A stretch of DNA of 64,000 nucleotides. Origin: Treponema sp. GTDB lineage: Bacteria; Spirochaetota; Spirochaetia; Treponematales; Treponemataceae. The DNA lies in contig JAZNAS010000108.1 of NCBI GenBank assembly GCA_045586625.1, positions 28,467-92,466 of the forward strand, given 5' to 3'. The notes beneath the pieces were generated by a model. That model saw nothing but the letters and a program-made list of their open reading frames with translations, was not told the DNA's origin and ran no database searches. The position numbers were made by a program, and so were the translations under genes. Numbering within the stretch: the stretch's first letter is position 1; each line of letters begins with the position of its first letter. This document shows, in pieces, positions 1 to 64,000 of the stretch.

Positions 1-1
1 T

Positions 2-130
2 GCTGGGGTTGGCTCTTCTGCACCAAGGCAAGGTGGTGGCTTCAATCTGGATGGTACAGGTTCAGTTCCCTCTCCCAATGATTTGAAAACACCTCCCTAT
101 TTGAGAAATAGAATTCAGTTGGGAGATTAA
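2..130 (+). CDS. ftsZ: 3' end of an FtsZ-like cell-division gene (partial, runs off the window start)
   Basis: Frame 2 is open from the window edge to TAA 128-130. The tail ...GGGFNLDGTGSVPSPNDLKTPPYLRNRIQLGD resembles the Gly-rich linker plus conserved C-terminal peptide of FtsZ (compare the Bacillus-type ...IPTFLRNR...). Confidence 0.45.
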   Translation, partial: AGVGSSAPRQGGGFNLDGTGSVPSPNDLKTPPYLRNRIQLGD

Positions 131-135
131 TTCCC

Positions 136-1098
136 TTGAAGCCAACCATTTCCGTCGCTTCAAAGTCAGAAAGCTCCTCTCCTGCTGGAGGGGAGTTGCT
201 TATTCGACGCTACTGTTCCCAGTTATTGACCGTAGACAGAAAGTCCCGGTTAACAGCGGAAACCTATAAGCTAGCGGTGGAGGAATTCTTTTATTGGCTG
301 CACGATACTTGTTCTTGTAAGGATATTACTTCCTGCCTTTCTGCATTGGTGGTGCAAGATATTACCAACTATCTGATTTGGAGAAGAACCCACCACAAGC
401 AGCAGCTGACAGTGGCCAAAGATATTTCCGCCCTTCGTTCCTTTGGAAGCTTTTTGGTGGAAGAAGGCATTTGGCAGGAAAATCTTGTTCAGCTGGTGGA
501 ACGGCCTAAAGTACAACGTGCTTTGCCACGGGTGTTGTCTGTGGAGCAGGTGGACGCTCTTTTGGCCGCCATTGATACTAGTGAGCCATTGGGAATTCGC
601 GACAGAGCTTTGTTTGAGCTGGTGTATTCCTGCGGCCTACGAATCAGCGAGGTGGCAGGGCTTTTGATGAGAAATGTGCATTTGCAGGAGCGGATGCTCA
701 TTGTGCTGGGAAAGGGCAGCAAGGAACGGGTGCTACCCTTTGGAGATGTAGCCTATGAATGGCTTTCCTTGTGGATTAAGGAAGGTCGCCCTGCCATTTT
801 GGGCAGTAAGCTGGTGGCGGAAGTCTTTGTAAATTATCGTGGACAACCCCTGTCAAGAAAGGGAATTTGGAAGCGGTTCCAAGAATTGGAAGCCTTGTCT
901 GGTGTTACTGCCAAGGTGCATACCCTTCGACACTCCTTTGCTACCCATCTCTTGTCTGGAGGGGCTGACCTTCGTTCCGTGCAGGAGCTTTTGGGCCATT
1001 CAGATTTATCTACCACCCAAATATATACACATATCGAAAAAGATGAATTACATTTATATCATAAGGAATTTTTCCCGGAGGTTCAAAATGAAAAATAG
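136..1098 (+). CDS. xerD: Xer-type tyrosine site-specific recombinase
   Basis: 320-aa ORF with a TTG start. It has the catalytic C-terminus HTLRHSFATHLL...LLGHSDLSTTQIYTHI. The XerD versus XerC assignment is tentative. Confidence 0.85.
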   Translation: MKPTISVASKSESSSPAGGELLIRRYCSQLLTVDRKSRLTAETYKLAVEEFFYWLHDTCSCKDITSCLSALVVQDITNYLIWRRTHHKQQLTVAKDISALRSFGSFLVEEGIWQENLVQLVERPKVQRALPRVLSVEQVDALLAAIDTSEPLGIRDRALFELVYSCGLRISEVAGLLMRNVHLQERMLIVLGKGSKERVLPFGDVAYEWLSLWIKEGRPAILGSKLVAEVFVNYRGQPLSRKGIWKRFQELEALSGVTAKVHTLRHSFATHLLSGGADLRSVQELLGHSDLSTTQIYTHIEKDELHLYHKEFFPEVQNEK

Positions 1099-1822
1099 AG
1101 GCTTTGCTTGCGTGGCAATCCTGATTGGAATTGCCTTGGCGCTTTCCAGTTGTGGTGGTACAAATGCCAAAAACGTCAAGAGAATGCAGCAACTGGAGGA
1201 GGGAGTTTCTAGTCCCACCACTGAAGCTGAGTTAAAAGAGGCCATTCAAAAATACCAGAGTCGGGTAGAGGACCTGGTTTTGGCCAACCAACAGATTGGC
1301 ATTTGGTACAAGATGCTTGGTTCCCGGTATCTTGACAACAAGATGTATGGTGAGGCTCTGGAAGCCTTCAGGATGGCCACAACCTACTATCCTGCCAATC
1401 AAAATCTCTATTATTATGTGGGGGTTTGTGCCGGCTACATGGCAAACCAGGCCTTGGATTATTCTGCTTCAGGCTCCACTGCTCAGAAATTCAATTATTT
1501 GAAATTGGCTGAGTCTGCCTATCTTGAAGCATTGAAAATTGATCCAAAGTATACCCGGGCCTTGTATGGTATTGGGGTGCTGTATATCTTTGAGCTGGAT
1601 GAGCCTGGAAAAGCGATTCCCTATCTGGAGACCTTGGCAAACATAGAAGCCCGCAATGTAGACGGCCTGTTCCTTTTGGCCAATGCCTATTATCAAACCT
1701 TTGAGTTTGACAAGGCCACGGCGGTGTACGACAAGATTATTTCCACCACCACCTCTGATGAGAAGAAGGCTCAGGCAGAGGCAAACAAGCGTCAGGTTCT
1801 TGAAGCAGCCTATGCGGGATGA
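1088..1822 (+). CDS. TPR-repeat lipoprotein
   Basis: In-frame ATG 1088 gives MKNRGFACVAILIGIALALSSC-GG, a signal peptide plus lipobox Cys. TPR-like repeats follow (AYLEALKIDPKYTRALYGIGVLY...). The 839 start in the ORF track would overlap xerD by about 260 nt. Confidence 0.75.
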   Translation: MKNRGFACVAILIGIALALSSCGGTNAKNVKRMQQLEEGVSSPTTEAELKEAIQKYQSRVEDLVLANQQIGIWYKMLGSRYLDNKMYGEALEAFRMATTYYPANQNLYYYVGVCAGYMANQALDYSASGSTAQKFNYLKLAESAYLEALKIDPKYTRALYGIGVLYIFELDEPGKAIPYLETLANIEARNVDGLFLLANAYYQTFEFDKATAVYDKIISTTTSDEKKAQAEANKRQVLEAAYAG

Positions 1823-2789
1823 GCTTCTTCCCCTGGCCATTGGTGCCATGCATTTTTTGTCCTTTCGAGAAAAACTCATTCTTGAGGAAAAACTTGACAC
1901 TATTGGCGACCTTGCAGTACTTTCTATTGATGAAATTTCTTGTATTGTAGGAAGAAGGATTCGTTCCCGTTGGTGGAAGGGTGCTGAATGTCAGAAGCAG
2001 GCTGAACACAGCAAAAAGCTGATGGAAATCTATGGAATTCATGGTGTGCTTCATCATCACTTGGACTATCCAGCCATGGTGGCAGAGATTTTTGATCCGC
2101 CTTACATGCTGTTTTATCGGGGAAATATTCAGGCGATGCAGGAGCCCTGCATTTCTGTGGTGGGAACCCGTAAGCCAACACCGGCAGTTGCCAAGGCCAC
2201 CTTTGATTTTTCCCAAGCGGCGGCCGATTGTGGCTATACCTTGGTTTCTGGTCTTGCCTTTGGCATTGATGCTGCTGTCCACAAGGGAGCCTTGGCTGGC
2301 AAGGGAAAGACGGTGGCGGTGTTGCCCTGTGGTGCCGACAGTGTGGTGCCTTTGAGCCATAAAAGGTTGGCCGCCGCCATACTGGAGCAGGGTGGTTGCC
2401 TCCTTTCTGAATATCTGCCGGGAGTTCCTGCGGAAAAATTTCGCTTTCCCCAGCGGAACAGAATCATAGCGGCCCTTTCTCCCGTTACGGTGGTGGCAGC
2501 AGCTCCAGAAAAGTCAGGTGCCTTGATTACAGCGGAATTCGCCTTGGAGCAGGGCAGGGACGTGTATCTTTTGGCCGCAGGCTTGGCTGAGCCATGTTGC
2601 AATCAAGGAATGGAAGCATATCGGCAGGATGGAGCGCCGGTTATCAGCTCTCTGGAAGAATATGAGGGGTGCCTGATAGCCCTACCTGGTGGAAGCGGGG
2701 ATGGTGCTTTGGACAGCGGGAGCTCTCGTGTTAGTAGGATTTCTGCCGAAACAAGATATTGTAGACAAGAGAAAAAATTATTATTTTAG
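1812..2789 (+). CDS. dprA: DNA-processing protein DprA/Smf
   Basis: ATG 1812 overlaps the upstream stop by 11 nt. DprA core motifs are present: VVGTRKPT, LVSGLAFGIDAAVHKGAL, FPQRNRIIAALS. Confidence 0.85.
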   Translation: MRDELLPLAIGAMHFLSFREKLILEEKLDTIGDLAVLSIDEISCIVGRRIRSRWWKGAECQKQAEHSKKLMEIYGIHGVLHHHLDYPAMVAEIFDPPYMLFYRGNIQAMQEPCISVVGTRKPTPAVAKATFDFSQAAADCGYTLVSGLAFGIDAAVHKGALAGKGKTVAVLPCGADSVVPLSHKRLAAAILEQGGCLLSEYLPGVPAEKFRFPQRNRIIAALSPVTVVAAAPEKSGALITAEFALEQGRDVYLLAAGLAEPCCNQGMEAYRQDGAPVISSLEEYEGCLIALPGGSGDGALDSGSSRVSRISAETRYCRQEKKLLF

Positions 2790-2797
2790 AGGTTGAC

Positions 2798-4945
2798 ATG
2801 GCTGAAACTAAGGCGACTGCCAAGAAAAAGACAAAGAAATCAACGCTGGTGATTGTGGAGTCTCCAGCAAAGGCAAAGACAATAGAAAAATATCTTGGCA
2901 CTGGTTATACCGTCAAGGCATCCATGGGCCATCTCATCGACCTTCCCAAGTCCCGTATGGCCATTGATGTGGACAATGGCTTTAACCCAGAGTACATTAC
3001 CGTTCGAGGCCGGGCAAAGCTTTTGCGTGAATTGCAAAAAGATGCAAAAAATGCTGACGAAGTGCTGCTGGCAAGCGATAATGACCGGGAGGGAGAATCC
3101 ATCGCCTGGCATTTGCGGCAAGCCTTTGAGGGAAAGACCGCTGCTCCCATCAAGCGAATTGTTTTCAACGAGATTACTCCCCAGGCCATTACCGAGGCCG
3201 TTACCGCTCCCTCCGACATTGATGAGTCCAAGGTGAATGCCCAGAAGGCTCGCCGTATCTTGGATAGATTGGTGGGATACAACCTTTCTCCCCTGCTGTG
3301 GAAGAAGGTCAAGAACGGCCTTTCTGCAGGTCGGGTTCAGTCTGTGGCCCTGCGATTGATTTGTGAGCGGGAAAAGGAAGTGGAGGAATTCATCCCGGAG
3401 GAATACTGGAGCCTGGATGCTGACTTTATCAAGGGAAAGTCAAAGTTCACTGCCCAGCTGGTGCAATATCAGGAGAAGAAGCCTGAGCTGCCCAACGAAA
3501 AATCAGTGCAGAAAATTATCGATGAAATAGGAAGCTCTGTATGTACCGTGGTGGACATCAAGGCCACGGAAAAAACGGTGCGCCCCAAGCCTCCCTTCAC
3601 CACCTCAAAACTGCAGCAGGCGGCAGCCAATCGCCTTGGCTTTACCTCCCGAAAAACCATGCAGATTGCCCAGCAGTTGTACGAAGGAGTGAATATCGGT
3701 TCCACCCGTGTGGGTCTCATCACCTATATGCGTACCGATTCAGTGCGTATTTCCCAGACAGCCATTGACGATGTGCGAAGGTGGTTGGGGGAGAATTTCC
3801 CCAATGAGCTGCCGGAAGTGGCCATTGAATACACCGTGGGAAAAAAGGCTCAGGATGCCCACGAAGGTATCCGCCCTACCTACACCTCCTACACTCCCGA
3901 TTTTGTGAAGGAATATCTGACTCGTGACCAGCTGCGGCTTTACACCATCATTTGGGAGCGATTCGTTTCCAGCCAGATGAACAATGCAAGAACCCGTACC
4001 ACCAGCGTGGACATTCAGGCAGGAAATGCCCTGTTCCGTGTTTCTGCCAGCAAGGTGGTGGACAAGGGCTTTTACAAGGTAATCAAATTGCTTTCCTCCA
4101 AGGAAGATTCCTCTGGTTCCCTTCCCTCATTGAAGGTGGGAGAAGAGCTTGCCGCCCAGAAATTTTATCCTGAGCAGCACTTTACCCAAGGACCAGCCCG
4201 CTACACCGATGCCTCCATCGTAAAGACCCTGGAAGAAAAGGGCATTGGTCGCCCTTCCACCTACGCACCCATTATTTCCGTGTTGCTGGACCGCTACTAT
4301 GTTACCCGCAGCAACAAGCAGCTTGTTCCCACACCCCTTGGACGAATCATTAATGACATCCTGGTGGAATCCTTCCCGGAGGTGGTAAACGAAAATTTCA
4401 CCGCCCGTGTGGAAACTGAATTGGACGAGATTGAGGAGGACAAGGTAGAGTGGTCGAAGATGCTGGGTGATTTTTTCTTCCCCTTCCGAGACAAGGTGGA
4501 AACCGTAATGGCCACCTACGAAAGCCTGAAGGGCTCCATGGACGAGCCCACCGACAAGCTGTGCGACAAGTGCGGTCGTCCCATGGTAAAGAAGCTGGGA
4601 CGATTCGGCTTTTTCTTGGCCTGTTCTGGTTTCCCGGAGTGCTATAGCACCCGTTCCATCCCCCTGGCCCGTTGTCCTCGGCCTGGTTGTACCGGAGAGA
4701 TTGTTGCCCGAAAGACAAAGGGACGTGGCAAGGAATTCTACGGTTGCACCAATTACCCAGAATGTGACTTTATCAGCCACTTCAAGCCCATTGACGTGTA
4801 TTGTCCCAAGTGCGGTCAGTTCATGGTAGAAAAGTATGACAAGAAAAACGGCAGCTACAAGGCTTGCATCAACCCGGACTGTGATTATCTCCATCTGGGA
4901 GAGAATCCTGAGCCAATCATTGCCGAAGGTGAGCTTGACTCATGA
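2798..4945 (+). CDS. topA: DNA topoisomerase I
   Basis: TOPRIM N-terminus LVIVESPAKAKTIEKYLG, DNDREGE, and the type IA core. The C-terminus carries several Cys4 zinc-ribbon repeats (CDKCGRPM, CPRPGC, CPKCGQ). Confidence 0.95.
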   Translation: MAETKATAKKKTKKSTLVIVESPAKAKTIEKYLGTGYTVKASMGHLIDLPKSRMAIDVDNGFNPEYITVRGRAKLLRELQKDAKNADEVLLASDNDREGESIAWHLRQAFEGKTAAPIKRIVFNEITPQAITEAVTAPSDIDESKVNAQKARRILDRLVGYNLSPLLWKKVKNGLSAGRVQSVALRLICEREKEVEEFIPEEYWSLDADFIKGKSKFTAQLVQYQEKKPELPNEKSVQKIIDEIGSSVCTVVDIKATEKTVRPKPPFTTSKLQQAAANRLGFTSRKTMQIAQQLYEGVNIGSTRVGLITYMRTDSVRISQTAIDDVRRWLGENFPNELPEVAIEYTVGKKAQDAHEGIRPTYTSYTPDFVKEYLTRDQLRLYTIIWERFVSSQMNNARTRTTSVDIQAGNALFRVSASKVVDKGFYKVIKLLSSKEDSSGSLPSLKVGEELAAQKFYPEQHFTQGPARYTDASIVKTLEEKGIGRPSTYAPIISVLLDRYYVTRSNKQLVPTPLGRIINDILVESFPEVVNENFTARVETELDEIEEDKVEWSKMLGDFFFPFRDKVETVMATYESLKGSMDEPTDKLCDKCGRPMVKKLGRFGFFLACSGFPECYSTRSIPLARCPRPGCTGEIVARKTKGRGKEFYGCTNYPECDFISHFKPIDVYCPKCGQFMVEKYDKKNGSYKACINPDCDYLHLGENPEPIIAEGELDS

Positions 4946-5919
4946 GCTCTTGTCCCGCCTGCCTTACTGATGCAATAGAAGAATTCCTCTCTTATCAACA
5001 AGGTGTTCGCTGTCTTTCTGCAAACACCCTGGCAGGCTATAGCAATGATCTTGGAAAGCTGGTGGCTTTTTTGGATGGTCAGCGTCCCTTGGATTCTGTC
5101 ACCAAGGAAGATTTGCGCTATTGCATGGGTGAATTGACCATGCAGGGTTCAGCAGCCTCCAGTGTAAATCGCTTTTTGGCGGCAGTCCGCTCTCTTTTTG
5201 CCTATTGCCGTCGCTTTGGGTATATCAAGATAAATCCCGCTTCAGAAATCCACACCGTAAAGCAACCAAAGCAGCTGCCCAAGTTTATGACAGCTTCCGA
5301 GGTGCAAGAGCTTTGTGCCGCTCCGGAAAAGACCTCCTTGCTGTGGGAAGCCCGGGACAAGGCTCTGTTCCAGATGTTTTATTCTTCTGGCTGCCGTGTT
5401 GCAGAGATGGCAGGGCTTGCCTTGGAGGATTTTTCCCAGGACCTGACTTCTGCCATTGTCCGGGGAAAGGGTGGAAAGGAGCGCAGGGTTTTCTTTACCA
5501 ATGCAGCCTGCACCGCACTGAAGGAATATCTTCCTCAGCGGCAACAAAAGTTGCTCCGTTCAGGAAAGGAAAATTCCAGTCAGCCTGTCCGCTCCTTATT
5601 CTTGAACAATCAGGGGGGACCCCTCACTACCAGAGGAATGCGTTATATTCTTTCCCGGTATTCAGGAGTGGAAGGAACGAACAATCCTGTGTCTCCCCAT
5701 GCCTTTCGCCATACCTTTGCCACCGCCCTCTTGTCTAATGGGGCCGATGTCCGTATGGTGCAGGAAATGCTGGGACATTCCAGTATTTCAACTACCCAAC
5801 GGTATACCCATATTACTACAGCTCAGTTAGTAAAGACATATAATCAGGCTCATCCCCACGGGGGCACTGACAGGAAAGCTCCTGCTGTCTCCCGTGAAGA
5901 TGGGAATTCAGGAGATTGA
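4942..5919 (+). CDS. xerC: Xer-type tyrosine recombinase (CodV/XerC position)
   Basis: ATGA overlap with topA. The catalytic C-terminus is [12 protein letters not shown]...[16 protein letters not shown]. It sits between topA and hslV, like Bacillus codV. Confidence 0.85.
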
Positions 5920-5921
5920 TA

Positions 5922-6479
5922 ATGAAAAAACCTCAGATTCGTAGCACCACCGTCATCGCGGTAAAAAAAGATGGAAAGGTGGCCATGGCCGGTGACGGTC
6001 AGGTAACCATGGGAAATACGGTTATGAAGGGCAATGCCCGAAAGGTTCGCCGTATGTACGACGGAAAGGTGTTGACTGGTTTTGCAGGGGCCACTGCCGA
6101 TGCCTTCAACCTTTTTGATAAATTCGAAGCAAAAATCAAGGAGTATGCAGGGGATTTAACCCGTGCGGCGGTGGAGCTGGCCAAGCAATGGCGTACCGAC
6201 AAGGCTCTCCGTCAGCTGGAGGCATTGTTGCTGGTGGCAGACCAAAATAAAATCCTTTTGATTTCTGGAACTGGTGACGTCATTGAGCCGGAAAAGGATG
6301 TGTTGGCCATTGGTTCCGGAGGGAATTATGCCTATGCTGCAGCCTTGGCCTATCTTGAATCTTCTGATTTGTCTGCCAAGGAAATTGCAGAAAAAAGCCT
6401 GAGAATTGCCGGTGACATCTGCATTTATACAAACAATCACATTACGGTGGAAGAATTGTCCTCCACAAAGGAGCTTTAA
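5922..6479 (+). CDS. hslV: ATP-dependent protease subunit HslV
   Basis: GGAG is followed by 7 nt and then ATG 5922. The sequence [29 protein letters not shown]... is typical of HslV/ClpQ. Confidence 0.92.
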
Positions 6480-6481
6480 TC

Positions 6482-7936
6482 ATGGAAGTGCTTGAGCATA
6501 CAGAAGATGGATCTGCCTTGACCCCAAAGGAAATCGTGGCTCGTCTTGATACCTATATTATTGGCCAGCAGCAGGCAAAGAAGGCCGTTGCCATTGCCCT
6601 GCGGAACCGCTATCGTCGCCTGCTTTTGCCAGAGGATATTCGTGATGAGGTGGCTCCCAAAAACATCCTGATGATCGGTCCCACTGGCGTGGGAAAGACA
6701 GAGATTGCCCGCCGTCTTGCCAAGCTGTGCAAGGCCCCCTTCCTGAAGGTGGAGGCCACCAAGTACACAGAGGTTGGCTATGTTGGCCGTGATGTGGAGT
6801 CTATGGTTCGTGACCTGATGGCCGTGGGCTACAACATGGTAAAGGAGGAAATGCAGGAAACCCTTCGTCAGCAGGCAGAAACCAGGGTAGAGGAGGACCT
6901 TCTGGACTTGCTCTTGCCTGGAAGTCGCCCTGATAAGTCCAGTGACTCTTCATCCGGTGGAACTTTGCCCTTTACCATCTTTGGAACACCAGCTCCCACT
7001 TCCAGCGATAGTGCCTCCACCCCAAAAATTGAGGGTCAGGATGCCCAGCAGCTGTCCTCCACCCGGGAAAAATTCCGTACCATGCTGCGAGAAGGAAGGC
7101 TGGAGGAGCGGGAGGTTGATGTCACTGTGAAAAAGCAGAACAACATGCCCACCATGGAAATTTTTGCTGGTGGCAATATGGAGGATTTGGAGGCAGGAAT
7201 GCGCCAGATTACCTCCTTGTTCAACGGAAACCGCACCAGGAAAAAGACTGTTTCCATCCGGGAGGCCCGCATCATTCTGACAGAAGACCATCTGGATAGG
7301 ATGATTGACCCGGACAAGGTTTCTGACGAGGCTCGCCAGCGGGTGGAGCAGTCAGGTATCATCTTCATCGATGAAATCGACAAGATTGCGGTGAAGGGTG
7401 AGCGTGGTGGCCAGGACGTGTCCCGCGAGGGTGTTCAGCGGGACATCCTGCCCATTGTAGAAGGCTCCAAGGTCAACACAAAGTACGGCGTGGTGGACAC
7501 CACCCACATCCTGTTCATCGCAGCAGGAGCCTTTAGCCTGGCATCTCCCTCCGACTTGATTCCTGAGCTTCAAGGTCGCTTTCCCCTGCGGGTGGAGCTG
7601 GATTCCCTTCATGCAGAGGATTTCCGCCGTATTTTGCTGGAGCCCAAGAATGCCCTTACCAAGCAGTACGCCGCCCTTTTGGCCACAGAAAAGGTTACCA
7701 TTGTTTTTGCCGACGATGCCATTGACCGCATGAGCTTCCTGGCAGCAGATGTAAATTCTCGCTCAGAGAATATCGGTGCCCGGCGGCTCCACACCATCAT
7801 GGAAACCCTGCTGGAGGAGCTTTCCTTTGAGGCGGACGAGCACGCTGGTGAAACAATCACCATCACCAGCGAGTATGTGGATACAAGATTGCAGAATATT
7901 GTGGAAAATCAGGATTTGTCGCGGTATATTTTGTAG
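6482..7936 (+). CDS. hslU: ATP-dependent protease ATPase subunit HslU
   Basis: Walker A GPTGVGKTEIARRLA, Walker B IIFIDEIDKI, and the C-terminus ...RRLHTIMETLLEE. Confidence 0.95.
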   Translation: MEVLEHTEDGSALTPKEIVARLDTYIIGQQQAKKAVAIALRNRYRRLLLPEDIRDEVAPKNILMIGPTGVGKTEIARRLAKLCKAPFLKVEATKYTEVGYVGRDVESMVRDLMAVGYNMVKEEMQETLRQQAETRVEEDLLDLLLPGSRPDKSSDSSSGGTLPFTIFGTPAPTSSDSASTPKIEGQDAQQLSSTREKFRTMLREGRLEEREVDVTVKKQNNMPTMEIFAGGNMEDLEAGMRQITSLFNGNRTRKKTVSIREARIILTEDHLDRMIDPDKVSDEARQRVEQSGIIFIDEIDKIAVKGERGGQDVSREGVQRDILPIVEGSKVNTKYGVVDTTHILFIAAGAFSLASPSDLIPELQGRFPLRVELDSLHAEDFRRILLEPKNALTKQYAALLATEKVTIVFADDAIDRMSFLAADVNSRSENIGARRLHTIMETLLEELSFEADEHAGETITITSEYVDTRLQNIVENQDLSRYIL

Positions 7937-7956
7937 CTTTCTACTAAACATACGTC

Positions 7957-7985
7957 TTGAAATTGCCGATATGAAGTACTAGAAT
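7957..7985 (+). promoter_or_regulatory. sigma70-type promoter of the flgB flagellar operon
   Basis: TTGAAA (7957-7962), a 17-nt spacer, then TAGAAT (7980-7985). GGAGG 8014-8018 and ATG 8027 lie downstream. Confidence 0.6.
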
Positions 7986-8026
7986 GGTGAAACCTTTTGG
8001 GTTTACCTAATTTGGAGGTTAATGGA

Positions 8027-8443
8027 ATGAGTTCATTTTCACGGTCAGTAGACTTGTTGCACAGGGCGATGGATGCCAGTACCTTGCGGTATCAGGTGTC
8101 CGCCAACAACCTGGCTAACGCCGAGGTGCCTAATTTCAAACGAACATCAATCAGCTTTGAAAGCGAGTTGAAGCGTGCCATTGAGTCTGAACGGAATTCC
8201 AAGGATGCCTTCCAGATGATTACCACCCACGAGGGACACATTCAGTCTGAAGGATTCCAGGATTATCGTGATGTGGAGCCTCGCCGGGTAACTGACTACT
8301 ACACCACCTCAAAGGCCAACGGCAACAATGTTGATGCAGAGCAGGAAGCCATGGATATCCTGAAGACACAGCTGAATTACCAGCTTTTGACCCAGATGCA
8401 GGCCTTTGAATTTTCCCAAGTGAAAATCGCCATGCAGAAATAA
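8027..8443 (+). CDS. flgB: flagellar basal-body rod protein FlgB
   Basis: ATG 8027 lies 8 nt after GGAGG. The rod-protein N-terminus is LRYQVSANNLANAEVPNFKR. Confidence 0.9.
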   Translation: MSSFSRSVDLLHRAMDASTLRYQVSANNLANAEVPNFKRTSISFESELKRAIESERNSKDAFQMITTHEGHIQSEGFQDYRDVEPRRVTDYYTTSKANGNNVDAEQEAMDILKTQLNYQLLTQMQAFEFSQVKIAMQK

Positions 8444-8462
8444 GGTTTGGAGGAATTAAAGG

Positions 8463-8918
8463 ATGGGACTTTTTACCAGTATAAATATTGCAGCTACAGG
8501 AATGAGCGTCGAGCGGCTGCGCACGGACGTGATTGCAAACAACATCGCCAATGCATCCACCACCCGTACTCCAGAAGGTGGAAAATTTCAGCGCCAGACT
8601 GTGGTGCTCCAGACCTTGGGCCAGGAAAACATTTTCCGTAATCCCTATGTTCCTTCTGATTTGGATGAGGGACCTGGCCTGGGAGTAAAGGTAAGCCGCA
8701 TCGTGTCGGATACTTCTGAGGGACGCATGGTCTATGACCCCAGCCACCCAGATGCAATCAAGTCTGGTCCCAACGCTGGCTACGTGGAGTATCCCAATGT
8801 TAACGTAGTAAATGAAATGGTTGACTTGATTTCCGCATCCCGTGCTTACGAGGCCAATTCTTCTGTAATTCAGGGATCAAAGGAAATGTTCAACAGTGCT
8901 TTGCAAATTGCCCAGTAG
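8463..8918 (+). CDS. flgC: flagellar basal-body rod protein FlgC
   Basis: MGLFTSINIAATGMSVERLRTDVIANNIANASTT... and the C-terminus SRAYEANSSVIQ. Confidence 0.92.
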   Translation: MGLFTSINIAATGMSVERLRTDVIANNIANASTTRTPEGGKFQRQTVVLQTLGQENIFRNPYVPSDLDEGPGLGVKVSRIVSDTSEGRMVYDPSHPDAIKSGPNAGYVEYPNVNVVNEMVDLISASRAYEANSSVIQGSKEMFNSALQIAQ

Positions 8919-9003
8919 GGAAATTGATAGGGCATAAAATGAAGTGAGACTTGTAGTGTGTAACAGGCTGATTTTATTGAAAATGTAGTTTTGGAGGTAG
9001 AGG

Positions 9004-9354
9004 ATGATAGGTAACTTTGAATTGACACGAACCCACTCAGCTCATATTGGTTCTGCACCAGTTGTTTCTGCCCGTGGTATGGCCGGTGCAGGCCAGTTGT
9101 CTGGCTCCAGCCAGAGTGAGGGCTTGGGAAAGGCTCGTTCCTTTGACAGTTATCTGGTGGAGGCTGTGGATTATGTAAACAACAAGCAGATGGCCTCTGC
9201 TGCTAACGTAGAAAAGTTAATCATCGATCCTGATTCTGTTGATATTCACGATGTGACAACAGCCATGGCAGAGGCAAATATGTCCTTGAGCCTTGCCCAG
9301 ACGGTAATCAGTCGCATGGTCAGCAGCTGGAACGAAATTACTACAACACGGTAA
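9004..9354 (+). CDS. fliE: flagellar hook-basal body complex protein FliE
   Basis: Supported by size, operon position and the C-terminus MAEANMSLSLAQTVISRMVSSWNEI. Confidence 0.85.
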   Translation: MIGNFELTRTHSAHIGSAPVVSARGMAGAGQLSGSSQSEGLGKARSFDSYLVEAVDYVNNKQMASAANVEKLIIDPDSVDIHDVTTAMAEANMSLSLAQTVISRMVSSWNEITTTR

Positions 9355-9514
9355 GGCATTTTCGGGTTTGCTGTGCCTGTCTTTTTTGCAGGGTTTTGGA
9401 ATTTGTGGCTATAGTGGAAAATTGTGGCCATAAGTGGCATTTGTTATAACGATTAGAAATTGTTTCTGGTTCGTTCGTTGGAGGGGGGGAATACCTCTCC
9501 TATGGGAGGCATAA

Positions 9515-11221
9515 ATGAACGAAAAACTGAAGAAGTTGATTGACTCAGCAAAGGGGCTATGGACAAAGTGGTCTATAGTTCAAAAGATTATACTCTTTGG
9601 AGTGATTGCTGCTGTCGTTGTAGTCCTTATTTTTGTTGCAAGGCTGTCTGCAGCTCCTACAACTGTTCCCTTGTTTGATGTTGCCATAACGGATACTGTT
9701 GTCCGCGACAACATCTTATTTCGTTTGGCAGAAGAGAATGTAGAGGCTCAGGTAAGCTCGGATGGAAAAATCTCTGTAAAAGACCAGGCCACTGCCCGTC
9801 GTATGCGTAGTATCCTTGTTCGTGAGGACTTGGTTCCTAATAACGTAGATCCATGGGAGCTTTTTGACGTAGAGCGATGGACAACCACTGACTTTGAAAG
9901 AAACGTTAATCTGCAGCGCTCCATTACCCAGATGGTAACCCAGCATATCGAGGCTCTGGATGACGTGGATGACGCTAATGTGACGCTCACCATGCCAGAC
10001 AAGGCCCTTTTTGTCGCAGATCAAAATCCCACCACTGCCAGCGTCATCATCACGCCAAAGCCCGGCAGCGACATCACTACGAACAAGAAGAAGATTTTGG
10101 GAATCCAGAAGCTTTTGATGCGGGCTGTGGAGGGGCTTACTGCAGAAAATATTGCGATTTCCGATCCTTCCGGAATCATCATCAATGATTTTGAAGGAAT
10201 GGAGGCCAGTGAGCGGGTTGACATTATTGCCAAGGAGCAAAAATGGGTTCGTGAGCAAGAAATGTATTATCGTGCTCAGGTGCTTCAGTCTCTCCAAGGG
10301 ATTTTTGGAAAGGATCGTGTTCGAGACTTGAACGTCAAGATTGATATGGATATGTCCAAGGATATTCAGTCAGGAACTGAGTATACCCCAATTGAAATCA
10401 AAGCGGACAATCCAGATACACCCTACGATGACTCTGAGTATCGAGATTATTTGCCCATATCATCAGAAACTGTTACCAGGATTTGGACAGGAACGGCCCT
10501 TACTCCCGAGGGACCTGCTGGAACAGAGGGACACAATCCTCCCGTATATTCCGATATGTCCAATCTCTATGGAACCTCTGAGGAGACGGGCGTAAAGCAG
10601 AACAATGTCATCAATACCATGGAATACCACAAGGAGCGCAGTCCTACCATAGATAGAATTACAGTTTCTGTAAACATCGATGGTACTTGGAAGAAGAAAT
10701 ATGACGACAAGGGAAAGCTGCTTGTTTCCCCGAGTGGTGAAATCGAACGAGAGTATATTCCTGTGGATGCAGCTGACCTTTCTGCTGCAACCTTGTTGGT
10801 ACAGGATGCCATTGGATTTGACAGGGCTCGGGGAGATTCCGTAACGGTACAAAATATTCGTTACGATAGAACAGAACAGTTCTTGGAAGAAAGCATGGCC
10901 TTTATGCGGTCTCGCCAACAGAAGACAACTATCTTGATTTCTATTGCTGGTGTTGCCGCCATCCTGATTGCCTTTATGGTTATCAGGCTCATCAGTCGTT
11001 CCATCGAGCGCCGCCGCCGCCTGAAGCAGGAGGAGTTGTTGCGTCAAAGCCAGCTGGAGCGAGAAAAGACAATTTGGGAAGCAGAGCAGGCTGGAATGGA
11101 AGTTACCATGTCTGTTGAAGAGCGGCGTCGTGCAGAATTGCAGGAAAATGCAGTATCCATGGCAAAGGAGCATCCAGAGGATGTGGCCATGCTTATTAGA
11201 ACTTGGTTGATGGAGGAATAG
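9515..11221 (+). CDS. fliF: flagellar MS-ring protein FliF
   Basis: 568 aa, with N- and C-terminal TM helices flanking a large periplasmic region. It lies in the operon position between fliE and fliG. Confidence 0.9.
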   Translation: MNEKLKKLIDSAKGLWTKWSIVQKIILFGVIAAVVVVLIFVARLSAAPTTVPLFDVAITDTVVRDNILFRLAEENVEAQVSSDGKISVKDQATARRMRSILVREDLVPNNVDPWELFDVERWTTTDFERNVNLQRSITQMVTQHIEALDDVDDANVTLTMPDKALFVADQNPTTASVIITPKPGSDITTNKKKILGIQKLLMRAVEGLTAENIAISDPSGIIINDFEGMEASERVDIIAKEQKWVREQEMYYRAQVLQSLQGIFGKDRVRDLNVKIDMDMSKDIQSGTEYTPIEIKADNPDTPYDDSEYRDYLPISSETVTRIWTGTALTPEGPAGTEGHNPPVYSDMSNLYGTSEETGVKQNNVINTMEYHKERSPTIDRITVSVNIDGTWKKKYDDKGKLLVSPSGEIEREYIPVDAADLSAATLLVQDAIGFDRARGDSVTVQNIRYDRTEQFLEESMAFMRSRQQKTTILISIAGVAAILIAFMVIRLISRSIERRRRLKQEELLRQSQLEREKTIWEAEQAGMEVTMSVEERRRAELQENAVSMAKEHPEDVAMLIRTWLMEE

Positions 11222-11222
11222 G

Positions 11223-12281
11223 ATGTCAGATCAGAATGCAACAAAGTCAAAGTCCTCTGGTAGCAAGAAGGCAAAAGACTTTAAAAACTTAAATGGTCGT
11301 CAAAAAGCGGCTATCTTTTTGGTTTCACTTGGATCAGAAGTTTCCTCCGACATTTTCAAGCATTTGCGTGAAGATGAAATCGAGACCCTAACCTTTGAAA
11401 TTGCTCGCTTGGAAAATATTGATTCCGAGCTGAAGGACAACGTCCTGGAGGAATTCCAGGAGCTGATGGCGGCACAGAACTTTATCACCACCGGTGGTAT
11501 CGACTACGCCCGTGAGCTGTTGGAAAAATCCTTGGGTAGCCAAAAGGCCATAGATATCATCAACCGTCTCACCAGCTCACTGCAGGTTCGGCCCTTCGAC
11601 TTCATCCGTCGCACCGACCCTGCCCACCTGCTGAACTTTATCCAGCAGGAATATCCCCAGACCATCGCTTTGATTCTGGCCTACTTGGAGCCCAACAAGG
11701 CTTCTGTCATTTTGCAGAATCTGCCTGAGGATATTCAGAGTGAGGTGGCAAAGCGTATCGCTACCATGGACCGTACCTCTCCGGACGTTCTCCGTGAGGT
11801 TGAGCGTGTTCTTGAGAAAAAATTGTCAACCCTGTCCAGCGAAGACTACACTGCTGCTGGTGGTGTTGAGAGCATCGTAGAAATCTTGAACCTGGTAGAC
11901 CGCTCCTCCGAAAAGTCCATCATCGAGTCCCTGGAAGAGGAAGATCCAGACTTGGCAGAGGAAATCAAGAAGCGAATGTTCGTATTCGAGGATATCGTTA
12001 TGCTGGACGACCGTGCGATTCAGAAGGTTATGCGGGAGGTGGATGCTCAGGAATTGGCAAAGGCCCTCAAGTCCGTGGATACGGAGGTTCAGGACAAGAT
12101 TTTCCGCAATATGTCCAAGCGTGCCGCCAGCATGTTGAAGGAAGACATGGAGTTTATGGGACCAGTACGATTGAAGGATGTAGAAGAAGCCCAGCAGAAG
12201 ATTGTGTCTACAATCAGGCGGCTTGAGGATTCTGGTGAAATTGTTATTGCCCGCTCCGGCGAGGATGAATTGGTGGTATAG
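11223..12281 (+). CDS. fliG: flagellar motor switch protein FliG
   Basis: The sequence ...GRQKAAIFLVSLG...EDIVMLDDRAIQKVMREV...MSKRAASMLKEDME is typical of FliG. Confidence 0.92.
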   Translation: MSDQNATKSKSSGSKKAKDFKNLNGRQKAAIFLVSLGSEVSSDIFKHLREDEIETLTFEIARLENIDSELKDNVLEEFQELMAAQNFITTGGIDYARELLEKSLGSQKAIDIINRLTSSLQVRPFDFIRRTDPAHLLNFIQQEYPQTIALILAYLEPNKASVILQNLPEDIQSEVAKRIATMDRTSPDVLREVERVLEKKLSTLSSEDYTAAGGVESIVEILNLVDRSSEKSIIESLEEEDPDLAEEIKKRMFVFEDIVMLDDRAIQKVMREVDAQELAKALKSVDTEVQDKIFRNMSKRAASMLKEDMEFMGPVRLKDVEEAQQKIVSTIRRLEDSGEIVIARSGEDELVV

Positions 12282-12284
12282 TAT

Positions 12285-13220
12285 ATGGCTAAGACAGTTT
12301 TTCGGCCCTACGAAATTAAAACCATTGACGAAAAGGTTATGTTCAAGTTGCCCCACAACTTTGAGCCTGAGGTGGAGGAGGTCCCTGTAGTTGAGGAGCC
12401 TGTCTATGAGGGACCCACTGCCGAGGATTTGCGTCGTGAGGCAGAGGAATTCAAGGTGCAGTGGGAGGCTGAAAAGCAGCAGATGCTGGCTCAAGCCCAG
12501 GCTTCTGCGGATGAAATTGTAGCAAAGGCAGAAAAATCTGCCTTTGAGGAAGTGAAGCGGCAGAGTGACCAGGCTCAGGTTATCAAAACCACTGCAGAAA
12601 CCGAGGCTGCAGAGCTTCTTCGCAAGGCTCAGGAAGAGGCAGCTGCTATCATTGCAGACGCAGAAACCCAAAGGCAAAGAATCCATGATGAAGCCTATTC
12701 TGCTGGCTTTGACGAGGGCAGCGAGAAGGGCTTTGCAGAGGGGAATATGGAAGCCCAGCGCCTCATTGATAGGCTTCACGTTATGTTGGATAGAATCATG
12801 GACAAGCGGGAGGAAATCCTTGAGGGAACGGAGCAGCAAATTGTGGAGCTGGTGCTTCTGATGACACGAAAAGTTGTTAAGATTATCTCCGAAAACCAGC
12901 GCAATGTTGTTATGTCCAATGTTTTGCAGGCTCTCCGCAAGGTTAAGGGACGAGGAGATGTTATTGTCCGTGTGAACCTTGCTGATGTGAAGCTTACCAC
13001 GGAGCATACCAAGGAATTTATGGCGGCAGTGGAAAATATCCAGAATATTACCATTGCAGAGGATTCTTCCATAGATCGAGGTGGTTGTATTGTTGAAACT
13101 GACTTCGGTGCCATTGATGCCCGTATTGCTAGTCAGTTGGCTGAATTGGAGCAAAAGATTCTGGAGATTTCTCCCATCAAGTCTGTGGCAAAGACCTCCG
13201 GGCTTGAGTCAAAATCATGA
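12285..13220 (+). CDS. fliH: flagellar assembly protein FliH
   Basis: Glu/Ala/Gln-rich coiled-coil N-terminal half, with the C-terminus GGCIVETDFGAIDARIASQL. It lies immediately upstream of fliI. Confidence 0.8.
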   Translation: MAKTVFRPYEIKTIDEKVMFKLPHNFEPEVEEVPVVEEPVYEGPTAEDLRREAEEFKVQWEAEKQQMLAQAQASADEIVAKAEKSAFEEVKRQSDQAQVIKTTAETEAAELLRKAQEEAAAIIADAETQRQRIHDEAYSAGFDEGSEKGFAEGNMEAQRLIDRLHVMLDRIMDKREEILEGTEQQIVELVLLMTRKVVKIISENQRNVVMSNVLQALRKVKGRGDVIVRVNLADVKLTTEHTKEFMAAVENIQNITIAEDSSIDRGGCIVETDFGAIDARIASQLAELEQKILEISPIKSVAKTSGLESKS

Positions 13221-13235
13221 TGAAATGAGGCTGTA

Positions 13236-14630
13236 ATGGGCTCTTTTTTTGACAAATATATTGACAGCGTCCGTGAGACAGAAACCATTCTCTATACTGG
13301 AAAGGTTATGTCTGTGCGGGGAATGCTGATTGAAAGTACTGGCCCTCGGTCCGTAATTGGGGAGATGTGTACCATCAAGCTGATGCGTGGCGGAGGGTCT
13401 GTTCTTGCTGAGGTTGTTGGCCTTGATGATACCACTGTCCGCCTTATGGCTTATGGCGAGACAAAGGGTATTGAGGTGGGCTGCGAGGTAGTGGCTTCTG
13501 GTCATGTCCTGCAGGTAGCTGTAGGACCAGAATTGTTGGGTCGGGTTATTGATTCCACAGGCAAGCCTTACGATGGAAAGGGAGAGATTGCCACCAGTGT
13601 GCACTATCCTGCCTTGGCAAGTCCGCCCTCTCCTTTGGACAGAAAACCTGTTTCGGAGCGAATTATTACTGGTGTTCGTGCCATAGACTCCATGTTGGCG
13701 GTGGCAAAGGGTCAGCGTTTGGGAATCTTTGCTGGCTCCGGTGTTGGTAAGTCAACCCTGCTGAGCATGATTGCCCGTAATACCAATGCTGATGTCAATG
13801 TCATCGCCTTGGTAGGTGAGCGTGGACGAGAGGTTTTGGACTTTATCCATCGTGACTTGGGGGAAGAAGGACTGAAGCGTTCCGTGCTTGTGGTATCAAC
13901 CTCTGACCAAAGCTCTATCTCCCGATTGCGTGCGGCCTATACTGCCACCGCCGTTGCTGAATATTTCCGTGACCAAGGCAAGGACGTCATGCTCATGTTC
14001 GACTCTGTGACCCGTTTTGCCCATGCCCAACGTGAAATTGGTCTTGCAGCAGGTGAGCCACCGGCCCAGCGTGGATATCCTCCTAGCGTGTTCGATATGC
14101 TTCCAAAGCTGCTGGAGCGAAGCGGTACCAGCAAAAAAGGCTCTATCACAGGCTTTTACACCGTACTGGTTGACGGTGACGACATGGATGAACCCATTAC
14201 CGACAAGGTTCGTGGTACCTTGGACGGACACATTGTTTTGAGCCGTAAGTTGGCTCATCGTGCCCATTTCCCGGCCATTGATGTGCTTGCCAGTATTAGC
14301 CGTCTTGCCAAGCGTGTTTCCGGGCAGAAGACCCAGGAAGCGGTGCTGGTGATGCGAAGAAAAATGGCCTTGTATGCTGAAAATGAGGACATGATTACAG
14401 CTGGAGCGTATCAAGCAGGCTCATCTCCTGCTATTGACGATGCCATCAAAAGTCATGATGCCATTGAAAGCTTCTTGGTTCAAGATGAGTTCACTCCTTC
14501 CACCTTGGAGGAAACTATTTCCAGGATGGCAGAGATTGCTGGTGTGGAAATTCCACCTGAAGAATACGGGGGAGCTGGGGATACTTCTCCAGAAGAAGCC
14601 CAGATGGCTATTTCCTCTGTTGAGTTATAG
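13236..14630 (+). CDS. fliI: flagellum-specific ATPase FliI
   Basis: Walker A GSGVGKSTLL, Walker B VMLMFDSVTRFA, and a T3SS/F1-like ATPase core. Confidence 0.95.
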   Translation: MGSFFDKYIDSVRETETILYTGKVMSVRGMLIESTGPRSVIGEMCTIKLMRGGGSVLAEVVGLDDTTVRLMAYGETKGIEVGCEVVASGHVLQVAVGPELLGRVIDSTGKPYDGKGEIATSVHYPALASPPSPLDRKPVSERIITGVRAIDSMLAVAKGQRLGIFAGSGVGKSTLLSMIARNTNADVNVIALVGERGREVLDFIHRDLGEEGLKRSVLVVSTSDQSSISRLRAAYTATAVAEYFRDQGKDVMLMFDSVTRFAHAQREIGLAAGEPPAQRGYPPSVFDMLPKLLERSGTSKKGSITGFYTVLVDGDDMDEPITDKVRGTLDGHIVLSRKLAHRAHFPAIDVLASISRLAKRVSGQKTQEAVLVMRRKMALYAENEDMITAGAYQAGSSPAIDDAIKSHDAIESFLVQDEFTPSTLEETISRMAEIAGVEIPPEEYGGAGDTSPEEAQMAISSVEL

Positions 14631-14641
14631 GGTAAGGACAG

Positions 14642-15079
14642 ATGAAACGATTTTCCTTTTCCATGCAAAAGATTCTTGATATCCGAGAATTTACCGAACG
14701 CCAAGCTCAAATTGAGCTAGGACAGGCGGTGGCAGAGGTGAATCGTATCAACGGTGAGCTGGAGGCTGTAGCAAAGGAAAAAATGAGGATGCTCCAGATT
14801 AAGTTGAAGGATGCTTCTTTGAATGAGTTTCTTGTCCATGAAAATTACATGAAGCGACTGGAAATTACCAAGGAGCGTCTTTTGGAGGAATTAGCCGCCG
14901 CCCAGCTGGTGGTAGATGAAAAACGGGAGATTTTTGCCGAGGCCATGAAGCAGCGGAAGATTCTTTCCAATCTAAAAGAAAAGCAGTTTGTCCAGTACAA
15001 GAAGGAAGCCCTGGTGGCAGAGGATAATGCGGTGGACGATTTAGTTACATCCCGTCATGGCTATAATCAAGAGTATTAA
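14642..15079 (+). CDS. fliJ: flagellar export chaperone FliJ
   Basis: 145-aa coiled-coil protein directly after fliI. The N-terminus is MKRFSFSMQKILDIREFTERQAQIEL. Confidence 0.75.
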   Translation: MKRFSFSMQKILDIREFTERQAQIELGQAVAEVNRINGELEAVAKEKMRMLQIKLKDASLNEFLVHENYMKRLEITKERLLEELAAAQLVVDEKREIFAEAMKQRKILSNLKEKQFVQYKKEALVAEDNAVDDLVTSRHGYNQEY

Positions 15080-15086
15080 ACTGATA

Positions 15087-15130
15087 AGGGCTGTCCAAGG
15101 GTTTTACTCCAAGGACAGCCCTCATTTTTT
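15087..15130 (+). terminator. rho-independent terminator ending the flagellar block
   Basis: Perfect 10-bp stem AGGGCTGTCC / GGACAGCCCT with a 16-nt loop, followed by CATTTTTT. Confidence 0.75.
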
Positions 15131-15136
15131 CTAAAT

Positions 15137-15226
15137 CTAATACTTGAATTTGCTGCCGGGTGGCAGTTAGTATTTGAATTCACTGCCGGGTGGCAGTTAA
15201 TACTTGAATTCACTGCCACCGATGAA
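15137..15226 (-). repeat. three tandem 30-bp units that duplicate the 3' end and stop codon of the downstream gene
   Basis: Minus-strand reading gives ...IGGSEFKY-TAA (gene end, 15226-15197), LPPGSEFKY-TAA (15196-15167) and LPPGSKFKY-TAG (15166-15137), all in frame. The two extra units each contain the hairpin CTGCC-ACCC-GGCAG. Confidence 0.9.
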
Positions 15227-16849
15227 TTCCCGGATAATTGACTTTCCCGGTACATTGTTGGCAGAAATGGGAGAAAAATTGTTCAAGAAACGCAAAAGGC
15301 GTGATGCCTCTGCATATTCCTTTTGCAAGGGACTTACACAGCGAAGCAATGGCTCTGCAAACACCTTCAATACAGGCAGCTCATAGTCCAAGGCTGTGTT
15401 CAGCATGGCATCCGCATTGTCCTGAAAGGGGAAGATGTGAAGCCGTTCTCCCCGCTGGACGCTATCCCACATGGCAATGGTGTCTGCGGCAGACTTGCCT
15501 CTAAACTGGGAGTCCCGCACGATGCGTCGGATAAGGCGGTTGTCGCTGGTGGGAACGCGGTTATGGTCGTCTAGATTCAGCTGGGTAAGGGCGGAAAGAT
15601 ATATCTTGAACTTGTACTCAGCAGGAACCAGGGGGGTGAGCTTGTCGTTCAGGCCATGGATTCCTTCAAGAATCAAAATATCCTGGGGGTCAAGCTTCAT
15701 GGTCTTGCCACTATAGAGCCGCTTTCCCTCCACAAAATCGTAGGTAGGAAGCTGAATCTCCTTGCCGGCAAATAAGTCCATCAAATCCTGGTTCAACTGG
15801 GCTATATCCAGGGCTTCAAGACATTCGTAATCGTATTTTCCTTCAGCATCACGGGGGGTCAGCTCACGATTCACGTAGTAGGTGTCCAGCTCAATAACCT
15901 TTGGCCGGTATCCCAGGGCTTTTAGCTGAAGGGAAAGCTTTTTTGAGGTGGTGGTTTTTCCTGAGCTGGAAGGACCTGCAATGAGCACCGTTTTCACGTT
16001 GCCCCGCTGGTGGATTTGGTCTGCAATATCTGCAATGCATTTTTGCTGGAAGGTTTCCACTGTATCGATAAAATCTGCTACGGAGCGGCGGTGAATCAGG
16101 TCGTTTACATCTGCGGCAGAGGTAATCCCCTGTTGCTTTCCCCACTTCTTGTAGCGGGAATAAACTGCAAAGAGCTGGGGAATGTCCTCAAAGGGGAGCA
16201 GCTTTGTTGAGTCGGCAGTGGAAGGGAAGCGTAATAAAAAGCCTTCGCCATAGGGCATCAGGTCAAAGACGGGAGTCTTGCCTGTGGAGGGAACTAAGGG
16301 ACCAAAGTACAGGTCGCTGTAGTCGTCAATTCTGTTGATGGTAATCTTTGGGGGACAGATGAAATTCAGCTGCTTGCGGGTTTCTATCTGTCCAATATCA
16401 TCGAACAATTTCAAGGCATCTTGGTAGGCGATAACATCTGTTTCAATGGGAATGTCCTGTTGAATCAGCTCCCTCATCTTTTGGTGGAGCTGTTGGATGC
16501 TATCGGCACCGGGGGTTTTTCCTGTTTCTAATGTATAGTAATAGCCATAGCCCAAGCTGTGGCCGACTAAAAGTCGGACACCTGGAAAGAGTTTGTGGGC
16601 TGCAGCGGCCAAAATGAGACACAAGGAGCGTCGGTAAATGGCGGAACCCACTCGACTGCCAGGGAGAACAGGCTCCAAGTGGGCATTAATATCCAAGTGG
16701 GTGGAAAGAGAGCAGACTTCGTTGTTCACAACTACTGCCAGCAATTGTTCTGGCTCCCTGCAAATTCTTTGAGCCACATCACTTGCTTTGATTCCAGCTT
16801 CCGTGGTGATGGAAGAACCATCGGGAAAGGTAAGTGTAATAGTCTTCAT
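15197..16849 (-). CDS. TGS-domain / uridine kinase-phosphoribulokinase family P-loop protein
   Basis: TGS-like N-terminus MKTITLTFPDGSSITTEAGIKASDVAQ. The C-terminal half has the P-loop IAGPSSSGKTTTSKKL and a udk/PRK-like core. ATG 16849 is preferred over TTG 16876 because a -10 box lies 6 nt upstream. Confidence 0.75.
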   Translation of the reverse strand: MKTITLTFPDGSSITTEAGIKASDVAQRICREPEQLLAVVVNNEVCSLSTHLDINAHLEPVLPGSRVGSAIYRRSLCLILAAAAHKLFPGVRLLVGHSLGYGYYYTLETGKTPGADSIQQLHQKMRELIQQDIPIETDVIAYQDALKLFDDIGQIETRKQLNFICPPKITINRIDDYSDLYFGPLVPSTGKTPVFDLMPYGEGFLLRFPSTADSTKLLPFEDIPQLFAVYSRYKKWGKQQGITSAADVNDLIHRRSVADFIDTVETFQQKCIADIADQIHQRGNVKTVLIAGPSSSGKTTTSKKLSLQLKALGYRPKVIELDTYYVNRELTPRDAEGKYDYECLEALDIAQLNQDLMDLFAGKEIQLPTYDFVEGKRLYSGKTMKLDPQDILILEGIHGLNDKLTPLVPAEYKFKIYLSALTQLNLDDHNRVPTSDNRLIRRIVRDSQFRGKSAADTIAMWDSVQRGERLHIFPFQDNADAMLNTALDYELPVLKVFAEPLLRCVSPLQKEYAEASRLLRFLNNFSPISANNVPGKSIIREFIGGSEFKY

Positions 16850-16855
16850 AGCTTC

Positions 16856-16884
16856 AGTATACACCCGAAAAATCAAATCCGCAA
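16856..16884 (-). promoter_or_regulatory. candidate promoter giving a leaderless transcript of the TGS/kinase gene
   Basis: Minus strand reads TTGCGG-17-TATACT, then 6 nt, then ATG 16849. No Shine-Dalgarno is present. Confidence 0.45.
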
Positions 16885-17066
16885 ATCAATTATTGTATCA
16901 AACAAATGGGTATGGTTGTTGAATTGTTTTTCCGGTGTGTTTTGTAAAAGGACAAGAAGCTCGTCACCACCAAATTTAAAGAGCAAGTCATTTTTTTGGA
17001 TGGAAGGAGAAATATACTTTACACTAGAAAGCAAACGTAAAAAAACAATGGAGATTTTACCTTGCC

Positions 17067-17095
17067 TTTACAACTGCATTTTATTTTATTATACT
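17067..17095 (+). promoter_or_regulatory. candidate promoter giving a leaderless transcript of the GT4 gene
   Basis: TTTACA-17-TATACT, then 8 nt, then ATG 17104. No Shine-Dalgarno is present. Confidence 0.45.
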
Positions 17096-17103
17096 TTCAG
17101 TGT

Positions 17104-18435
17104 ATGAGAATAGCTATGTTTTCAGACTGCTACTATCCTCGTGTGAACGGGGTGGTGGTGTCGGTTCATTCCTTTGTACAAGAATTGATAAACCGTGGTC
17201 ACATTGTAAAAGTTGTTACTGTGGAGTATCCCGACGACTATGAGTTCAACGGAAAGGGGGATTTGGAGGCAGGATTGATTGACAGTCCCAATTTCTCGCT
17301 GAATCGCCTTTCCTCGAAGGAAATCATTTTTTCCAAGGAGGATCGTCTTGTACGTCTCAAGCAATGGCATATTCTGAAGGGAATCCTTGATGAATTCCAG
17401 CCGGATATTCTTCATATAAACAGTGAGTGGCTGGTGGGATATTTCGGTGCAATATACGCCCATCACCGTAAGGTTCCCTGTGTCTTTACCTTCCACACCC
17501 TGTGGGAGGATTACATTCAAAATTACGCTCCAATTTTGCGGGAAAAGATTTCCAAGAAAATTGGTCGTGACATCGTAAAATTTTATCTGAAGACTGCAAA
17601 TCATGTTCTTGCTCCTACTCCCCAAACCGCCCAGACTGTCCGCAAGTATGGAATCGATACGCCGGTGGAGCTTTTGCCTACAGGAATACCAAATTCCATG
17701 TTCCAGAAAGATGAAGGAGAAATCGAAAAGGTTCGAAAGGATTTGTTCTCCCGCTTTCCCCAGTTGAAGGACAGAAAAATCTTGCTTTTTGCTGGTCGGG
17801 TAGCAAAGGAAAAGAATTTGCCCTTTCTGCTTCCTGTATTACAGCGGGTAAACCGGCTGCTGGAAGAAGCTTCCGCTTCTGAGCCCAAGCGGCGGGCAGC
17901 CTTGTTGGTGGCTGGTGACGGTAATTTTATGCAGGATTTGAAGGACTTGGTGGAGCAGCAGCAGCTGTCCCAGGATGTGTTTTATCTAGGCTATATGGAG
18001 CGAAATGATTTGGCTTCCTTGTATCATCTGGCGGATGTATTTACCTTTCCCAGCAAGACGGAAACCCAGGGCTTGGTGACGGTGGAGGCCATGGCAGCGG
18101 GACTTCCTGTGGTGGCCATTGGAGAAATGGGTACCATCGATGTAATGCAGGGTGATAATGGTGGCTTTATGGTGCCAGAGGATGTGGAGGTATTTTCCCA
18201 AAGAGTGTACCAGCTATTAACTGACGCCGCTTTGTATAAGGGAAAAAGTCAGGAAGGACAGTCTTGGAGCAGGCGGTGGTCTATGTCCGCCCTAACGGAT
18301 AGACTGGAAGCTGCATATTCAGCCTGCATTGCTGACTATCGCTCTGGAAAAAAAACAGGTGGCAGCGAGCTTGATAAGGCCCTTTCTGCCACCACTGTTC
18401 TTACCATCATCGGGTTGGGTTATATTTTCGGCTAA
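17104..18435 (+). CDS. family-4 (GT-B) glycosyltransferase with a C-terminal membrane helix
   Basis: MRIAMFSDCYYPRVNGVVVSVHSF... and the E-x7-E region FTFPSKTETQGLVTVEAMAAGLPVV. The C-terminus ends in ATTVLTIIGLGYIFG. Confidence 0.85.
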   Translation: MRIAMFSDCYYPRVNGVVVSVHSFVQELINRGHIVKVVTVEYPDDYEFNGKGDLEAGLIDSPNFSLNRLSSKEIIFSKEDRLVRLKQWHILKGILDEFQPDILHINSEWLVGYFGAIYAHHRKVPCVFTFHTLWEDYIQNYAPILREKISKKIGRDIVKFYLKTANHVLAPTPQTAQTVRKYGIDTPVELLPTGIPNSMFQKDEGEIEKVRKDLFSRFPQLKDRKILLFAGRVAKEKNLPFLLPVLQRVNRLLEEASASEPKRRAALLVAGDGNFMQDLKDLVEQQQLSQDVFYLGYMERNDLASLYHLADVFTFPSKTETQGLVTVEAMAAGLPVVAIGEMGTIDVMQGDNGGFMVPEDVEVFSQRVYQLLTDAALYKGKSQEGQSWSRRWSMSALTDRLEAAYSACIADYRSGKKTGGSELDKALSATTVLTIIGLGYIFG

Positions 18436-19637
18436 TTACTCCTTTTAGAAAAATTCCCTGTAATGTATTCCTGTACGGAAAACCGCTTGTGCTCCCGCTT
18501 GTCAAAGGCGGCCTGAATCAATTCCTCTGCATCCAGCTCCTGGTACAATCGCTGGGCTTCTTTCAGGTTGGCCCGAAGTACCGGGTGCTTTGGTGAAAAA
18601 AGCACGCAGCAATCCTCGTAGGGCAGGATGGAGGTCTCGTAGGTGCCAATGGCCTTGGCCGTCTCGACAATTTCCTCCTTGTCCAGGCCAACCAAGGGTC
18701 GCAGCAGGGGATAGGGGCTGGCGGACTCCGTGACGGCCATGTTCTGCACCGTCTGGCTTGCCACCTGTCCAAGGCTCTCGCCGCTGATGAGGCAGTGCGC
18801 CTTGATTCTGTCTGCCAGCAGGGTGGCGGCCCGCATCATGCACATCCGAAGCAGCAGGGTGCTGAAGTTTTCTGGAGCGCGCTGCCGGATCCGCATCTGC
18901 ACCTCGGTAAAGGGGATGATGTTGAGGTGGGTGTCCACTCCGTAGCGGACGATGATTTTCGCCAGATCCTCCACCTTTTGCTGGGCCTCGGCGGAGGTGT
19001 AGGGGTAGGCGTGGAAATACACGCAGTCCACCTTCATGCCCCGCCGCATCATGCGGTAGCCCGCCACCGGAGAGTCCAGGCCGCCGGAAAGCAGCAGCAG
19101 GCCGTGTCCCCCGGTACCCACAGGCAATCCTCGGCATCCCTTGTTTCTGTCGCAGTAGACAAAAACCCTTTCCCGCACTTCCACACGAATAATCACATCG
19201 GGATTTTGGAGTCGAACCTCCAGTAGTCCTTGGTCAAACACATCGGTGGCAGCCTCGCAGGAAATCTGGTAGGAGTTCATGGGGAAGTTCTTGTCTGCCC
19301 GACGGCTTTCTATTTTAAAGGTTTTTGCTCCAGCCTCCTTGGCTGCCAGAGCCTCTTGGTAGACGGCTTTTCTGATTGCCACAATGTCCTTTTCACAAAC
19401 TGTAGTACGAGCCCAGCCAGTGATTCCAATAAGGTGCTGCAGGGTGAATTCAATGGCGGCACAGGATTCTTCTGGCCCTTCAATGTACAGGCGACCTGCT
19501 CGCAGCCGCACGGTGGCTTTTACAGACTCAAGGTAGAGCTTCACGTTGGCGGTGAGCCGATTTTCAAATTCCTTCAGATTGGCTCCCTTGAGGGTAAGCT
19601 CTCCAAGCTTTGCTAGATAGGTGATGTTTTCTGCCAT
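18432..19637 (-). CDS. thiI: tRNA 4-thiouridine synthase ThiI
   Basis: THUMP-type N-terminal half and the PP-loop LLLLSGGLDSPVAGYRMMRRG. Confidence 0.9.
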   Translation of the reverse strand: MAENITYLAKLGELTLKGANLKEFENRLTANVKLYLESVKATVRLRAGRLYIEGPEESCAAIEFTLQHLIGITGWARTTVCEKDIVAIRKAVYQEALAAKEAGAKTFKIESRRADKNFPMNSYQISCEAATDVFDQGLLEVRLQNPDVIIRVEVRERVFVYCDRNKGCRGLPVGTGGHGLLLLSGGLDSPVAGYRMMRRGMKVDCVYFHAYPYTSAEAQQKVEDLAKIIVRYGVDTHLNIIPFTEVQMRIRQRAPENFSTLLLRMCMMRAATLLADRIKAHCLISGESLGQVASQTVQNMAVTESASPYPLLRPLVGLDKEEIVETAKAIGTYETSILPYEDCCVLFSPKHPVLRANLKEAQRLYQELDAEELIQAAFDKREHKRFSVQEYITGNFSKRSN

Positions 19638-19643
19638 GGGAGG

Positions 19644-19672
19644 ATTTTACTTGATTTTTCTGTTTCTGTAAA
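19644..19672 (-). promoter_or_regulatory. candidate promoter giving a leaderless thiI transcript
   Basis: Minus strand reads TTTACA-17-TAAAAT, then 6 nt, then ATG 19637. Confidence 0.5.
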
Positions 19673-19676
19673 CATA

Positions 19677-19703
19677 TTGCAATATGACAAAAAGTGTGAT
19701 AAT
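19677..19703 (+). promoter_or_regulatory. candidate extended -10 promoter of the acyl-CoA ligase gene
   Basis: TTGCAA, a 15-nt spacer containing TG, then GATAAT (19698-19703). GGAGG 19718-19722 precedes ATG 19727. Confidence 0.4.
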
Positions 19704-19726
19704 GTAATACTTCTGTTGGAGGAAAT

Positions 19727-21688
19727 ATGGCTAAAAAGAAAAGCATGATAGATACAAGTGTTCGTAAAAACATTCCCCTGCTTCTGCGCTCAAGAATGAT
19801 TTCTTGTCCAGAAATCACCCTGCAGGCAGCAAAGGATGAGCAGGGCGTTTTCCAGATGTACAGCTACAAGCAGGTGTACAAAAAGGTTGTGGAAATGGCC
19901 TGTGCCCTGAAAAGGATTGGAATTCAGCGGGGGGACAAGATTGCCCTGATTTCAGATAACCGCCGGGAATGGCTGGTTGCAGATATGGCTCTTTTGTCTT
20001 TGGGAGCAGCTGATGTTCCAAGGGGCTGTGATTCCATGGGAGCCGAGATTCGCTTTATCATTTCCTTTGTGGAGTGTAAGATCGGTTTCTTTGAAACTGG
20101 CTGGCAGCTATCGAAGGTTTTGGAAAAAAGAGAGGAAATTCCCACGTTAAAAACTGCAATCCTCTTTGAAAAGGCAACGGAAGAAGTGGTGCAGATAGCA
20201 CAAGCCGCTGGAATTGCTATCGTCGCCTACACTGAGCTAGAAAAGATGGGAGAAGCTGCCAGCGAGGCTGAGCGTGCCGTTGTGGAGCATGAGATGGACA
20301 TGACGGAGGCTGACGAGGTGGCCACCATTATCTTTACCTCAGGTACTACCGGTATTCCCAAGGGAGTTATGCTGACCCATGACAACTTCCTGGCCCAGGT
20401 GGAGGTTGCTCGCTCCGTCCTTACCACCACGGAGGATGGAGAGCTGTGGTTCAGCGTTCTTCCGGTGTGGCATAGCTTTGAGCGGGCCTTTCAGTATTTT
20501 ATCATTGGCTTGAACAGTGGTTTGGTGTATTCCAAGATGGCCCCCAATATCATGCTGGCAGATATGGCTGCCGTTCGTCCCCACGGTATGATTGGTGTTC
20601 CCCGATTGTGGGAATCCATGGCCCAAAACATTTGGAAGAACGCCAGAAAGGAAGGTGGCCTAAACTATCTTTTGTTCCGCTTCTTTGTGGGGGTGGGAAA
20701 GAGATATTACTGGGCAAAGACTCATGTAAAGGGCCTTATTGTGCAGGTACATCGTAGGAGCCGTTTCTTAGATGCTGTGGTAGGAATTATTCCCTACATC
20801 CTCCTTTCTCCCCTTTATGCCTTGGGAAATATTCTCGTATACAAAAAGGTTCGTGATAAATTCGGCGGAAGGATTGGCTGTGCCTTGTCTGGCGGGGGAA
20901 CCCTCCAGTACGACACGGATATGTTCTACCACGCCATCGGCTTCAACCTGCTGGAGGGCTACGGCATCACCGAGGCGGCTCCCATCCTGTCCATCCGCTG
21001 GCCCTCCAAAGCTCGCTCCGGTTGTGTTGGCCAGGTATATCCCAGCGCCGAGATAAAGATTGTGGCGGAGGAGCATGGAAAGATTATCTCACCTGAACCC
21101 CTTCCTCCCGGCAAGCGGGGCTTGGTGCTTGCTCGTGGCCGCCAGATCATGAAGGGCTACTACAAGCGTCCCGACCTGACAGCCCAGGTTGTCGATGAGG
21201 ATGGTTGGCTCAATACCGGGGACCTGGGAATGCTCACCTATGACAATGAAATCAAGATTACCGGCCGGGCCAAGGACACCATCGTGCTTTTGGGTGGTGA
21301 GAACATCGAGCCCCAGGTTTTGGAGGCGGCCTTGCGGGGAAGCCCCTACATTGAGATGGCTGTAATTCTTGGCCAGGACAAGAAATATCTTGGAGCATTG
21401 ATTGTTCCCGTAAAGGACGCGCTTTTGGCCTATGCCCAGGAGCACGGCATTTCCACCGACTCCTACGAAGGGCTTCTGGAAAATCACCACATCATGGACC
21501 TTATCCGCAACGAAATCGACTCAAAGATTTGTGACACAGCGGGCTTCAGAATCTGTGAGCGAATCTATCGCTTTGCCCTGTTGAAGGAAAGCTTTACGGT
21601 AGGCAAGGAATTGTCCGGCAAGCAGGAAATGATGCGTCACAAAATTGTGGAAATCTACGAGGAGCAAATTGCCTCCTTATTTGACTGA
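19727..21688 (+). CDS. long-chain fatty acid-CoA ligase (AMP-forming)
   Basis: AMP-binding motif IIFTSGTTGIPKGVMLTH, plus GYGITE and TGDLG. Confidence 0.88.
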   Translation: MAKKKSMIDTSVRKNIPLLLRSRMISCPEITLQAAKDEQGVFQMYSYKQVYKKVVEMACALKRIGIQRGDKIALISDNRREWLVADMALLSLGAADVPRGCDSMGAEIRFIISFVECKIGFFETGWQLSKVLEKREEIPTLKTAILFEKATEEVVQIAQAAGIAIVAYTELEKMGEAASEAERAVVEHEMDMTEADEVATIIFTSGTTGIPKGVMLTHDNFLAQVEVARSVLTTTEDGELWFSVLPVWHSFERAFQYFIIGLNSGLVYSKMAPNIMLADMAAVRPHGMIGVPRLWESMAQNIWKNARKEGGLNYLLFRFFVGVGKRYYWAKTHVKGLIVQVHRRSRFLDAVVGIIPYILLSPLYALGNILVYKKVRDKFGGRIGCALSGGGTLQYDTDMFYHAIGFNLLEGYGITEAAPILSIRWPSKARSGCVGQVYPSAEIKIVAEEHGKIISPEPLPPGKRGLVLARGRQIMKGYYKRPDLTAQVVDEDGWLNTGDLGMLTYDNEIKITGRAKDTIVLLGGENIEPQVLEAALRGSPYIEMAVILGQDKKYLGALIVPVKDALLAYAQEHGISTDSYEGLLENHHIMDLIRNEIDSKICDTAGFRICERIYRFALLKESFTVGKELSGKQEMMRHKIVEIYEEQIASLFD

Positions 21689-21733
21689 GAAAGAAGCCTG
21701 TTGCTTGGCCAAAAGAGAGCCGATACTGATTGT

Positions 21734-22912
21734 ATGAAGTTGTCTTTTGGCAGAGCTGCAGTATTTTTTCTCACCATTTGTTTCTGCTCCTCCCTTTGGT
21801 GTCAGCAGATGGAATTGTACGGACAGGAATATATGGAAGGTGGAGCAGGGCAGGAGCTACAATCGCCTTCTGCTAGAGGAGTTTCATCTTCCCTTCCTCC
21901 CTTGTTGGCTGGTTTATGGCAGAATAGCCAGCGGATTGTGTCCTTTGAAAGCCTCGACTCTGCCAGCGTCATCTTAAAATTGTTCTATGGCTGGTATTAC
22001 GACCGCGCTGCAGAGCCGGTGACCCAGACAATGGGTGAGTCAATCATGAGCACCACCCAAATTGACTTCAATTACAGTGGTGCCTCCCAACAAGATTTTG
22101 CAGCCCGCAATAGTGTTTCCGTTGCAGAAGAGGTTCTTCAATTTGAGTCCCTTCCTCCTCGTCCCAAAAATGATGCCACCTCACCTCAAGCCCAGCAGCT
22201 TTTGGTGGAATTCGAGCCGCTTATTCCGGAAACAGAAGCAAGTGGCGCTTGGAATATCTGGATTACCTATCCGGACATCAAGGAGCGTCACGCCATTCCC
22301 GTGGCTGTCTTTGACGGAAAGCTATACGTGAATTTCTATCTTGGGGCAAATGACAGTGTTTCCCGCTTTTTTCAAGCAGCTTCCAACACCAACGGAATCA
22401 CCATTGGCACGCCTTTGCTGGACAAGGAGGTAACTTCTTATCTTGTAACAGGTTCCCGTATGTACAGGATTCGCTATTGGCAAACCGACATGGAATATGA
22501 TGGAGAAACCCAGGCCATCCTTTCTGGAGAGGATGGAAATTATCCCGTACCAAAGCATCTGCTTATTGGTGGCACTGTCTACACCTGTGTTGCCGGCAGG
22601 CGGGTGGACATCCGCAATGTGGAAGAAATCCCCCTGGATATTTCTGGTTTTACCATGAGTAGCGACAATCGTATTGTGGTGCAAAAATCGGCCTATCTTT
22701 CCTTGATGGATAATAAATCCTCCGAGCTTTATCAGCTGATTGCAGAGGCCAACAGTCGCAAGGCTCCACCACCACCGCCACCAATTCCCCTGGGAGACTT
22801 GGATTTTCACTATGCTGAAATTGAGGAGTTACGAAAATACATGATTCCCCTGCCTGAATTCCCCTCGTTTGAAGGGGACTATATCAAGACTGCAACGAAT
22901 CAGAGTTTTTAG
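21734..22912 (+). CDS. secreted hypothetical protein
   Basis: ATG 21734 gives the signal peptide MKLSFGRAAVFFLTICFCSSLWCQQ. There is a Pro6 run (KAPPPPPPIP) near the C-terminus. No family was recognised. Confidence 0.6.
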   Translation: MKLSFGRAAVFFLTICFCSSLWCQQMELYGQEYMEGGAGQELQSPSARGVSSSLPPLLAGLWQNSQRIVSFESLDSASVILKLFYGWYYDRAAEPVTQTMGESIMSTTQIDFNYSGASQQDFAARNSVSVAEEVLQFESLPPRPKNDATSPQAQQLLVEFEPLIPETEASGAWNIWITYPDIKERHAIPVAVFDGKLYVNFYLGANDSVSRFFQAASNTNGITIGTPLLDKEVTSYLVTGSRMYRIRYWQTDMEYDGETQAILSGEDGNYPVPKHLLIGGTVYTCVAGRRVDIRNVEEIPLDISGFTMSSDNRIVVQKSAYLSLMDNKSSELYQLIAEANSRKAPPPPPPIPLGDLDFHYAEIEELRKYMIPLPEFPSFEGDYIKTATNQSF

Positions 22913-23300
22913 CATTCATTTTTTGCAGGAGCCAAGCTCCTGCAAGGCCAGATATTCCTCCTAAAAATCCACCTATCAGGTCTGCCACCCAGTCTAGGAT
23001 AGAAGCATGGCGGCCTGGCACAAAATATTGGTGGATTTCGTCTACCATGCCATAGGCCGCTACAATAAGGGTAACAAGGAGGATGTGCCTTACAGGCCTT
23101 TGCAACCAAGCTTCTTTTTTGAACCACCAAGTCCAGAAAAAACCCAAGCCTGCAAAGCAAACAAGATGAATCAGCTTGTCGGATACTGAGGGTAGCTGAA
23201 CTGTTTCCAAGGTTCCGGAGGAAAGATACCAACTGATACCCATGGTAATGAGGGCGGGGAGTCTAAGAATTATCTTTTGCATCTCCTTCGATTCTATCAC
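22884..23300 (-). CDS. VanZ-like membrane protein
   Basis: DKLIHLVCFAGLGFF and DEIHQYFVPGRHASILDWVADLIGG are present. The start is ambiguous (GTG 23300 or ATG 23282). It overlaps the convergent gene by 29 nt. Confidence 0.7.
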   Translation of the reverse strand: MIESKEMQKIILRLPALITMGISWYLSSGTLETVQLPSVSDKLIHLVCFAGLGFFWTWWFKKEAWLQRPVRHILLVTLIVAAYGMVDEIHQYFVPGRHASILDWVADLIGGFLGGISGLAGAWLLQKMNAKNSDSLQS

Positions 23301-23382
23301 TAATAGATTTTGAATTGAATACCTATTGTATGGATTTTGCTGGAGTATTTATATAACGTACATAGTATTTTTTTTCAACTTA

Positions 23383-23391
23383 TGGTATAAA
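23383..23391 (+). promoter_or_regulatory. extended -10 element giving a candidate leaderless transcript of the DtxR-family gene
   Basis: TGgTATAAA, then 6 nt, then ATG 23398. No Shine-Dalgarno and no clear -35 were seen. Confidence 0.35.
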
Positions 23392-23397
23392 TACCCT

Positions 23398-23766
23398 ATG
23401 TATGAATCTGGTGAAAATTATTTAGAGGCGATCTTGATTTTGGAGAAGGAGAACGTTATTGTTCGCTCCATAGATGTGGCCCATAAATTGTCTGTTTCCA
23501 AGCCCAGCGTTAGTCGGGCTATGGGGCTTCTGCGTCAGGATGGATATATCGAAATGGCCGATAACGGTCCCATTTTTCTTACTGAAAAGGGACGGGAGCT
23601 GGCAGTAAAGATTTATCATCGTCATTGTATCCTCACTGAATTTTTGGAAAAGGTGTCAAAGGTTTCCCATCAGCAGGCTGAAGAAAATGCCTGTCGCATA
23701 GAGCATATCCTTGATGAGGATGTATTCCAAGGAATTCAGAAATTCATGAAAGAAAATTTATCATAG
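23398..23766 (+). CDS. DtxR/MntR-family metal-dependent transcriptional regulator (short form without an SH3-like domain)
   Basis: MYESGENYLEAILILEK...SVSKPSVSRAMGLLRQDGYI (wHTH), followed by the metal-site-like HRHCILTEFL...ACRIEH. Confidence 0.8.
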   Translation: MYESGENYLEAILILEKENVIVRSIDVAHKLSVSKPSVSRAMGLLRQDGYIEMADNGPIFLTEKGRELAVKIYHRHCILTEFLEKVSKVSHQQAEENACRIEHILDEDVFQGIQKFMKENLS

Positions 23767-23768
23767 GG

Positions 23769-25196
23769 GTGAATGTCATGGAGTCAATAGCAAAGGGGGC
23801 CATGGAAGGCGGAAATCACGCCGCATTGTGGCATGGGAGATTTCAGGAAGGACCTGATGCCCAGGCGGTAGAGTTTGAAACCTCAATTTATGTGGATCAA
23901 AGGATGGCTCAGGATGATATTGCAGGAAGCAAGGCCCATGTAGCCATGCTTGGAGCCAGCGGAATCATTCCCCAAAATGAAGCGGAGCAGATTATCCGTG
24001 CTCTGGAAGGAATCGCCCAAGATTTGGAAAGTGGTGCTTTGGCCATAGATTATTCTGCAGAGGATATTCATTCTTTCATAGAGGGAGTGCTGACAGATAG
24101 AATAGGGGAGGCTGGCAAGAAGGTTCACACAGGACGGAGCCGCAACGACCAAATCGCTCTCGACGAGCGGTTGTATCTGCGTCATGCAATTCCCACTTTG
24201 CAGAACAAGGTTAAAACCTTGATTTCCGTTTTGGTGGATATTGCAGATGAACATAAGGAAAGCCTTCTCAGTGGATATACCCATCTTCAGCGGGCCCAGC
24301 CTGTTACGCTGGCTCATCACCTGTGTGCCTGGTGCTGGATGCTGCAGCGGGATTACCAGCGGCTGGAGGATGCCCTGTCCCGTATTCAGCTGAGTCCCTT
24401 GGGAGCCGGTGCCTTGGCGGGAAGCTCCCTGCCATTGGATCGGGAGCTGGTGGCCAAAACATTGGGATTTGCCGGTGTTACCTCTAATTCCCTCGATACT
24501 GTGGCGGACAGGGATTATTGCATCGAGTTTACTGCCGCCTTCTCCCTGCTCATGAGCCATCTCTCCCGCTTTTGCGAGGAGGTGATTATCTGGTCAACAG
24601 AGGAATTCAAGTTCATTGACCTGTCGGAAAAATGGTCCACAGGCTCCAGCATCATGCCCCAGAAAAAGAATCCTGACTTTGCTGAATTGATTCGTGGTCG
24701 TACTGGTCGTGTCTACGGTAATCTTGTTGCCCTGCTTACCATGGTGAAGGGGCTTCCGTTGTCCTACAATCGTGATATGCAGGAGGACAAGGAAAGCCTC
24801 TTTGATGCCTACGATACGGTAAGCTCCTGTCTTGAGGTCTTTACACAGATGATTGGAACAGCCCGCTGGAATACGGAGCGAATGGCCGCATCATGTACTG
24901 GAGGCCATGCCAATGCCACAGACGTGGCAGAATATCTTGTTCGCAAGGGAATGCCCTTCAGGACAGCCCACGGTGTGGCGGCAAAGGCGGTGCGAATCTG
25001 CATAGGCAGAGGCTGTAATCTGGAGGACCTGCCCTTGGAGGACTTGCAGTCTTGCTCCGTTCTCATTGAGGGTGATGTCTATTCTCTCATAACGCCAGAG
25101 GCTTGTATGAAAGCCCGTAATCTTGCTGGTGGACCTGCACCAGATGCTGTGGCAGTACAGATTCTGTCTTTGCGAGAATGGCTTGGGGATAAATAG
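23769..25196 (+). CDS. argH: argininosuccinate lyase
   Basis: LWHGRF..., HTGRSRNDQ, and the fumarate-lyase signature GSSIMPQKKNPD. The start may be GTG 23769 or ATG 23778. Confidence 0.93.
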   Translation: MNVMESIAKGAMEGGNHAALWHGRFQEGPDAQAVEFETSIYVDQRMAQDDIAGSKAHVAMLGASGIIPQNEAEQIIRALEGIAQDLESGALAIDYSAEDIHSFIEGVLTDRIGEAGKKVHTGRSRNDQIALDERLYLRHAIPTLQNKVKTLISVLVDIADEHKESLLSGYTHLQRAQPVTLAHHLCAWCWMLQRDYQRLEDALSRIQLSPLGAGALAGSSLPLDRELVAKTLGFAGVTSNSLDTVADRDYCIEFTAAFSLLMSHLSRFCEEVIIWSTEEFKFIDLSEKWSTGSSIMPQKKNPDFAELIRGRTGRVYGNLVALLTMVKGLPLSYNRDMQEDKESLFDAYDTVSSCLEVFTQMIGTARWNTERMAASCTGGHANATDVAEYLVRKGMPFRTAHGVAAKAVRICIGRGCNLEDLPLEDLQSCSVLIEGDVYSLITPEACMKARNLAGGPAPDAVAVQILSLREWLGDK

Positions 25197-25248
25197 CTCT
25201 CATTGTGTTGAACATCTTGATTTAGATAATAAATGAGCGAAAAAGTCC

Positions 25249-25277
25249 TTGACGAATCGTCATTTAGGAAGTAGAAT
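25249..25277 (+). promoter_or_regulatory. sigma70-type promoter of the cyd operon
   Basis: TTGACG-17-TAGAAT. GGAGG precedes GTG 25341. Confidence 0.55.
25250..25262. promoter_or_regulatory. perfect 13-bp palindrome overlapping the cyd -35 (candidate operator)
   Basis: TGACGA-A-TCGTCA. Confidence 0.4.
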
Positions 25278-25340
25278 TTGAGGCAATAATGTGTTTCTAC
25301 ATAAAGTAAATTTTGTAGAAAAAAGGAATAGGAGGCTATT

Positions 25341-26729
25341 GTGGACACATTGAGCTTAGCACGAGCCCAGTTTGCAGTTACCACAATCTATCACTTTCTT
25401 TTCGTACCGCTGACTATTGGACTGTCATTCTTGGTGGCAGTTCTTGAGTCTGTATATGTAAAGACAGGTGATGAGAAGTACAAGCAGATGGCGAAATTCT
25501 GGGGAAAGTTATTCTTGATTAACTTCTCCATGGGTGTTGTAACTGGTATCGTTCAGGAATTCCAGTTTGGTATGAACTGGTCAGGGTATTCCCGCTTTGT
25601 TGGTGATATCTTTGGTGCACCTTTGGCTATCGAGGCCTTGGTGGCATTCTTCATTGAATCCACCTTCTTGGGTGTGTGGATTTTCGGTTGGGAAAAGCTT
25701 TCAAAGAAGGTGCACCTGCTGTCTATCTGGTTGGCTGCAATTGCAACTTCCCTTTCAGCCTTCTGGATCTTGCTGGCTAACTCCTTCATGCAGAATCCTG
25801 TAGGATATGTTTTGAATGAGGCCGCAGGTCGTGCTGAAATGGAAAGCTTCACTGCCTTGTTGACCAATCCCCACCTGTGGTGGCAGTTCCCCCATGTATT
25901 GACAGCAGGTCTTACAACTGCTGGCTTCTTTATCGTAGGTGTATCTGCAATCAACTTGATTAAAAAGAACAATGATGCTTTCTTTACCAAGTCCTTCAAG
26001 TTTGGTGCTGTAGCCGCCTTGGTAGGTGCTGTTCTGGTGATTTTCGTTGGTCACGGACAGATGGTTTCCATCAAGGACGAGCAGCCCATGAAGGCCGCCG
26101 CAGCAGAGGCTTTGTGGGAAACAGCTGATCCTGCTCCCTTCACCATCGTTGCTGATATTAACCAAGAAGAACGCAAGAATGACTCTGCTTGGGAGCTTCC
26201 TGGAATGCTGAGCTTCTTGTACTACCTGAAGCCCTCTGGAGAGGTGCTGGGTATCAATGATGTACAGGCTCAGATGGAGGCTGAGCATGGACCTGGAAAC
26301 TATATTCCACCTGTTGCAGTATTGTTCTGGAGCTTCCGCATCATGGTTGGTGCAGGTTGTCTCATGCTGTTGCTGGGTGTAATTTCCATCGTCATCAGCC
26401 GCAAGAAGAAGCCGTTGGCAGATTACAAGAAGTTGATGGTTGCCCTGTCTATCTCCATCGTTCTTCCCTTCCTGGCTAATACCTTCGGATGGATTATGGC
26501 CGAGATGGGACGTTTCCCTTGGGTTGTATATGGCCTGATGAAGATGGAGGATGGTGTTTCCACTGTAACTAGTTCTGGTTCAGTTCTTATTTCCTTTGTG
26601 GGCTTTATCCTGATTTACACTGCATTGGCTATTGCAGAGGTTTTCCTGATGGCTCGCCATGGTATCAAGAACCCTGTTACCGATACTGAAATCGCTGAAA
26701 ACGATAAGGAGGCTTCACTGTGGACTTAA
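25341..26729 (+). CDS. cydA: cytochrome bd oxidase subunit I
   Basis: LARAQFAVTTIYHFLFVPLTIGL, and GWIMAEMGRFPWVVYG (GRQPW-type motif). Confidence 0.93.
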   Translation: MDTLSLARAQFAVTTIYHFLFVPLTIGLSFLVAVLESVYVKTGDEKYKQMAKFWGKLFLINFSMGVVTGIVQEFQFGMNWSGYSRFVGDIFGAPLAIEALVAFFIESTFLGVWIFGWEKLSKKVHLLSIWLAAIATSLSAFWILLANSFMQNPVGYVLNEAAGRAEMESFTALLTNPHLWWQFPHVLTAGLTTAGFFIVGVSAINLIKKNNDAFFTKSFKFGAVAALVGAVLVIFVGHGQMVSIKDEQPMKAAAAEALWETADPAPFTIVADINQEERKNDSAWELPGMLSFLYYLKPSGEVLGINDVQAQMEAEHGPGNYIPPVAVLFWSFRIMVGAGCLMLLLGVISIVISRKKKPLADYKKLMVALSISIVLPFLANTFGWIMAEMGRFPWVVYGLMKMEDGVSTVTSSGSVLISFVGFILIYTALAIAEVFLMARHGIKNPVTDTEIAENDKEASLWT

Positions 26730-27730
26730 ATACATTGTGGTTTATTCTGATTACCGTGCTTTTCAGCGGATTCTTTGTGCTGGAAGGATTTGACTACGGT
26801 GTAGGTACCTTGTTGCCCATCGTTGCAAAGAATGATACAGAGCGTCGTGTTGTATTGAATACTATTGGACCTCACTGGGATGCCAACGAGGTTTGGCTGC
26901 TCACCGCTGGTGGAGCCATCTTTGCCGCCTTCCCCAACTGGTATGCAACATTGTTCAGTGGTTTCTACTTGGCATTGTTTGCCATTCTTTTTGCTTTGAT
27001 TATTCGTGGTGTTGCCATTGACTTCCGCAGCAAGCACGACAGCGCTACTTGGCGCAAGACCTGGGACATCCTGTTCTGCGTTGGCTCACTGTTGCCTTCC
27101 GTTCTCTTCGGTGTGGCGGTAAGCAACTTTATGACTGGTGTTCCTATCGATGCTAACATGGAATATGCCGGAAACTTCTTTACCTTGCTGACACCCTTCA
27201 CCTTGTTGGGTGGTGTGACCATGCTGTTGGTATTGACCTTCCACGGATTGTTGTTCTTGAAGCTGAAGAATGGTGTTCAGGCAATTGAAGATAGAGTAAA
27301 GGCCTTGGGAACAAAGCTTGGTATTGCCATGTTGGTTGTAACTGTGGCTTGGGTTGTATTTGCAGCCGTTAAGACACGTCTTTTGACCAATGGTCCTATT
27401 TCTATTATTGCTGTAGCCTTGGCAGCCGTTCTTTTGATTCTTGCAGTATTGCTGCAGGCAAAGGGACTTGATGGAAAGGCATTCATCTGTTCTTCCTTGG
27501 CCATCGTAATGGTTGTTGTCACTGTATTCTTCTCCATGTTCCCCAATGTAATGATTTCTACCTTGGCTGGTGGAACAAGCCTTGACATTTACAATGCAAG
27601 CTCCAGCCCCAAGACATTGAAAATCATGACCATTGTTGCTTTGACTGCAGTACCTGTTGTTCTTGCCTATTTGGTATGGAGCTACTGGGTATTCCGCAAG
27701 CGGGTTACAGAAAAAGATTTGCATTATTAA
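26720..27730 (+). CDS. cydB: cytochrome bd oxidase subunit II
   Basis: The GTG start overlaps cydA by 10 nt. The sequence is LNTLWFILITVLFSGFFVLEGFDYGVG. Confidence 0.9.
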   Translation: MDLNTLWFILITVLFSGFFVLEGFDYGVGTLLPIVAKNDTERRVVLNTIGPHWDANEVWLLTAGGAIFAAFPNWYATLFSGFYLALFAILFALIIRGVAIDFRSKHDSATWRKTWDILFCVGSLLPSVLFGVAVSNFMTGVPIDANMEYAGNFFTLLTPFTLLGGVTMLLVLTFHGLLFLKLKNGVQAIEDRVKALGTKLGIAMLVVTVAWVVFAAVKTRLLTNGPISIIAVALAAVLLILAVLLQAKGLDGKAFICSSLAIVMVVVTVFFSMFPNVMISTLAGGTSLDIYNASSSPKTLKIMTIVALTAVPVVLAYLVWSYWVFRKRVTEKDLHY

Positions 27731-27836
27731 TTGACTCAGAATTATGGCTCCTCAGCTGATGGGTCATAATTTCATGAAGGCTGATGGTGGCATATGCTAT
27801 CGTCAGCCTTTTTTGTTAAAAAGAATTAGGAAGTAT

Positions 27837-29573
27837 ATGTTCAGTAAAACCCTTTGGAAGGTGCAGGATAGAAAGGCATTACGGTGTCAAGGTGCAGTGC
27901 TTGCTTTATCACTTGGTTCTGGAGCCTGTACTGCAGCACAGGCACTTGTGGTAGCTCGGATTGTAAATCGTATTTTCTTTTTGCAGCAGGCTCTAGCTTC
28001 GGTCTACACGCTTTTTATTGTGTTGGTGGCAATCATTTTATTGCGGGGCTTGTTCCAGTGGATGGAGGAGCATTTTGCCTTGAAGGTTGCAGGCTTGGTA
28101 AAGCATACTCTGTTGGACAAGCTGCTGGAGCAGGTGGGAGTGTTGGGGCCCGGTGAAATGGAGCATCACCAGCGGGGAGAATTTTTCACCCTCTTGACCC
28201 AAGGTTTGGGTAATCTTGACGTGTATTTTTGCCGCTATTTGCCACAGCTTTTTAAAAGTGCATTGATTCCTGTGGCTTATTTAATTGTAGTTTTTCCCCT
28301 TGATTGGATTTCTGGTCTTATCTTTTTAATCGCCACTCCCTTGATTCCCGGCTTTATGATGTTGATTGGAAAATGGAGCCGCAAAATGGCTGGTTCAAGT
28401 TGGGAGGCCATGGCTCGTATGGGGGGCTATTTGCAGGATGTGCTGGCGGGACTTGCCACTCTGCGGAATTGGAATCGTGAGTATCAGCAGGAAAAAAAGA
28501 TTCGCAAGGTAAGCGATGATTTTCGCCTTGCTTCCATGAAAACCTTGCGGGTTGCCTTTCTTTCTGCCTTGACTTTAGAATTGTTTACCACCATCAGTAT
28601 TGCACTGGTGGCTGTAGGCTTGGGAATCCGACTGGCAGATGGACGAGAGGTTTTTGAGGTGGCTCTGTTTATCATTTTGTTGGCACCAGAATATTTTCAG
28701 CCCCTGCGTCAGTTGGGACAGCGGTACCATGACAGCCAGAATGCCATTCTTTCTGCCGACCAAATGTTTGGCTTTTTAGCGCGAGTCTCATCTGCAAAGA
28801 AGACTCAAGAAGAGAAGGATACAGATTTTACAAAGAATTTGGAGCTGTCGGAAAACCGTCCGCCACAGGTGGCTTTGAAAAATCTTTCCTTCAGCTGGGG
28901 AGAGCGAGACGTTTTGAACGATATCCACCTTCAGCTGGAGCCAGGCGAAATTTATGCAGTGGCTGGAAGAAGCGGTGCGGGAAAAACCACCTTGCTGCGG
29001 ATTTTAGCAGGAGCCCTCACTCAGAAAACTGGAGAGTACCAGGTAAATGGACAGGATTTCCAAGGATGGAGTCATCTTGCCATGATTCCTGCCCAGCCTT
29101 ATTTTTTTCATGGAAGCCTTTTGGAAAACATTACCCTGGGGCGGGATATTTCTGTGGAACGGGTGCAGGAGGTGTGTCGGATTATTGGGGCTGAGGATTT
29201 TATCTTGCAGCTGCCTCAGGGCTACAACACCCTGCTGGGACAGGAGGGGATAAGGCTTTCTGGTGGCCAAGGTCAGCTGGTGTCTATTGCTAGGGCCATG
29301 GTGGATGAAAACAGAAATGGACTTTTGCTTTGTGATGAGGCTACCAGCAGCTTGGATGCCCAGACAGAGGGCGTGGTGGAGGCTGCCTTGGATAGATTGT
29401 ATGCCGGACGGACAGTATTGATTAGTGCCCATCGTCTCCATACCCTGGAGCGGGCAAAGAAGATATTTGTGCTGGAAGAGGGAAGGATTGTGCAGCAGGG
29501 AAGCTATCAGGATTTATCTCAGGATAAAAGTGGGGCCTTTGCCCGTATGCTGCAGGAGGGATTGGCGGTATGA
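27837..29573 (+). CDS. cydD: thiol-reductant ABC exporter subunit CydD
   Basis: Six-TM domain plus an NBD with Walker A GRSGAGKTT and signature LSGGQGQ. ATG 27837 is preferred over 27744. Confidence 0.85.
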   Translation: MFSKTLWKVQDRKALRCQGAVLALSLGSGACTAAQALVVARIVNRIFFLQQALASVYTLFIVLVAIILLRGLFQWMEEHFALKVAGLVKHTLLDKLLEQVGVLGPGEMEHHQRGEFFTLLTQGLGNLDVYFCRYLPQLFKSALIPVAYLIVVFPLDWISGLIFLIATPLIPGFMMLIGKWSRKMAGSSWEAMARMGGYLQDVLAGLATLRNWNREYQQEKKIRKVSDDFRLASMKTLRVAFLSALTLELFTTISIALVAVGLGIRLADGREVFEVALFIILLAPEYFQPLRQLGQRYHDSQNAILSADQMFGFLARVSSAKKTQEEKDTDFTKNLELSENRPPQVALKNLSFSWGERDVLNDIHLQLEPGEIYAVAGRSGAGKTTLLRILAGALTQKTGEYQVNGQDFQGWSHLAMIPAQPYFFHGSLLENITLGRDISVERVQEVCRIIGAEDFILQLPQGYNTLLGQEGIRLSGGQGQLVSIARAMVDENRNGLLLCDEATSSLDAQTEGVVEAALDRLYAGRTVLISAHRLHTLERAKKIFVLEEGRIVQQGSYQDLSQDKSGAFARMLQEGLAV

Positions 29574-31318
29574 GTAAAAAAACTTCTGGAATCAAGGCAT
29601 TGTTTGCCCTGTTGCGGCCTTACTTGTTGCCCATGATGGGGACTGCGGTGGTGGGTGCCATGACAATCGTTGCCAACACCGGGCTTTTGGCTGTGTCTGC
29701 CATCCTCATCAGTATGGCTGCCCTTATGCCTCCCTTGCTGGACTTGATGCCCATGTCTGCTGCAGTGCGGTTATGCGGAATCTCCCGTGCCCTGTTTCGA
29801 TATTGGGAGCGGCTGGCCAGCCATTCCATTACCCTCAAGCTTTTGTCTGATTTACGGGTGTGGTATTATCAGCAGCTTTTGCCCTTGGTGCCTGGTGGGG
29901 TAGGGAATAAGACTGCCCGACTTTTTAAAACCATTACTGATGACATTGAGATTCTCAAATTCTTTTATCTACGAGTAGTTGCCACTCCCTTGACGGCCTT
30001 GGTGGCCTTGATTATAGCCTCTGTGGTGCTGGCCTTTTTCCTGCCGGTGGCAATTCCCATTTTGTGGCTGGCCTCAGCCTTGAACGGTGTCATTCTTCCC
30101 ATTTTATCCCGCCGTAACGGAAGAGCAAATGCAGAAGCTGCCCAAGCCCATGAGTTGGGGTATCATCAAAAGCTACAGGATTATGTGGAGGGGCTTGATG
30201 CCTTGTGGACCTATAACCGATGGAAGCCCATGGCTGCCACCGTATTGCAATCATTTATGGAGGGGAACAAGGTTCGCATGGATGCAGAGGTTCGTCGGGG
30301 AAGGCTCAATGCCCTTTCTGGAGTGATTTCTGGCTTGGCAATGGCTTCAACCCTCTTTTTCAGCGCCCAGGCTGTGGCCTCTGGCCAGCTGGAGGGAATC
30401 TATCTTTTGTCCGTTGCCCTGATAGTATTCGGTATCATGGAGGCGGTGCAGCCCCTGCCCCTGGCAGTTTCCTACTATTACGATAGTGTGGCTGCCATAG
30501 AGGATATGCTTGTAGTGACGGAGGGCAAACCAACGGGGCTTCCTCGCTTTGGAGAAGGCTCTGGAATACGGTGTGATGCAGTCCAGGAAGAAGCCACGAG
30601 CACTGAGGTTTCTTCTGGTGAATCTGGCTCCCACAATGCCATTCCCTTGGACATTGAATTTGTTGGGGTGGATTTTACCTATCCTGCCGGCAAAAAGCCT
30701 GCTCTGCAAAGGGTGAGCCTTACCTTTCCGGCAAAAAGCAAGACTGCCATTATCGGTCATATCGGCAGTGGAAAAAGCAGTCTCGCCTCCCTGCTCATGG
30801 GAGAATACATGCCTCAGCAGGGGGAGATTTTGCTGGGGGGGCGTTCCCTAAAGCAATGGGGAAAGGAGGCCGTGGTAGCCCAGATTTCCTTGGTAAACCA
30901 GCAGCCCTATGTTTTTACTGCCACACTGCGAGAGAATTTGCAATTGGCTGTCAAACAGCCAGAACTGGTTACCGATGATGCCTTGTGGGCTGCCTTGGAA
31001 TGGGCAGACTTAGCCCAGATGGTAAAATCCTTACCCCAGGGGCTCGATACCCTTTTGTCTCCCAATGCCCAGAATTTTTCCGCCGGGGAGCGGCAGCGTC
31101 TTGCCCTTGCCCGCATGAAGCTGGAGGACAAGCCCATCGTCATCCTGGACGAGGCCTTGAAGAATCTGGACAACATCACTTCCCGTGCCCTTTTGGAAAA
31201 AATCCTTGAATTCTGCCAGGAGCGGAGCTTGCTCTTCATCACCCATGATCTCCGTCATCCTGCACAAATGGATGCAGTGCTGAGGATGGAAGGGGGAAGG
31301 GTGGTCTCTTATTTGTAG
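29570..31318 (+). CDS. cydC: thiol-reductant ABC exporter subunit CydC
   Basis: ATGA overlap with cydD. Walker A GHIGSGKSS and signature FSAGERQR are present. Confidence 0.85.
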   Translation: MSKKTSGIKALFALLRPYLLPMMGTAVVGAMTIVANTGLLAVSAILISMAALMPPLLDLMPMSAAVRLCGISRALFRYWERLASHSITLKLLSDLRVWYYQQLLPLVPGGVGNKTARLFKTITDDIEILKFFYLRVVATPLTALVALIIASVVLAFFLPVAIPILWLASALNGVILPILSRRNGRANAEAAQAHELGYHQKLQDYVEGLDALWTYNRWKPMAATVLQSFMEGNKVRMDAEVRRGRLNALSGVISGLAMASTLFFSAQAVASGQLEGIYLLSVALIVFGIMEAVQPLPLAVSYYYDSVAAIEDMLVVTEGKPTGLPRFGEGSGIRCDAVQEEATSTEVSSGESGSHNAIPLDIEFVGVDFTYPAGKKPALQRVSLTFPAKSKTAIIGHIGSGKSSLASLLMGEYMPQQGEILLGGRSLKQWGKEAVVAQISLVNQQPYVFTATLRENLQLAVKQPELVTDDALWAALEWADLAQMVKSLPQGLDTLLSPNAQNFSAGERQRLALARMKLEDKPIVILDEALKNLDNITSRALLEKILEFCQERSLLFITHDLRHPAQMDAVLRMEGGRVVSYL

Positions 31319-31347
31319 AATTCATCTATACTTGTCAAATTATACTA

Positions 31348-31378
31348 TTTAGTGTACAGTATCACTAAAGTTTTTTTT
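31348..31378 (+). terminator. weak AT-rich hairpin plus T8 after cydC
   Basis: TTTAGTG / CACTAAA 7-bp stem followed by G and T8. Confidence 0.4.
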
Positions 31379-31394
31379 AGGAGAATAGAAAAAG

Positions 31395-32207
31395 ATGAAA
31401 AAAATCTTTTCAATCATGTTGGTTTGCCTCATGGCTGCTTCCCTTGCCTTTGCTGGTGGAAAGAAGGAGTCTGGTGTTGACAATTCCCTGGAGGATTTGA
31501 AGGCCCGTGGCGTATTTGTTTTGGGCTTGGATGACGCGTTCCCCCCGCTGGGATTCCGTGATGATGCCAATAACATTGTTGGCTACGACATCGATTTGGC
31601 TGCCGAGGTTTGCAAGCGCCTTGGTGTTGAGCTGAAGTGCCAGCCCATTGACTGGGCCGCCAAGGAGCAGGAGCTGAACACAGGCAACATTGACTGTATC
31701 TGGAACGGCTTCACCATGACACCTGAGCGTGAGGCTACTCTTTCCTTCACCAAGCCCTATCTGGACAATGCCCAGGTGGTGATTGTTCGTGGTGACGCTG
31801 GCATCGCTTCCCTGGCTGATTTGGCCGGAAAGAAGGTTGGTCTTCAGGCTGGCTCCAGTGCTGCCGACGCTGTGGATGCAAATCCTGAGTTCAAGGCCTC
31901 TCTGGATGAGGTGGTGGAGTTCAAGGACAACCTGACTGCCCTGATGGACTTGGAAATCGGCGGCGTTGATGCCGTTGTGATGGACATGGTTGTTGGCAAC
32001 TACAGCATCATGACAACAGGTAAGAACTTTGTGGTTCTTGGTGAGAGCCTGTCCTCAGAAAAGTACGGCATTGGTTTCCGCAAGGCTGACGTAAAGCTCC
32101 GTGATGAGGTACAGAAGATTCTTGAGGAGATGGCTGCTGACGGTACTGTTGCCGCTATTTCTGCCAAGTGGTTTGGCTCTGATATTTCTGTAATCGGAAA
32201 GAACTAG
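31395..32207 (+). CDS. polar amino-acid ABC transporter substrate-binding protein
   Basis: Signal peptide MKKIFSIMLVCLMAASLAFAGG, and family-3 SBP motifs GYDIDLA..., IDCIWNGFTMTPER. Confidence 0.88.
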   Translation: MKKIFSIMLVCLMAASLAFAGGKKESGVDNSLEDLKARGVFVLGLDDAFPPLGFRDDANNIVGYDIDLAAEVCKRLGVELKCQPIDWAAKEQELNTGNIDCIWNGFTMTPEREATLSFTKPYLDNAQVVIVRGDAGIASLADLAGKKVGLQAGSSAADAVDANPEFKASLDEVVEFKDNLTALMDLEIGGVDAVVMDMVVGNYSIMTTGKNFVVLGESLSSEKYGIGFRKADVKLRDEVQKILEEMAADGTVAAISAKWFGSDISVIGKN

Positions 32208-32225
32208 TTTATAGGGGCGGCTGGT

Positions 32226-32861
32226 ATGGAAAAGTTGCTGATGGTATTGCTGCAGGGGTCTCTTGTATCAATCAAGATATTTTGCTTGACCCTCTTGTTT
32301 TCCCTGCCCTTGGGACTTCCCCTGGCAGCCGCCCGAATGTCTAAAAATGTATTTATTTCTTGGCCGGCTCGAGTATTCTTGCTGGCAATTCGGGGAACTC
32401 CCCTTATTCTCCAATTGATATTCGTGTACTTTGCTCCCTCTTATCTTTTCAAGGTCTCCTACGACAGATTTACTGCTGCCATTGTGGCCATGTCCATCAA
32501 CTATGCAGCCTACTTTGCAGAGATTTATCGTGGTGGCATTGGGTCCATTCCTGCAGGTCAATATGAGGCTGGCAAGGTCTTGGGCTTTACCCGAATGCAG
32601 ACCTTCTTCCGCATTGTGCTTCCCCAGGTGGTGAAGCGGATTCTGCCCGCCACTGGCAACGAGGTCATTACCCTCGTAAAGGATACGGCCTTGGCCCAGG
32701 TTATCGGTGTGTCAGAATTGTTCCGTGCCGCCCAAAATGCAGCAAGCCGTGAATTTTCCACCATGCCCATCTTTGTGGCGGGTGTCTTTTATTTCGTCAT
32801 GAACTGGATTGTTTCTGCGGTATTCCTCCGCATAGAAAAAAAACTGGATTACTACAAGTAG
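32226..32861 (+). CDS. polar amino-acid ABC transporter permease
   Basis: His/Glu/Gln/Arg-type permease. The EAA-like loop is AGKVLGFTRMQTFFRIVLPQ. Confidence 0.88.
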   Translation: MEKLLMVLLQGSLVSIKIFCLTLLFSLPLGLPLAAARMSKNVFISWPARVFLLAIRGTPLILQLIFVYFAPSYLFKVSYDRFTAAIVAMSINYAAYFAEIYRGGIGSIPAGQYEAGKVLGFTRMQTFFRIVLPQVVKRILPATGNEVITLVKDTALAQVIGVSELFRAAQNAASREFSTMPIFVAGVFYFVMNWIVSAVFLRIEKKLDYYK

Positions 32862-32870
32862 GAGGATATC

Positions 32871-33623
32871 ATGTCAGAGGTTATTGTACAGGTGGAAAAT
32901 CTTTCCAAGTCCTTTGGCTCACTGGAGGTCATTCGTGATGTGTCCTTTACCGTGGGGCGAGGGGAGGTGCTGGGAATTATTGGACCTTCAGGCTCCGGCA
33001 AGTCCACCATGCTCCGCTGCATCACCCAGCTGGAAAAGGTTTCCGGCGGCTCCATCAGTATTTGTGGCAAGCAGATGGTACAGGATGGAGTGTATGCAAA
33101 TAAGAAGGAGCTTCACCAAATCGGCTTGAATGTAGGGCTGGTGTTCCAGAGCTTCAATCTTTTTCCCCATTTCACTGTTTTACGAAATATTACCGAGGCT
33201 CAGATTCACGTGCTTGGACGCAGCATGATTCAGGCCCAGCAGCGAGGACGGGAGCTTTTGGCAAAGATGGGGCTTTCTGACAAGGAAAATGCCTATCCCT
33301 GCGAGCTTTCTGGGGGACAGCAGCAGCGTGTATCCATAGCCCGTGCCCTGGCCCTTGATCCCCAAGTCTTGTTCTTTGACGAGCCCACCAGTGCCCTTGA
33401 CCCCGAGCTGACGGGAGAAATCCTCAAGGTTATCCGGGAGCTGGCCGCCGAGCACATGACCATGGTGGTGGTAACCCACGAAATGGCCTTTGCTAGGGAC
33501 TTGTCCGACAGGATTATCTTTATGGACGGTGGTGTCATCGTAGAGCAGGGATTGGCTCAAGATGTAATCAACAATCCCCAGCAGGAAAGAACAAGGGCAT
33601 TCTTGAGTCGCTTTCAATCTTAG
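32871..33623 (+). CDS. polar amino-acid ABC transporter ATP-binding protein
   Basis: Walker A GPSGSGKST, signature LSGGQQQRV, Walker B VLFFDEPTSALD. Confidence 0.93.
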   Translation: MSEVIVQVENLSKSFGSLEVIRDVSFTVGRGEVLGIIGPSGSGKSTMLRCITQLEKVSGGSISICGKQMVQDGVYANKKELHQIGLNVGLVFQSFNLFPHFTVLRNITEAQIHVLGRSMIQAQQRGRELLAKMGLSDKENAYPCELSGGQQQRVSIARALALDPQVLFFDEPTSALDPELTGEILKVIRELAAEHMTMVVVTHEMAFARDLSDRIIFMDGGVIVEQGLAQDVINNPQQERTRAFLSRFQS

Positions 33624-33706
33624 GATTATCAGTTCTCCTGTGAAATCATTTCCCCGCCAAGCTGATTTTAAGGTTATTTTAATATTCCCTACTACAATGA
33701 ATTCTT

Positions 33707-34384
33707 ATGAGATTGTTGTTGGCTGAAGACGAGTGGCATCTTTCCAGTGCGCTCTGTGAGATTCTTTCAAAGCAAAAGTATGATGTAGACCCTGTGTACG
33801 ACGGTAAAAATGCCTTGGAGTACATTCGTAGCGGGGTGTATGATTTAGTGATTCTCGACATCATGATGCCAAAAATGGATGGTATTTCTGTGCTGAGAAC
33901 AATCCGTGGAGAGAAAATCTCGATTCCTGTGCTGATGCTCACGGCTCGTGACGAGGTGCAGGACAAGGTAAGCGGCCTTGATTTTGGCGCCGATGACTAT
34001 ATGACCAAGCCCTTTTCCACCGATGAGCTTTTGGCCCGTGTCCGTGCACTGACTCGCCGCCGAGGTGAGCTTATGCTGGATGTGCTGGAATACAAGGATT
34101 TAGTCTTGAATCCCAAGAATATGGAGCTTTCCACTCAAAATGGTGATAGTACCAACAAGATTTCCCTTTCTCAAAAGGAATTTCACATTATGGAAATGCT
34201 TCTGCAGAATCCCTGCCAAATCCTTACCAAGGAGCGAATCATCGAAAAGATTTGGGGTGGGGACTCCAATGCTGAGCACAACAATCTTGAGGTATTCATT
34301 TCTTTCATTAGAAAGAAGATTCGTTTTCTTGGTTCCTCCGTGGAAATCAGAACAAGCCGTGGTGTAGGATATTCTTTGGTATGA
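33707..34384 (+). CDS. OmpR-family response regulator
   Basis: Receiver domain MRLLLAEDE...LVILDIMMPKMDG and a winged-helix C-terminus ...IRTSRGVGYSL. Confidence 0.92.
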   Translation: MRLLLAEDEWHLSSALCEILSKQKYDVDPVYDGKNALEYIRSGVYDLVILDIMMPKMDGISVLRTIRGEKISIPVLMLTARDEVQDKVSGLDFGADDYMTKPFSTDELLARVRALTRRRGELMLDVLEYKDLVLNPKNMELSTQNGDSTNKISLSQKEFHIMEMLLQNPCQILTKERIIEKIWGGDSNAEHNNLEVFISFIRKKIRFLGSSVEIRTSRGVGYSLV

Positions 34385-35766
34385 AGGTTATAAAGCGGCT
34401 GCAACGAAAGATGGTGGTGACTGTGCTGGTGATTCAGGCCATTGTCTTTGCCTTGGTGCTTATTTCCCTAAATCTTATGGTATCTTTTTCTGTGTTACGG
34501 GAAATGAAGGGCTCTCTCCATCATTTTGTACGTCATAATATCCCGATTCTGGAAGAGCGTCGTGACTGGGTGCAAAGCCGCATGAAGGATATTCCCTTGC
34601 CAGAATCTCAGGTGCCCCTTCGCAATCAAAATACACCTCCAAACGATGAAAATGCTTGGCGTAATTTTTTTACCAATGTCATGCCCTTTGCCAACGAAAA
34701 TCTTGCCAAGAATTTTTTCGGCATAACCTACGATATGGAGGGTAAGCTGGCTTCTATCCTCGATTCATTTCCCCGCTACACTGATGAAGAGATGAATGAG
34801 CTGATAAATCTTGGCTTGGACTTGGAATTTACAGAAAAACCCAAAATGTTTTTTTCCTCCATGGGAAGCTTTTTGTATATCAAGAAAAATACCAATCAAG
34901 GCTCCTTGGTAGCATTGGCGGATTTGACCAGAGAAATGAAAACTGCCGGCCGCATGATGCTGATAAGCGTAGGAATTTACCTTCTTTCCATCATGATTTC
35001 TGCTGCGGTGGCTTGGTTCGTGGCACGACGCTCGGTGCGGCCGGTGCAAGATGCCTTTGAGACACAAAAGCAGTTTATTGCAGATGCCGGCCACGAGCTG
35101 AAAACTCCAGTTTCTGTGGTTGCTGCCAATGCAGATGCTCTTTCTGGGGAAATTGGAGACAATAAGTGGTTGAATTATATTAAAAGCGAGACAGACCGTA
35201 TGGCCCGTCTTATCAATGACTTGTTGTACTTGGCAAAAAATGATGCAGGTCGTATGCCCTTGGTCTATTCCTCTGTTGATGTGAGCCGAGTGGTGGAGGC
35301 TGCCGTGCTTCCCTTTGAAAGCATTGTCTACGAGCAGGACAAGGAGCTTGAGCTTGATATTCAAGAAGGTGTTCAATGGGTATGTGATGGCGGTGGCATA
35401 AGCCAGATTGTGGTGATTTTACTGGACAATGCTATAAAAAACTCATCTGCAGGGGCAAAAATCAAGGTGTCATTGGCTATGGAGGGAAATCGCCGTGGGA
35501 GCCGTAGTCAGGGAAAATTCGGCAAGAGTCACAGCCATCCTGTGATTACCGTGTACAACCAAGGGGAGGGACTCTCAGAGGATGAGATAAAGCAGATTTT
35601 CAAGCGGTTTTATCGCAGCGATTCCTCCCGCACCCGCACCACAGGGGGGTGCGGCCTTGGACTTTCCATTGCCCAAGCCATAGCCCAGGCCCATCAAGGA
35701 AGCATCGTAGTGGAGGGATGCCAGGGACAGTGGATTTCCTTTAGCCTTCACCTGGGCTTGGTGTAG
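34381..35766 (+). CDS. sensor histidine kinase
   Basis: ATGA overlap with the regulator. It has two TM helices, the H-box ADAGHELKTPVS, and N/G boxes LLDNAIKNS...GGCGLGLSIAQ. Confidence 0.9.
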   Translation: MKVIKRLQRKMVVTVLVIQAIVFALVLISLNLMVSFSVLREMKGSLHHFVRHNIPILEERRDWVQSRMKDIPLPESQVPLRNQNTPPNDENAWRNFFTNVMPFANENLAKNFFGITYDMEGKLASILDSFPRYTDEEMNELINLGLDLEFTEKPKMFFSSMGSFLYIKKNTNQGSLVALADLTREMKTAGRMMLISVGIYLLSIMISAAVAWFVARRSVRPVQDAFETQKQFIADAGHELKTPVSVVAANADALSGEIGDNKWLNYIKSETDRMARLINDLLYLAKNDAGRMPLVYSSVDVSRVVEAAVLPFESIVYEQDKELELDIQEGVQWVCDGGGISQIVVILLDNAIKNSSAGAKIKVSLAMEGNRRGSRSQGKFGKSHSHPVITVYNQGEGLSEDEIKQIFKRFYRSDSSRTRTTGGCGLGLSIAQAIAQAHQGSIVVEGCQGQWISFSLHLGLV

Positions 35767-36262
35767 CAAAAAAATCCTGCAATAGGGGAGTAATTTCATC
35801 CAATCCTGCGATGGGCTCCAGGATGAGGCTGTAGTTTTCCCTTGGCTGTTGGCGCTCGTGGTGGAATCGTATTTTGAGCAATCGAGGTTTTTCTTTAAAG
35901 AAAGGAAGCAGTCTTTTAAGGGAGAAAAGCCCCTGTTCTTGAGATAGGGGCTCCAATGTATGGAGGCTTTCTCGTGGGATGTAAAGATATTGCTCCCGTG
36001 GGGGCTTGCCGTTGGTGGCATTTCTGAACATGGTAGCCAGGGCACTTTCAGAGGCATGGACAAAAAAATGAATTCCCTGCTGGCCAAAAATCAATAGTCC
36101 CCAGAGCATACTTTGTCCTGGAGGAAATTCCAGTCCCAATTCCTTCACCACATAAGCTGGTGTCTCTACAATTTTTGCCATCACCAGTTTTTTTATGGAA
36201 TCACCAGTTAGCTGATGAAACTCCCGTTCAAATTCCTTAAAGCTGGTTTTGGGAATCATCAC
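35741..36262 (-). CDS. hypothetical cytoplasmic protein
   Basis: 173-aa ORF with no recognisable motifs. It overlaps the convergent kinase gene by 26 nt and the upstream small gene by 26 nt. Confidence 0.5.
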   Translation of the reverse strand: MMIPKTSFKEFEREFHQLTGDSIKKLVMAKIVETPAYVVKELGLEFPPGQSMLWGLLIFGQQGIHFFVHASESALATMFRNATNGKPPREQYLYIPRESLHTLEPLSQEQGLFSLKRLLPFFKEKPRLLKIRFHHERQQPRENYSLILEPIAGLDEITPLLQDFFATPSPGEG

Positions 36263-36473
36263 TATCCTCCGATTTTTCCTGTTTATTTTCCTTTTTCATG
36301 AGAATGGTGGTGTAAATGGCAATACCCACTGCTGCCAGGGAAAAGAATCCCACGGTAACCACATTCATCAGGGGAGAGGCAGGGGCTCCTTCCTGAATAT
36401 CCTTTATAAGACTGTAGGCGGTATATCCGCAGTAGGCTGCCACAAGGTAATAAATGGTAAATCGCTTGCTCAT
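36237..36473 (-). CDS. small two-TM membrane protein with an acidic tail
   Basis: ATG 36473 gives a 78-aa product, MSKRFTIYYLVAAYCGYTAYSL...VGFFSLAAVGIAIYTTILM...EKSEDSDDSQNQL. The 200-aa version in the ORF track runs antisense through the next gene. Confidence 0.5.
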   Translation of the reverse strand: MSKRFTIYYLVAAYCGYTAYSLIKDIQEGAPASPLMNVVTVGFFSLAAVGIAIYTTILMKKENKQEKSEDSDDSQNQL

Positions 36474-36480
36474 GGATAAA

Positions 36481-36509
36481 AGTATATCCTCTTCCAGGGA
36501 ATAAGACAA
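36481..36509 (-). promoter_or_regulatory. candidate promoter giving a leaderless transcript of the small membrane protein
   Basis: Minus strand reads TTGTCT-17-TATACT, then 7 nt, then ATG 36473. Confidence 0.45.
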
Positions 36510-36569
36510 TGGATAGAATCGTCTTGTATTATCCTTAAAATTCCGATATGATTTTACAACGAGGTTTTT

Positions 36570-37187
36570 ATGCGAAAAGAATTTCTTCCCTATGACAAGG
36601 TTCGGAACAATGCTTTGAAATTGGCTCATAAGATTCACAAAGATGACTTTATTCCCGATGTGATTTATGTATCCCTTCGTGGTGGCGCCTACATGGCAAA
36701 TGTTATCAGTGAGTACTTTAAAATTGCCCGAAAGGATTTCCGCCCGGTGTTGTATGCCGCTGTAGTGGCCCGCTCCTATTCCGATATTCGTCAGCGTGAC
36801 AGGGTGATGGTGGATGGTTGGACCTATTCCCCGGAGCATTTGCGTCCTGGGGACAAGATTCTTCTCGTGGATGATATCTTTGATTCTGGAAAGACGATTA
36901 ACTATTTGGTGGAGGTTTTACTGGAAAAGGGGATTCCCCGCAAGGACATCAAGGTTGCAGTCCATGACTACAAGTATTTTACCTATTATGAGGAACAATT
37001 GCCTATCCAGCCAGATTATTTCTGCCGTAAATTTACCATAACAAAGCCTGAAGAGGACTTGTGGATTCATTATATGAGCCATGAGCTTATTGGCCTATCC
37101 CAGCAGGAGTTGGAAGAGCATTATTTCAAGGAAGATCCTGAATTGAGAGAGGTATTTGAATCTTTGGGGACCAATGGAAAATTGTAA
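36570..37187 (+). CDS. phosphoribosyltransferase (purine PRT-like)
   Basis: PRPP-binding loop ILLVDDIFDSGKTI. TTGTAT-17-TATGAT and GAGG lie upstream. Confidence 0.8.
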   Translation: MRKEFLPYDKVRNNALKLAHKIHKDDFIPDVIYVSLRGGAYMANVISEYFKIARKDFRPVLYAAVVARSYSDIRQRDRVMVDGWTYSPEHLRPGDKILLVDDIFDSGKTINYLVEVLLEKGIPRKDIKVAVHDYKYFTYYEEQLPIQPDYFCRKFTITKPEEDLWIHYMSHELIGLSQQELEEHYFKEDPELREVFESLGTNGKL

Positions 37188-37244
37188 GGCAACAGATTAC
37201 ACTTATAAAGGAATCTGTTCCATATAACGACAGGAGCTTGTAGA

Positions 37245-39647
37245 ATGAAAAAACTTTCCCTCATGTCTGTCATCTTCCTTTTGATGATGAGTAGCCTTTT
37301 TTCCCAAAGCCTTGGAGAAGGCTGGAACCAAGTATATTCAGACGAGGGATTTGTAATTGTAAGTCCAGTGGAGGGCACTTGGACTAACAGACAGTCCTTG
37401 GTGCTGGAGGTTCCAGAGGCCTATGAGGTGTTTTATTCCTTTTCAGGCTCCCATCCCATGGACTCGGGCTTTGCCTATGATGGTCCTGTGATGATTGAAG
37501 CGGAGGGTGCTGTTTCTCTACGGATTGCCTTGGTGTTTCCCGATGGGAATGCTGCAGTGTATACGGTGGACTATACCGTGGAGCCTGCTGAGGAAGAGCT
37601 TGATACTTTCCTTCCGCTGAATTTTCGTCAGCCTGTAGTAAGCTACACTATAGGCCAAAGTATTGCCATTCCCCCAGGCTTTTCCTATCGGCTGGGAAAT
37701 TCCAGCAACTTCTTGCCAGGGGAAAAAGTCCTTTCTCTCGAAGGCGGTTCCTTTCCTTTCCGCTATCTTCCCTGTGAAATTATGGATGGTAACAGGGCAT
37801 GGCGTTTTGTCTTAAATCCTGCCGGTATTCCTGCCACTCTGCCACTCCAGGAAGCAGGAGCTGTGGAAGGGCTTGTACAAGCAGGAGCCACAAAGTCTTC
37901 TAGTGTAGCTCCTTCCATAGCAGAAGATACAGGCCGGAAGGCTTTTTCTTTGGATAATTTTACTGCAGCCAAAAAGGTTGAATTTTATCATGCTCCATCA
38001 ACACAAAAAAATACAGGGGCAGAGGAGTTCCTTGCAGCTAGTGATGAGGCTCTGGCGGTTGTTGCTGAGGGGGATCCATCGGAGCCTCCCTTTCAGATTA
38101 CCGACTGGTCTTTGCTCACCTTTACCCGAGATAAATTGATTTATTCCATGGACAATGGCTACTGGCAGGCTGCGGAGGGCTTGGTAATGGTGGATAGAAG
38201 TGTGGGGCACACCATTCACTGGCAGAGTGTGGCTTATGAAAAGGGGAATCCTGTTTACAGCTTTTATCTTCCTCCCAAACCTGATGAAGAATATCATTTT
38301 GAGGGTAATGAGGCGGTGCTTGTGGCCTTGGGACCAGAGTTTACCTTTGTGCCAGAGGGCGTGGCTATGGATCCTGTTTCTTCCATAATGATTGATGCAT
38401 TTTACGGAGAAGAGTTACGGACTGATTTTTCCATCCAGATATATTACGATGGCTTGTACCAAGGAGAAGGAAGGGTTTCTGTCCTTGTGGATAAGTGTCC
38501 TCCCGCCGCTCCTGCCATCTATTCCAGTAGTGATGCCTTTTATAATCGCCAGGATGTAACGGTGCGTCTTGGTCAATTTGAGGAGGGGCAGCTGTTCTAT
38601 TCCCTGGAAATGATTGTATCTGAGCAGGAAGGTTTTTCACCTGAGGCTATGGATGCTGTAGGCAACAAGGAGCCTGATCTTGATTTCCAAAAGCTGCTGG
38701 ATCAATTCAAGCCCTATACAGGGGAGCCTTTGGTGCTGGAGTCCCATGCAGAGCTTGGCCATTTGTTTCAGGTGGGAGCAGTCACTCTGGACAAGCAGGG
38801 AAATGCAAGCCCGATAACCTGGTTTTCTACCATTGTGGATCCCACCAATTATTACGTGGCTTCTGGTGCTGTTGATTCTGGAACAGAGGCCTTCCAGCAG
38901 CCCACGGGAACGATTTCCCAACCCTTTGTCTCCTTGCAGGAAGCTGTTCAGGCTACCTCCCATTTGGATTTTGTTCGCCTCCATATTATTGATATGGTGC
39001 CTGTTACCGAGTCTATTACCATTGACTCCAATTGCCAGATATCCGGTGCCACTGCTGGTTCTGGCCTCGTTTTTGCACCAGGAGCAAGTCTTCTTGTGGA
39101 ATCGGGTGAGGTTGTAATAAAGAATTGTGTCCTTGAGTTGCGACATTTCGGCTCGAGCGACACCGAATATGTCCAGAACCAGCCCCTCTTGTCTGTGGTG
39201 GAAGGAAGCCTTTCCTTGGAGGATTGTGAGGTCTTGGGAGGCTATGCTGCCAGCGGAACCCTATTGTCTGCCACAGATTCAGAGCTTTCTCTCATCAATT
39301 CTGGAGTTACCCTGCGATCTGGTGAATATGGAGCCATTGTTTCTAGCCTGCGGAGCAATGTAACCGTAGAGGGGGGGCTGTTTACCGTCATTGCGCCTAC
39401 TGCCGTTGTCTTTTCCTTGTCCGCTGGTGAGCTGGAGCTTTCCAATGCCCAGTGCAAGGTCTATGGCAATTTGGGACGGGTGGCAGAGCTGACAGGTGTA
39501 CGTTATGCCCTCACAAACAATAAATTTGATGGAATCTTTGAAAATAAAAATCTTTCCACAGTGCAGCTTGTTCCTGTTTGGAGCGATGCCCGTTCTCGAT
39601 TGGTGAGGGAAAGCGGTACTATTGTTTCTGGATTTCCCGGGAGTTGA
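37245..39647 (+). CDS. large secreted protein with a C-terminal parallel beta-helix-like region
   Basis: AGGAG RBS and signal peptide MKKLSLMSVIFLLMMSSLFSQS. The last roughly 230 aa show short repeats typical of right-handed beta-helices (...SGEVVIKNCVLE...EGSLSLEDCEVL...SELSLINSGVTL...SNVTVEGGLFTV...). Confidence 0.65.
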   Translation: MKKLSLMSVIFLLMMSSLFSQSLGEGWNQVYSDEGFVIVSPVEGTWTNRQSLVLEVPEAYEVFYSFSGSHPMDSGFAYDGPVMIEAEGAVSLRIALVFPDGNAAVYTVDYTVEPAEEELDTFLPLNFRQPVVSYTIGQSIAIPPGFSYRLGNSSNFLPGEKVLSLEGGSFPFRYLPCEIMDGNRAWRFVLNPAGIPATLPLQEAGAVEGLVQAGATKSSSVAPSIAEDTGRKAFSLDNFTAAKKVEFYHAPSTQKNTGAEEFLAASDEALAVVAEGDPSEPPFQITDWSLLTFTRDKLIYSMDNGYWQAAEGLVMVDRSVGHTIHWQSVAYEKGNPVYSFYLPPKPDEEYHFEGNEAVLVALGPEFTFVPEGVAMDPVSSIMIDAFYGEELRTDFSIQIYYDGLYQGEGRVSVLVDKCPPAAPAIYSSSDAFYNRQDVTVRLGQFEEGQLFYSLEMIVSEQEGFSPEAMDAVGNKEPDLDFQKLLDQFKPYTGEPLVLESHAELGHLFQVGAVTLDKQGNASPITWFSTIVDPTNYYVASGAVDSGTEAFQQPTGTISQPFVSLQEAVQATSHLDFVRLHIIDMVPVTESITIDSNCQISGATAGSGLVFAPGASLLVESGEVVIKNCVLELRHFGSSDTEYVQNQPLLSVVEGSLSLEDCEVLGGYAASGTLLSATDSELSLINSGVTLRSGEYGAIVSSLRSNVTVEGGLFTVIAPTAVVFSLSAGELELSNAQCKVYGNLGRVAELTGVRYALTNNKFDGIFENKNLSTVQLVPVWSDARSRLVRESGTIVSGFPGS

Positions 39648-39649
39648 AC

Positions 39650-40921
39650 TTGAAAAAAATATCTCACTGTTTCTCTCCAATAGCGCTCTTGGTAGCAAGC
39701 GTGTTGTTGGTGTCTAATGTTTCTTTGTATGGTCAAACTGCAATAACTCAACAGCAGGAGCAGCGGCAAGAAGAGGTTGATTGGGAGGAGCTGGAGCCCT
39801 CTATTCCTTCTCTGTCCCCGGCAGAATTTGAAGCCCAGCTCATGAACTGGGAAAACCTGCGAAAGGTTTCACTTCAGAATTATCTGGATCACCTGTATCT
39901 TTTTTTAGAAATGTCTTTGCCTCGTTATGAAATGCAGCCCTATGTTTTGGCCGAATGTCTGTGGTTTCAGGTGGTGGTTCTGCCTCAATTTCAGCAGATG
40001 GAGGCAGATGGAGGTCTTGATGCCATGATGGAGCTGAACATGACAAGCCTTCTGGAGGTCCAGGAATCAATCGCAGGATTTTTTACCCGGCTCGGAGAGG
40101 GGAGCTTGCCTGTTCATCCCTGGAGTGATACGGTTCTTTCTATTTTTCAGCAGTTACTACAGGATTTTCCTGCAGGAGCCCAAGCTTTGCGGCTGAATCA
40201 AGATGTATTTTTGTTGAAAGGGGAAAATCTACCGGAGCTTCCGGCCTTGACGACGGAACAGGTCTTTATGCCGGTGGATGTAAGCTTCCGAAATGTACAG
40301 CTCTATGGAGCGCTTATGGCGCTGGACAGGCTGGTGGCTCAGTTCAATGAGGCTAAAGGTCACGGCTCACCGGTTGAAGAAGCTTATTCAGTTGATGTCG
40401 TTGCAGAAGAATCTGAATCGGGAGCTAAACAGACAGGTAGGGTAGAAGAGGAAGTGGACGTTGTGATTGAAATTACTGGAGAGGCTTCTGATGAAATGAC
40501 CACTGAAGCTCAGGATCTTGCTCTTTTGCCACTAATTCCTGGCATTGACTGGGAGCAGGTGGTTGAAAACCATCCCTTGATGTATTTGCTGGCCCATTCC
40601 TCAGCAGGAAAAGAAATTTATTCTGTATTGAGAACGCAGCATTCTGGACAGACCGAGGCTTCTCACTGTGAGGAATTGTATCTGGAGTGTGGTAAAATCA
40701 GTGAGCAATGGGGCTTTGATTTAGAGCAGATTCTACCTAGTTTTTCTGCAGCAGGTGTTGCTGCCGCAAAAGAGGATGCCTTTGTCTTGTATTGTCTTCC
40801 AGACCAGGACTTGGAGCAAATCACTGCAGATTTGTCTTGTGTAAAGGAGCTGGCTCCCGCCTATTTTTCTAGCGCCTTGGAGCTGCTGCGGCGGGAAGTC
40901 CCAAATGGAGGTTCACTATAA
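39650..40921 (+). CDS. acidic secreted hypothetical protein
   Basis: TTG 39650 gives MKKISHCFSPIALLVASVLLVSNVSLYGQ. TTG 39644, overlapping the upstream TGA, is an alternative start. No family was recognised. Confidence 0.55.
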   Translation: MKKISHCFSPIALLVASVLLVSNVSLYGQTAITQQQEQRQEEVDWEELEPSIPSLSPAEFEAQLMNWENLRKVSLQNYLDHLYLFLEMSLPRYEMQPYVLAECLWFQVVVLPQFQQMEADGGLDAMMELNMTSLLEVQESIAGFFTRLGEGSLPVHPWSDTVLSIFQQLLQDFPAGAQALRLNQDVFLLKGENLPELPALTTEQVFMPVDVSFRNVQLYGALMALDRLVAQFNEAKGHGSPVEEAYSVDVVAEESESGAKQTGRVEEEVDVVIEITGEASDEMTTEAQDLALLPLIPGIDWEQVVENHPLMYLLAHSSAGKEIYSVLRTQHSGQTEASHCEELYLECGKISEQWGFDLEQILPSFSAAGVAAAKEDAFVLYCLPDQDLEQITADLSCVKELAPAYFSSALELLRREVPNGGSL

Positions 40922-42207
40922 TGGCAAGAATTTCTTCTGGAGTAAAGCTCCTCCTCATCATAGTATCTGTTCTATTGGTGCTCATTGCAGCTTCAGTGAT
41001 TGTATATAAGCTGGAGCTCTTTCCCGGCTTAAATCACAGGCTTCATGAGCTATTTGGCTTGAATGTGGTACAGGAAGAGGATTTGGAGAAAATGCAGCAG
41101 GAGGAGCTGCTTCGGGAACAGACCTCCATCGGAGCCTTGTTTCCCCACTTGATTCCTGTCCCGGAAGGGGAAGTGGAATTCATTCGTCAATCTCAGGAAG
41201 CTGTTTTTCGTGATGGTTTTTCCAAAAGCGAAGGCTATGATGTGACATTCCTTCCTGCTGCCACGGTGGATGAAGCTAAATCCGGATCCCGGCCAGAAGC
41301 TGTAACCACTGCTTCCCTCTGGACTTACTCCAACGAGTTTCCTGTACTGGCTCCTGCCGCTGACTTTTATGACAGGGTGGTATTTATAGATGCACAGCCA
41401 GCCTTGGTTATACTGGACAAGGAAACAGGAATGGAAAAGGCACGAATCCCTTGTCAAGTTTATCCAGGACAGGAAGCCTTTTCCCATCTTCACTCCTACT
41501 ATTTTAAAAGCAAGACAGGGAATTGGTATGAAGTACAGTTTGAAAAAGGCTTGACTTCACCAGAAAGTCTGGCAGTGGCCCAGGAGGTAAGGGAGAAGGG
41601 TAATGTTGATGAGGCCATCTACAATAGTCTTTTGCCCCAAAAAGATGCCATGGATTTTATCAATGCAAAGATGAACGGACTGCTTTCTGTAACACCTGCC
41701 GTTTCTGTTCCCCAGTCGATTTTATATTCTGTTGAAGATGAGGCTTTTTCTTTCAATCGCTCCTTGGTGTCTCCTGCCTTTGTATTCTCTCCAAAGGAAC
41801 AGGGAACCTATACCTTGGGCCTGTGTGACGAAGCAGGCAGCTGGGTTCGTGACAATGCCTTTGTGGTTTTATACACCATGGCGGGAGAGGCCCTGGCCAT
41901 TAGCCTTGACTATGTGGCTGACCGTCCACAAATTACTACACACCTGTCCAATCAGGAGCTGTATGTGGCCTGCGTGGGCTTTTTCCCCGATTCCTTGATT
42001 CTCGATGCGGCTCCTTCCCAGGATTTCCGTGATACCGCTTCTTCTATGGCTCCCACTGATGAAACAGAAGAGATGGAGCTTGAAATGGTGGAGCTGGTGC
42101 TTGACTCCCCTGAATCAGAAGAGGCTGCTGAAGGTGAGTCCCTCGTGTCAGATATTCCAGAAGCACTGCCGCAACGGGCTTGGTTCCAGGTGAAGGTGGC
42201 TCCCTAG
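40921..42207 (+). CDS. N-terminally membrane-anchored hypothetical protein
   Basis: TAATG overlap with the upstream gene. The TM anchor is KLLLIIVSVLLVLIAASVIVY. No family was recognised. Confidence 0.6.
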   Translation: MARISSGVKLLLIIVSVLLVLIAASVIVYKLELFPGLNHRLHELFGLNVVQEEDLEKMQQEELLREQTSIGALFPHLIPVPEGEVEFIRQSQEAVFRDGFSKSEGYDVTFLPAATVDEAKSGSRPEAVTTASLWTYSNEFPVLAPAADFYDRVVFIDAQPALVILDKETGMEKARIPCQVYPGQEAFSHLHSYYFKSKTGNWYEVQFEKGLTSPESLAVAQEVREKGNVDEAIYNSLLPQKDAMDFINAKMNGLLSVTPAVSVPQSILYSVEDEAFSFNRSLVSPAFVFSPKEQGTYTLGLCDEAGSWVRDNAFVVLYTMAGEALAISLDYVADRPQITTHLSNQELYVACVGFFPDSLILDAAPSQDFRDTASSMAPTDETEEMELEMVELVLDSPESEEAAEGESLVSDIPEALPQRAWFQVKVAP

Positions 42208-42800
42208 TGGCAATCAAGCTTTTGTGCGGCCTTGATGAGGCTGGCCGTGGACCCTTGGCGGGGCCTGTGGTGGCAGCAGCTGTCATCCTGCCTCCTGATT
42301 TTCCTGTGGAAATCCTGGGGGACTCAAAAAAGCTCAGTTTAAAGAAACGGCTGTCTGCCCGACAAGTGATTCTAGAGCGGAGCTGCTGGGGAATCGGCAT
42401 TGTGGATCACACCACCATCGACAAAATCAATATTTTAAAAGCCAGCCTTTTGGCCATGGAACAGGGATTTTTCCAGATGCAGGAGAAGCTTGATGCATTT
42501 TTATGTGGTGAGTTTGGCAGCGACTTGGAATTTCAGTTGGAAGCCATGGCAGATGGAACCTTTGTGCCAAAGCTTCCTGTGGTGTGCCGAGCCCAGCCAA
42601 AGGCAGATGCCACCTTTCCGGAGGTAATGGCCGCTTCTATTTTGGCAAAAACCCAGCGGGACATGATTATGGAGGACTACGCCCAGCTGTATCCTGAATA
42701 CGGCTATGAAAAACATAAGGGATACCCCACCAAGGCACACCGAGAGGCTTGCCGTCAGCTAGGACCATCCCCCATTCAACGTATGAGCTTTAAGTATTAA
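42207..42800 (+). CDS. rnhB: ribonuclease HII
   Basis: GTG 42207 (TAGTG overlap) lies after AAGGTGG. The sequence LCGLDEAGRGPLAGPVVAAAVIL is present. TTG 42180 is an alternative start. Confidence 0.9.
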   Translation: MAIKLLCGLDEAGRGPLAGPVVAAAVILPPDFPVEILGDSKKLSLKKRLSARQVILERSCWGIGIVDHTTIDKINILKASLLAMEQGFFQMQEKLDAFLCGEFGSDLEFQLEAMADGTFVPKLPVVCRAQPKADATFPEVMAASILAKTQRDMIMEDYAQLYPEYGYEKHKGYPTKAHREACRQLGPSPIQRMSFKY

Positions 42801-42802
42801 GT

Positions 42803-43198
42803 TTATTCGTTTTCAGCAGGTCGCTTTGAGACAACGTGAACACGACCGGTTTTCTTCACTCCTGACTGCCGCCTCTCCTCTTCTGCGGTGGGCTTTCGCT
42901 GATATACCTTCTTTCCTGCAGCTACAGCCCTTGCCGCCTTGCGCTCTGCTGCGGCCTTGGAGCGCTCCTTTTGCTCTTTTTCGATAAATGAAATGGAGGA
43001 ATCAAGTCCCTTGAAGAATTTTTGCATATCATCAGCAAAAACCACTATAGCATGGCGGTCAAAGTCCTCACCATTCCTACTTTTGCTTTCTACCACTTGG
43101 AGAAAGATGTCGCCATTCCTATTTTCTTTTACATTGAAAAAATAGGACCTGTTATCCAGCGTAACCTGAGTGGTGTAAAGCTCTCCACGTGCTCCCAT
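42803..43198 (-). CDS. bacterial PUR-alpha-like (DUF3276-type) nucleic-acid-binding protein
   Basis: LYTTQVTLDNRSYFFNVKENRNGDIFLQVVESKSR matches the PUR-repeat pattern seen in spirochaete/Bacteroidetes homologues. The tail is basic. Confidence 0.65.
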   Translation of the reverse strand: MGARGELYTTQVTLDNRSYFFNVKENRNGDIFLQVVESKSRNGEDFDRHAIVVFADDMQKFFKGLDSSISFIEKEQKERSKAAAERKAARAVAAGKKVYQRKPTAEEERRQSGVKKTGRVHVVSKRPAENE

Positions 43199-43369
43199 GC
43201 TATCCTTCCTTATTGCCTTGATGCTATATTCTCTTTCAATAACTGGAATTACTGAAGTAAATATCTAAAAAACTAAATCACATTATCATATTTTATCTCA
43301 TTAGACAAGCATTATTTTTCAGCTTACCCAGCTTTATTATGGGGTTTGCAGGAAGGTAGCTGTTTTGTC

Positions 43370-43753
43370 CTAGGAATTCTTGCTGGAGCTTATGGCCTCG
43401 TTAAGAAACATGATGCCGTGGAGGATACCATAGATAAAAAATCCTGTGTAAAAGATAACTAGCATGGATTCTGTAAGGCGGCCAATTACCGTAAAGAGAA
43501 GTACTCCTTCCAGTCCGTACAAGAAGGTGGAAATTCCCATGAGGCACAGGCACAGACAAGGGAGAAAACCTATGTGTCGCTGGAGCCGCCACACCACCAG
43601 ACCTGTTGCAAAGGCTACTCCGCCGCAGGAAATGCCCAGTGCTGGAACAAAGGCCACCTCCACCATGATTCGGGCAAAAATTCCTGCTCCAATACCAAGG
43701 ATGCTGCGGCTTCCCTGTTGGCGGGCGGCGGCGGTAAGGTGAAAATTTGTCAT
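43370..43753 (-). CDS. small multi-pass membrane protein
   Basis: ATG 43753 overlaps the upstream stop (ATGA). There are about four hydrophobic helices. No family was recognised. Confidence 0.55.
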   Translation of the reverse strand: MTNFHLTAAARQQGSRSILGIGAGIFARIMVEVAFVPALGISCGGVAFATGLVVWRLQRHIGFLPCLCLCLMGISTFLYGLEGVLLFTVIGRLTESMLVIFYTGFFIYGILHGIMFLNEAISSSKNS

Positions 43754-45048
43754 TTTTTTCCTCCAAGTTCTTGTCTTTCGATTTCCTTCCAGCTTTTTCC
43801 CATCATGTGCTTGAGCTTTGAAAGCCATGGTACGCTGCTTCCTTGTGGTCCAAATGCCAGGCCACCTACAATGATTCCCGTTTCAGCATTTTCCACCAGA
43901 TTTACGTACAGGTCTCCATCACGAGATTGACCTCGCTTAAGAGGACTTCCCAATTCATGGTTTTTCCAAAGGCCAGAATTCTCTTCTTCCATAGTCAGAA
44001 CTGCCTTGCCTGTAGAGACTGCTTCCCGCTTGCCGATGGTGATGGTGGTATGGGGAAGCGTTTGATGATACAATTCTGGTTTTGCCTGTCCTGGCTGGGA
44101 AAGAAGTTTCCAGCAGGCAAATTGAGCCGCCTTCTTTCCCTGCTCCAGGGCGGAGGGAATGATGGCCCAGGTAATCCCTTGGAATTCAGCGCAATCTCCT
44201 GTGGCAAAAATCATGGGATTGCTGGTGGCGGTTTCCTCATTGATGATAATGCCTTTTCCACAGGCTAAGCCTGCTTCCTTGGCAAGATGGATTCTACTTC
44301 TGACCCCCATGGAGTAGAGCAGGGTTTCCACTCCATCTGAACAGATTGGCCGGAGCACTTCATCCACACTACGATTTCTTAGCTCGTTGGTATCCACATG
44401 GACTCCCGTGTGAATGACAATACCTTCTTCCCGCTCCAAGTAGAGCCTCAGCATTTCAGAGGCGGTTCTGTTCAGCTGCCGATTCAGCAGGTAGCCTGAA
44501 TTTTCCAATACATGAACCTCTTCCACTCCTGTAAACTTGAGGGCTAGGGCAGCCTCCAGGCCTAGCAGCCCTCCACCCAACACTGCAGCCTTTTTTCGCT
44601 TCATGGCCAGATGCTGCCGTATTTTTTGCACATCTTCCAAGGTTCGCAGGGAAAAAACAGTGTCTGCTGCAGGGCTCTGGGAGTCAGGCATAAAGGGGGA
44701 AAAGGCACTGGAGCCAGTAGCTAGAATCAGGGCGTGGTAGGAGCATTCTTGCTGGGAGTCTCGAAGGGTAAAGTACACCTTTTGCTCCAAAACATCGATT
44801 TCTGTGGCTTGGGCAGGATAAATCAACTGAATGTCCCTTTCCTTGAACCAGGCTTCATCATGAAAAACCAAGTCGCTTGGCCGAATGCTTCCTGCCAACA
44901 AGTCTGTAAGCTGGGGGCGGGTATAGCTGGGAGGATTTTCATTGGTGATGATGGTGATTGACAACTCCTCCTTGGAATGGAGCTGGCGAGCTTCTTGGGC
45001 GGCAGTGACCCCTGCCATGCCAGCTCCAATAATGACAAGCGCTTTCAT
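43750..45048 (-). CDS. FAD-dependent pyridine nucleotide-disulfide oxidoreductase
   Basis: AGGAGG RBS. Two dinucleotide-binding motifs are present, VIIGAGMAGVTAA and AAVLGGGLLGLEAA, plus ATGDCAE. The C-terminal extension of about 110 aa is unassigned. Confidence 0.85.
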   Translation of the reverse strand: MKALVIIGAGMAGVTAAQEARQLHSKEELSITIITNENPPSYTRPQLTDLLAGSIRPSDLVFHDEAWFKERDIQLIYPAQATEIDVLEQKVYFTLRDSQQECSYHALILATGSSAFSPFMPDSQSPAADTVFSLRTLEDVQKIRQHLAMKRKKAAVLGGGLLGLEAALALKFTGVEEVHVLENSGYLLNRQLNRTASEMLRLYLEREEGIVIHTGVHVDTNELRNRSVDEVLRPICSDGVETLLYSMGVRSRIHLAKEAGLACGKGIIINEETATSNPMIFATGDCAEFQGITWAIIPSALEQGKKAAQFACWKLLSQPGQAKPELYHQTLPHTTITIGKREAVSTGKAVLTMEEENSGLWKNHELGSPLKRGQSRDGDLYVNLVENAETGIIVGGLAFGPQGSSVPWLSKLKHMMGKSWKEIERQELGGKK

Positions 45049-45077
45049 TCAGTCCTCCTGGTAACCCGTGGCTCCGC

Positions 45078-45106
45078 TTGACTAAACCTTCAGGTAAATT
45101 TATGCT
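45078..45106 (+). promoter_or_regulatory. candidate promoter giving a leaderless transcript of the MBL-fold gene
   Basis: TTGACT-17-TATGCT, then 6 nt, then ATG 45113. Confidence 0.45.
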
Positions 45107-45112
45107 TGTGTC

Positions 45113-46030
45113 ATGCGTTGTGAGTTTCTTGGAACGGGAACAAGCCACGGCATCCCTGTCATTGGGTGTAAGTGCCAGTGTTGCCGTTCCTCAGATAGCC
45201 GGGACAAGAGGTTTCGGACAAGTATGTGGATTACTGACGGTGATTCTCAGGTCCCAGCTACTTCAATTTTAATTGACATAGGACCGGATTTCCGTAGCCA
45301 GGCTTTAAAATCTAGCATAAATCGGCTGGATGCCCTGCTTCTGACCCATGGACATGCGGATCATCTGAACGGGTTGGATGATATTCGGATTTTTTCCCAT
45401 ACTGAATCAAAGGCTCCCTCTGATGCCGATGGACAGGTGAGGGTGTATCCAGAAACCGAGGGTGATGGCTTGCCTGTGTATGGCAACAGCAGAGCCTTGC
45501 AGGATGTACATCAACGGTTCTCTTATATTTTTCAGCCAGCGATGGAAGGAGGAGGCAGGCCCAAGGTAAAGACTATGGATTGCGGCGCCTTTAATGAAGA
45601 TAATCCCATAGTTATTGGAAATATTTCCATCATTCCGATACCCATGCTTCACGGTCGGCTGGAAACTATCGGTTGGGTGCTGCTGGAAGGCTACAAGGGG
45701 GTGGGGAAGGGACCCTGCAGAGGGATTGCCTATCTTACTGACTGCAATAAGCTTCCCCCAGAAAGCCTCGCTCTTTTGCGTCGCTTTGGCTCCTATCTTT
45801 GCCATCTGGTAATTGACGGTCTTCGCCAGCGGCCCCATTCCACCCATTTTTCCTATGACCAGGCTCTTGATGTGGCCATGGAAATTGGTGCGGGCTACAG
45901 CTGGCTTACCCATTTGTGTCATGATATGACCCACTTGCAGATCCAAGGATACCTGACAGACAAGATAAGCCAGCTGGGGCGGGATTTCCAGTGCCAGCCA
46001 GCCTACGATGGCCTTGTCCTGGAAATCTAG
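45113..46030 (+). CDS. MBL-fold metallo-hydrolase
   Basis: FLGTGTSHGIPVIGCKCQCC and the metal motif LLTHGHADHLNGLDD. Confidence 0.85.
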   Translation: MRCEFLGTGTSHGIPVIGCKCQCCRSSDSRDKRFRTSMWITDGDSQVPATSILIDIGPDFRSQALKSSINRLDALLLTHGHADHLNGLDDIRIFSHTESKAPSDADGQVRVYPETEGDGLPVYGNSRALQDVHQRFSYIFQPAMEGGGRPKVKTMDCGAFNEDNPIVIGNISIIPIPMLHGRLETIGWVLLEGYKGVGKGPCRGIAYLTDCNKLPPESLALLRRFGSYLCHLVIDGLRQRPHSTHFSYDQALDVAMEIGAGYSWLTHLCHDMTHLQIQGYLTDKISQLGRDFQCQPAYDGLVLEI

Positions 46031-46086
46031 GCTTTGTTTTTCACCTTTCTTCTATATCTATCCCCAGCCATGGATTTCATAATACA

Positions 46087-46117
46087 AGGCCCATGATACA
46101 GTTTTAATGATGGGCCT
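46087..46117 (-). terminator. hairpin overlapping the pyk stop codon (weak terminator)
   Basis: AGGCCCAT / ATGGGCCT 8-bp stem. On the minus strand it is followed by TTGTATTATG, which is only moderately T-rich. Confidence 0.35.
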
Positions 46118-47918
46118 AAACAATGCCCTCATACACCAGTAGCTGCCTGCCGTCGATGGTAACCATAAGCCCTGCCTCCAGCTTTGAGGTGGCGTTGGTT
46201 ACATTGGTGAGCCACACTAGGTTTGGATTTACGAGGGGGAGCATGGAATCAGAAATTTCTGAGCCATGCTCTGCAATGACGCCGTCCACCAAACGCAGCA
46301 GGGGAATGTAGTCTTGGGTAAGGGTGGGGCAGACGATGATGCCACCGCTGCTTTGCTGGAGCTGGGCCAGGGCATCCAGTGCCGACTTGGACTGAATGAT
46401 GCGGCCGCTTGTCTTGGCCTTCTCCTGGCTGGAGCTGCCGCCACCGTTTCCTCTGGCCAGCACATTTCCCACCAGCAAAACCTTCACCGTGTTCAGCATT
46501 AGGGAGCTGAACAGGGGAACTCCTGCAGCCAAAACAACCCTGTCGGAAATCTGGATGACGCCTGCATCCAAGGCCACCTTGATGGCATTCTGAATCATTT
46601 CGTTGGACTCGCTGGCCATGCGGGTATGCAGGGGAACCACACCCCAAAACAGCAGCAGCTGGCGGGCCACCACGGGATCTGGAGTTACTGCGATGATGGA
46701 CTGCTCCGGACGGAACTTGCTGATCATGCGGGAGGTGTGGCCGGACATGGTGGGGGTGATGATGACCATGGCCTTCACATCGCGGGCAGTGGTATAGGCG
46801 TTTCGTGCCATAATCATGCCGATGTTGCCGGTGGGAAGAAAGCTGGATGAGTCGTCGTCCTGGCTCATCTTTTTGCAGAACTCAGGGGAATCCTCCACAG
46901 ACAGGGCGATTCGAGCCATGGTTTCCACCGCTTCCACAGGATAGGCACCGTTGGCAGTTTCCCCGGAAAGCATCACCGCATCGGTTCCGTCAAAGATGGC
47001 GTTGGCCACATCGGTAAGCTCTGCCCTGGTGGGGCGGGGATTCACCACCATGGATTCCAGCATTTGGGTGGCAGTAATCACAGGCTTGCCCATTCGTCGG
47101 CACACCCCGATGATATGCTTTTGCACCAGCGGAATCTTTTCGGTGGGAAGCTGTACTCCCAGGTCTCCTCGGGCAATCATGATGCCGTCCGCTGCCTGGG
47201 CAATCTCCTCTATGTTGACGACTCCCTCCTCGTTCTCAATCTTTGCGATAATCTTTGCCTTGCTGCGAAGGGAATCAAGATACCGACGGATTTCATGGAT
47301 TTCCGAGGCAAAGCTGACAAAGCTTGCTGCAATGAAATCCACCTCCTGCTCCACACCAAAGGCAATATCAGCCTTGTCCTGCTCCGACATGATGGGAAGC
47401 ATGGCGTGGAGTCCCACCAGATTTACATTCTTCCTGCTGCCGATGGTGCCGGTGTTGCGGGCCCTGCACAAAACCCTGGTACCGTCGCTTTCCAACACCT
47501 CCAGCTCCAAAAGTCCGTCGGCAATGAGAATCCGTACTCCTGCCGTAGCCTTTTGGGGCAGCTCCTTCCAGCTCACTGAAAGTCGGGCAGCATCATCCTG
47601 TGTTGCAGCCATAGTATGCTGACCGTCGCTGGTAACAATCACCCTGTCTCCGGCCTTGATGGTGACGGTGCCGCCCTCATGGGTGTCCCCTGTCCTGATT
47701 TCCGGTCCCTTTGTATCCAGCAGCAGGGCAACGGGCTTTCCCACCTTCTTTGCGGCACGGCGAAGCCTTTCCATGGCCTCTTGGTGGGATTGGTGGTTTC
47801 CATGGGAAAAATTAAAGCGGGCCACATTCATTCCCGCTTCCAGCAAGCGCTCCACAATCTCATCCTGAGCCGTGGCAGGCCCCATGGAGCATACAATCTT
47901 TGTCTTTCGTGTGAACAT
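46116..47918 (-). CDS. pyk: pyruvate kinase with a C-terminal PEP-utiliser-like extra domain
   Basis: KTKIVCSMGPA, NVARFNFSHG, and the catalytic core. A further roughly 110 aa at the C-terminus end in ...LMVTIDGRQLLVYEG. Confidence 0.92.
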   Translation of the reverse strand: MFTRKTKIVCSMGPATAQDEIVERLLEAGMNVARFNFSHGNHQSHQEAMERLRRAAKKVGKPVALLLDTKGPEIRTGDTHEGGTVTIKAGDRVIVTSDGQHTMAATQDDAARLSVSWKELPQKATAGVRILIADGLLELEVLESDGTRVLCRARNTGTIGSRKNVNLVGLHAMLPIMSEQDKADIAFGVEQEVDFIAASFVSFASEIHEIRRYLDSLRSKAKIIAKIENEEGVVNIEEIAQAADGIMIARGDLGVQLPTEKIPLVQKHIIGVCRRMGKPVITATQMLESMVVNPRPTRAELTDVANAIFDGTDAVMLSGETANGAYPVEAVETMARIALSVEDSPEFCKKMSQDDDSSSFLPTGNIGMIMARNAYTTARDVKAMVIITPTMSGHTSRMISKFRPEQSIIAVTPDPVVARQLLLFWGVVPLHTRMASESNEMIQNAIKVALDAGVIQISDRVVLAAGVPLFSSLMLNTVKVLLVGNVLARGNGGGSSSQEKAKTSGRIIQSKSALDALAQLQQSSGGIIVCPTLTQDYIPLLRLVDGVIAEHGSEISDSMLPLVNPNLVWLTNVTNATSKLEAGLMVTIDGRQLLVYEGIV

Positions 47919-47926
47919 ACTTTAAA

Positions 47927-47954
47927 AGTATGTGAATTCTCTTTAAAAAAGCAA
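47927..47954 (-). promoter_or_regulatory. candidate promoter giving a leaderless pyk transcript
   Basis: Minus strand reads TTGCTT-16-CATACT, then 8 nt, then ATG 47918. No Shine-Dalgarno is present. Confidence 0.4.
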
Positions 47955-48006
47955 GGCGGTTTGGAGAATTGAATGAAAATTTAAAGATTGATTAATCCTA
48001 TCTTGG

Positions 48007-48047
48007 AAAAAATACGTCTCGATACTGCATGGAAGTAGCATCGAGAC
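48007..48047 (-). terminator. rho-independent terminator of the outer-membrane protein gene
   Basis: GTCTCGAT / ATCGAGAC stem, extendable to 11 of 13 bp. On the minus strand it is followed by GTATTTTTT. Confidence 0.6.
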
Positions 48048-48074
48048 ACAAACAGAAGACTAGAAAAGAATTAT

Positions 48075-49430
48075 TTATTTTTTCCAGGTGGCGGACAGGC
48101 GGATGTTGCCGTCAAGTACATCAATCCAGCTTTTGGGAGCCTGTAATGTCACTCCCAGCTGAACAGAGAACTCTTGGACAGGTGTAAATGTCATGCTGAA
48201 TCCAAGGTTTGAGAGCAACGGATCTTTGAATTTGTGGCTCTTTCCCGAAGTTTTTGGCGAGGATGTGGGAACATCCTCATCGTATGAAGCACTTTGTCTG
48301 TACTCATATGTTGCAGGGTCAAAGCTGAGACCTGCACCCATGCTGACCTTTTCATTCAGCTGGTAGGTTCCGGCAAGGTACAGGCGGGGAAGAACCACAA
48401 TGTCTGTTTGCTCCATGGTTTGGCTTGGCTCCTGGTTGCCGGCAACCCTCTGTGTACCTCCGCTTATCCACTTGTCGATGGAAGTCTGGATGTAGGCACG
48501 GGCTGCCAGAGTGAGTTTGTCCATAAACACCTTGCGCCCTGTGGTGTGGAGGGTTATGGTATTCTTTATCCTCTCGTCTGTGCGGTAGATATGCTCATCT
48601 ACTGTCTGGTCTTGGTTTACCTTCTGGTACATTTTTTCTGGCATGAAGCCATACTCAAAACCGTAGGTAAGCTGCCCTGACCATGCGAACTTTTCCGTGG
48701 GGAAGGTCACGCCAATTCCCAGCTCTCCAGAGGGAATGTACGCCTTGTAGGAACGGATTTCTTCGGGAAGGTTGCTTGAGAAGTGGGAACCTGCTACAGT
48801 GGTAAAGGTTCTCCATGCGTCAGAAATGGTAAAGCCAAAGTTGAGTGTTGGGGTGATTGCCCAGCCATCAGCAATATCCAGGCTTGTTCCCAGCATGATT
48901 GACGGACGGATGGACAGGCTCTTCTGGTCGGTCGTCAACTTCGAGTTCTCCTCCGTGTTCTCTCTGGTACCAGAGACATTGAGTCCCGTCCGCAGCCCAA
49001 GGTTTAGGTTTCCAACGGGAATGCCCACCAGTACATAGGCTGAGTGGTCGCTGATTTTCTTTGTGAGCTTGCTGGTGCTGTCCGTAGTCTCGTTTGTTGT
49101 GGAGGAAAACTCGCTGGTGCTACCTAAGGCTCCTGTATATGCAACTCCCACCCGGACAGAACCGGCCTCAAAGATTCCTCCGGCATTAAGCACGTTGCCA
49201 TTGAACGTGGTTACGGGCAAACCGTTGGAGAATCCCTCGCTGACATAGCCGTAGGAAGCACCAACCACTAGATTGCTGAAATCTATTCCGCTCCAGCCGG
49301 TGACGCTGACCACGTTGTCTAGGTCGGTGGAGAACAGTCCCACGGTGGAGTCCTTTAGTGGTGTGGCGGGCTGGGCGACAACACCGCTCATTGATAAGGC
49401 AAACAAAATTGCAAAAAATATCCTCTTCAT
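48075..49430 (-). CDS. putative outer-membrane beta-barrel protein
   Basis: Signal peptide MKRIFFAILFALSMSGVVAQP. The mature part is Gly/Ser/Thr/Tyr-rich with an alternating hydrophobic pattern. No family was recognised. Confidence 0.6.
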   Translation of the reverse strand: MKRIFFAILFALSMSGVVAQPATPLKDSTVGLFSTDLDNVVSVTGWSGIDFSNLVVGASYGYVSEGFSNGLPVTTFNGNVLNAGGIFEAGSVRVGVAYTGALGSTSEFSSTTNETTDSTSKLTKKISDHSAYVLVGIPVGNLNLGLRTGLNVSGTRENTEENSKLTTDQKSLSIRPSIMLGTSLDIADGWAITPTLNFGFTISDAWRTFTTVAGSHFSSNLPEEIRSYKAYIPSGELGIGVTFPTEKFAWSGQLTYGFEYGFMPEKMYQKVNQDQTVDEHIYRTDERIKNTITLHTTGRKVFMDKLTLAARAYIQTSIDKWISGGTQRVAGNQEPSQTMEQTDIVVLPRLYLAGTYQLNEKVSMGAGLSFDPATYEYRQSASYDEDVPTSSPKTSGKSHKFKDPLLSNLGFSMTFTPVQEFSVQLGVTLQAPKSWIDVLDGNIRLSATWKK

Positions 49431-49500
49431 GTTCTAATCTCCATAAAAATCAGGTGGACAAGGATGGGAACACTGGAATCCACCCTTGCCTCTAAAACTA

Positions 49501-52005
49501 TTACTGTGCTGACAATTTTTTGATGATTTCGGATACATCTATGGTGATGAACCTCATGCCGTCCAGATTGTCGTTTGTGTCGTGGAAACACTCGTAGAGG
49601 ATTCCGATAAGCTCGTCGTCCACCATCACCATGTCGGTGTAGCCAAAGTACCGCTGGCCCATCTTGCGAATCTGCACGTAGTAGCGGTCACTGCTCAATG
49701 GATTACCAGAACCAGTAGGTACGCTTATGGAATTGTCTGCAGCAAAGCTGACGGTTACCTGATTTCTCCCCTCATCTAAGAAATTGGTCCCACTATTTTT
49801 ACCACCTCCTTTGGGACTGGTAAAGGCAACCACACCCTTCTTGCTTCCGTCTCCGTCGGCAACCTTGAGGAGGGAGGTCTGGCTTGCACCACGACTTCCT
49901 CCACCCCACGGGTCATTTTGTACAGTGTACCAGTCTTCGGATACTGTGGCTCCCGAATACCGCCTCATTTCTATGGGGCCACTGGTATTTTTGCCTAGAC
50001 TCAAGATGGTGCCATCATCCAACTGGCATATCTGCCACTCACCGTTGCCCGAATTGGGAACCATTATGCTTCCATTCCTACTCCAGGTGGATGGTTCTCC
50101 GTTTCCATAGATGATATAGGTTGCGAAATTGGTGGTTCCCCCTCCTCCCTGCATGGGAACTGCCGTCATGCCTGCCTTCATGTTGGTGTTCGGCACGTCC
50201 TTGGTCAGGATGATGCCGTGACCGGGACAGGGCAGGTTGGCGTATCCGCCCTGTCCATTACCTGGATTGGTAAGTTCGCCGTCCTTTGTGTTCCATAGGT
50301 AGGAGTAGGTCTCTCTGGGCTTGACCATACCGTTGTCATCGGAAATGTCGGTGTCCTCAACCCAAGTTTCGCCGTAGTCGGAGCTGACGAACACACGGTT
50401 GGTGTTGGTATAGTCACTCATAGTGGTTCTTGCTGAGCTGGGACCGCCGCCTACGGCACCCATGTAGAGCTTGTTTCCAACTGTCCACAGTGCAGGATCT
50501 CCTAGATCGGTCTTGTGCGACATTGTATTTGTCTTCCCCGACTCGTCCCAGATGTTGTCCACGTCAATCATCTTGCGGCCCGGCCAGGTGGCACCGCCGT
50601 CGTCGGAGTACAGAATCAGGATGTCGCTGCCTCCGTTGCTCGTCCCGCAGTCGCCGTTGCCGTCATCCTCGCCACGATAGCGTACATCCATGGCGGCAAA
50701 TACCCTCGTCTTGCCGGAGGGCAGGGGCATGCTAATCAATGCGGGAATGCGGAAGGAGCCGCCATTTTTTGCGTTTCCTGTACCTACTCCGCCGTGGCTT
50801 GGACTTGTACCATCGCCTCCAGCGGTCACAGTCAGTGTTTCTCGCTGGGGAATTTGTGACGAGCCATCCCCGAATTTAAACGCATCAGTAAACACAGGGT
50901 CGCTGATGGGTCGCTTCACCAGCTGCTGGGAATAAATCTTTTCCGCCCAGTCTGGCTTCTCCTGTCCCACGTCGTCGTTTTCTGCCTCCGCATAGCTCTT
51001 TCTCTGCACCGTCAGGTAGGCCGGGTACACGGGATAGCCTGCTTCGTTGGTATACAGGGCGTTTGCCTGGATGGTTTGGTTCTCCTTGAACACCTGGGGG
51101 AGGGTTACTGTTTGCCCGTTGTCATCCACCCACTTCACGAAGGTGAAGTTTGCCGGAGCTTCGGGGGATTGGGGAATGCTGGTGAAAGTACCGATGTCCC
51201 CCTGATAGGTGGTCTGGAAGCCGGAGGTTCCCGCCCCTGTCCAGCTTACCGTTACGGTGACACGGCTGGACACGAATTTGTCATTCAGGTTGCTGAACTT
51301 GGACTTGTATACTTCCAATTGATTGTGTGGTACATAGATTTTGGTCGTTGATGGAATGGCGGATTCTTCTATTGTTGTGATGGAGCTGGCATCGCCCTCC
51401 AGAATCAGAGACTTCAGTCCGCTGCTTGCAAAGGCATTGGCTCCAATTGAAGTGACGGTGTTAGGGAGCGTCACAGAGACCAAACCTGTAGCATTCTGGA
51501 ATGCACCGTTGCTGATGGAAGTTACGCTGCTCGCGGATGTCAGATCAAGTTCGACCTTGCCAGAAGTAGAACTGAGTGCAGTCTTAAGAGCATTAAAGTC
51601 CACACTGTCGGTAATCAGGATTTCTATGGAATCATTACTAGTCAGATCGGTAATGGCCTCGGCTGCCTCTGCACTGCTCATCACCCGCTGTGTTAGAGCC
51701 CAGGTGGCATAAAGGGTGGTGTCGGCATTTAGTGTAAGCTCTTCACCATCGGAGTAGCTGATACCGCCACCGTCTGGCTGTGTATTCCAGCCAGTCCCAA
51801 TACCGCCCTCATTGGTGGTCAGCTCGTTGGCAGCTACAGCTACCTTTGCACCGGCGGCATAGATTTTGGTGGCAGGAACAGCAGCACCGGATGCCAGTGT
51901 GGTTCCCTCCGGTAGGTTTGCATTGTAGCTTAATGTGCGGGTTTCAATACCGTTGTTATGCGGGCATCCTGCAAGCAACAGGAGCAGCAGCAGGGGGATA
52001 GCCAC
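49501..52005 (-). CDS. surface lipoprotein exo-alpha-sialidase with Listeria-Bacteroides repeat and BspA-type LRR modules
   Basis: Lipobox LLLLLAGC. A Flg_new-like module is present (GWNTQPDGGG...LYATW), along with LRRs (ISNGAFQNATGLVSVTLPNTVTSIGANAFASSGLKSL). The sialidase region has FRIP (GGSFRIPALI) and Asp-boxes (YSDDGGATW, SSDYGETW). The GTG start has no Shine-Dalgarno; see the C10 tract finding. Confidence 0.85.
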   Translation of the reverse strand: MAIPLLLLLLLAGCPHNNGIETRTLSYNANLPEGTTLASGAAVPATKIYAAGAKVAVAANELTTNEGGIGTGWNTQPDGGGISYSDGEELTLNADTTLYATWALTQRVMSSAEAAEAITDLTSNDSIEILITDSVDFNALKTALSSTSGKVELDLTSASSVTSISNGAFQNATGLVSVTLPNTVTSIGANAFASSGLKSLILEGDASSITTIEESAIPSTTKIYVPHNQLEVYKSKFSNLNDKFVSSRVTVTVSWTGAGTSGFQTTYQGDIGTFTSIPQSPEAPANFTFVKWVDDNGQTVTLPQVFKENQTIQANALYTNEAGYPVYPAYLTVQRKSYAEAENDDVGQEKPDWAEKIYSQQLVKRPISDPVFTDAFKFGDGSSQIPQRETLTVTAGGDGTSPSHGGVGTGNAKNGGSFRIPALISMPLPSGKTRVFAAMDVRYRGEDDGNGDCGTSNGGSDILILYSDDGGATWPGRKMIDVDNIWDESGKTNTMSHKTDLGDPALWTVGNKLYMGAVGGGPSSARTTMSDYTNTNRVFVSSDYGETWVEDTDISDDNGMVKPRETYSYLWNTKDGELTNPGNGQGGYANLPCPGHGIILTKDVPNTNMKAGMTAVPMQGGGGTTNFATYIIYGNGEPSTWSRNGSIMVPNSGNGEWQICQLDDGTILSLGKNTSGPIEMRRYSGATVSEDWYTVQNDPWGGGSRGASQTSLLKVADGDGSKKGVVAFTSPKGGGKNSGTNFLDEGRNQVTVSFAADNSISVPTGSGNPLSSDRYYVQIRKMGQRYFGYTDMVMVDDELIGILYECFHDTNDNLDGMRFITIDVSEIIKKLSAQ

Positions 52006-52043
52006 CTTTAGAATGGTAGCTGTAAAATACCCCTCAGTCCGCC

Positions 52044-52139
52044 CTAATGTATATGAGGGGGGGGGGTATTTTGGCGAGTGGTTTTCAGGATTGTCTCGTC
52101 AGTCCTGAAGCTTGAGTGGTTCAATCGTAATCTACTCAT
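52044..52139 (-). CDS. 31-codon leader ORF, possibly the out-of-frame true 5' end of the sialidase gene
   Basis: GGAGG (52149-52145), then 5 nt, then ATG 52139. It encodes MSRLRLNHSSFRTDETILKTTRQNTPPPHIH and stops at TAG 52046-52044. It reads through the C10 tract. Confidence 0.45.
   Translation of the reverse strand: MSRLRLNHSSFRTDETILKTTRQNTPPPHIH
52057..52066. repeat. G10 (C10 on the coding strand) homopolymer
   Basis: Ten consecutive G at 52057-52066. This is the longest G/C run I saw in the window. Confidence 0.95.
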
Positions 52140-52158
52140 CAAAACCTCCAAAAAAATA

Positions 52159-52184
52159 CTTGTATACCAGAAGTAGTATACAAG
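52159..52184. promoter_or_regulatory. 9-bp perfect inverted repeat at the predicted transcription start of the sialidase leader
   Basis: CTTGTATAC-N8-GTATACAAG. Each arm contains the self-complementary GTATAC. On the minus strand it is followed by TATTTTTTT. Confidence 0.45.
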
Positions 52185-52187
52185 GAT

Positions 52188-52216
52188 ATTTTCACATGGA
52201 ATTTCCAATTTGTCAA
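52188..52216 (-). promoter_or_regulatory. strong sigma70-type promoter facing the sialidase gene
   Basis: Minus strand reads TTGACA (52216-52211), a 17-nt spacer ending in TGt, then GAAAAT (52193-52188). An A-rich UP-like tract lies upstream at 52221-52237. Confidence 0.55.
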
Positions 52217-52332
52217 ACATTTTTTTTATTTTTGATAGAAAATGGAGAATCAAGCTGTGCAAGTTACCGTCATTCCGTAGCAGGCCCCCAATGTATGTGA
52301 ATTCCATCAAAAAAAGCAAGGTGATGTCCATA

Positions 52333-52361
52333 TTTACATTGCCATAGAATTATGCTATGAT
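52333..52361 (+). promoter_or_regulatory. sigma70-type promoter of rpoZ-miaA
   Basis: TTTACA-17-TATGAT. AGGAG 52379-52383 precedes ATG 52389. Confidence 0.5.
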
Positions 52362-52388
52362 AAAAAGAATTCTTTTGTAGGAGTGTCC

Positions 52389-52580
52389 ATGATTTTTCCT
52401 TTGGAGCAGCTTGTTAAATTCAAAGATAATATTTATGAGATTACTTGTGCGGCCAGTCGTCGTGCCTACCAGCTTTCCAGGATTGACGATGAGGCTGTTA
52501 AGGAAAATGACGGTAAGGTGGTGTCCACTGCCGCCAAGCAGTTGTTTACCGACGAGGTAAAATATCGCATCGAGCAGTAA
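52389..52580 (+). CDS. rpoZ: DNA-directed RNA polymerase subunit omega
   Basis: MIFPLEQLVKFKDNIYEITCAASRRAYQLS. Confidence 0.85.
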   Translation: MIFPLEQLVKFKDNIYEITCAASRRAYQLSRIDDEAVKENDGKVVSTAAKQLFTDEVKYRIEQ

Positions 52581-52614
52581 TCCTGTGTGTTGTTATGAAG
52601 AGGGAGCCGGCCAA

Positions 52615-53625
52615 GTGCCGGTTCTTGTTGTTTTTGCCCCCACTGCCTGCGGAAAGACCCGCCTTGCCCTGGAGCTTTTTGGAAAGGACTCCTCGTCTCC
52701 CTTTGCGGGAGGGGTTGAACTCATTAGTGCCGACTCCATGCAGGTTTATCGTGGCATGAATATCGGAACAGCAAAGCCTTCAGCTCAAGAGCTTCAGCAG
52801 CTGCCCCATCATCTTGTGGACATACAAAATCCCGACCACGCCTTTTCCGTGGGAGAATTCGTCCGTCACAGCGACCAGCTTTGCCGAGAAATTACTGGAC
52901 GCAAGCATATTCCCCTGGTGCTGGGAGGAACGGGCTTTTATATTAGAAACTTTCTCTGCGGCCTGCCTACCACCCCCCAGGCGGATCCTGAGCTACGGCT
53001 GGAGCTTCAGCAACGGCTGGTCCAAGAGGGGGCGGAGGAGCTCTACCGGCAGCTCCAGCTCTTGGATCCAGTGGCAGCCCGGAGAATTCATCCCAACGAC
53101 CACTATCGCATCCTCCGCTCCTTGGAGGTAAGCCTTGCCAGTGGCCGTCCCCAAAGCTCCTTTAATCTTTCTCCCCAGCTTCGGAGCCAGTTCAGGTTTT
53201 GCATCATTATTTTGTGGCGGGAGCGGCAGGAATTGTACCAGCGGATTGATGCCCGTGTGGCGCAGATGATGGAGGAGGGCTTGCCTCAGGAAGTCGCTTC
53301 CTTGGTGGCCAGTGGTTACAAGGAGGAGGATCCTGGAATGCAGGCCATTGGCTACCATGAGTTTCTTTTGAATGAGGATTTTATGGGTGCAGCAAGGCAA
53401 ATAAAATCTCCAATTCCTCCTGATTCCTTTCAGGAACGCTTCGCTTCCGTGGATTTTCATTCCATTCAGGAATTGATTTGTCGCAATAGCCGCCGTTATG
53501 CCAAACGTCAGTACACCTACTTCCGTGGCATACCCAATGCCACCTACTTTCATGCCCAGGATGAGGCTGCAGTGCAGGAGCATATTGGAAAGTTCTTGGA
53601 ATGCTCTTTTCCCCTATTGACGTAA
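52615..53625 (+). CDS. miaA: tRNA dimethylallyltransferase
   Basis: GTG 52615 lies 8 nt after GGGAG, and GTG 52585 is an alternative start. P-loop FAPTACGKT is present, followed by SADSMQVYRGMNIGTAKP. Confidence 0.9.
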   Translation: MPVLVVFAPTACGKTRLALELFGKDSSSPFAGGVELISADSMQVYRGMNIGTAKPSAQELQQLPHHLVDIQNPDHAFSVGEFVRHSDQLCREITGRKHIPLVLGGTGFYIRNFLCGLPTTPQADPELRLELQQRLVQEGAEELYRQLQLLDPVAARRIHPNDHYRILRSLEVSLASGRPQSSFNLSPQLRSQFRFCIIILWRERQELYQRIDARVAQMMEEGLPQEVASLVASGYKEEDPGMQAIGYHEFLLNEDFMGAARQIKSPIPPDSFQERFASVDFHSIQELICRNSRRYAKRQYTYFRGIPNATYFHAQDEAAVQEHIGKFLECSFPLLT

Positions 53626-53674
53626 TCAAATTTTTAGTAGATAATAATTACAGTTTTCATTAAGGAGAGCCATT

Positions 53675-53764
53675 GTGCCTTGCGGAAAAAAGAGAAAGCG
53701 TCAGAAGATTGCTACACATAAACGTAAGAAGAAGCTGAGAAGAAATCGGCATAAGAGCAAGTAA
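53675..53764 (+). CDS. 29-aa Lys/Arg-rich small protein (ribosome-associated-peptide-like), too short for the ORF track
   Basis: AAGGAGAG (53662-53669), then 5 nt, then GTG 53675. It encodes (M)PCGKKRKRQKIATHKRKKKLRRNRHKSK and ends at TAA 53762-53764. A terminator lies downstream. Confidence 0.6.
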   Translation: MPCGKKRKRQKIATHKRKKKLRRNRHKSK

Positions 53765-53834
53765 CTCTGTTTGAGGCTTGTTCCGGGGGTAACCCACTTT
53801 ATGTGTTTTCAATTTATGACTGTGCCAATGAAAA

Positions 53835-53880
53835 AGACCGTAGCTTTTGTTGTTGCTTGACACAAACTGCGGTCTTTTTT
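53835..53880 (+). terminator. rho-independent terminator
   Basis: AGACCGTAG / CTGCGGTCT 9-bp stem with one G-U pair, plus an inner TTTG/CAAA stem, then T6. Confidence 0.7.
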
Positions 53881-53922
53881 GTTGTATGAAAACAATCTAT
53901 AATATCGGAGCTGTACTACGAT

Positions 53923-53952
53923 TTTACAAAATATAACATCGCCAGCTGATAT
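53923..53952 (+). promoter_or_regulatory. candidate promoter giving a leaderless dxs transcript
   Basis: TTTACA-18-TGATAT, then 7 nt, then ATG 53960. No Shine-Dalgarno is present. Confidence 0.4.
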
Positions 53953-53959
53953 CAAAAAT

Positions 53960-55834
53960 ATGAATAAAAAAGAATTGCTTCAGTTGGCACAAGAGATACG
54001 AAAAACTATCATTGATGTGGTTGGCAAAAATGGAGGCCATCTTGCCAGTAATCTTGGTGTGGTGGAGTTAACCATTGCCCTCCACCGTGTGTTTGAAAGT
54101 CCTAAAGATGCCTTTGTATGGGACGTAAGCCATCAAAGCTATACCCACAAATTGCTCACCGGACGATACTCCTCTTTCCATACCCTTCGCAAAAAGGGCG
54201 GTATGTCAGGCTTTACAAAACGTTCTGAAAGTCCCCACGATTTCTTTGATGCGGGGCACTCCTCCACCTCCGTGTCCTCTGGCTTGGGGCTGTTGATTGG
54301 CCGAGGTCTCCAAAATCAAGAAGGAAAGGTAGTGGCCATTATTGGAGATGGTGCCTTGACTGGTGGAATGGCCATGGAGGCCCTATCCCATGCAGGACAG
54401 CTTTCCAAAAACTTGATAGTGGTTTTGAATGACAACCAAATGTCCATCAGCCAGAACACCGGTTCCCTGTCCCGTCATTTAAGCCGCCTTACCATGACCT
54501 CATCCTACCAGTCATTCCGTTTTGGCATCGATCGGTTTGTAGACAAGATACCACTTCTGGGTAAAGGCTGCTCCAAATTTATTTTTAGGTTCAAGCGTTC
54601 TCTCAAGGCTCTGTTGTTTCCCACCAATCTTTTTGTGGATCTAGGATTTGAATATGTTGGTCCCCTGAACGGTCATAATGAGGCGGAGCTGGAGGAGGTC
54701 TTTCGGAAGGTACGAAAGCTTAATCGACCAGTTGTGGTGCATGTGGTGACTAAAAAGGGACGGGGCTACAGCTATGCGGAAAATGACCCTGCGACCTTCC
54801 ATGGAATTGGCCCCTTCTGCACCTCTGACGGAACGGTGGAAAAGTTCGATACCTTGAGCTATACAGAAGCCTTTTCCAATGCCTTGCTGGATTTGGCAGA
54901 GAAGGATAGCCGCATTGTGGCCATTACTGCCGCCATGTCCAAGGGAACTGGGCTTGCACCCTTTTCCCGCAAATATCCCGGTCGCTTCTTTGACGTGGGA
55001 ATTGCCGAGCAGCATGGGGTGACCTTTGCCGGTGGCCTTTCTGCTGCGGGGCTGATGCCTGTTGTTGCAATTTACTCCACCTTTATGCAGCGAGCCATGG
55101 ATCAGCTGATTCATGACATAGCTATTCCTGCTGCCCCTGCTGTATTTGTGCTTGATAGGGCTGGTGCCGTCCCTGATGATGGGGAAACCCACCAAGGAGC
55201 CTTTGACATTGCCCTTATTCGTTCGGTGCCCAATATGATTATGATGGCACCTGCCTCGGCAAGGGAAATCCAGCTCTTTTTGGACTGGGCTGTGAATCGG
55301 AAGGCTCCTGTGGTGCTTCGTCATCCAAAAACCTCCTGTCCCTCAGAGCAAGAGGCCTTTGCCCAGCCAGTGGAAGAAGGGCGGGGCGTTTTGCTGCGTT
55401 GTCACGATATGGTGGCTTCTGAAAGTGCCAGCTTGCCGGATACGCAGGCTCCATTGCTGATTGTTTGTACTGGCGGTATTTTTTCAGAGACCTTGGCTGC
55501 AGCCCGTAATTTGGTGCTACATAACATTTTGGTGGATGTATACAATCTGCGGTTCATTAAGCCCATCGACACGGAATTCTTCCTTCAGACAGCGGCTCCC
55601 TATCGGGCGGTGCTTTTTGTGGAGGACGGTATCTTGCAGGGTGGTATCAGTGAGGTTTTGGAAAGCCTTGTGGTGCAGCGGTTCCCGGAAATGAAGACTC
55701 ATATTCACGCCCTGCCAGACAGATTCCTGGCGGTGGGAAAACGGAATGAGATTTTGGAGGAATGTGGCCTTGATGCCAAGTCTCTGGCTCAAAGCGCCCA
55801 GGACTTGATAAACAGGATTTCTACCCATGATTGA
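53960..55834 (+). CDS. dxs: 1-deoxy-D-xylulose-5-phosphate synthase
   Basis: GGHLASNLGVVELT, the TPP motif IIGDGALTGGMAMEAL, and DVGIAEQH. Confidence 0.95.
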   Translation: MNKKELLQLAQEIRKTIIDVVGKNGGHLASNLGVVELTIALHRVFESPKDAFVWDVSHQSYTHKLLTGRYSSFHTLRKKGGMSGFTKRSESPHDFFDAGHSSTSVSSGLGLLIGRGLQNQEGKVVAIIGDGALTGGMAMEALSHAGQLSKNLIVVLNDNQMSISQNTGSLSRHLSRLTMTSSYQSFRFGIDRFVDKIPLLGKGCSKFIFRFKRSLKALLFPTNLFVDLGFEYVGPLNGHNEAELEEVFRKVRKLNRPVVVHVVTKKGRGYSYAENDPATFHGIGPFCTSDGTVEKFDTLSYTEAFSNALLDLAEKDSRIVAITAAMSKGTGLAPFSRKYPGRFFDVGIAEQHGVTFAGGLSAAGLMPVVAIYSTFMQRAMDQLIHDIAIPAAPAVFVLDRAGAVPDDGETHQGAFDIALIRSVPNMIMMAPASAREIQLFLDWAVNRKAPVVLRHPKTSCPSEQEAFAQPVEEGRGVLLRCHDMVASESASLPDTQAPLLIVCTGGIFSETLAAARNLVLHNILVDVYNLRFIKPIDTEFFLQTAAPYRAVLFVEDGILQGGISEVLESLVVQRFPEMKTHIHALPDRFLAVGKRNEILEECGLDAKSLAQSAQDLINRISTHD

Positions 55835-56675
55835 CGGAGGTGGCTCTGATTCCAAAACCTCCAAGGTTCGCATCATGGGGATTGTCAACGTGACCCCCGA
55901 TTCCTTTTGGAAGGGCAGCCGTGGTTTGGGTCACCAAGGAGCTGAGCTGGCTTTAAGATTAGTGGAAGAAGGGGCTGACATCCTTGATTTAGGTGCTGAG
56001 TCAAGCAGACCCGGTTCTGAATATGTGGAGGCAGAAGAAGAGATTGTGAGACTGCTGCCTGTCATAGAAGAAATCCGACGCTACAGCTCCGTGCCCCTTT
56101 CCATCGATACCAGAAAAAAAGCTGTTATGGAAGCAGCTTGGCAGCAAGGAGCTTCCATTGTGAATGATATATCTGCCTTGGAGGATGACCCTGAGCTGGG
56201 AGTTTTTGCGGCACAAAAGGGCTTGCCAGTGATTCTCATGCACAAGCAGGGAATTCCTTCCACAATGCAGGATAATCCTTTGAGCGACAATGCCTTGCAC
56301 CAAGTTGACGAATATTTGCAGCGGCGGGTGCAGGTGGCCTTGTCTTTAGGCATAGAGTCGGATAAAATATGGTTGGATCCTGGAATCGGTTTTGGAAAGG
56401 ATTTTCAGGCCAACAAGATTCTTGTTGCAGAATGTGGCGCACTCTGTGGAGGCCAGTATCCCGTGGTAATGGGAGTGTCCCGCAAGTCCTTTGTAGCCCA
56501 AATGATAGGCAGAAATTCCGCTCCAGAAGACAGGCTTGCAGGAACCTTGGCTACAAATATGGTGGCTGTGATGGCGGGTGCTTCGATTTTACGGGTGCAT
56601 GATGTGGCCGCCACACGAGATATGCTTTTGGTGTTGGAGAATTTGAAAAGTGAATGGATTGGCAGCATTAGCTAA
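55827..56675 (+). CDS. folP: dihydropteroate synthase
   Basis: IMGIVNVTPDSFW, DLGAESSRPG, and DPGIGFGK. It overlaps dxs by 8 nt. Confidence 0.92.
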   Translation: MIDGGGSDSKTSKVRIMGIVNVTPDSFWKGSRGLGHQGAELALRLVEEGADILDLGAESSRPGSEYVEAEEEIVRLLPVIEEIRRYSSVPLSIDTRKKAVMEAAWQQGASIVNDISALEDDPELGVFAAQKGLPVILMHKQGIPSTMQDNPLSDNALHQVDEYLQRRVQVALSLGIESDKIWLDPGIGFGKDFQANKILVAECGALCGGQYPVVMGVSRKSFVAQMIGRNSAPEDRLAGTLATNMVAVMAGASILRVHDVAATRDMLLVLENLKSEWIGSIS

Positions 56676-57492
56676 CATCTACAATTACATTCGGCCGGTA
56701 ATAGACATTTGTTTTTTGACCTTTATCCTGTACAAGGCCTATGAGGTGCTGGTAAAGACAAATGGCTTGCAGCTATTGAAGGTTGTCATTATTTTGGGTG
56801 TGGCCTACGTTTTGGCGAGTACCCTTAAGTTGTCCCTGTTGCTGTGGATTCTCAACTACCTGACTCCTAGCCTCTTGGTGGGATTTTTCGTGGTATTCCA
56901 GCCTGAAGTGCGTAAAATGATTCTTCGCCTTGGCCAAACTGAGTGGCGTCCCAGCAAGAAGAAAAAGCATATGTATGTGGATTCCGTTTTGACCTCTGCA
57001 GAGGAGCTGTCCCAGCGGCGGCGGGGAATGCTGGTGGTGTTTGCCGGAAAAACCGACATTCAAGGTGTCATCGATTCTGGTACCGTCATCAACGCCCTGG
57101 TAACCTCATCTCTTTTGAGTACGATTTTTGAGTTCGATACAAAGCTCCACGATGGAGCGGTAGTTATTCGTGGTGGCCGCATTATTTCAGCAGGCTGCTT
57201 TTTGCCAGTGTCAGAGCAATACGATATAGAAAAAACCTTTGGTACCCGCCACCGTGCCGCACTGGGACTGTCTGAACAAACAGATGCCATTATCTTGGTG
57301 GTGTCCGAGGAAACGGGAGCCTTGAGTGTGGCCTGTGAGTCACGCCTGTACTATGACCTGTCCTTGGATCAGGTGCGCAAGATGCTGGAAAATCATCTGG
57401 AGCTTTCCGACGAGAACTTCACTTCCATGGAGGATGAGGCAAAGACTGCCACCGTGGAACAGCGGAAGGAGGAAGTGCATGAAAATTCATGA
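56650..57492 (+). CDS. cdaA: diadenylate cyclase CdaA
   Basis: Three N-terminal TM helices, then a DAC domain with DGAVVIRGGRI, GTRHRAALGLSE and LVVSEETGALSVA. The GTG start overlaps folP. Confidence 0.9.
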   Translation: MNGLAALANIYNYIRPVIDICFLTFILYKAYEVLVKTNGLQLLKVVIILGVAYVLASTLKLSLLLWILNYLTPSLLVGFFVVFQPEVRKMILRLGQTEWRPSKKKKHMYVDSVLTSAEELSQRRRGMLVVFAGKTDIQGVIDSGTVINALVTSSLLSTIFEFDTKLHDGAVVIRGGRIISAGCFLPVSEQYDIEKTFGTRHRAALGLSEQTDAIILVVSEETGALSVACESRLYYDLSLDQVRKMLENHLELSDENFTSMEDEAKTATVEQRKEEVHENS

Positions 57493-58624
57493 GTTTTACA
57501 AGGTTTTCAGAAGGAATTGGCCCGTAAAGCTGGTGTGTTTTGTACTGGCTGTTTTCATCTATTTTTTCTATCTTACTGCTACCATTCAGGAAAAAAACTT
57601 GCCGGTGTCCTTGGAGGTTTCTTCCCAGGGAGTGACGCTGCCTACCCAGACCTTGCCAACCCACATAAAGGTTTCCCTCAAGGGACGTCCTGAGGATCTT
57701 GCCCGCATCACTGAAAAAAATATTTCTGCCTTGGTCAATCTTGATCATTACACAGAGGCTGGAAAATATACGGTTCCAGTGGAAATCCTCTTGGCTCCTG
57801 AAATTTTAGGGATTGAGCCTCTAGAGGTAACTGCGGACAGGAGCTTTTTGGATATAACTATTGTCCAAAAAGATAGAAAACAAATTCCTGTGGAAGCAGA
57901 GATTCAGGGAACTCCAGCTTCAGGATATGAGATCAGTGATATTTCTATAGTACCTTCTACTATCGGAGTGTCTGGTGCGAAATCCATTTTGGAAGCTTTG
58001 GAAAGGGTATCTACCGAGGCAATTTCTGTTGATGAAAAGCGAACCTCTTTTTCACAAAAAATACCTGTTCGTAGTGAAAGTCCGTTGCTTACCTACAACG
58101 AGGCGGAGGTAACGGTTACAGTGACTATTCAGCCCAGTACCACCAGCCGCCGCTTTGTTGACCAAACTATTTACCTATACGGAGTGAATCCGTTGTTTGA
58201 GGCCCAAACTGACCCAGAACGGTTAACCTTTACCCTTACGGGAAATCAAAATCAGCTGGAGGCCTTTGTGCCAGAATTGCATACCGTTCGCTTGGATTGT
58301 TCTGTACTAACAGAGCCTGGAACCTATGAATTGCCAGTGGAGGTGGTGCTGCCCAATGGAATCCGCCTCGTATCCCAAAGCTCACGAACCGCACAGGTAT
58401 CCTTGGTACCCCTGGCTGGAGATGAATTGGAAAATAGTGTTGATGGGGAATATATCCAGGTTACAACGGAGAGAGTTGATAAAGCCAAGGGGGAAGGGGA
58501 GGGCTCAGCTACAAATGATAGTCCAGGTACCGGGGGACAGGCGGTTCAAAATGCTGGGGCTTTGTCAGCAGATGCAAGTGTCCCTCCCCACAGTGCTGTT
58601 ACCCCAGTTGTACAGGAAGAGTGA
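57479..58624 (+). CDS. cdaR: YbbR-domain protein (CdaR-like regulator of CdaA)
   Basis: ATG 57479 overlaps cdaA by 14 nt. It has a single TM helix followed by repeated YbbR-like beta modules (...VPVEIL..., ...IPVEAEI..., ...LPVEVVL...). Confidence 0.7.
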   Translation: MKIHEFYKVFRRNWPVKLVCFVLAVFIYFFYLTATIQEKNLPVSLEVSSQGVTLPTQTLPTHIKVSLKGRPEDLARITEKNISALVNLDHYTEAGKYTVPVEILLAPEILGIEPLEVTADRSFLDITIVQKDRKQIPVEAEIQGTPASGYEISDISIVPSTIGVSGAKSILEALERVSTEAISVDEKRTSFSQKIPVRSESPLLTYNEAEVTVTVTIQPSTTSRRFVDQTIYLYGVNPLFEAQTDPERLTFTLTGNQNQLEAFVPELHTVRLDCSVLTEPGTYELPVEVVLPNGIRLVSQSSRTAQVSLVPLAGDELENSVDGEYIQVTTERVDKAKGEGEGSATNDSPGTGGQAVQNAGALSADASVPPHSAVTPVVQEE

Positions 58625-58670
58625 TTTTTCTCTTTTTGATTTTTGTTTTGCCGATATTTAAACGAGCAGT

Positions 58671-59084
58671 ATGATTGTAGGAATTGGAGTGGATATAGTC
58701 CAAATAGATCGGTTTATTCCTTGGACAGAAAATCAGGATCTGATGAAGCGTTTTTTTTCAGAAGGGGAGCTGCAATGCCTTGAGAATAGGGCTGATATGG
58801 CTCAAGCCCTGGCAGTACGCTTTGCAGCCAAGGAAGCCTTTGGCAAGGCCCTTGGAACAGGATTGCGGAATTTGGTGCTGAAGGATATTCAAGTTCAGCA
58901 GGATGAGCTGGGAAAGCCACATCTTGGTCTTTCTGGCTCTGCAAAAAAAGCATTGCAAGAATCGGGTGCTACTGTTGTCCATGTATCTTTAAGTCATGAT
59001 GGAAATTATGGCATTGCCTATGTAGTGTTGGAAGGGCAAGCTTCGGAGGAAAAATATGCTGAGAACAAGCAAAAAAAACGTTAA
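58671..59084 (+). CDS. acpS: holo-ACP synthase
   Basis: MIVGIGVDIVQIDRF..., FAAKEAFGKALGTG, and SLSHDGNYG. Confidence 0.92.
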   Translation: MIVGIGVDIVQIDRFIPWTENQDLMKRFFSEGELQCLENRADMAQALAVRFAAKEAFGKALGTGLRNLVLKDIQVQQDELGKPHLGLSGSAKKALQESGATVVHVSLSHDGNYGIAYVVLEGQASEEKYAENKQKKR

Positions 59085-59961
59085 TACTGGGAAAAAGCCT
59101 GCTATTTCCTTTTACACAAAGGAAAAGATGACTTGTACTGTTTGCCGCAAGCCCTTCCCGAGGGAAGAAATGCTCAGTGGTAGTGGTCGTATGATTGCTG
59201 GAGAATTGACAGACGAGCTCCATCGTGTTTTTGAGCCTTCTGTAAAGTATGGCCAGATATATCCCTTGATTTATTCCGTGGGAGCCTGTCCAAATTGTCA
59301 TGCCGCCTTGCTGTGGAACGATTTTAAGCCTCTTTCCTCTGCAGAAGCTGAAAAGATTCTTGAGAAGGAAGAGGTTCGTCGAAAAAAAGTAGAAACAATT
59401 TTTCCCCATTACAACTTGAATCGGGAACGGACAGTTTTTGATGGAGCTGCCATGTATTATCTTGCCTTGCTGACTTATGAGTATATGCCTAAAAGTTCTT
59501 CTCCCACCATCAAAAAGGCAATCATTTCCTTGCGGTTGGCGTGGCTCTGTGGCTACCTTCACAAATTGATGCCAGACAGAAATTATGATTATGTTCAGCA
59601 GGTGTTTTACCGAAAGGCTCTGTTCTTCTATCCTTTAGCCTTGGAATATGAAACTGGACGTGTGGAGAGCATTGCAGGTGTGGCAAATTTTGGGCCAGAT
59701 ATTGATAAAAACTACGGCTACGACGGAGTTATCTATCTTTCTGGTCTGCTTGAATATAAGTATGGCCAGCGGGAGGACATTCCTGCCCGCCTAAAGAAGC
59801 TGGACGAGAACAAGCGTGCCATCGCTCGAATCTTTGGTTTGGGGAAGTCCTCCAAGGAAAAGCCAGGCCCCCTGTTGGAGCATTCTCGAAATCTTTACGA
59901 TAATTTGACAAAGGAGCTAAAGGAAGCTTCTGAAATCGATTTTATTGATGATGATGAGTAG
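59056..59961 (+). CDS. DUF2225-type zinc-ribbon/TPR-like protein
   Basis: ISFYTKEKMTCTVCRKPFPREEMLSGSGRM...CPNCHAALL matches the DUF2225 N-terminal pattern. Confidence 0.65.
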   Translation: MLRTSKKNVNTGKKPAISFYTKEKMTCTVCRKPFPREEMLSGSGRMIAGELTDELHRVFEPSVKYGQIYPLIYSVGACPNCHAALLWNDFKPLSSAEAEKILEKEEVRRKKVETIFPHYNLNRERTVFDGAAMYYLALLTYEYMPKSSSPTIKKAIISLRLAWLCGYLHKLMPDRNYDYVQQVFYRKALFFYPLALEYETGRVESIAGVANFGPDIDKNYGYDGVIYLSGLLEYKYGQREDIPARLKKLDENKRAIARIFGLGKSSKEKPGPLLEHSRNLYDNLTKELKEASEIDFIDDDE

Positions 59962-59967
59962 GCAAGG

Positions 59968-60825
59968 ATGAGTCGGCAATCAGTATCTGAAGAAACCACG
60001 ACCTGCGAGACACAGCTGTGTGGACAAGTTCAAAGAAACAAAGCCCCTGCTGGAAAGAATATTCATCTTACCATTTCCTACGATGGCACCCATTTTTGCG
60101 GCTGGCAACGGCAGGACAAGGCTGCTGCTGGCAAGCCGGTGCGAACCGTTCAGGGGGAGCTGGAAAAGGCCCTGGAAAAGCTTGCCAAGGAGCCGGTGCA
60201 GCTTGTTGGCTCTGGTCGCACTGATTCTGGGGTTCATGCCTATGGTCAGGCTGCCAACTTTTATTCCCCCATTGCCTCCATGCCAGCGGAAAGCTACATT
60301 CCGGCCTTGAACAGTATTCTTCCCAAGGATATTCGTGTACGGGCAGCACGATTGGCGGAACCTGACTTCCATTCACGTTTTTCAGCCATTTCACGAACAT
60401 ATCGCTACTTTTTGTATCCAGAAGCCACACCACCAGCCCATCTCATGCCCTACGTGTGGCCCCTGTGCCGTCGCCCTCATCTAAAAACCTTAAATCAAAT
60501 GGCAGCCTGCCTCCAAGGTGAGCTTGATTGTACCACCTTTGCCTCAGCAGGTGACGCAAGTCCTTCCAAGTTCCGCTACCTTGAGTCTGCGGTCTTTTAT
60601 CCTGAAGGCCAGCAGCTTGTTTTTGAGATTTCTGCCAACGCTTTTTTGTGGAAGATGGTCCGCTCAATAGTAGGCTCCCTGATTCATTATGAGGCCCAGG
60701 GAAAGGATGCTGCGTTTTTTAGGGAAATAGTAGAAAAAAAAGATAGGAGTCTTGTAGGCCCCACAGCACCTCCCCAGGGCTTGTTTCTGTGGAATGTGAG
60801 CTTTTCAGGCCAACGCCGCCATTAA
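59968..60825 (+). CDS. truA: tRNA pseudouridine(38-40) synthase TruA
   Basis: LTISYDGTHFCGWQRQ and the catalytic GSGRTDSGVHAYGQ. Confidence 0.92.
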   Translation: MSRQSVSEETTTCETQLCGQVQRNKAPAGKNIHLTISYDGTHFCGWQRQDKAAAGKPVRTVQGELEKALEKLAKEPVQLVGSGRTDSGVHAYGQAANFYSPIASMPAESYIPALNSILPKDIRVRAARLAEPDFHSRFSAISRTYRYFLYPEATPPAHLMPYVWPLCRRPHLKTLNQMAACLQGELDCTTFASAGDASPSKFRYLESAVFYPEGQQLVFEISANAFLWKMVRSIVGSLIHYEAQGKDAAFFREIVEKKDRSLVGPTAPPQGLFLWNVSFSGQRRH

Positions 60826-60833
60826 TTGTATCT

Positions 60834-62861
60834 TTACAGCAAATTCACTGGATCCACATCGATTTCCACATACACCTTCTGGGGAGCCTTGTAGCCGTAG
60901 ACAAAGCCGTTACAGAGATGGTGGAGGGGAGCCATTTCTTTTGCTCGCAATAGCACTTGCCAGCGGTGGTTCGCCGCAATCATGGCCAGCGGGCATTCCG
61001 AGGGACCCAGCAGGTCCACCAGCAGGCTATTCTTTTCAATTTCCCGAAGAAAGATTTGGGCGGCGCCACGGGCAGCCTTTTGTGCCTCGCTTTGATTTGC
61101 CGAGCGGAACACCAGCCGCACCAAGCGGGCAAAGGGAGGAAAGCCCAATATTTCCCGCTGCTGGATTTCCTGCTGATAAAATCCTTCGGTGTCGCCCCTG
61201 CAGGCATAGGCGATGGCCTCCCGTTGGGGGCTAAAGCTCTGGACAATCACCTTGCCGTCGGGAAAGAAACGGCCTGCCCGTCCTGCAACCTGGGTGATAA
61301 GGGAAAAGGTTCGCTCCGCAGCCCGAAAGTCTGGCATATGGAGGCCTGTATCCGCCATAACCACACCCACCAGCTTTAAGTTCGGGAAATTCAATCCCTT
61401 GGCTACCATCTGGGTTCCCAGCAATATGTCGATGTTGCCCTGACGAAAATCCTTGATTTTTTCCTGAAGCTCTCCCTTCCTGGTGATGCTGTCGGTGTCG
61501 ATGCGGCTGATTCGGGCTTGGGGGAATTTAGCCCGTGTTTCAGCTTCGATGAATTCCGTGCCGAAGCCAGAATATCCCACGTCCAGGGAGCCACATTGGG
61601 GGCAGAGCTTGGGTGGCTCCATGCTCCAGCCGCAATAATGGCACCGCAATCGTCCCTGGGACTTGTGGTAGGTGAGGGCCACGGAGCAGTTCTTGCATGT
61701 AAGCTCGTAGCCGCAGCTGTTGCAGCGGAAAAAGTGGGTAAAGCCCCGTCGGTTCAAGAAGAGGATGGTTTGTCGGCCCTCTTTTAAGGCCTCCCTGATT
61801 TCTTGGCACAGCTGGGATGAGAGGCAGCCTCCATCCTTGTTGTGGCTCAAGTCCACGCAGGTAATGTCTGGCACCTTGCCACCTGCCAGCCGTGTGGTCA
61901 GGCTATGCTTTTGGAATCTGCCTGTTTCCATCAAATGCCAGGCCTCCACAGAAGGTGTGGCACTTCCCATAACCAAGGGGATTCCCGCTTGACCGCAGCG
62001 GTACATGGCCACCTGCCGGGCGTGGTAGCGGGGAGTGGAGCCAGACTTGTAGGAGCCGTCATGCTCCTCGTCTATGATGATGAGGCCTAGGTTTGGAACC
62101 GGGGCAAAGACGGCGCTGCGAACTCCAATCACCACGGTGGCCTCCTGGCGAATAATTCGTGTCCATTCCTTCAACCGCTGGCTTGGGCTCAGGTTTGAGT
62201 GGAGGATGGCCACCGTGTCACCGAAACGCCGCACCACTGACTCCACCACCTGATGGGTGAGGCTGATTTCTGGCACCAGATAGATGATTCCCTTCCCTTG
62301 GGAAAGGATTCTTTCTGCCACGGAAAGAAACACCTCAGTCTTCCCCGTACCAGTGGGGCCGTACAGGTAGTGGATGGGAGTGCCTTGCCGTTTTTCTTCT
62401 GGGCTGGGAAGAAGGATGGCCTCTACTGCCGCCTGCTGCTCTTGGGAAAGGGTGCAAGGCTCAAATTCCAAGCCTCCCTCGCTCAGGGAAAGTCCGGGGC
62501 CCTCCGTTTCCCGCTTGCCGGAGGGAATCATGGTGGCAAGGGCCTCTCCCTGGCTACAAAAATAATAGCGGGCCATCCAGCGGGCAAGATTCAGGTGCTC
62601 CTGGGAAAACACTGGCTGGGAATCGAGAATCTTTTGGATGGGCTTTATCTTTTCCGCTGGAATCCCAAGGTTTTCTGGAAGGGATTGGTGGAGGGCCACC
62701 ACAAAGGCTGTCATCCGCCGGTTGCCGAACCGTACCTCCACCCGCTTGCCCACCGCAATCTCCTCCGCCAATTCTGGAGGACAGCTATAGGTAAAGCTTT
62801 GCTGAAGGGGAACGTTCACCAAGGTTTCCAGATACAGTTGGTTTTCACTCTGATTTGTCAT
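60834..62861 (-). CDS. priA: primosomal protein N' (replication restart helicase PriA)
   Basis: Walker A GPTGTGKTE, DEEH box IIIDEEHD, and the Cys-rich insert CNSCGYELTCKNCSVALTYH...LRCHYCG. Confidence 0.93.
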   Translation of the reverse strand: MTNQSENQLYLETLVNVPLQQSFTYSCPPELAEEIAVGKRVEVRFGNRRMTAFVVALHQSLPENLGIPAEKIKPIQKILDSQPVFSQEHLNLARWMARYYFCSQGEALATMIPSGKRETEGPGLSLSEGGLEFEPCTLSQEQQAAVEAILLPSPEEKRQGTPIHYLYGPTGTGKTEVFLSVAERILSQGKGIIYLVPEISLTHQVVESVVRRFGDTVAILHSNLSPSQRLKEWTRIIRQEATVVIGVRSAVFAPVPNLGLIIIDEEHDGSYKSGSTPRYHARQVAMYRCGQAGIPLVMGSATPSVEAWHLMETGRFQKHSLTTRLAGGKVPDITCVDLSHNKDGGCLSSQLCQEIREALKEGRQTILFLNRRGFTHFFRCNSCGYELTCKNCSVALTYHKSQGRLRCHYCGWSMEPPKLCPQCGSLDVGYSGFGTEFIEAETRAKFPQARISRIDTDSITRKGELQEKIKDFRQGNIDILLGTQMVAKGLNFPNLKLVGVVMADTGLHMPDFRAAERTFSLITQVAGRAGRFFPDGKVIVQSFSPQREAIAYACRGDTEGFYQQEIQQREILGFPPFARLVRLVFRSANQSEAQKAARGAAQIFLREIEKNSLLVDLLGPSECPLAMIAANHRWQVLLRAKEMAPLHHLCNGFVYGYKAPQKVYVEIDVDPVNLL

Positions 62862-62872
62862 AGGCTTTTGTC

Positions 62873-63769
62873 CTACTGCTGAAAGAACCTATCGTAATCA
62901 GGGGAAAGCTGGGTCAGATGGGTTCTAAACACCTTCAAGTCCTCCCAGGCGGGGCGTTTAAGCTCCTGATTTCGTAGCAGGGCGCTGGGATGGTAGGTGG
63001 CCATCAGGGGGATTGAGTTGTAGCTGAGAATCTTTCCCCGCAGCTGTCCGATTCCCTGGCTGGTGCCCAGCAGGTTCTGGATGGCAATCCGTCCCACAGC
63101 AAGAATCATGGTGGGCTTCAGGATGGCAATCTGGGCCTCCAGATAGGAGCGGCAGGCCTCGCTTTCCTCTGGCTCTGGATCCCGGTTTTTGGGAGGGCGG
63201 CACTTGACGATGTTGGCGATGTAGCAGTTGGTGCTGCGGGAAAGGTTGATGGCTGCCAGCATCTTGTCCAAAAGCTGGCCTGCCACCCCCACAAAGGGCA
63301 GGCCCTGGATATCCTCGTCGGCACCAGGCCCCTCTCCAACCACCAGCACCGCGGGATTCAGCACGCCGGTTCCCGGCACTGCCTGTGTTCGTCCCTTGCA
63401 AAGCTTGCATCGCTGGCACTGCCTGATTTGGGCCTCCAGCCGCCCAATGACCTCCTGCCTGCGGGAAATCTCTTCTTGGGTCACCTCCTGAGGACTCCAA
63501 GCCAGCCTTTGCATTTGGGTGGCTTCTTGGAGAGACTCCTGGCCTCTGGGATTGGATGCAGGGATTTGTTCCCCGGAAGGATCGGGCCTGTTTTTCAGCT
63601 GGCTTTGCATATCGTAGCTGTCATCCTCAAACTGTGGAATCGCCCCGTCAAAGCTGGCGGAAGGATAGCCCTGGGGCCAGGCGGAAATGATGCGAAGATG
63701 GGAATACAGTTGATTTTTTTCGGAGGCAGTCATTCCTTTGATGATATACCAAAGGCTGGCTTTGTGCAA
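62873..63769 (-). CDS. family-4 uracil-DNA glycosylase with an N-terminal extension
   Basis: CQRCKLC...VVGEGPGADEDIQGLPFVGVAGQLL...HPSALLRN. The start is uncertain (TTG 63769 or ATG 63733). Confidence 0.85.
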   Translation of the reverse strand: MHKASLWYIIKGMTASEKNQLYSHLRIISAWPQGYPSASFDGAIPQFEDDSYDMQSQLKNRPDPSGEQIPASNPRGQESLQEATQMQRLAWSPQEVTQEEISRRQEVIGRLEAQIRQCQRCKLCKGRTQAVPGTGVLNPAVLVVGEGPGADEDIQGLPFVGVAGQLLDKMLAAINLSRSTNCYIANIVKCRPPKNRDPEPEESEACRSYLEAQIAILKPTMILAVGRIAIQNLLGTSQGIGQLRGKILSYNSIPLMATYHPSALLRNQELKRPAWEDLKVFRTHLTQLSPDYDRFFQQ

Positions 63770-63811
63770 GGAAGGGCGGAACTATGAAAATAGTTGCAAA
63801 ATTCACTATCC

Positions 63812-63839
63812 CTTGACATGTTTTTTCCTATACGTATAA
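63812..63839 (+). promoter_or_regulatory. near-consensus sigma70 promoter of yebC
   Basis: TTGACA-16-TATAAT. AAGGAG precedes ATG 63887. Confidence 0.65.
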
Positions 63840-63886
63840 TAGATACGTAAATTTTTTTGAAAAAGCATCTACGAATAAGGAGTTCC

Positions 63887-64000
63887 CATGTCAGGACATA
63901 GTAAATGGGCTACAATCAAGCACGCAAAGGGTGCTGCGGATGCCAAGCGTGGCCAGTTGTTTACAAAATTCATCAAGGAAATCTCTATTGCCGCTCGCAT
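63887..64000 (+). CDS. yebC: YebC/PmpR-family transcriptional regulator (5' part, runs off the window end)
   Basis: [37 protein letters not shown]. Confidence 0.9.

What the first reader, a model, noticed from the sequence alone, without database searches (positions are those of the whole stretch)
52003..52216. A C10 homopolymer separates a complete promoter+RBS+ATG from the sialidase reading frame: candidate slipped-strand ON/OFF switch
What the minus strand shows. A full expression signal is present: an A-rich UP-like tract, TTGACA-17-(TGt)GAAAAT at 52216-52188, then GGAGG (52149-52145), 5 nt, and ATG 52139. That ATG opens only a 31-codon ORF. The ORF runs through a C10 run (G10 at 52057-52066 on the given strand) and stops at TAG 52046-52044. 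The 834-codon sialidase frame is already open from 52098, that is, across the tract. Its first usable start is GTG 52005, which has no Shine-Dalgarno and gives a signal peptide with no charged n-region. The distance from ATG 52139 to GTG 52005 is 134 nt (3n+2). C11 or C8 would therefore fuse the RBS-equipped ATG to the sialidase frame with no intervening stop, giving ...QNTPPPPSYTLGRTEGYFTATILKVAIPLLLLLLLAGC.... Why it matters. Under a uniform-base model I estimate only about 0.1 G/C runs of 10 or more in 64 kb, so the tract is unlikely to be chance. Homopolymer-length phase variation of surface genes is established in Neisseria, Haemophilus and Campylobacter, and for poly-G tracts at Treponema pallidum tpr promoters. 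Caveats. A fused product would place the lipoprotein signal about 45 residues from the N-terminus, which is unusual. A leader-peptide/uORF role and a homopolymer sequencing error are both live alternatives.
Basis: partly seen in the sequence, partly recalled or inferred. Interest (0 to 1): 0.72.

Follow-up and report, generated by a model that had tools for sequence, protein, structure and literature searches.

The report
Poly-C on/off switch in Treponema sialidase gene
A run of ten C's near the start of a surface sialidase-like lipoprotein gene in an uncultured gut Treponema puts the gene out of frame here; related strains carry runs of 8 to 12 C's and in-frame or out-of-frame copies, the classic but here undescribed signature of a slipped-strand on/off switch.

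Summary
On the minus strand a conserved promoter, GGAGG and ATG 52139 open a 31-codon ORF. It runs through C10 (52066-52057) and stops at TAG 52046-52044, one base out of frame with the 834-codon ORF.

Orthologues show that ATG 52139 is the native start. Fourteen related proteins begin MSRL.LNHS.F...TPPP/YPPP...ILK-VALPLLL..LAGC, the same leader read straight through the tract. Seventeen related loci all keep the tract, at lengths 8, 9, 10, 11 and 12. Single 90%-identity protein clusters contain both long (ON) and short (OFF) gene calls. Two contigs identical over 5,267 bp differ only in C9 versus C12.

The best explanation is slipped-strand phase variation inside the extended signal-peptide region of an LRR plus sialidase-fold lipoprotein. 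The window is in the OFF state; C11 or C8 would switch it ON.

Caveats:
- All assemblies of the window's own lineage are C10/OFF.
- No read-level data were available, so switching in this strain is inferred.

The nearest published analogue is the poly-C tract of Gardnerella nanH3. This is a new member of a known kind, of moderate interest.

The parts
52217..52236 (-). A-rich UP-like tract upstream of the -35 hexamer. Homology between loci from different genomic contexts begins about here.
   Evidence: Direct reading; alignment of 17 loci.
52188..52216 (-). Sigma-70-type promoter: TTGACA, 17 nt, TGtGAAAAT (extended -10).
   Evidence: Scan: 10/12 matches with TG. The -35 hexamer is invariant in all lineages. 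The transcription start was not determined.
52159..52184 (-). Conserved 5'-UTR hairpin or palindrome CTTGTATAC-N8-GTATACAAG. In this lineage it is followed by T7.
   Evidence: RNA fold -11.9 kcal/mol, z -2.8. Conserved in L001 (-17.3) and L083 (-10.6). Flagged as terminator-like only in the window lineage. Role unknown.
52145..52149 (-). Shine-Dalgarno GGAGG, 5 nt before the ATG.
   Evidence: Direct reading; conserved as GGAGGTTTTRATG in the related loci.
52137..52139 (-). Native start codon ATG of the lipoprotein gene.
   Evidence: Fourteen orthologous proteins start here with a homologous leader, MSRL.LNHS.F....
52044..52139 (-). Truncated product of the present C10 (OFF) state: 31 codons plus TAG (MSRLRLNHSSFRTDETILKTTRQNTPPPHIH*).
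   Evidence: Translation.
52057..52066 (-). C10 homopolymer (G10 on the + strand), the switch element, at codons 25-28 of the native ORF. ON lengths for these flanks are C11 or C8.
   Evidence: Lengths 8-12 occur in related loci.
52024..52072 (-). Inverted repeat AAAATACCCC ... GGGGTATTTT enclosing the tract and the OFF-state stop codon.
   Evidence: Hairpin predicted in all lineages (window -20.7 kcal/mol, z -3.7). Function unexplained.
52006..52056 (-). Continuation of the leader in the sialidase frame (SYTLGRTEGYFTATILK). It supplies the charged n-region residues (R, E, K) before the hydrophobic core.
   Evidence: Matches YVLKRAEGYFAATILK of ON orthologues. pN/pS is like that of the mature protein.
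52003..52005 (-). GTG, the fallback start used by gene callers for the 834-aa short form. It has no Shine-Dalgarno and leaves no charged n-region.
   Evidence: Short forms MAIPLLL/MALPLLL occur in the database.
51964..51975 (-). Lipobox L-A-G-C (the lipoprotein signal peptidase II site).
   Evidence: Direct reading of the translation; G and C invariant in the leader alignment.
49501..52005 (-). Main reading frame of 834 codons. It contains a List_Bact-type repeat, a BspA-type LRR (residues 156-241) and a C-terminal sialidase-fold beta-propeller (about residues 404-834, with FRIP and two Asp boxes).
   Evidence: Pfam LRR_5 1.2e-11; profile versus PDB sialidases 3e-7; Foldseek top 50 are nearly all GH33 sialidases or trans-sialidases (one fusion-construct entry), best E 1.6e-15.
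48075..49430 (-). Downstream gene, 70 nt after the stop, with its own GGAG. It encodes a TDE2508-like outer-membrane beta-barrel and is probably co-transcribed.
   Evidence: NCBIfam NF049865, E 4.5e-30 but below the curated cut-off. No promoter-like site between the genes. The pairing is conserved in all related loci.

Best explanation
The gene's native start is ATG 52139. It encodes an unusually long lipoprotein signal peptide of about 59 residues. Its n-region contains Thr-Pro-Pro-Pro, written as a pure C run. Slipped-strand mispairing during replication changes the run's length.

With these flanks, C11 (or C8) keeps the frame and gives a lipidated, presumably surface-exposed LRR plus sialidase-fold protein. 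C10, the state in this window, ends translation after 31 codons at TAG 52046-52044, so the gene is OFF. At most it is weakly expressed from the SD-less GTG 52005.

Shown here:
- the anatomy of the locus;
- homology of the leader on both sides of the tract to in-frame orthologues;
- tract lengths of 8-12, and both ON and OFF alleles, among close relatives.

Inferred:
- reversibility and rate of switching in this strain;
- surface location and enzymatic activity of the product;
- a polar effect on the downstream TDE2508-like outer-membrane protein gene, through loss of translation over 2.5 kb of a probable operon.
For: 1. Anatomy confirmed.

2. The leader is native coding sequence. Orthologues P0002, P0005, P0006, P0008 and P0010 begin MSRLHLNHSNFRAETVLRTAPSKYPPPYVLKRAEGYFAATILKVALPLLLILLLAGC. 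The window matches this upstream of the tract in the ATG frame and downstream of it in the sialidase frame. Leader pN/pS is 0.35-0.66, like the mature part at 0.35-0.56.

3. DNA of 17 related loci shows the tract present in all, at lengths 8 (L093), 9 (L085), 10, 11 (L094, L090/91) and 12 (L086). The reading frame is intact only in L001, L087, L088, L089, L083 and L084.

4. L085 and L086 are identical over 5,267 bp except for C9 versus C12. L094 has the L001-type flanks (one leader substitution) but C11 instead of C10.

5. Within single 90% clusters, long and short gene calls coexist. This includes SNTPPPY long forms, which imply C11 in the flank type seen as C9, C10 and C12. About 14 sequences are ON, against 17 short-start and 7 further-truncated.

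6. OFF alleles fall in both wrong phases, as expected for random slippage.

7. The ORF in the OFF lineage is intact, with dN/dS 0.23.

8. A distant family member, P0016, has an ordinary 21-residue lipoprotein signal with no tract, so the extension is not needed for export.

9. Published precedents exist: Gardnerella nanH3 poly-C and T. pallidum poly-G tracts.
Against: - The window's own lineage (window, L002, L095/L096) is C10/OFF in every assembly, even though window and L095 differ by 4% over 5.5 kb. No ON allele of this exact lineage was found.
- Only consensus assemblies were available, so heterogeneity within a population is unobserved.
- Some 'independent' assemblies may come from the same samples.
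- All ON alleles have exactly three prolines, so the usable length range is narrow.
- Sequencing platforms could not be checked.
Confidence: 0.8

Rival explanations
1. Fixed frameshift. In this lineage the gene has simply been inactivated at a mutational hotspot and is decaying. The tract has no switching role here.
For: C10/OFF in all assemblies of the lineage, across two sub-variants that are 4% diverged. OFF alleles are the majority in the family census.
Against: The 834-codon frame is intact in all three lineage variants, with dN/dS 0.23. Both leader halves remain open and homologous to ON alleles. A C10 run remains one slip away from ON. Other flank types show both ON and OFF alleles.
Confidence: 0.08
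2. Recoding. The C10 genotype is expressed through transcriptional slippage, or -1 ribosomal slippage on the C run, possibly helped by the flanking hairpin. The frameshift would then be programmed rather than an OFF state.
For: A homopolymer allows perfect re-pairing after a -1 slip. A conserved inverted repeat encloses the tract. The lineage is stably C10.
Against: Many relatives are in frame at the DNA level. OFF alleles occur in both the -1 and +1 phases, which no single recoding direction can rescue. The hairpin includes the slip site itself instead of lying downstream of it. No known recoding family matched (Rfam).
Confidence: 0.05
3. Regulatory leader peptide (uORF). The 31-codon ORF with its PPP motif is a separate sensor peptide, for example EF-P or stalling dependent, that controls initiation at GTG 52005.
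For: The short ORF has a strong RBS. A polyproline motif is present. Its stop lies 39 nt before the GTG.
Against: In 14 orthologous sequences the 'leader' is fused in frame to the lipoprotein. The region between the tract and the GTG is conserved in the sialidase frame. The peptide tails after the tract differ between OFF alleles (HIH*, LCFKAG*, MF*). The GTG has no SD and lies in a local stem.
Confidence: 0.04
4. Homopolymer sequencing or assembly error. The true sequence would be C11.
For: Homopolymers are error-prone, and the window comes from a metagenome-assembled contig.
Against: The identical C10 occurs in L002 (SRR24653716) and in L095/L096 (ERZ27317783 / SRR14556446). Lengths are reproducible within other lineages. 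Differences of up to 3 nt occur between otherwise identical contigs.
Confidence: 0.02

Closest known systems
Gardnerella piotii nanH3 sialidase poly-C tract (Kurukulasuriya, Patterson & Hill; bioRxiv 10.1101/2020.09.16.300947, read)
   Same: A poly-C run of 8-14 lies about 100 nt into the ORF of an exported sialidase. Most lengths give truncated peptides of 37-44 aa, and only every third length gives the full protein. The modal length differs between strains.
   Different: The phylum differs (Actinomycetota versus Spirochaetota), and the genes share no detectable sequence homology beyond the GH33 fold. In nanH3 the tract follows the signal peptide. Here it sits inside an extended n-region, before the hydrophobic core and lipobox. 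Variation within colonies was shown experimentally for nanH3 but not here.
Treponema pallidum poly-G tracts of tprE/G/J, tprL and tp0126 (Giacani et al.; PMC7864442)
   Same: Same genus. A G/C homopolymer of about 7-12 nt varies by slipped-strand mispairing and controls an outer-surface protein gene.
   Different: Those tracts lie in promoters and act on transcription. Here the tract is 73 nt inside the ORF and acts on the reading frame. The hosts are a pathogen versus an uncultured gut commensal.
Repeat tracts in signal-peptide coding regions: Neisseria opa (CTCTT) and Helicobacter pylori oipA/sabA (CT). Cited from general knowledge, not checked here.
   Same: The repeat is placed in the leader-coding part, so length changes toggle the frame without altering the mature protein.
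   Different: Those are penta- or dinucleotide repeats in outer-membrane beta-barrel proteins. Here it is a mononucleotide run in a lipoprotein signal peptide.

Membership tests
Contingency locus (slipped-strand phase-variable gene, translational type) | Simple-sequence repeat inside the coding region near the 5' end | tested here: met
   C10 at codons 25-28 of the native ORF.
Contingency locus (slipped-strand phase-variable gene, translational type) | Repeat length is polymorphic among closely related strains while the flanks are conserved | tested here: met
   Lengths 8-12 in related loci. L085 and L086 have 0 mismatches in 5,267 bp but C9 versus C12.
Contingency locus (slipped-strand phase-variable gene, translational type) | Length changes switch between a full-length and a truncated product | tested here: met
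   In-silico translation gives 853-878 aa against 29-33 aa. Long and short gene calls occur within the same 90% clusters.
Contingency locus (slipped-strand phase-variable gene, translational type) | Length heterogeneity within one population, and reversible high-frequency switching | not testable with these tools
   Only consensus assemblies were available. The window lineage is C10 in all of them.
Contingency locus (slipped-strand phase-variable gene, translational type) | The product is a surface or host-interaction molecule | tested here: inconclusive
   The lipobox LAGC, BspA-type LRR and sialidase fold fit. Localisation was not tested.
GH33 exo-alpha-sialidase | Six-bladed beta-propeller fold with an FRIP motif and Asp boxes | tested here: met
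   SFRIPAL, SDDGGATW and SSDYGETW are in the sequence. The family profile hits PDB sialidases at 3e-7. Foldseek top hits are all sialidases, E 1.6e-15, from a moderate model (pLDDT 64.7). Pfam BNR_2 is below cut-off.
GH33 exo-alpha-sialidase | Complete catalytic set (Arg triad, Tyr/Glu nucleophile pair, Asp acid/base) and enzymatic activity | not tested
   Many invariant R, D, E and Y columns exist but were not mapped onto a solved active site.
Bacterial lipoprotein | Hydrophobic core followed by a lipobox [LVI][ASTVI][GAS]C | tested here: met
   ...VAIPLLLLLLL-AGC; G and C are invariant in the leader alignment.
T. pallidum-type promoter poly-G switch | The tract lies within or next to the promoter and modulates transcription | tested here: not met
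   The tract is 122 nt downstream of the -10 hexamer and 73 nt downstream of the conserved ATG.
Regulatory leader peptide / uORF | A separate short ORF with its own conserved stop in all relatives | tested here: not met
   The leader is fused to the main ORF in 14 relatives. OFF-state tails and stops differ between alleles.
Programmed frameshift / transcriptional slippage gene | The same frame offset is conserved across orthologues | tested here: not met
   In-frame alleles are common, and OFF alleles occur in both phases.

The most novel reading that the evidence does not exclude
The promoter, hairpin and long leader with its embedded C tract and flanking inverted repeat form a portable switch module. 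This module recombines among alleles and genomic contexts. Through translational polarity it toggles a two-gene surface unit: the LRR-sialidase lipoprotein plus a TDE2508-like outer-membrane barrel. A distant family member carries an unrelated G10 in its 5' coding region, and Gardnerella nanH3 is a convergent case. Together these would make secreted sialidases recurrent targets of contingency switching in host-associated bacteria, commensal gut spirochaetes included.
Probability: 0.25. Interest if true: 0.6.

Novelty: new member of a known kind. Interest (0 to 1): 0.45.

Why it matters
This is a clean, testable contingency locus in an uncultured gut Treponema. The source is probably ruminant, judging by record names such as RGIG and XIEF21; that reading rests on my own knowledge and was not verified. 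In treponemes, phase variation has so far been documented essentially for T. pallidum promoter poly-G tracts.

There is a practical annotation point. Gene callers give the OFF alleles a false GTG or ATG start and a defective signal peptide. About 60% of database entries for this family are therefore mis-started or silently out of frame.

Biologically, on/off control of a mucin- or glycan-targeting sialidase with an adhesin-like LRR domain could shape host-glycan foraging, adhesion, and exposure to immunity or phage in gut communities.

Tried and rejected
- Scan of GTDB species representatives with the family alignment. It returned only distant relatives (two Treponema MAGs at 37-40% identity) plus unrelated repeat proteins. 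The window's own species was not retrieved.
- JGI metagenome scan with a leader DNA pattern: no hits.
- JGI metagenome scan with protein patterns: no confirmed relative.
- Profile search with the fused leader. It returned a single 61-aa OFF-state leader ORF (P0151) and missed the known long forms, so it could not be used as a census.
- Single-sequence phmmer against PDB found only LRR proteins. The sialidase link needed the family profile and a structure search.
- Rfam on 51800-52600 gave only sub-threshold miRNA noise.
- NCBIfam gave nothing useful for the main protein.
- The 5'-UTR hairpin as an intrinsic terminator or attenuator: rejected as a general feature, because the T run is absent in other lineages.
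- Homology search on the distant L004 protein. Whether that G10 varies is unresolved.
Full report
**1. The observation**

- An A-rich tract lies upstream of the promoter.
- TTGACA is at 52216-52211, followed by a 17-nt spacer and TGtGAAAAT ending at 52188. This is also the top promoter-like site in the consensus scan (10/12, with TG).
- GGAGG is at 52149-52145 and ATG at 52139.
- A run of ten C's lies at 52066-52057 (G10 on the given strand).
- TAG is at 52046-52044, so the ATG opens a 31-codon ORF.
- The other frame is closed by TGA 52101-52099 and then open to 49501. Its first start is GTG 52005, giving 834 aa.

The tract is the only homopolymer of 9 or more bases in the 64 kb.

As a chance event it is only moderately unlikely. 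P is about 0.30 under an order-1 Markov model and 0.027 under order 3. The case therefore rests on comparative evidence, not on composition.

**2. The gene and its neighbours**

The 834-aa frame has a lipobox (…PLLLLLLLAGC) and a BspA-type LRR (Pfam LRR_5, 1.2e-11). Its C-terminal domain carries SFRIPAL and two Asp boxes.

Evidence on the sialidase label:
- Single-sequence searches do not call it a sialidase.
- A profile of the family hits solved sialidases at 3e-7.
- An AlphaFold model (pLDDT 64.7) gives almost only GH33 sialidases and trans-sialidases among the top 50 Foldseek hits, best E 1.6e-15.

So 'sialidase fold' is supported. Catalysis is untested.

Seventy nucleotides downstream lies a 451-aa TDE2508-like outer-membrane beta-barrel gene (NCBIfam E 4.5e-30, below the curated cut-off). 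It has its own GGAG and there is no promoter-like site between the two genes. The pair is conserved in every related locus, so it is probably an operon.

Upstream and divergent are rpoZ and miaA. The window comes from a 101.8-kb NCBI contig. Identical or near-identical housekeeping proteins are labelled Treponema sp. or Spirochaetaceae MAG.

**3. The leader is native coding sequence**

Orthologues come in two gene-call forms.
- Long forms begin MSRLHLNHSNFRAETVLRTAPSKYPPPYVLKRAEGYFAATILKVALPLLLILLLAGC. A second lineage has MSRFRFNHSNFRTVDAILKTTQSNTPPPDVLK….
- Short forms begin MALPLLLILLLAGC.

The window's ATG-frame peptide (MSRLRLNHSSFRTDETILKTTRQNTPPP) matches the long form up to the tract. 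Its sialidase-frame peptide (SYTLGRTEGYFTATILKVAIPLL…) matches the long form after the tract. The window is therefore a long-form gene that is one base short.

Codon-level comparison gives pN/pS of 0.35-0.66 in the leader, the same range as the first 250 mature codons at 0.35-0.56. The leader is thus translated, in the fused reading.

It also supplies the charged n-region residues that the GTG-initiated form lacks. A distant member, P0016, has an ordinary 21-residue lipoprotein signal and no tract. The extension is therefore an add-on, not an export requirement.

**4. Tract variation in related DNA**

I fetched 17 related loci. All carry the tract at the same place.

| Loci | Tract | State |
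|---|---|---|
| L093 | C8 | OFF |
| L085 | C9 | OFF |
| L092 | C10 | OFF |
| window, L002, L095, L096 | C10 | OFF |
| L001, L087, L088, L089, L083, L084 | C10 | ON |
| L094, L090, L091 | C11 | OFF |
| L086 | C12 | OFF |

Small indels in the flanks mean the ON length is C10 for some flank types and C11 for others.

Two comparisons are the most telling.
- L085 and L086, from different runs, are identical over 5,267 bp apart from C9 versus C12.
- L094 has L001-type flanks but C11 instead of C10.

OFF alleles occur in both wrong phases: -1 in the window lineage and L092, and +1 in L094, L085, L086, L090 and L093. That is what random slippage predicts, and no single programmed frameshift could rescue both.

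**5. Census at the protein level**

Four 90%-identity clusters each contain both long and short members. For example, the P0011 cluster has short P0011 and P0173, and long P0168 and P0170. The long members read …APSNTPPPYVLK…, which implies C11 in exactly the flank type seen as C9, C10 and C12 at the DNA level.

In total there are about 14 distinct ON sequences. Against these stand 17 that start at the fallback codon and 7 that start further downstream. All ON forms have exactly three prolines.

**6. The window's own lineage**

The window, L002 and L095/L096 are all C10/OFF. L095 and L096 may come from the same sample. Window and L095 differ by 4% over 5.5 kb.

This is the main caveat, because no ON allele of this lineage was seen. 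The evidence nonetheless argues against a decayed pseudogene:
- The 834-codon frame is intact in all three variants, with dN/dS 0.23.
- Both halves of the leader are open and conserved.
- The gene is mosaic. Its first 200 codons have pS 0.013, against 0.25-0.32 in the sialidase domain. This points to ongoing recombination with functional alleles.

**7. Mechanism proposed**

The tract changes length by slipped-strand mispairing during replication. Lengths that keep the frame give the long-signal lipoprotein; here those are C11 or C8. Other lengths terminate translation after 29-33 codons.

GTG 52005 has no Shine-Dalgarno, lies in a local stem, and would give a signal peptide with no charged n-region. 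OFF therefore probably means little or no exported protein.

With 2.5 kb left untranslated, polarity on the downstream outer-membrane protein gene is plausible but untested.

Confidence in this account is 0.8.

**8. Comparison with known systems**

The closest published case is Gardnerella nanH3. It has a poly-C run of 8-14 about 100 nt into a sialidase ORF, just after the signal peptide. Most lengths give 37-44-aa truncations. The design and the type of gene are the same, but the phylum is different and the genes are not homologous beyond the fold.

Within Treponema, the documented homopolymer switches are poly-G tracts in T. pallidum promoters. The tract here is inside the ORF, so it does not belong to that class.

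It fits the general class of translational contingency loci with the repeat in the leader-coding region. It is a new member of a known kind.

**9. Things left unexplained**

- A conserved inverted repeat (AAAATACCCC … GGGGTATTTT, 52072-52024) encloses the tract and the OFF-state stop codon in all lineages.
- A conserved palindrome or hairpin lies between the -10 hexamer and the RBS.
- A distant Treponema homologue, L004, has its own G10 in the 5' coding region behind a similar promoter and UTR. Its relatives show poly-Gly linkers of varying length.

Noticed in passing
window 52024-52072 (minus strand); same place in L001, L085, L086, L090, L092, L093, L094, L083: An inverted repeat, AAAATACCCC ... 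GGGGTATTTT, encloses the C tract and the OFF-state stop codon. A hairpin is predicted in every lineage (window -20.7 kcal/mol, z -3.7). It could affect slippage at the DNA level or translation at the RNA level. It could also be a by-product of conserved amino acids.
   Followed up: partly
window 52159-52184 (minus strand): A conserved palindrome or 5'-UTR hairpin, CTTGTATAC-N8-GTATACAAG, lies between the -10 hexamer and the RBS. It is present in all lineages. L095 has matching T and A insertions that lengthen the stem. Only in the window lineage is it followed by T7-T8, which makes it terminator-like. It could be an operator or an mRNA-stabilising 5' stem.
   Followed up: partly
L004 5811-5820 (CAUURR010000002.1, uncultured Treponema sp.): A distant homologue (527 aa, 40% identity to the sialidase domain, followed by a 497-aa ORF) has a G10 on its coding strand, at about codons 45-48. 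It sits behind a similar TTGACA...CTTGTATACC...GGAGGTTTT architecture. Its relatives have poly-Gly runs of 3 to 11 residues after the lipobox. This may be an independent homopolymer switch.
   Followed up: partly
window 49501-52005 compared with L002 and L095: The gene is mosaic. The first 200 codons are nearly identical between strains (pS 0.013), while the sialidase domain differs strongly (pS 0.25-0.32). Across the family, the same N-terminal ~100 residues are joined to different middle and C-terminal parts (57-84% identity).
   Followed up: partly
window 52217-52600, and loci L001, L083, L085, L093: The operon, with its promoter, sits in at least two genomic contexts. In the window, L083 and L095 it is divergent from rpoZ-miaA. 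In L001, L085, L088, L089 and L092 it lies next to a formate-tetrahydrofolate ligase gene. Homology between the contexts starts at the A tract just upstream of the -35 hexamer.
   Followed up: no
window 48075-49430 (minus strand): The partner gene encodes a TDE2508-like outer-membrane beta-barrel (E 4.5e-30, below the NCBIfam cut-off). It is always paired with the sialidase-LRR lipoprotein. A terminator-like hairpin with a T run follows it at about 48010-48046 (judged by eye).
   Followed up: no
public protein entries P0001, P0003, P0007, P0009, P0011, P0015, P0152, P0153, P0160 and others: Gene callers, including NCBI's on MAG records, start OFF alleles at the internal GTG or ATG, or further downstream. 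Database entries for this family therefore often have false starts and hide the frameshift.
   Followed up: yes
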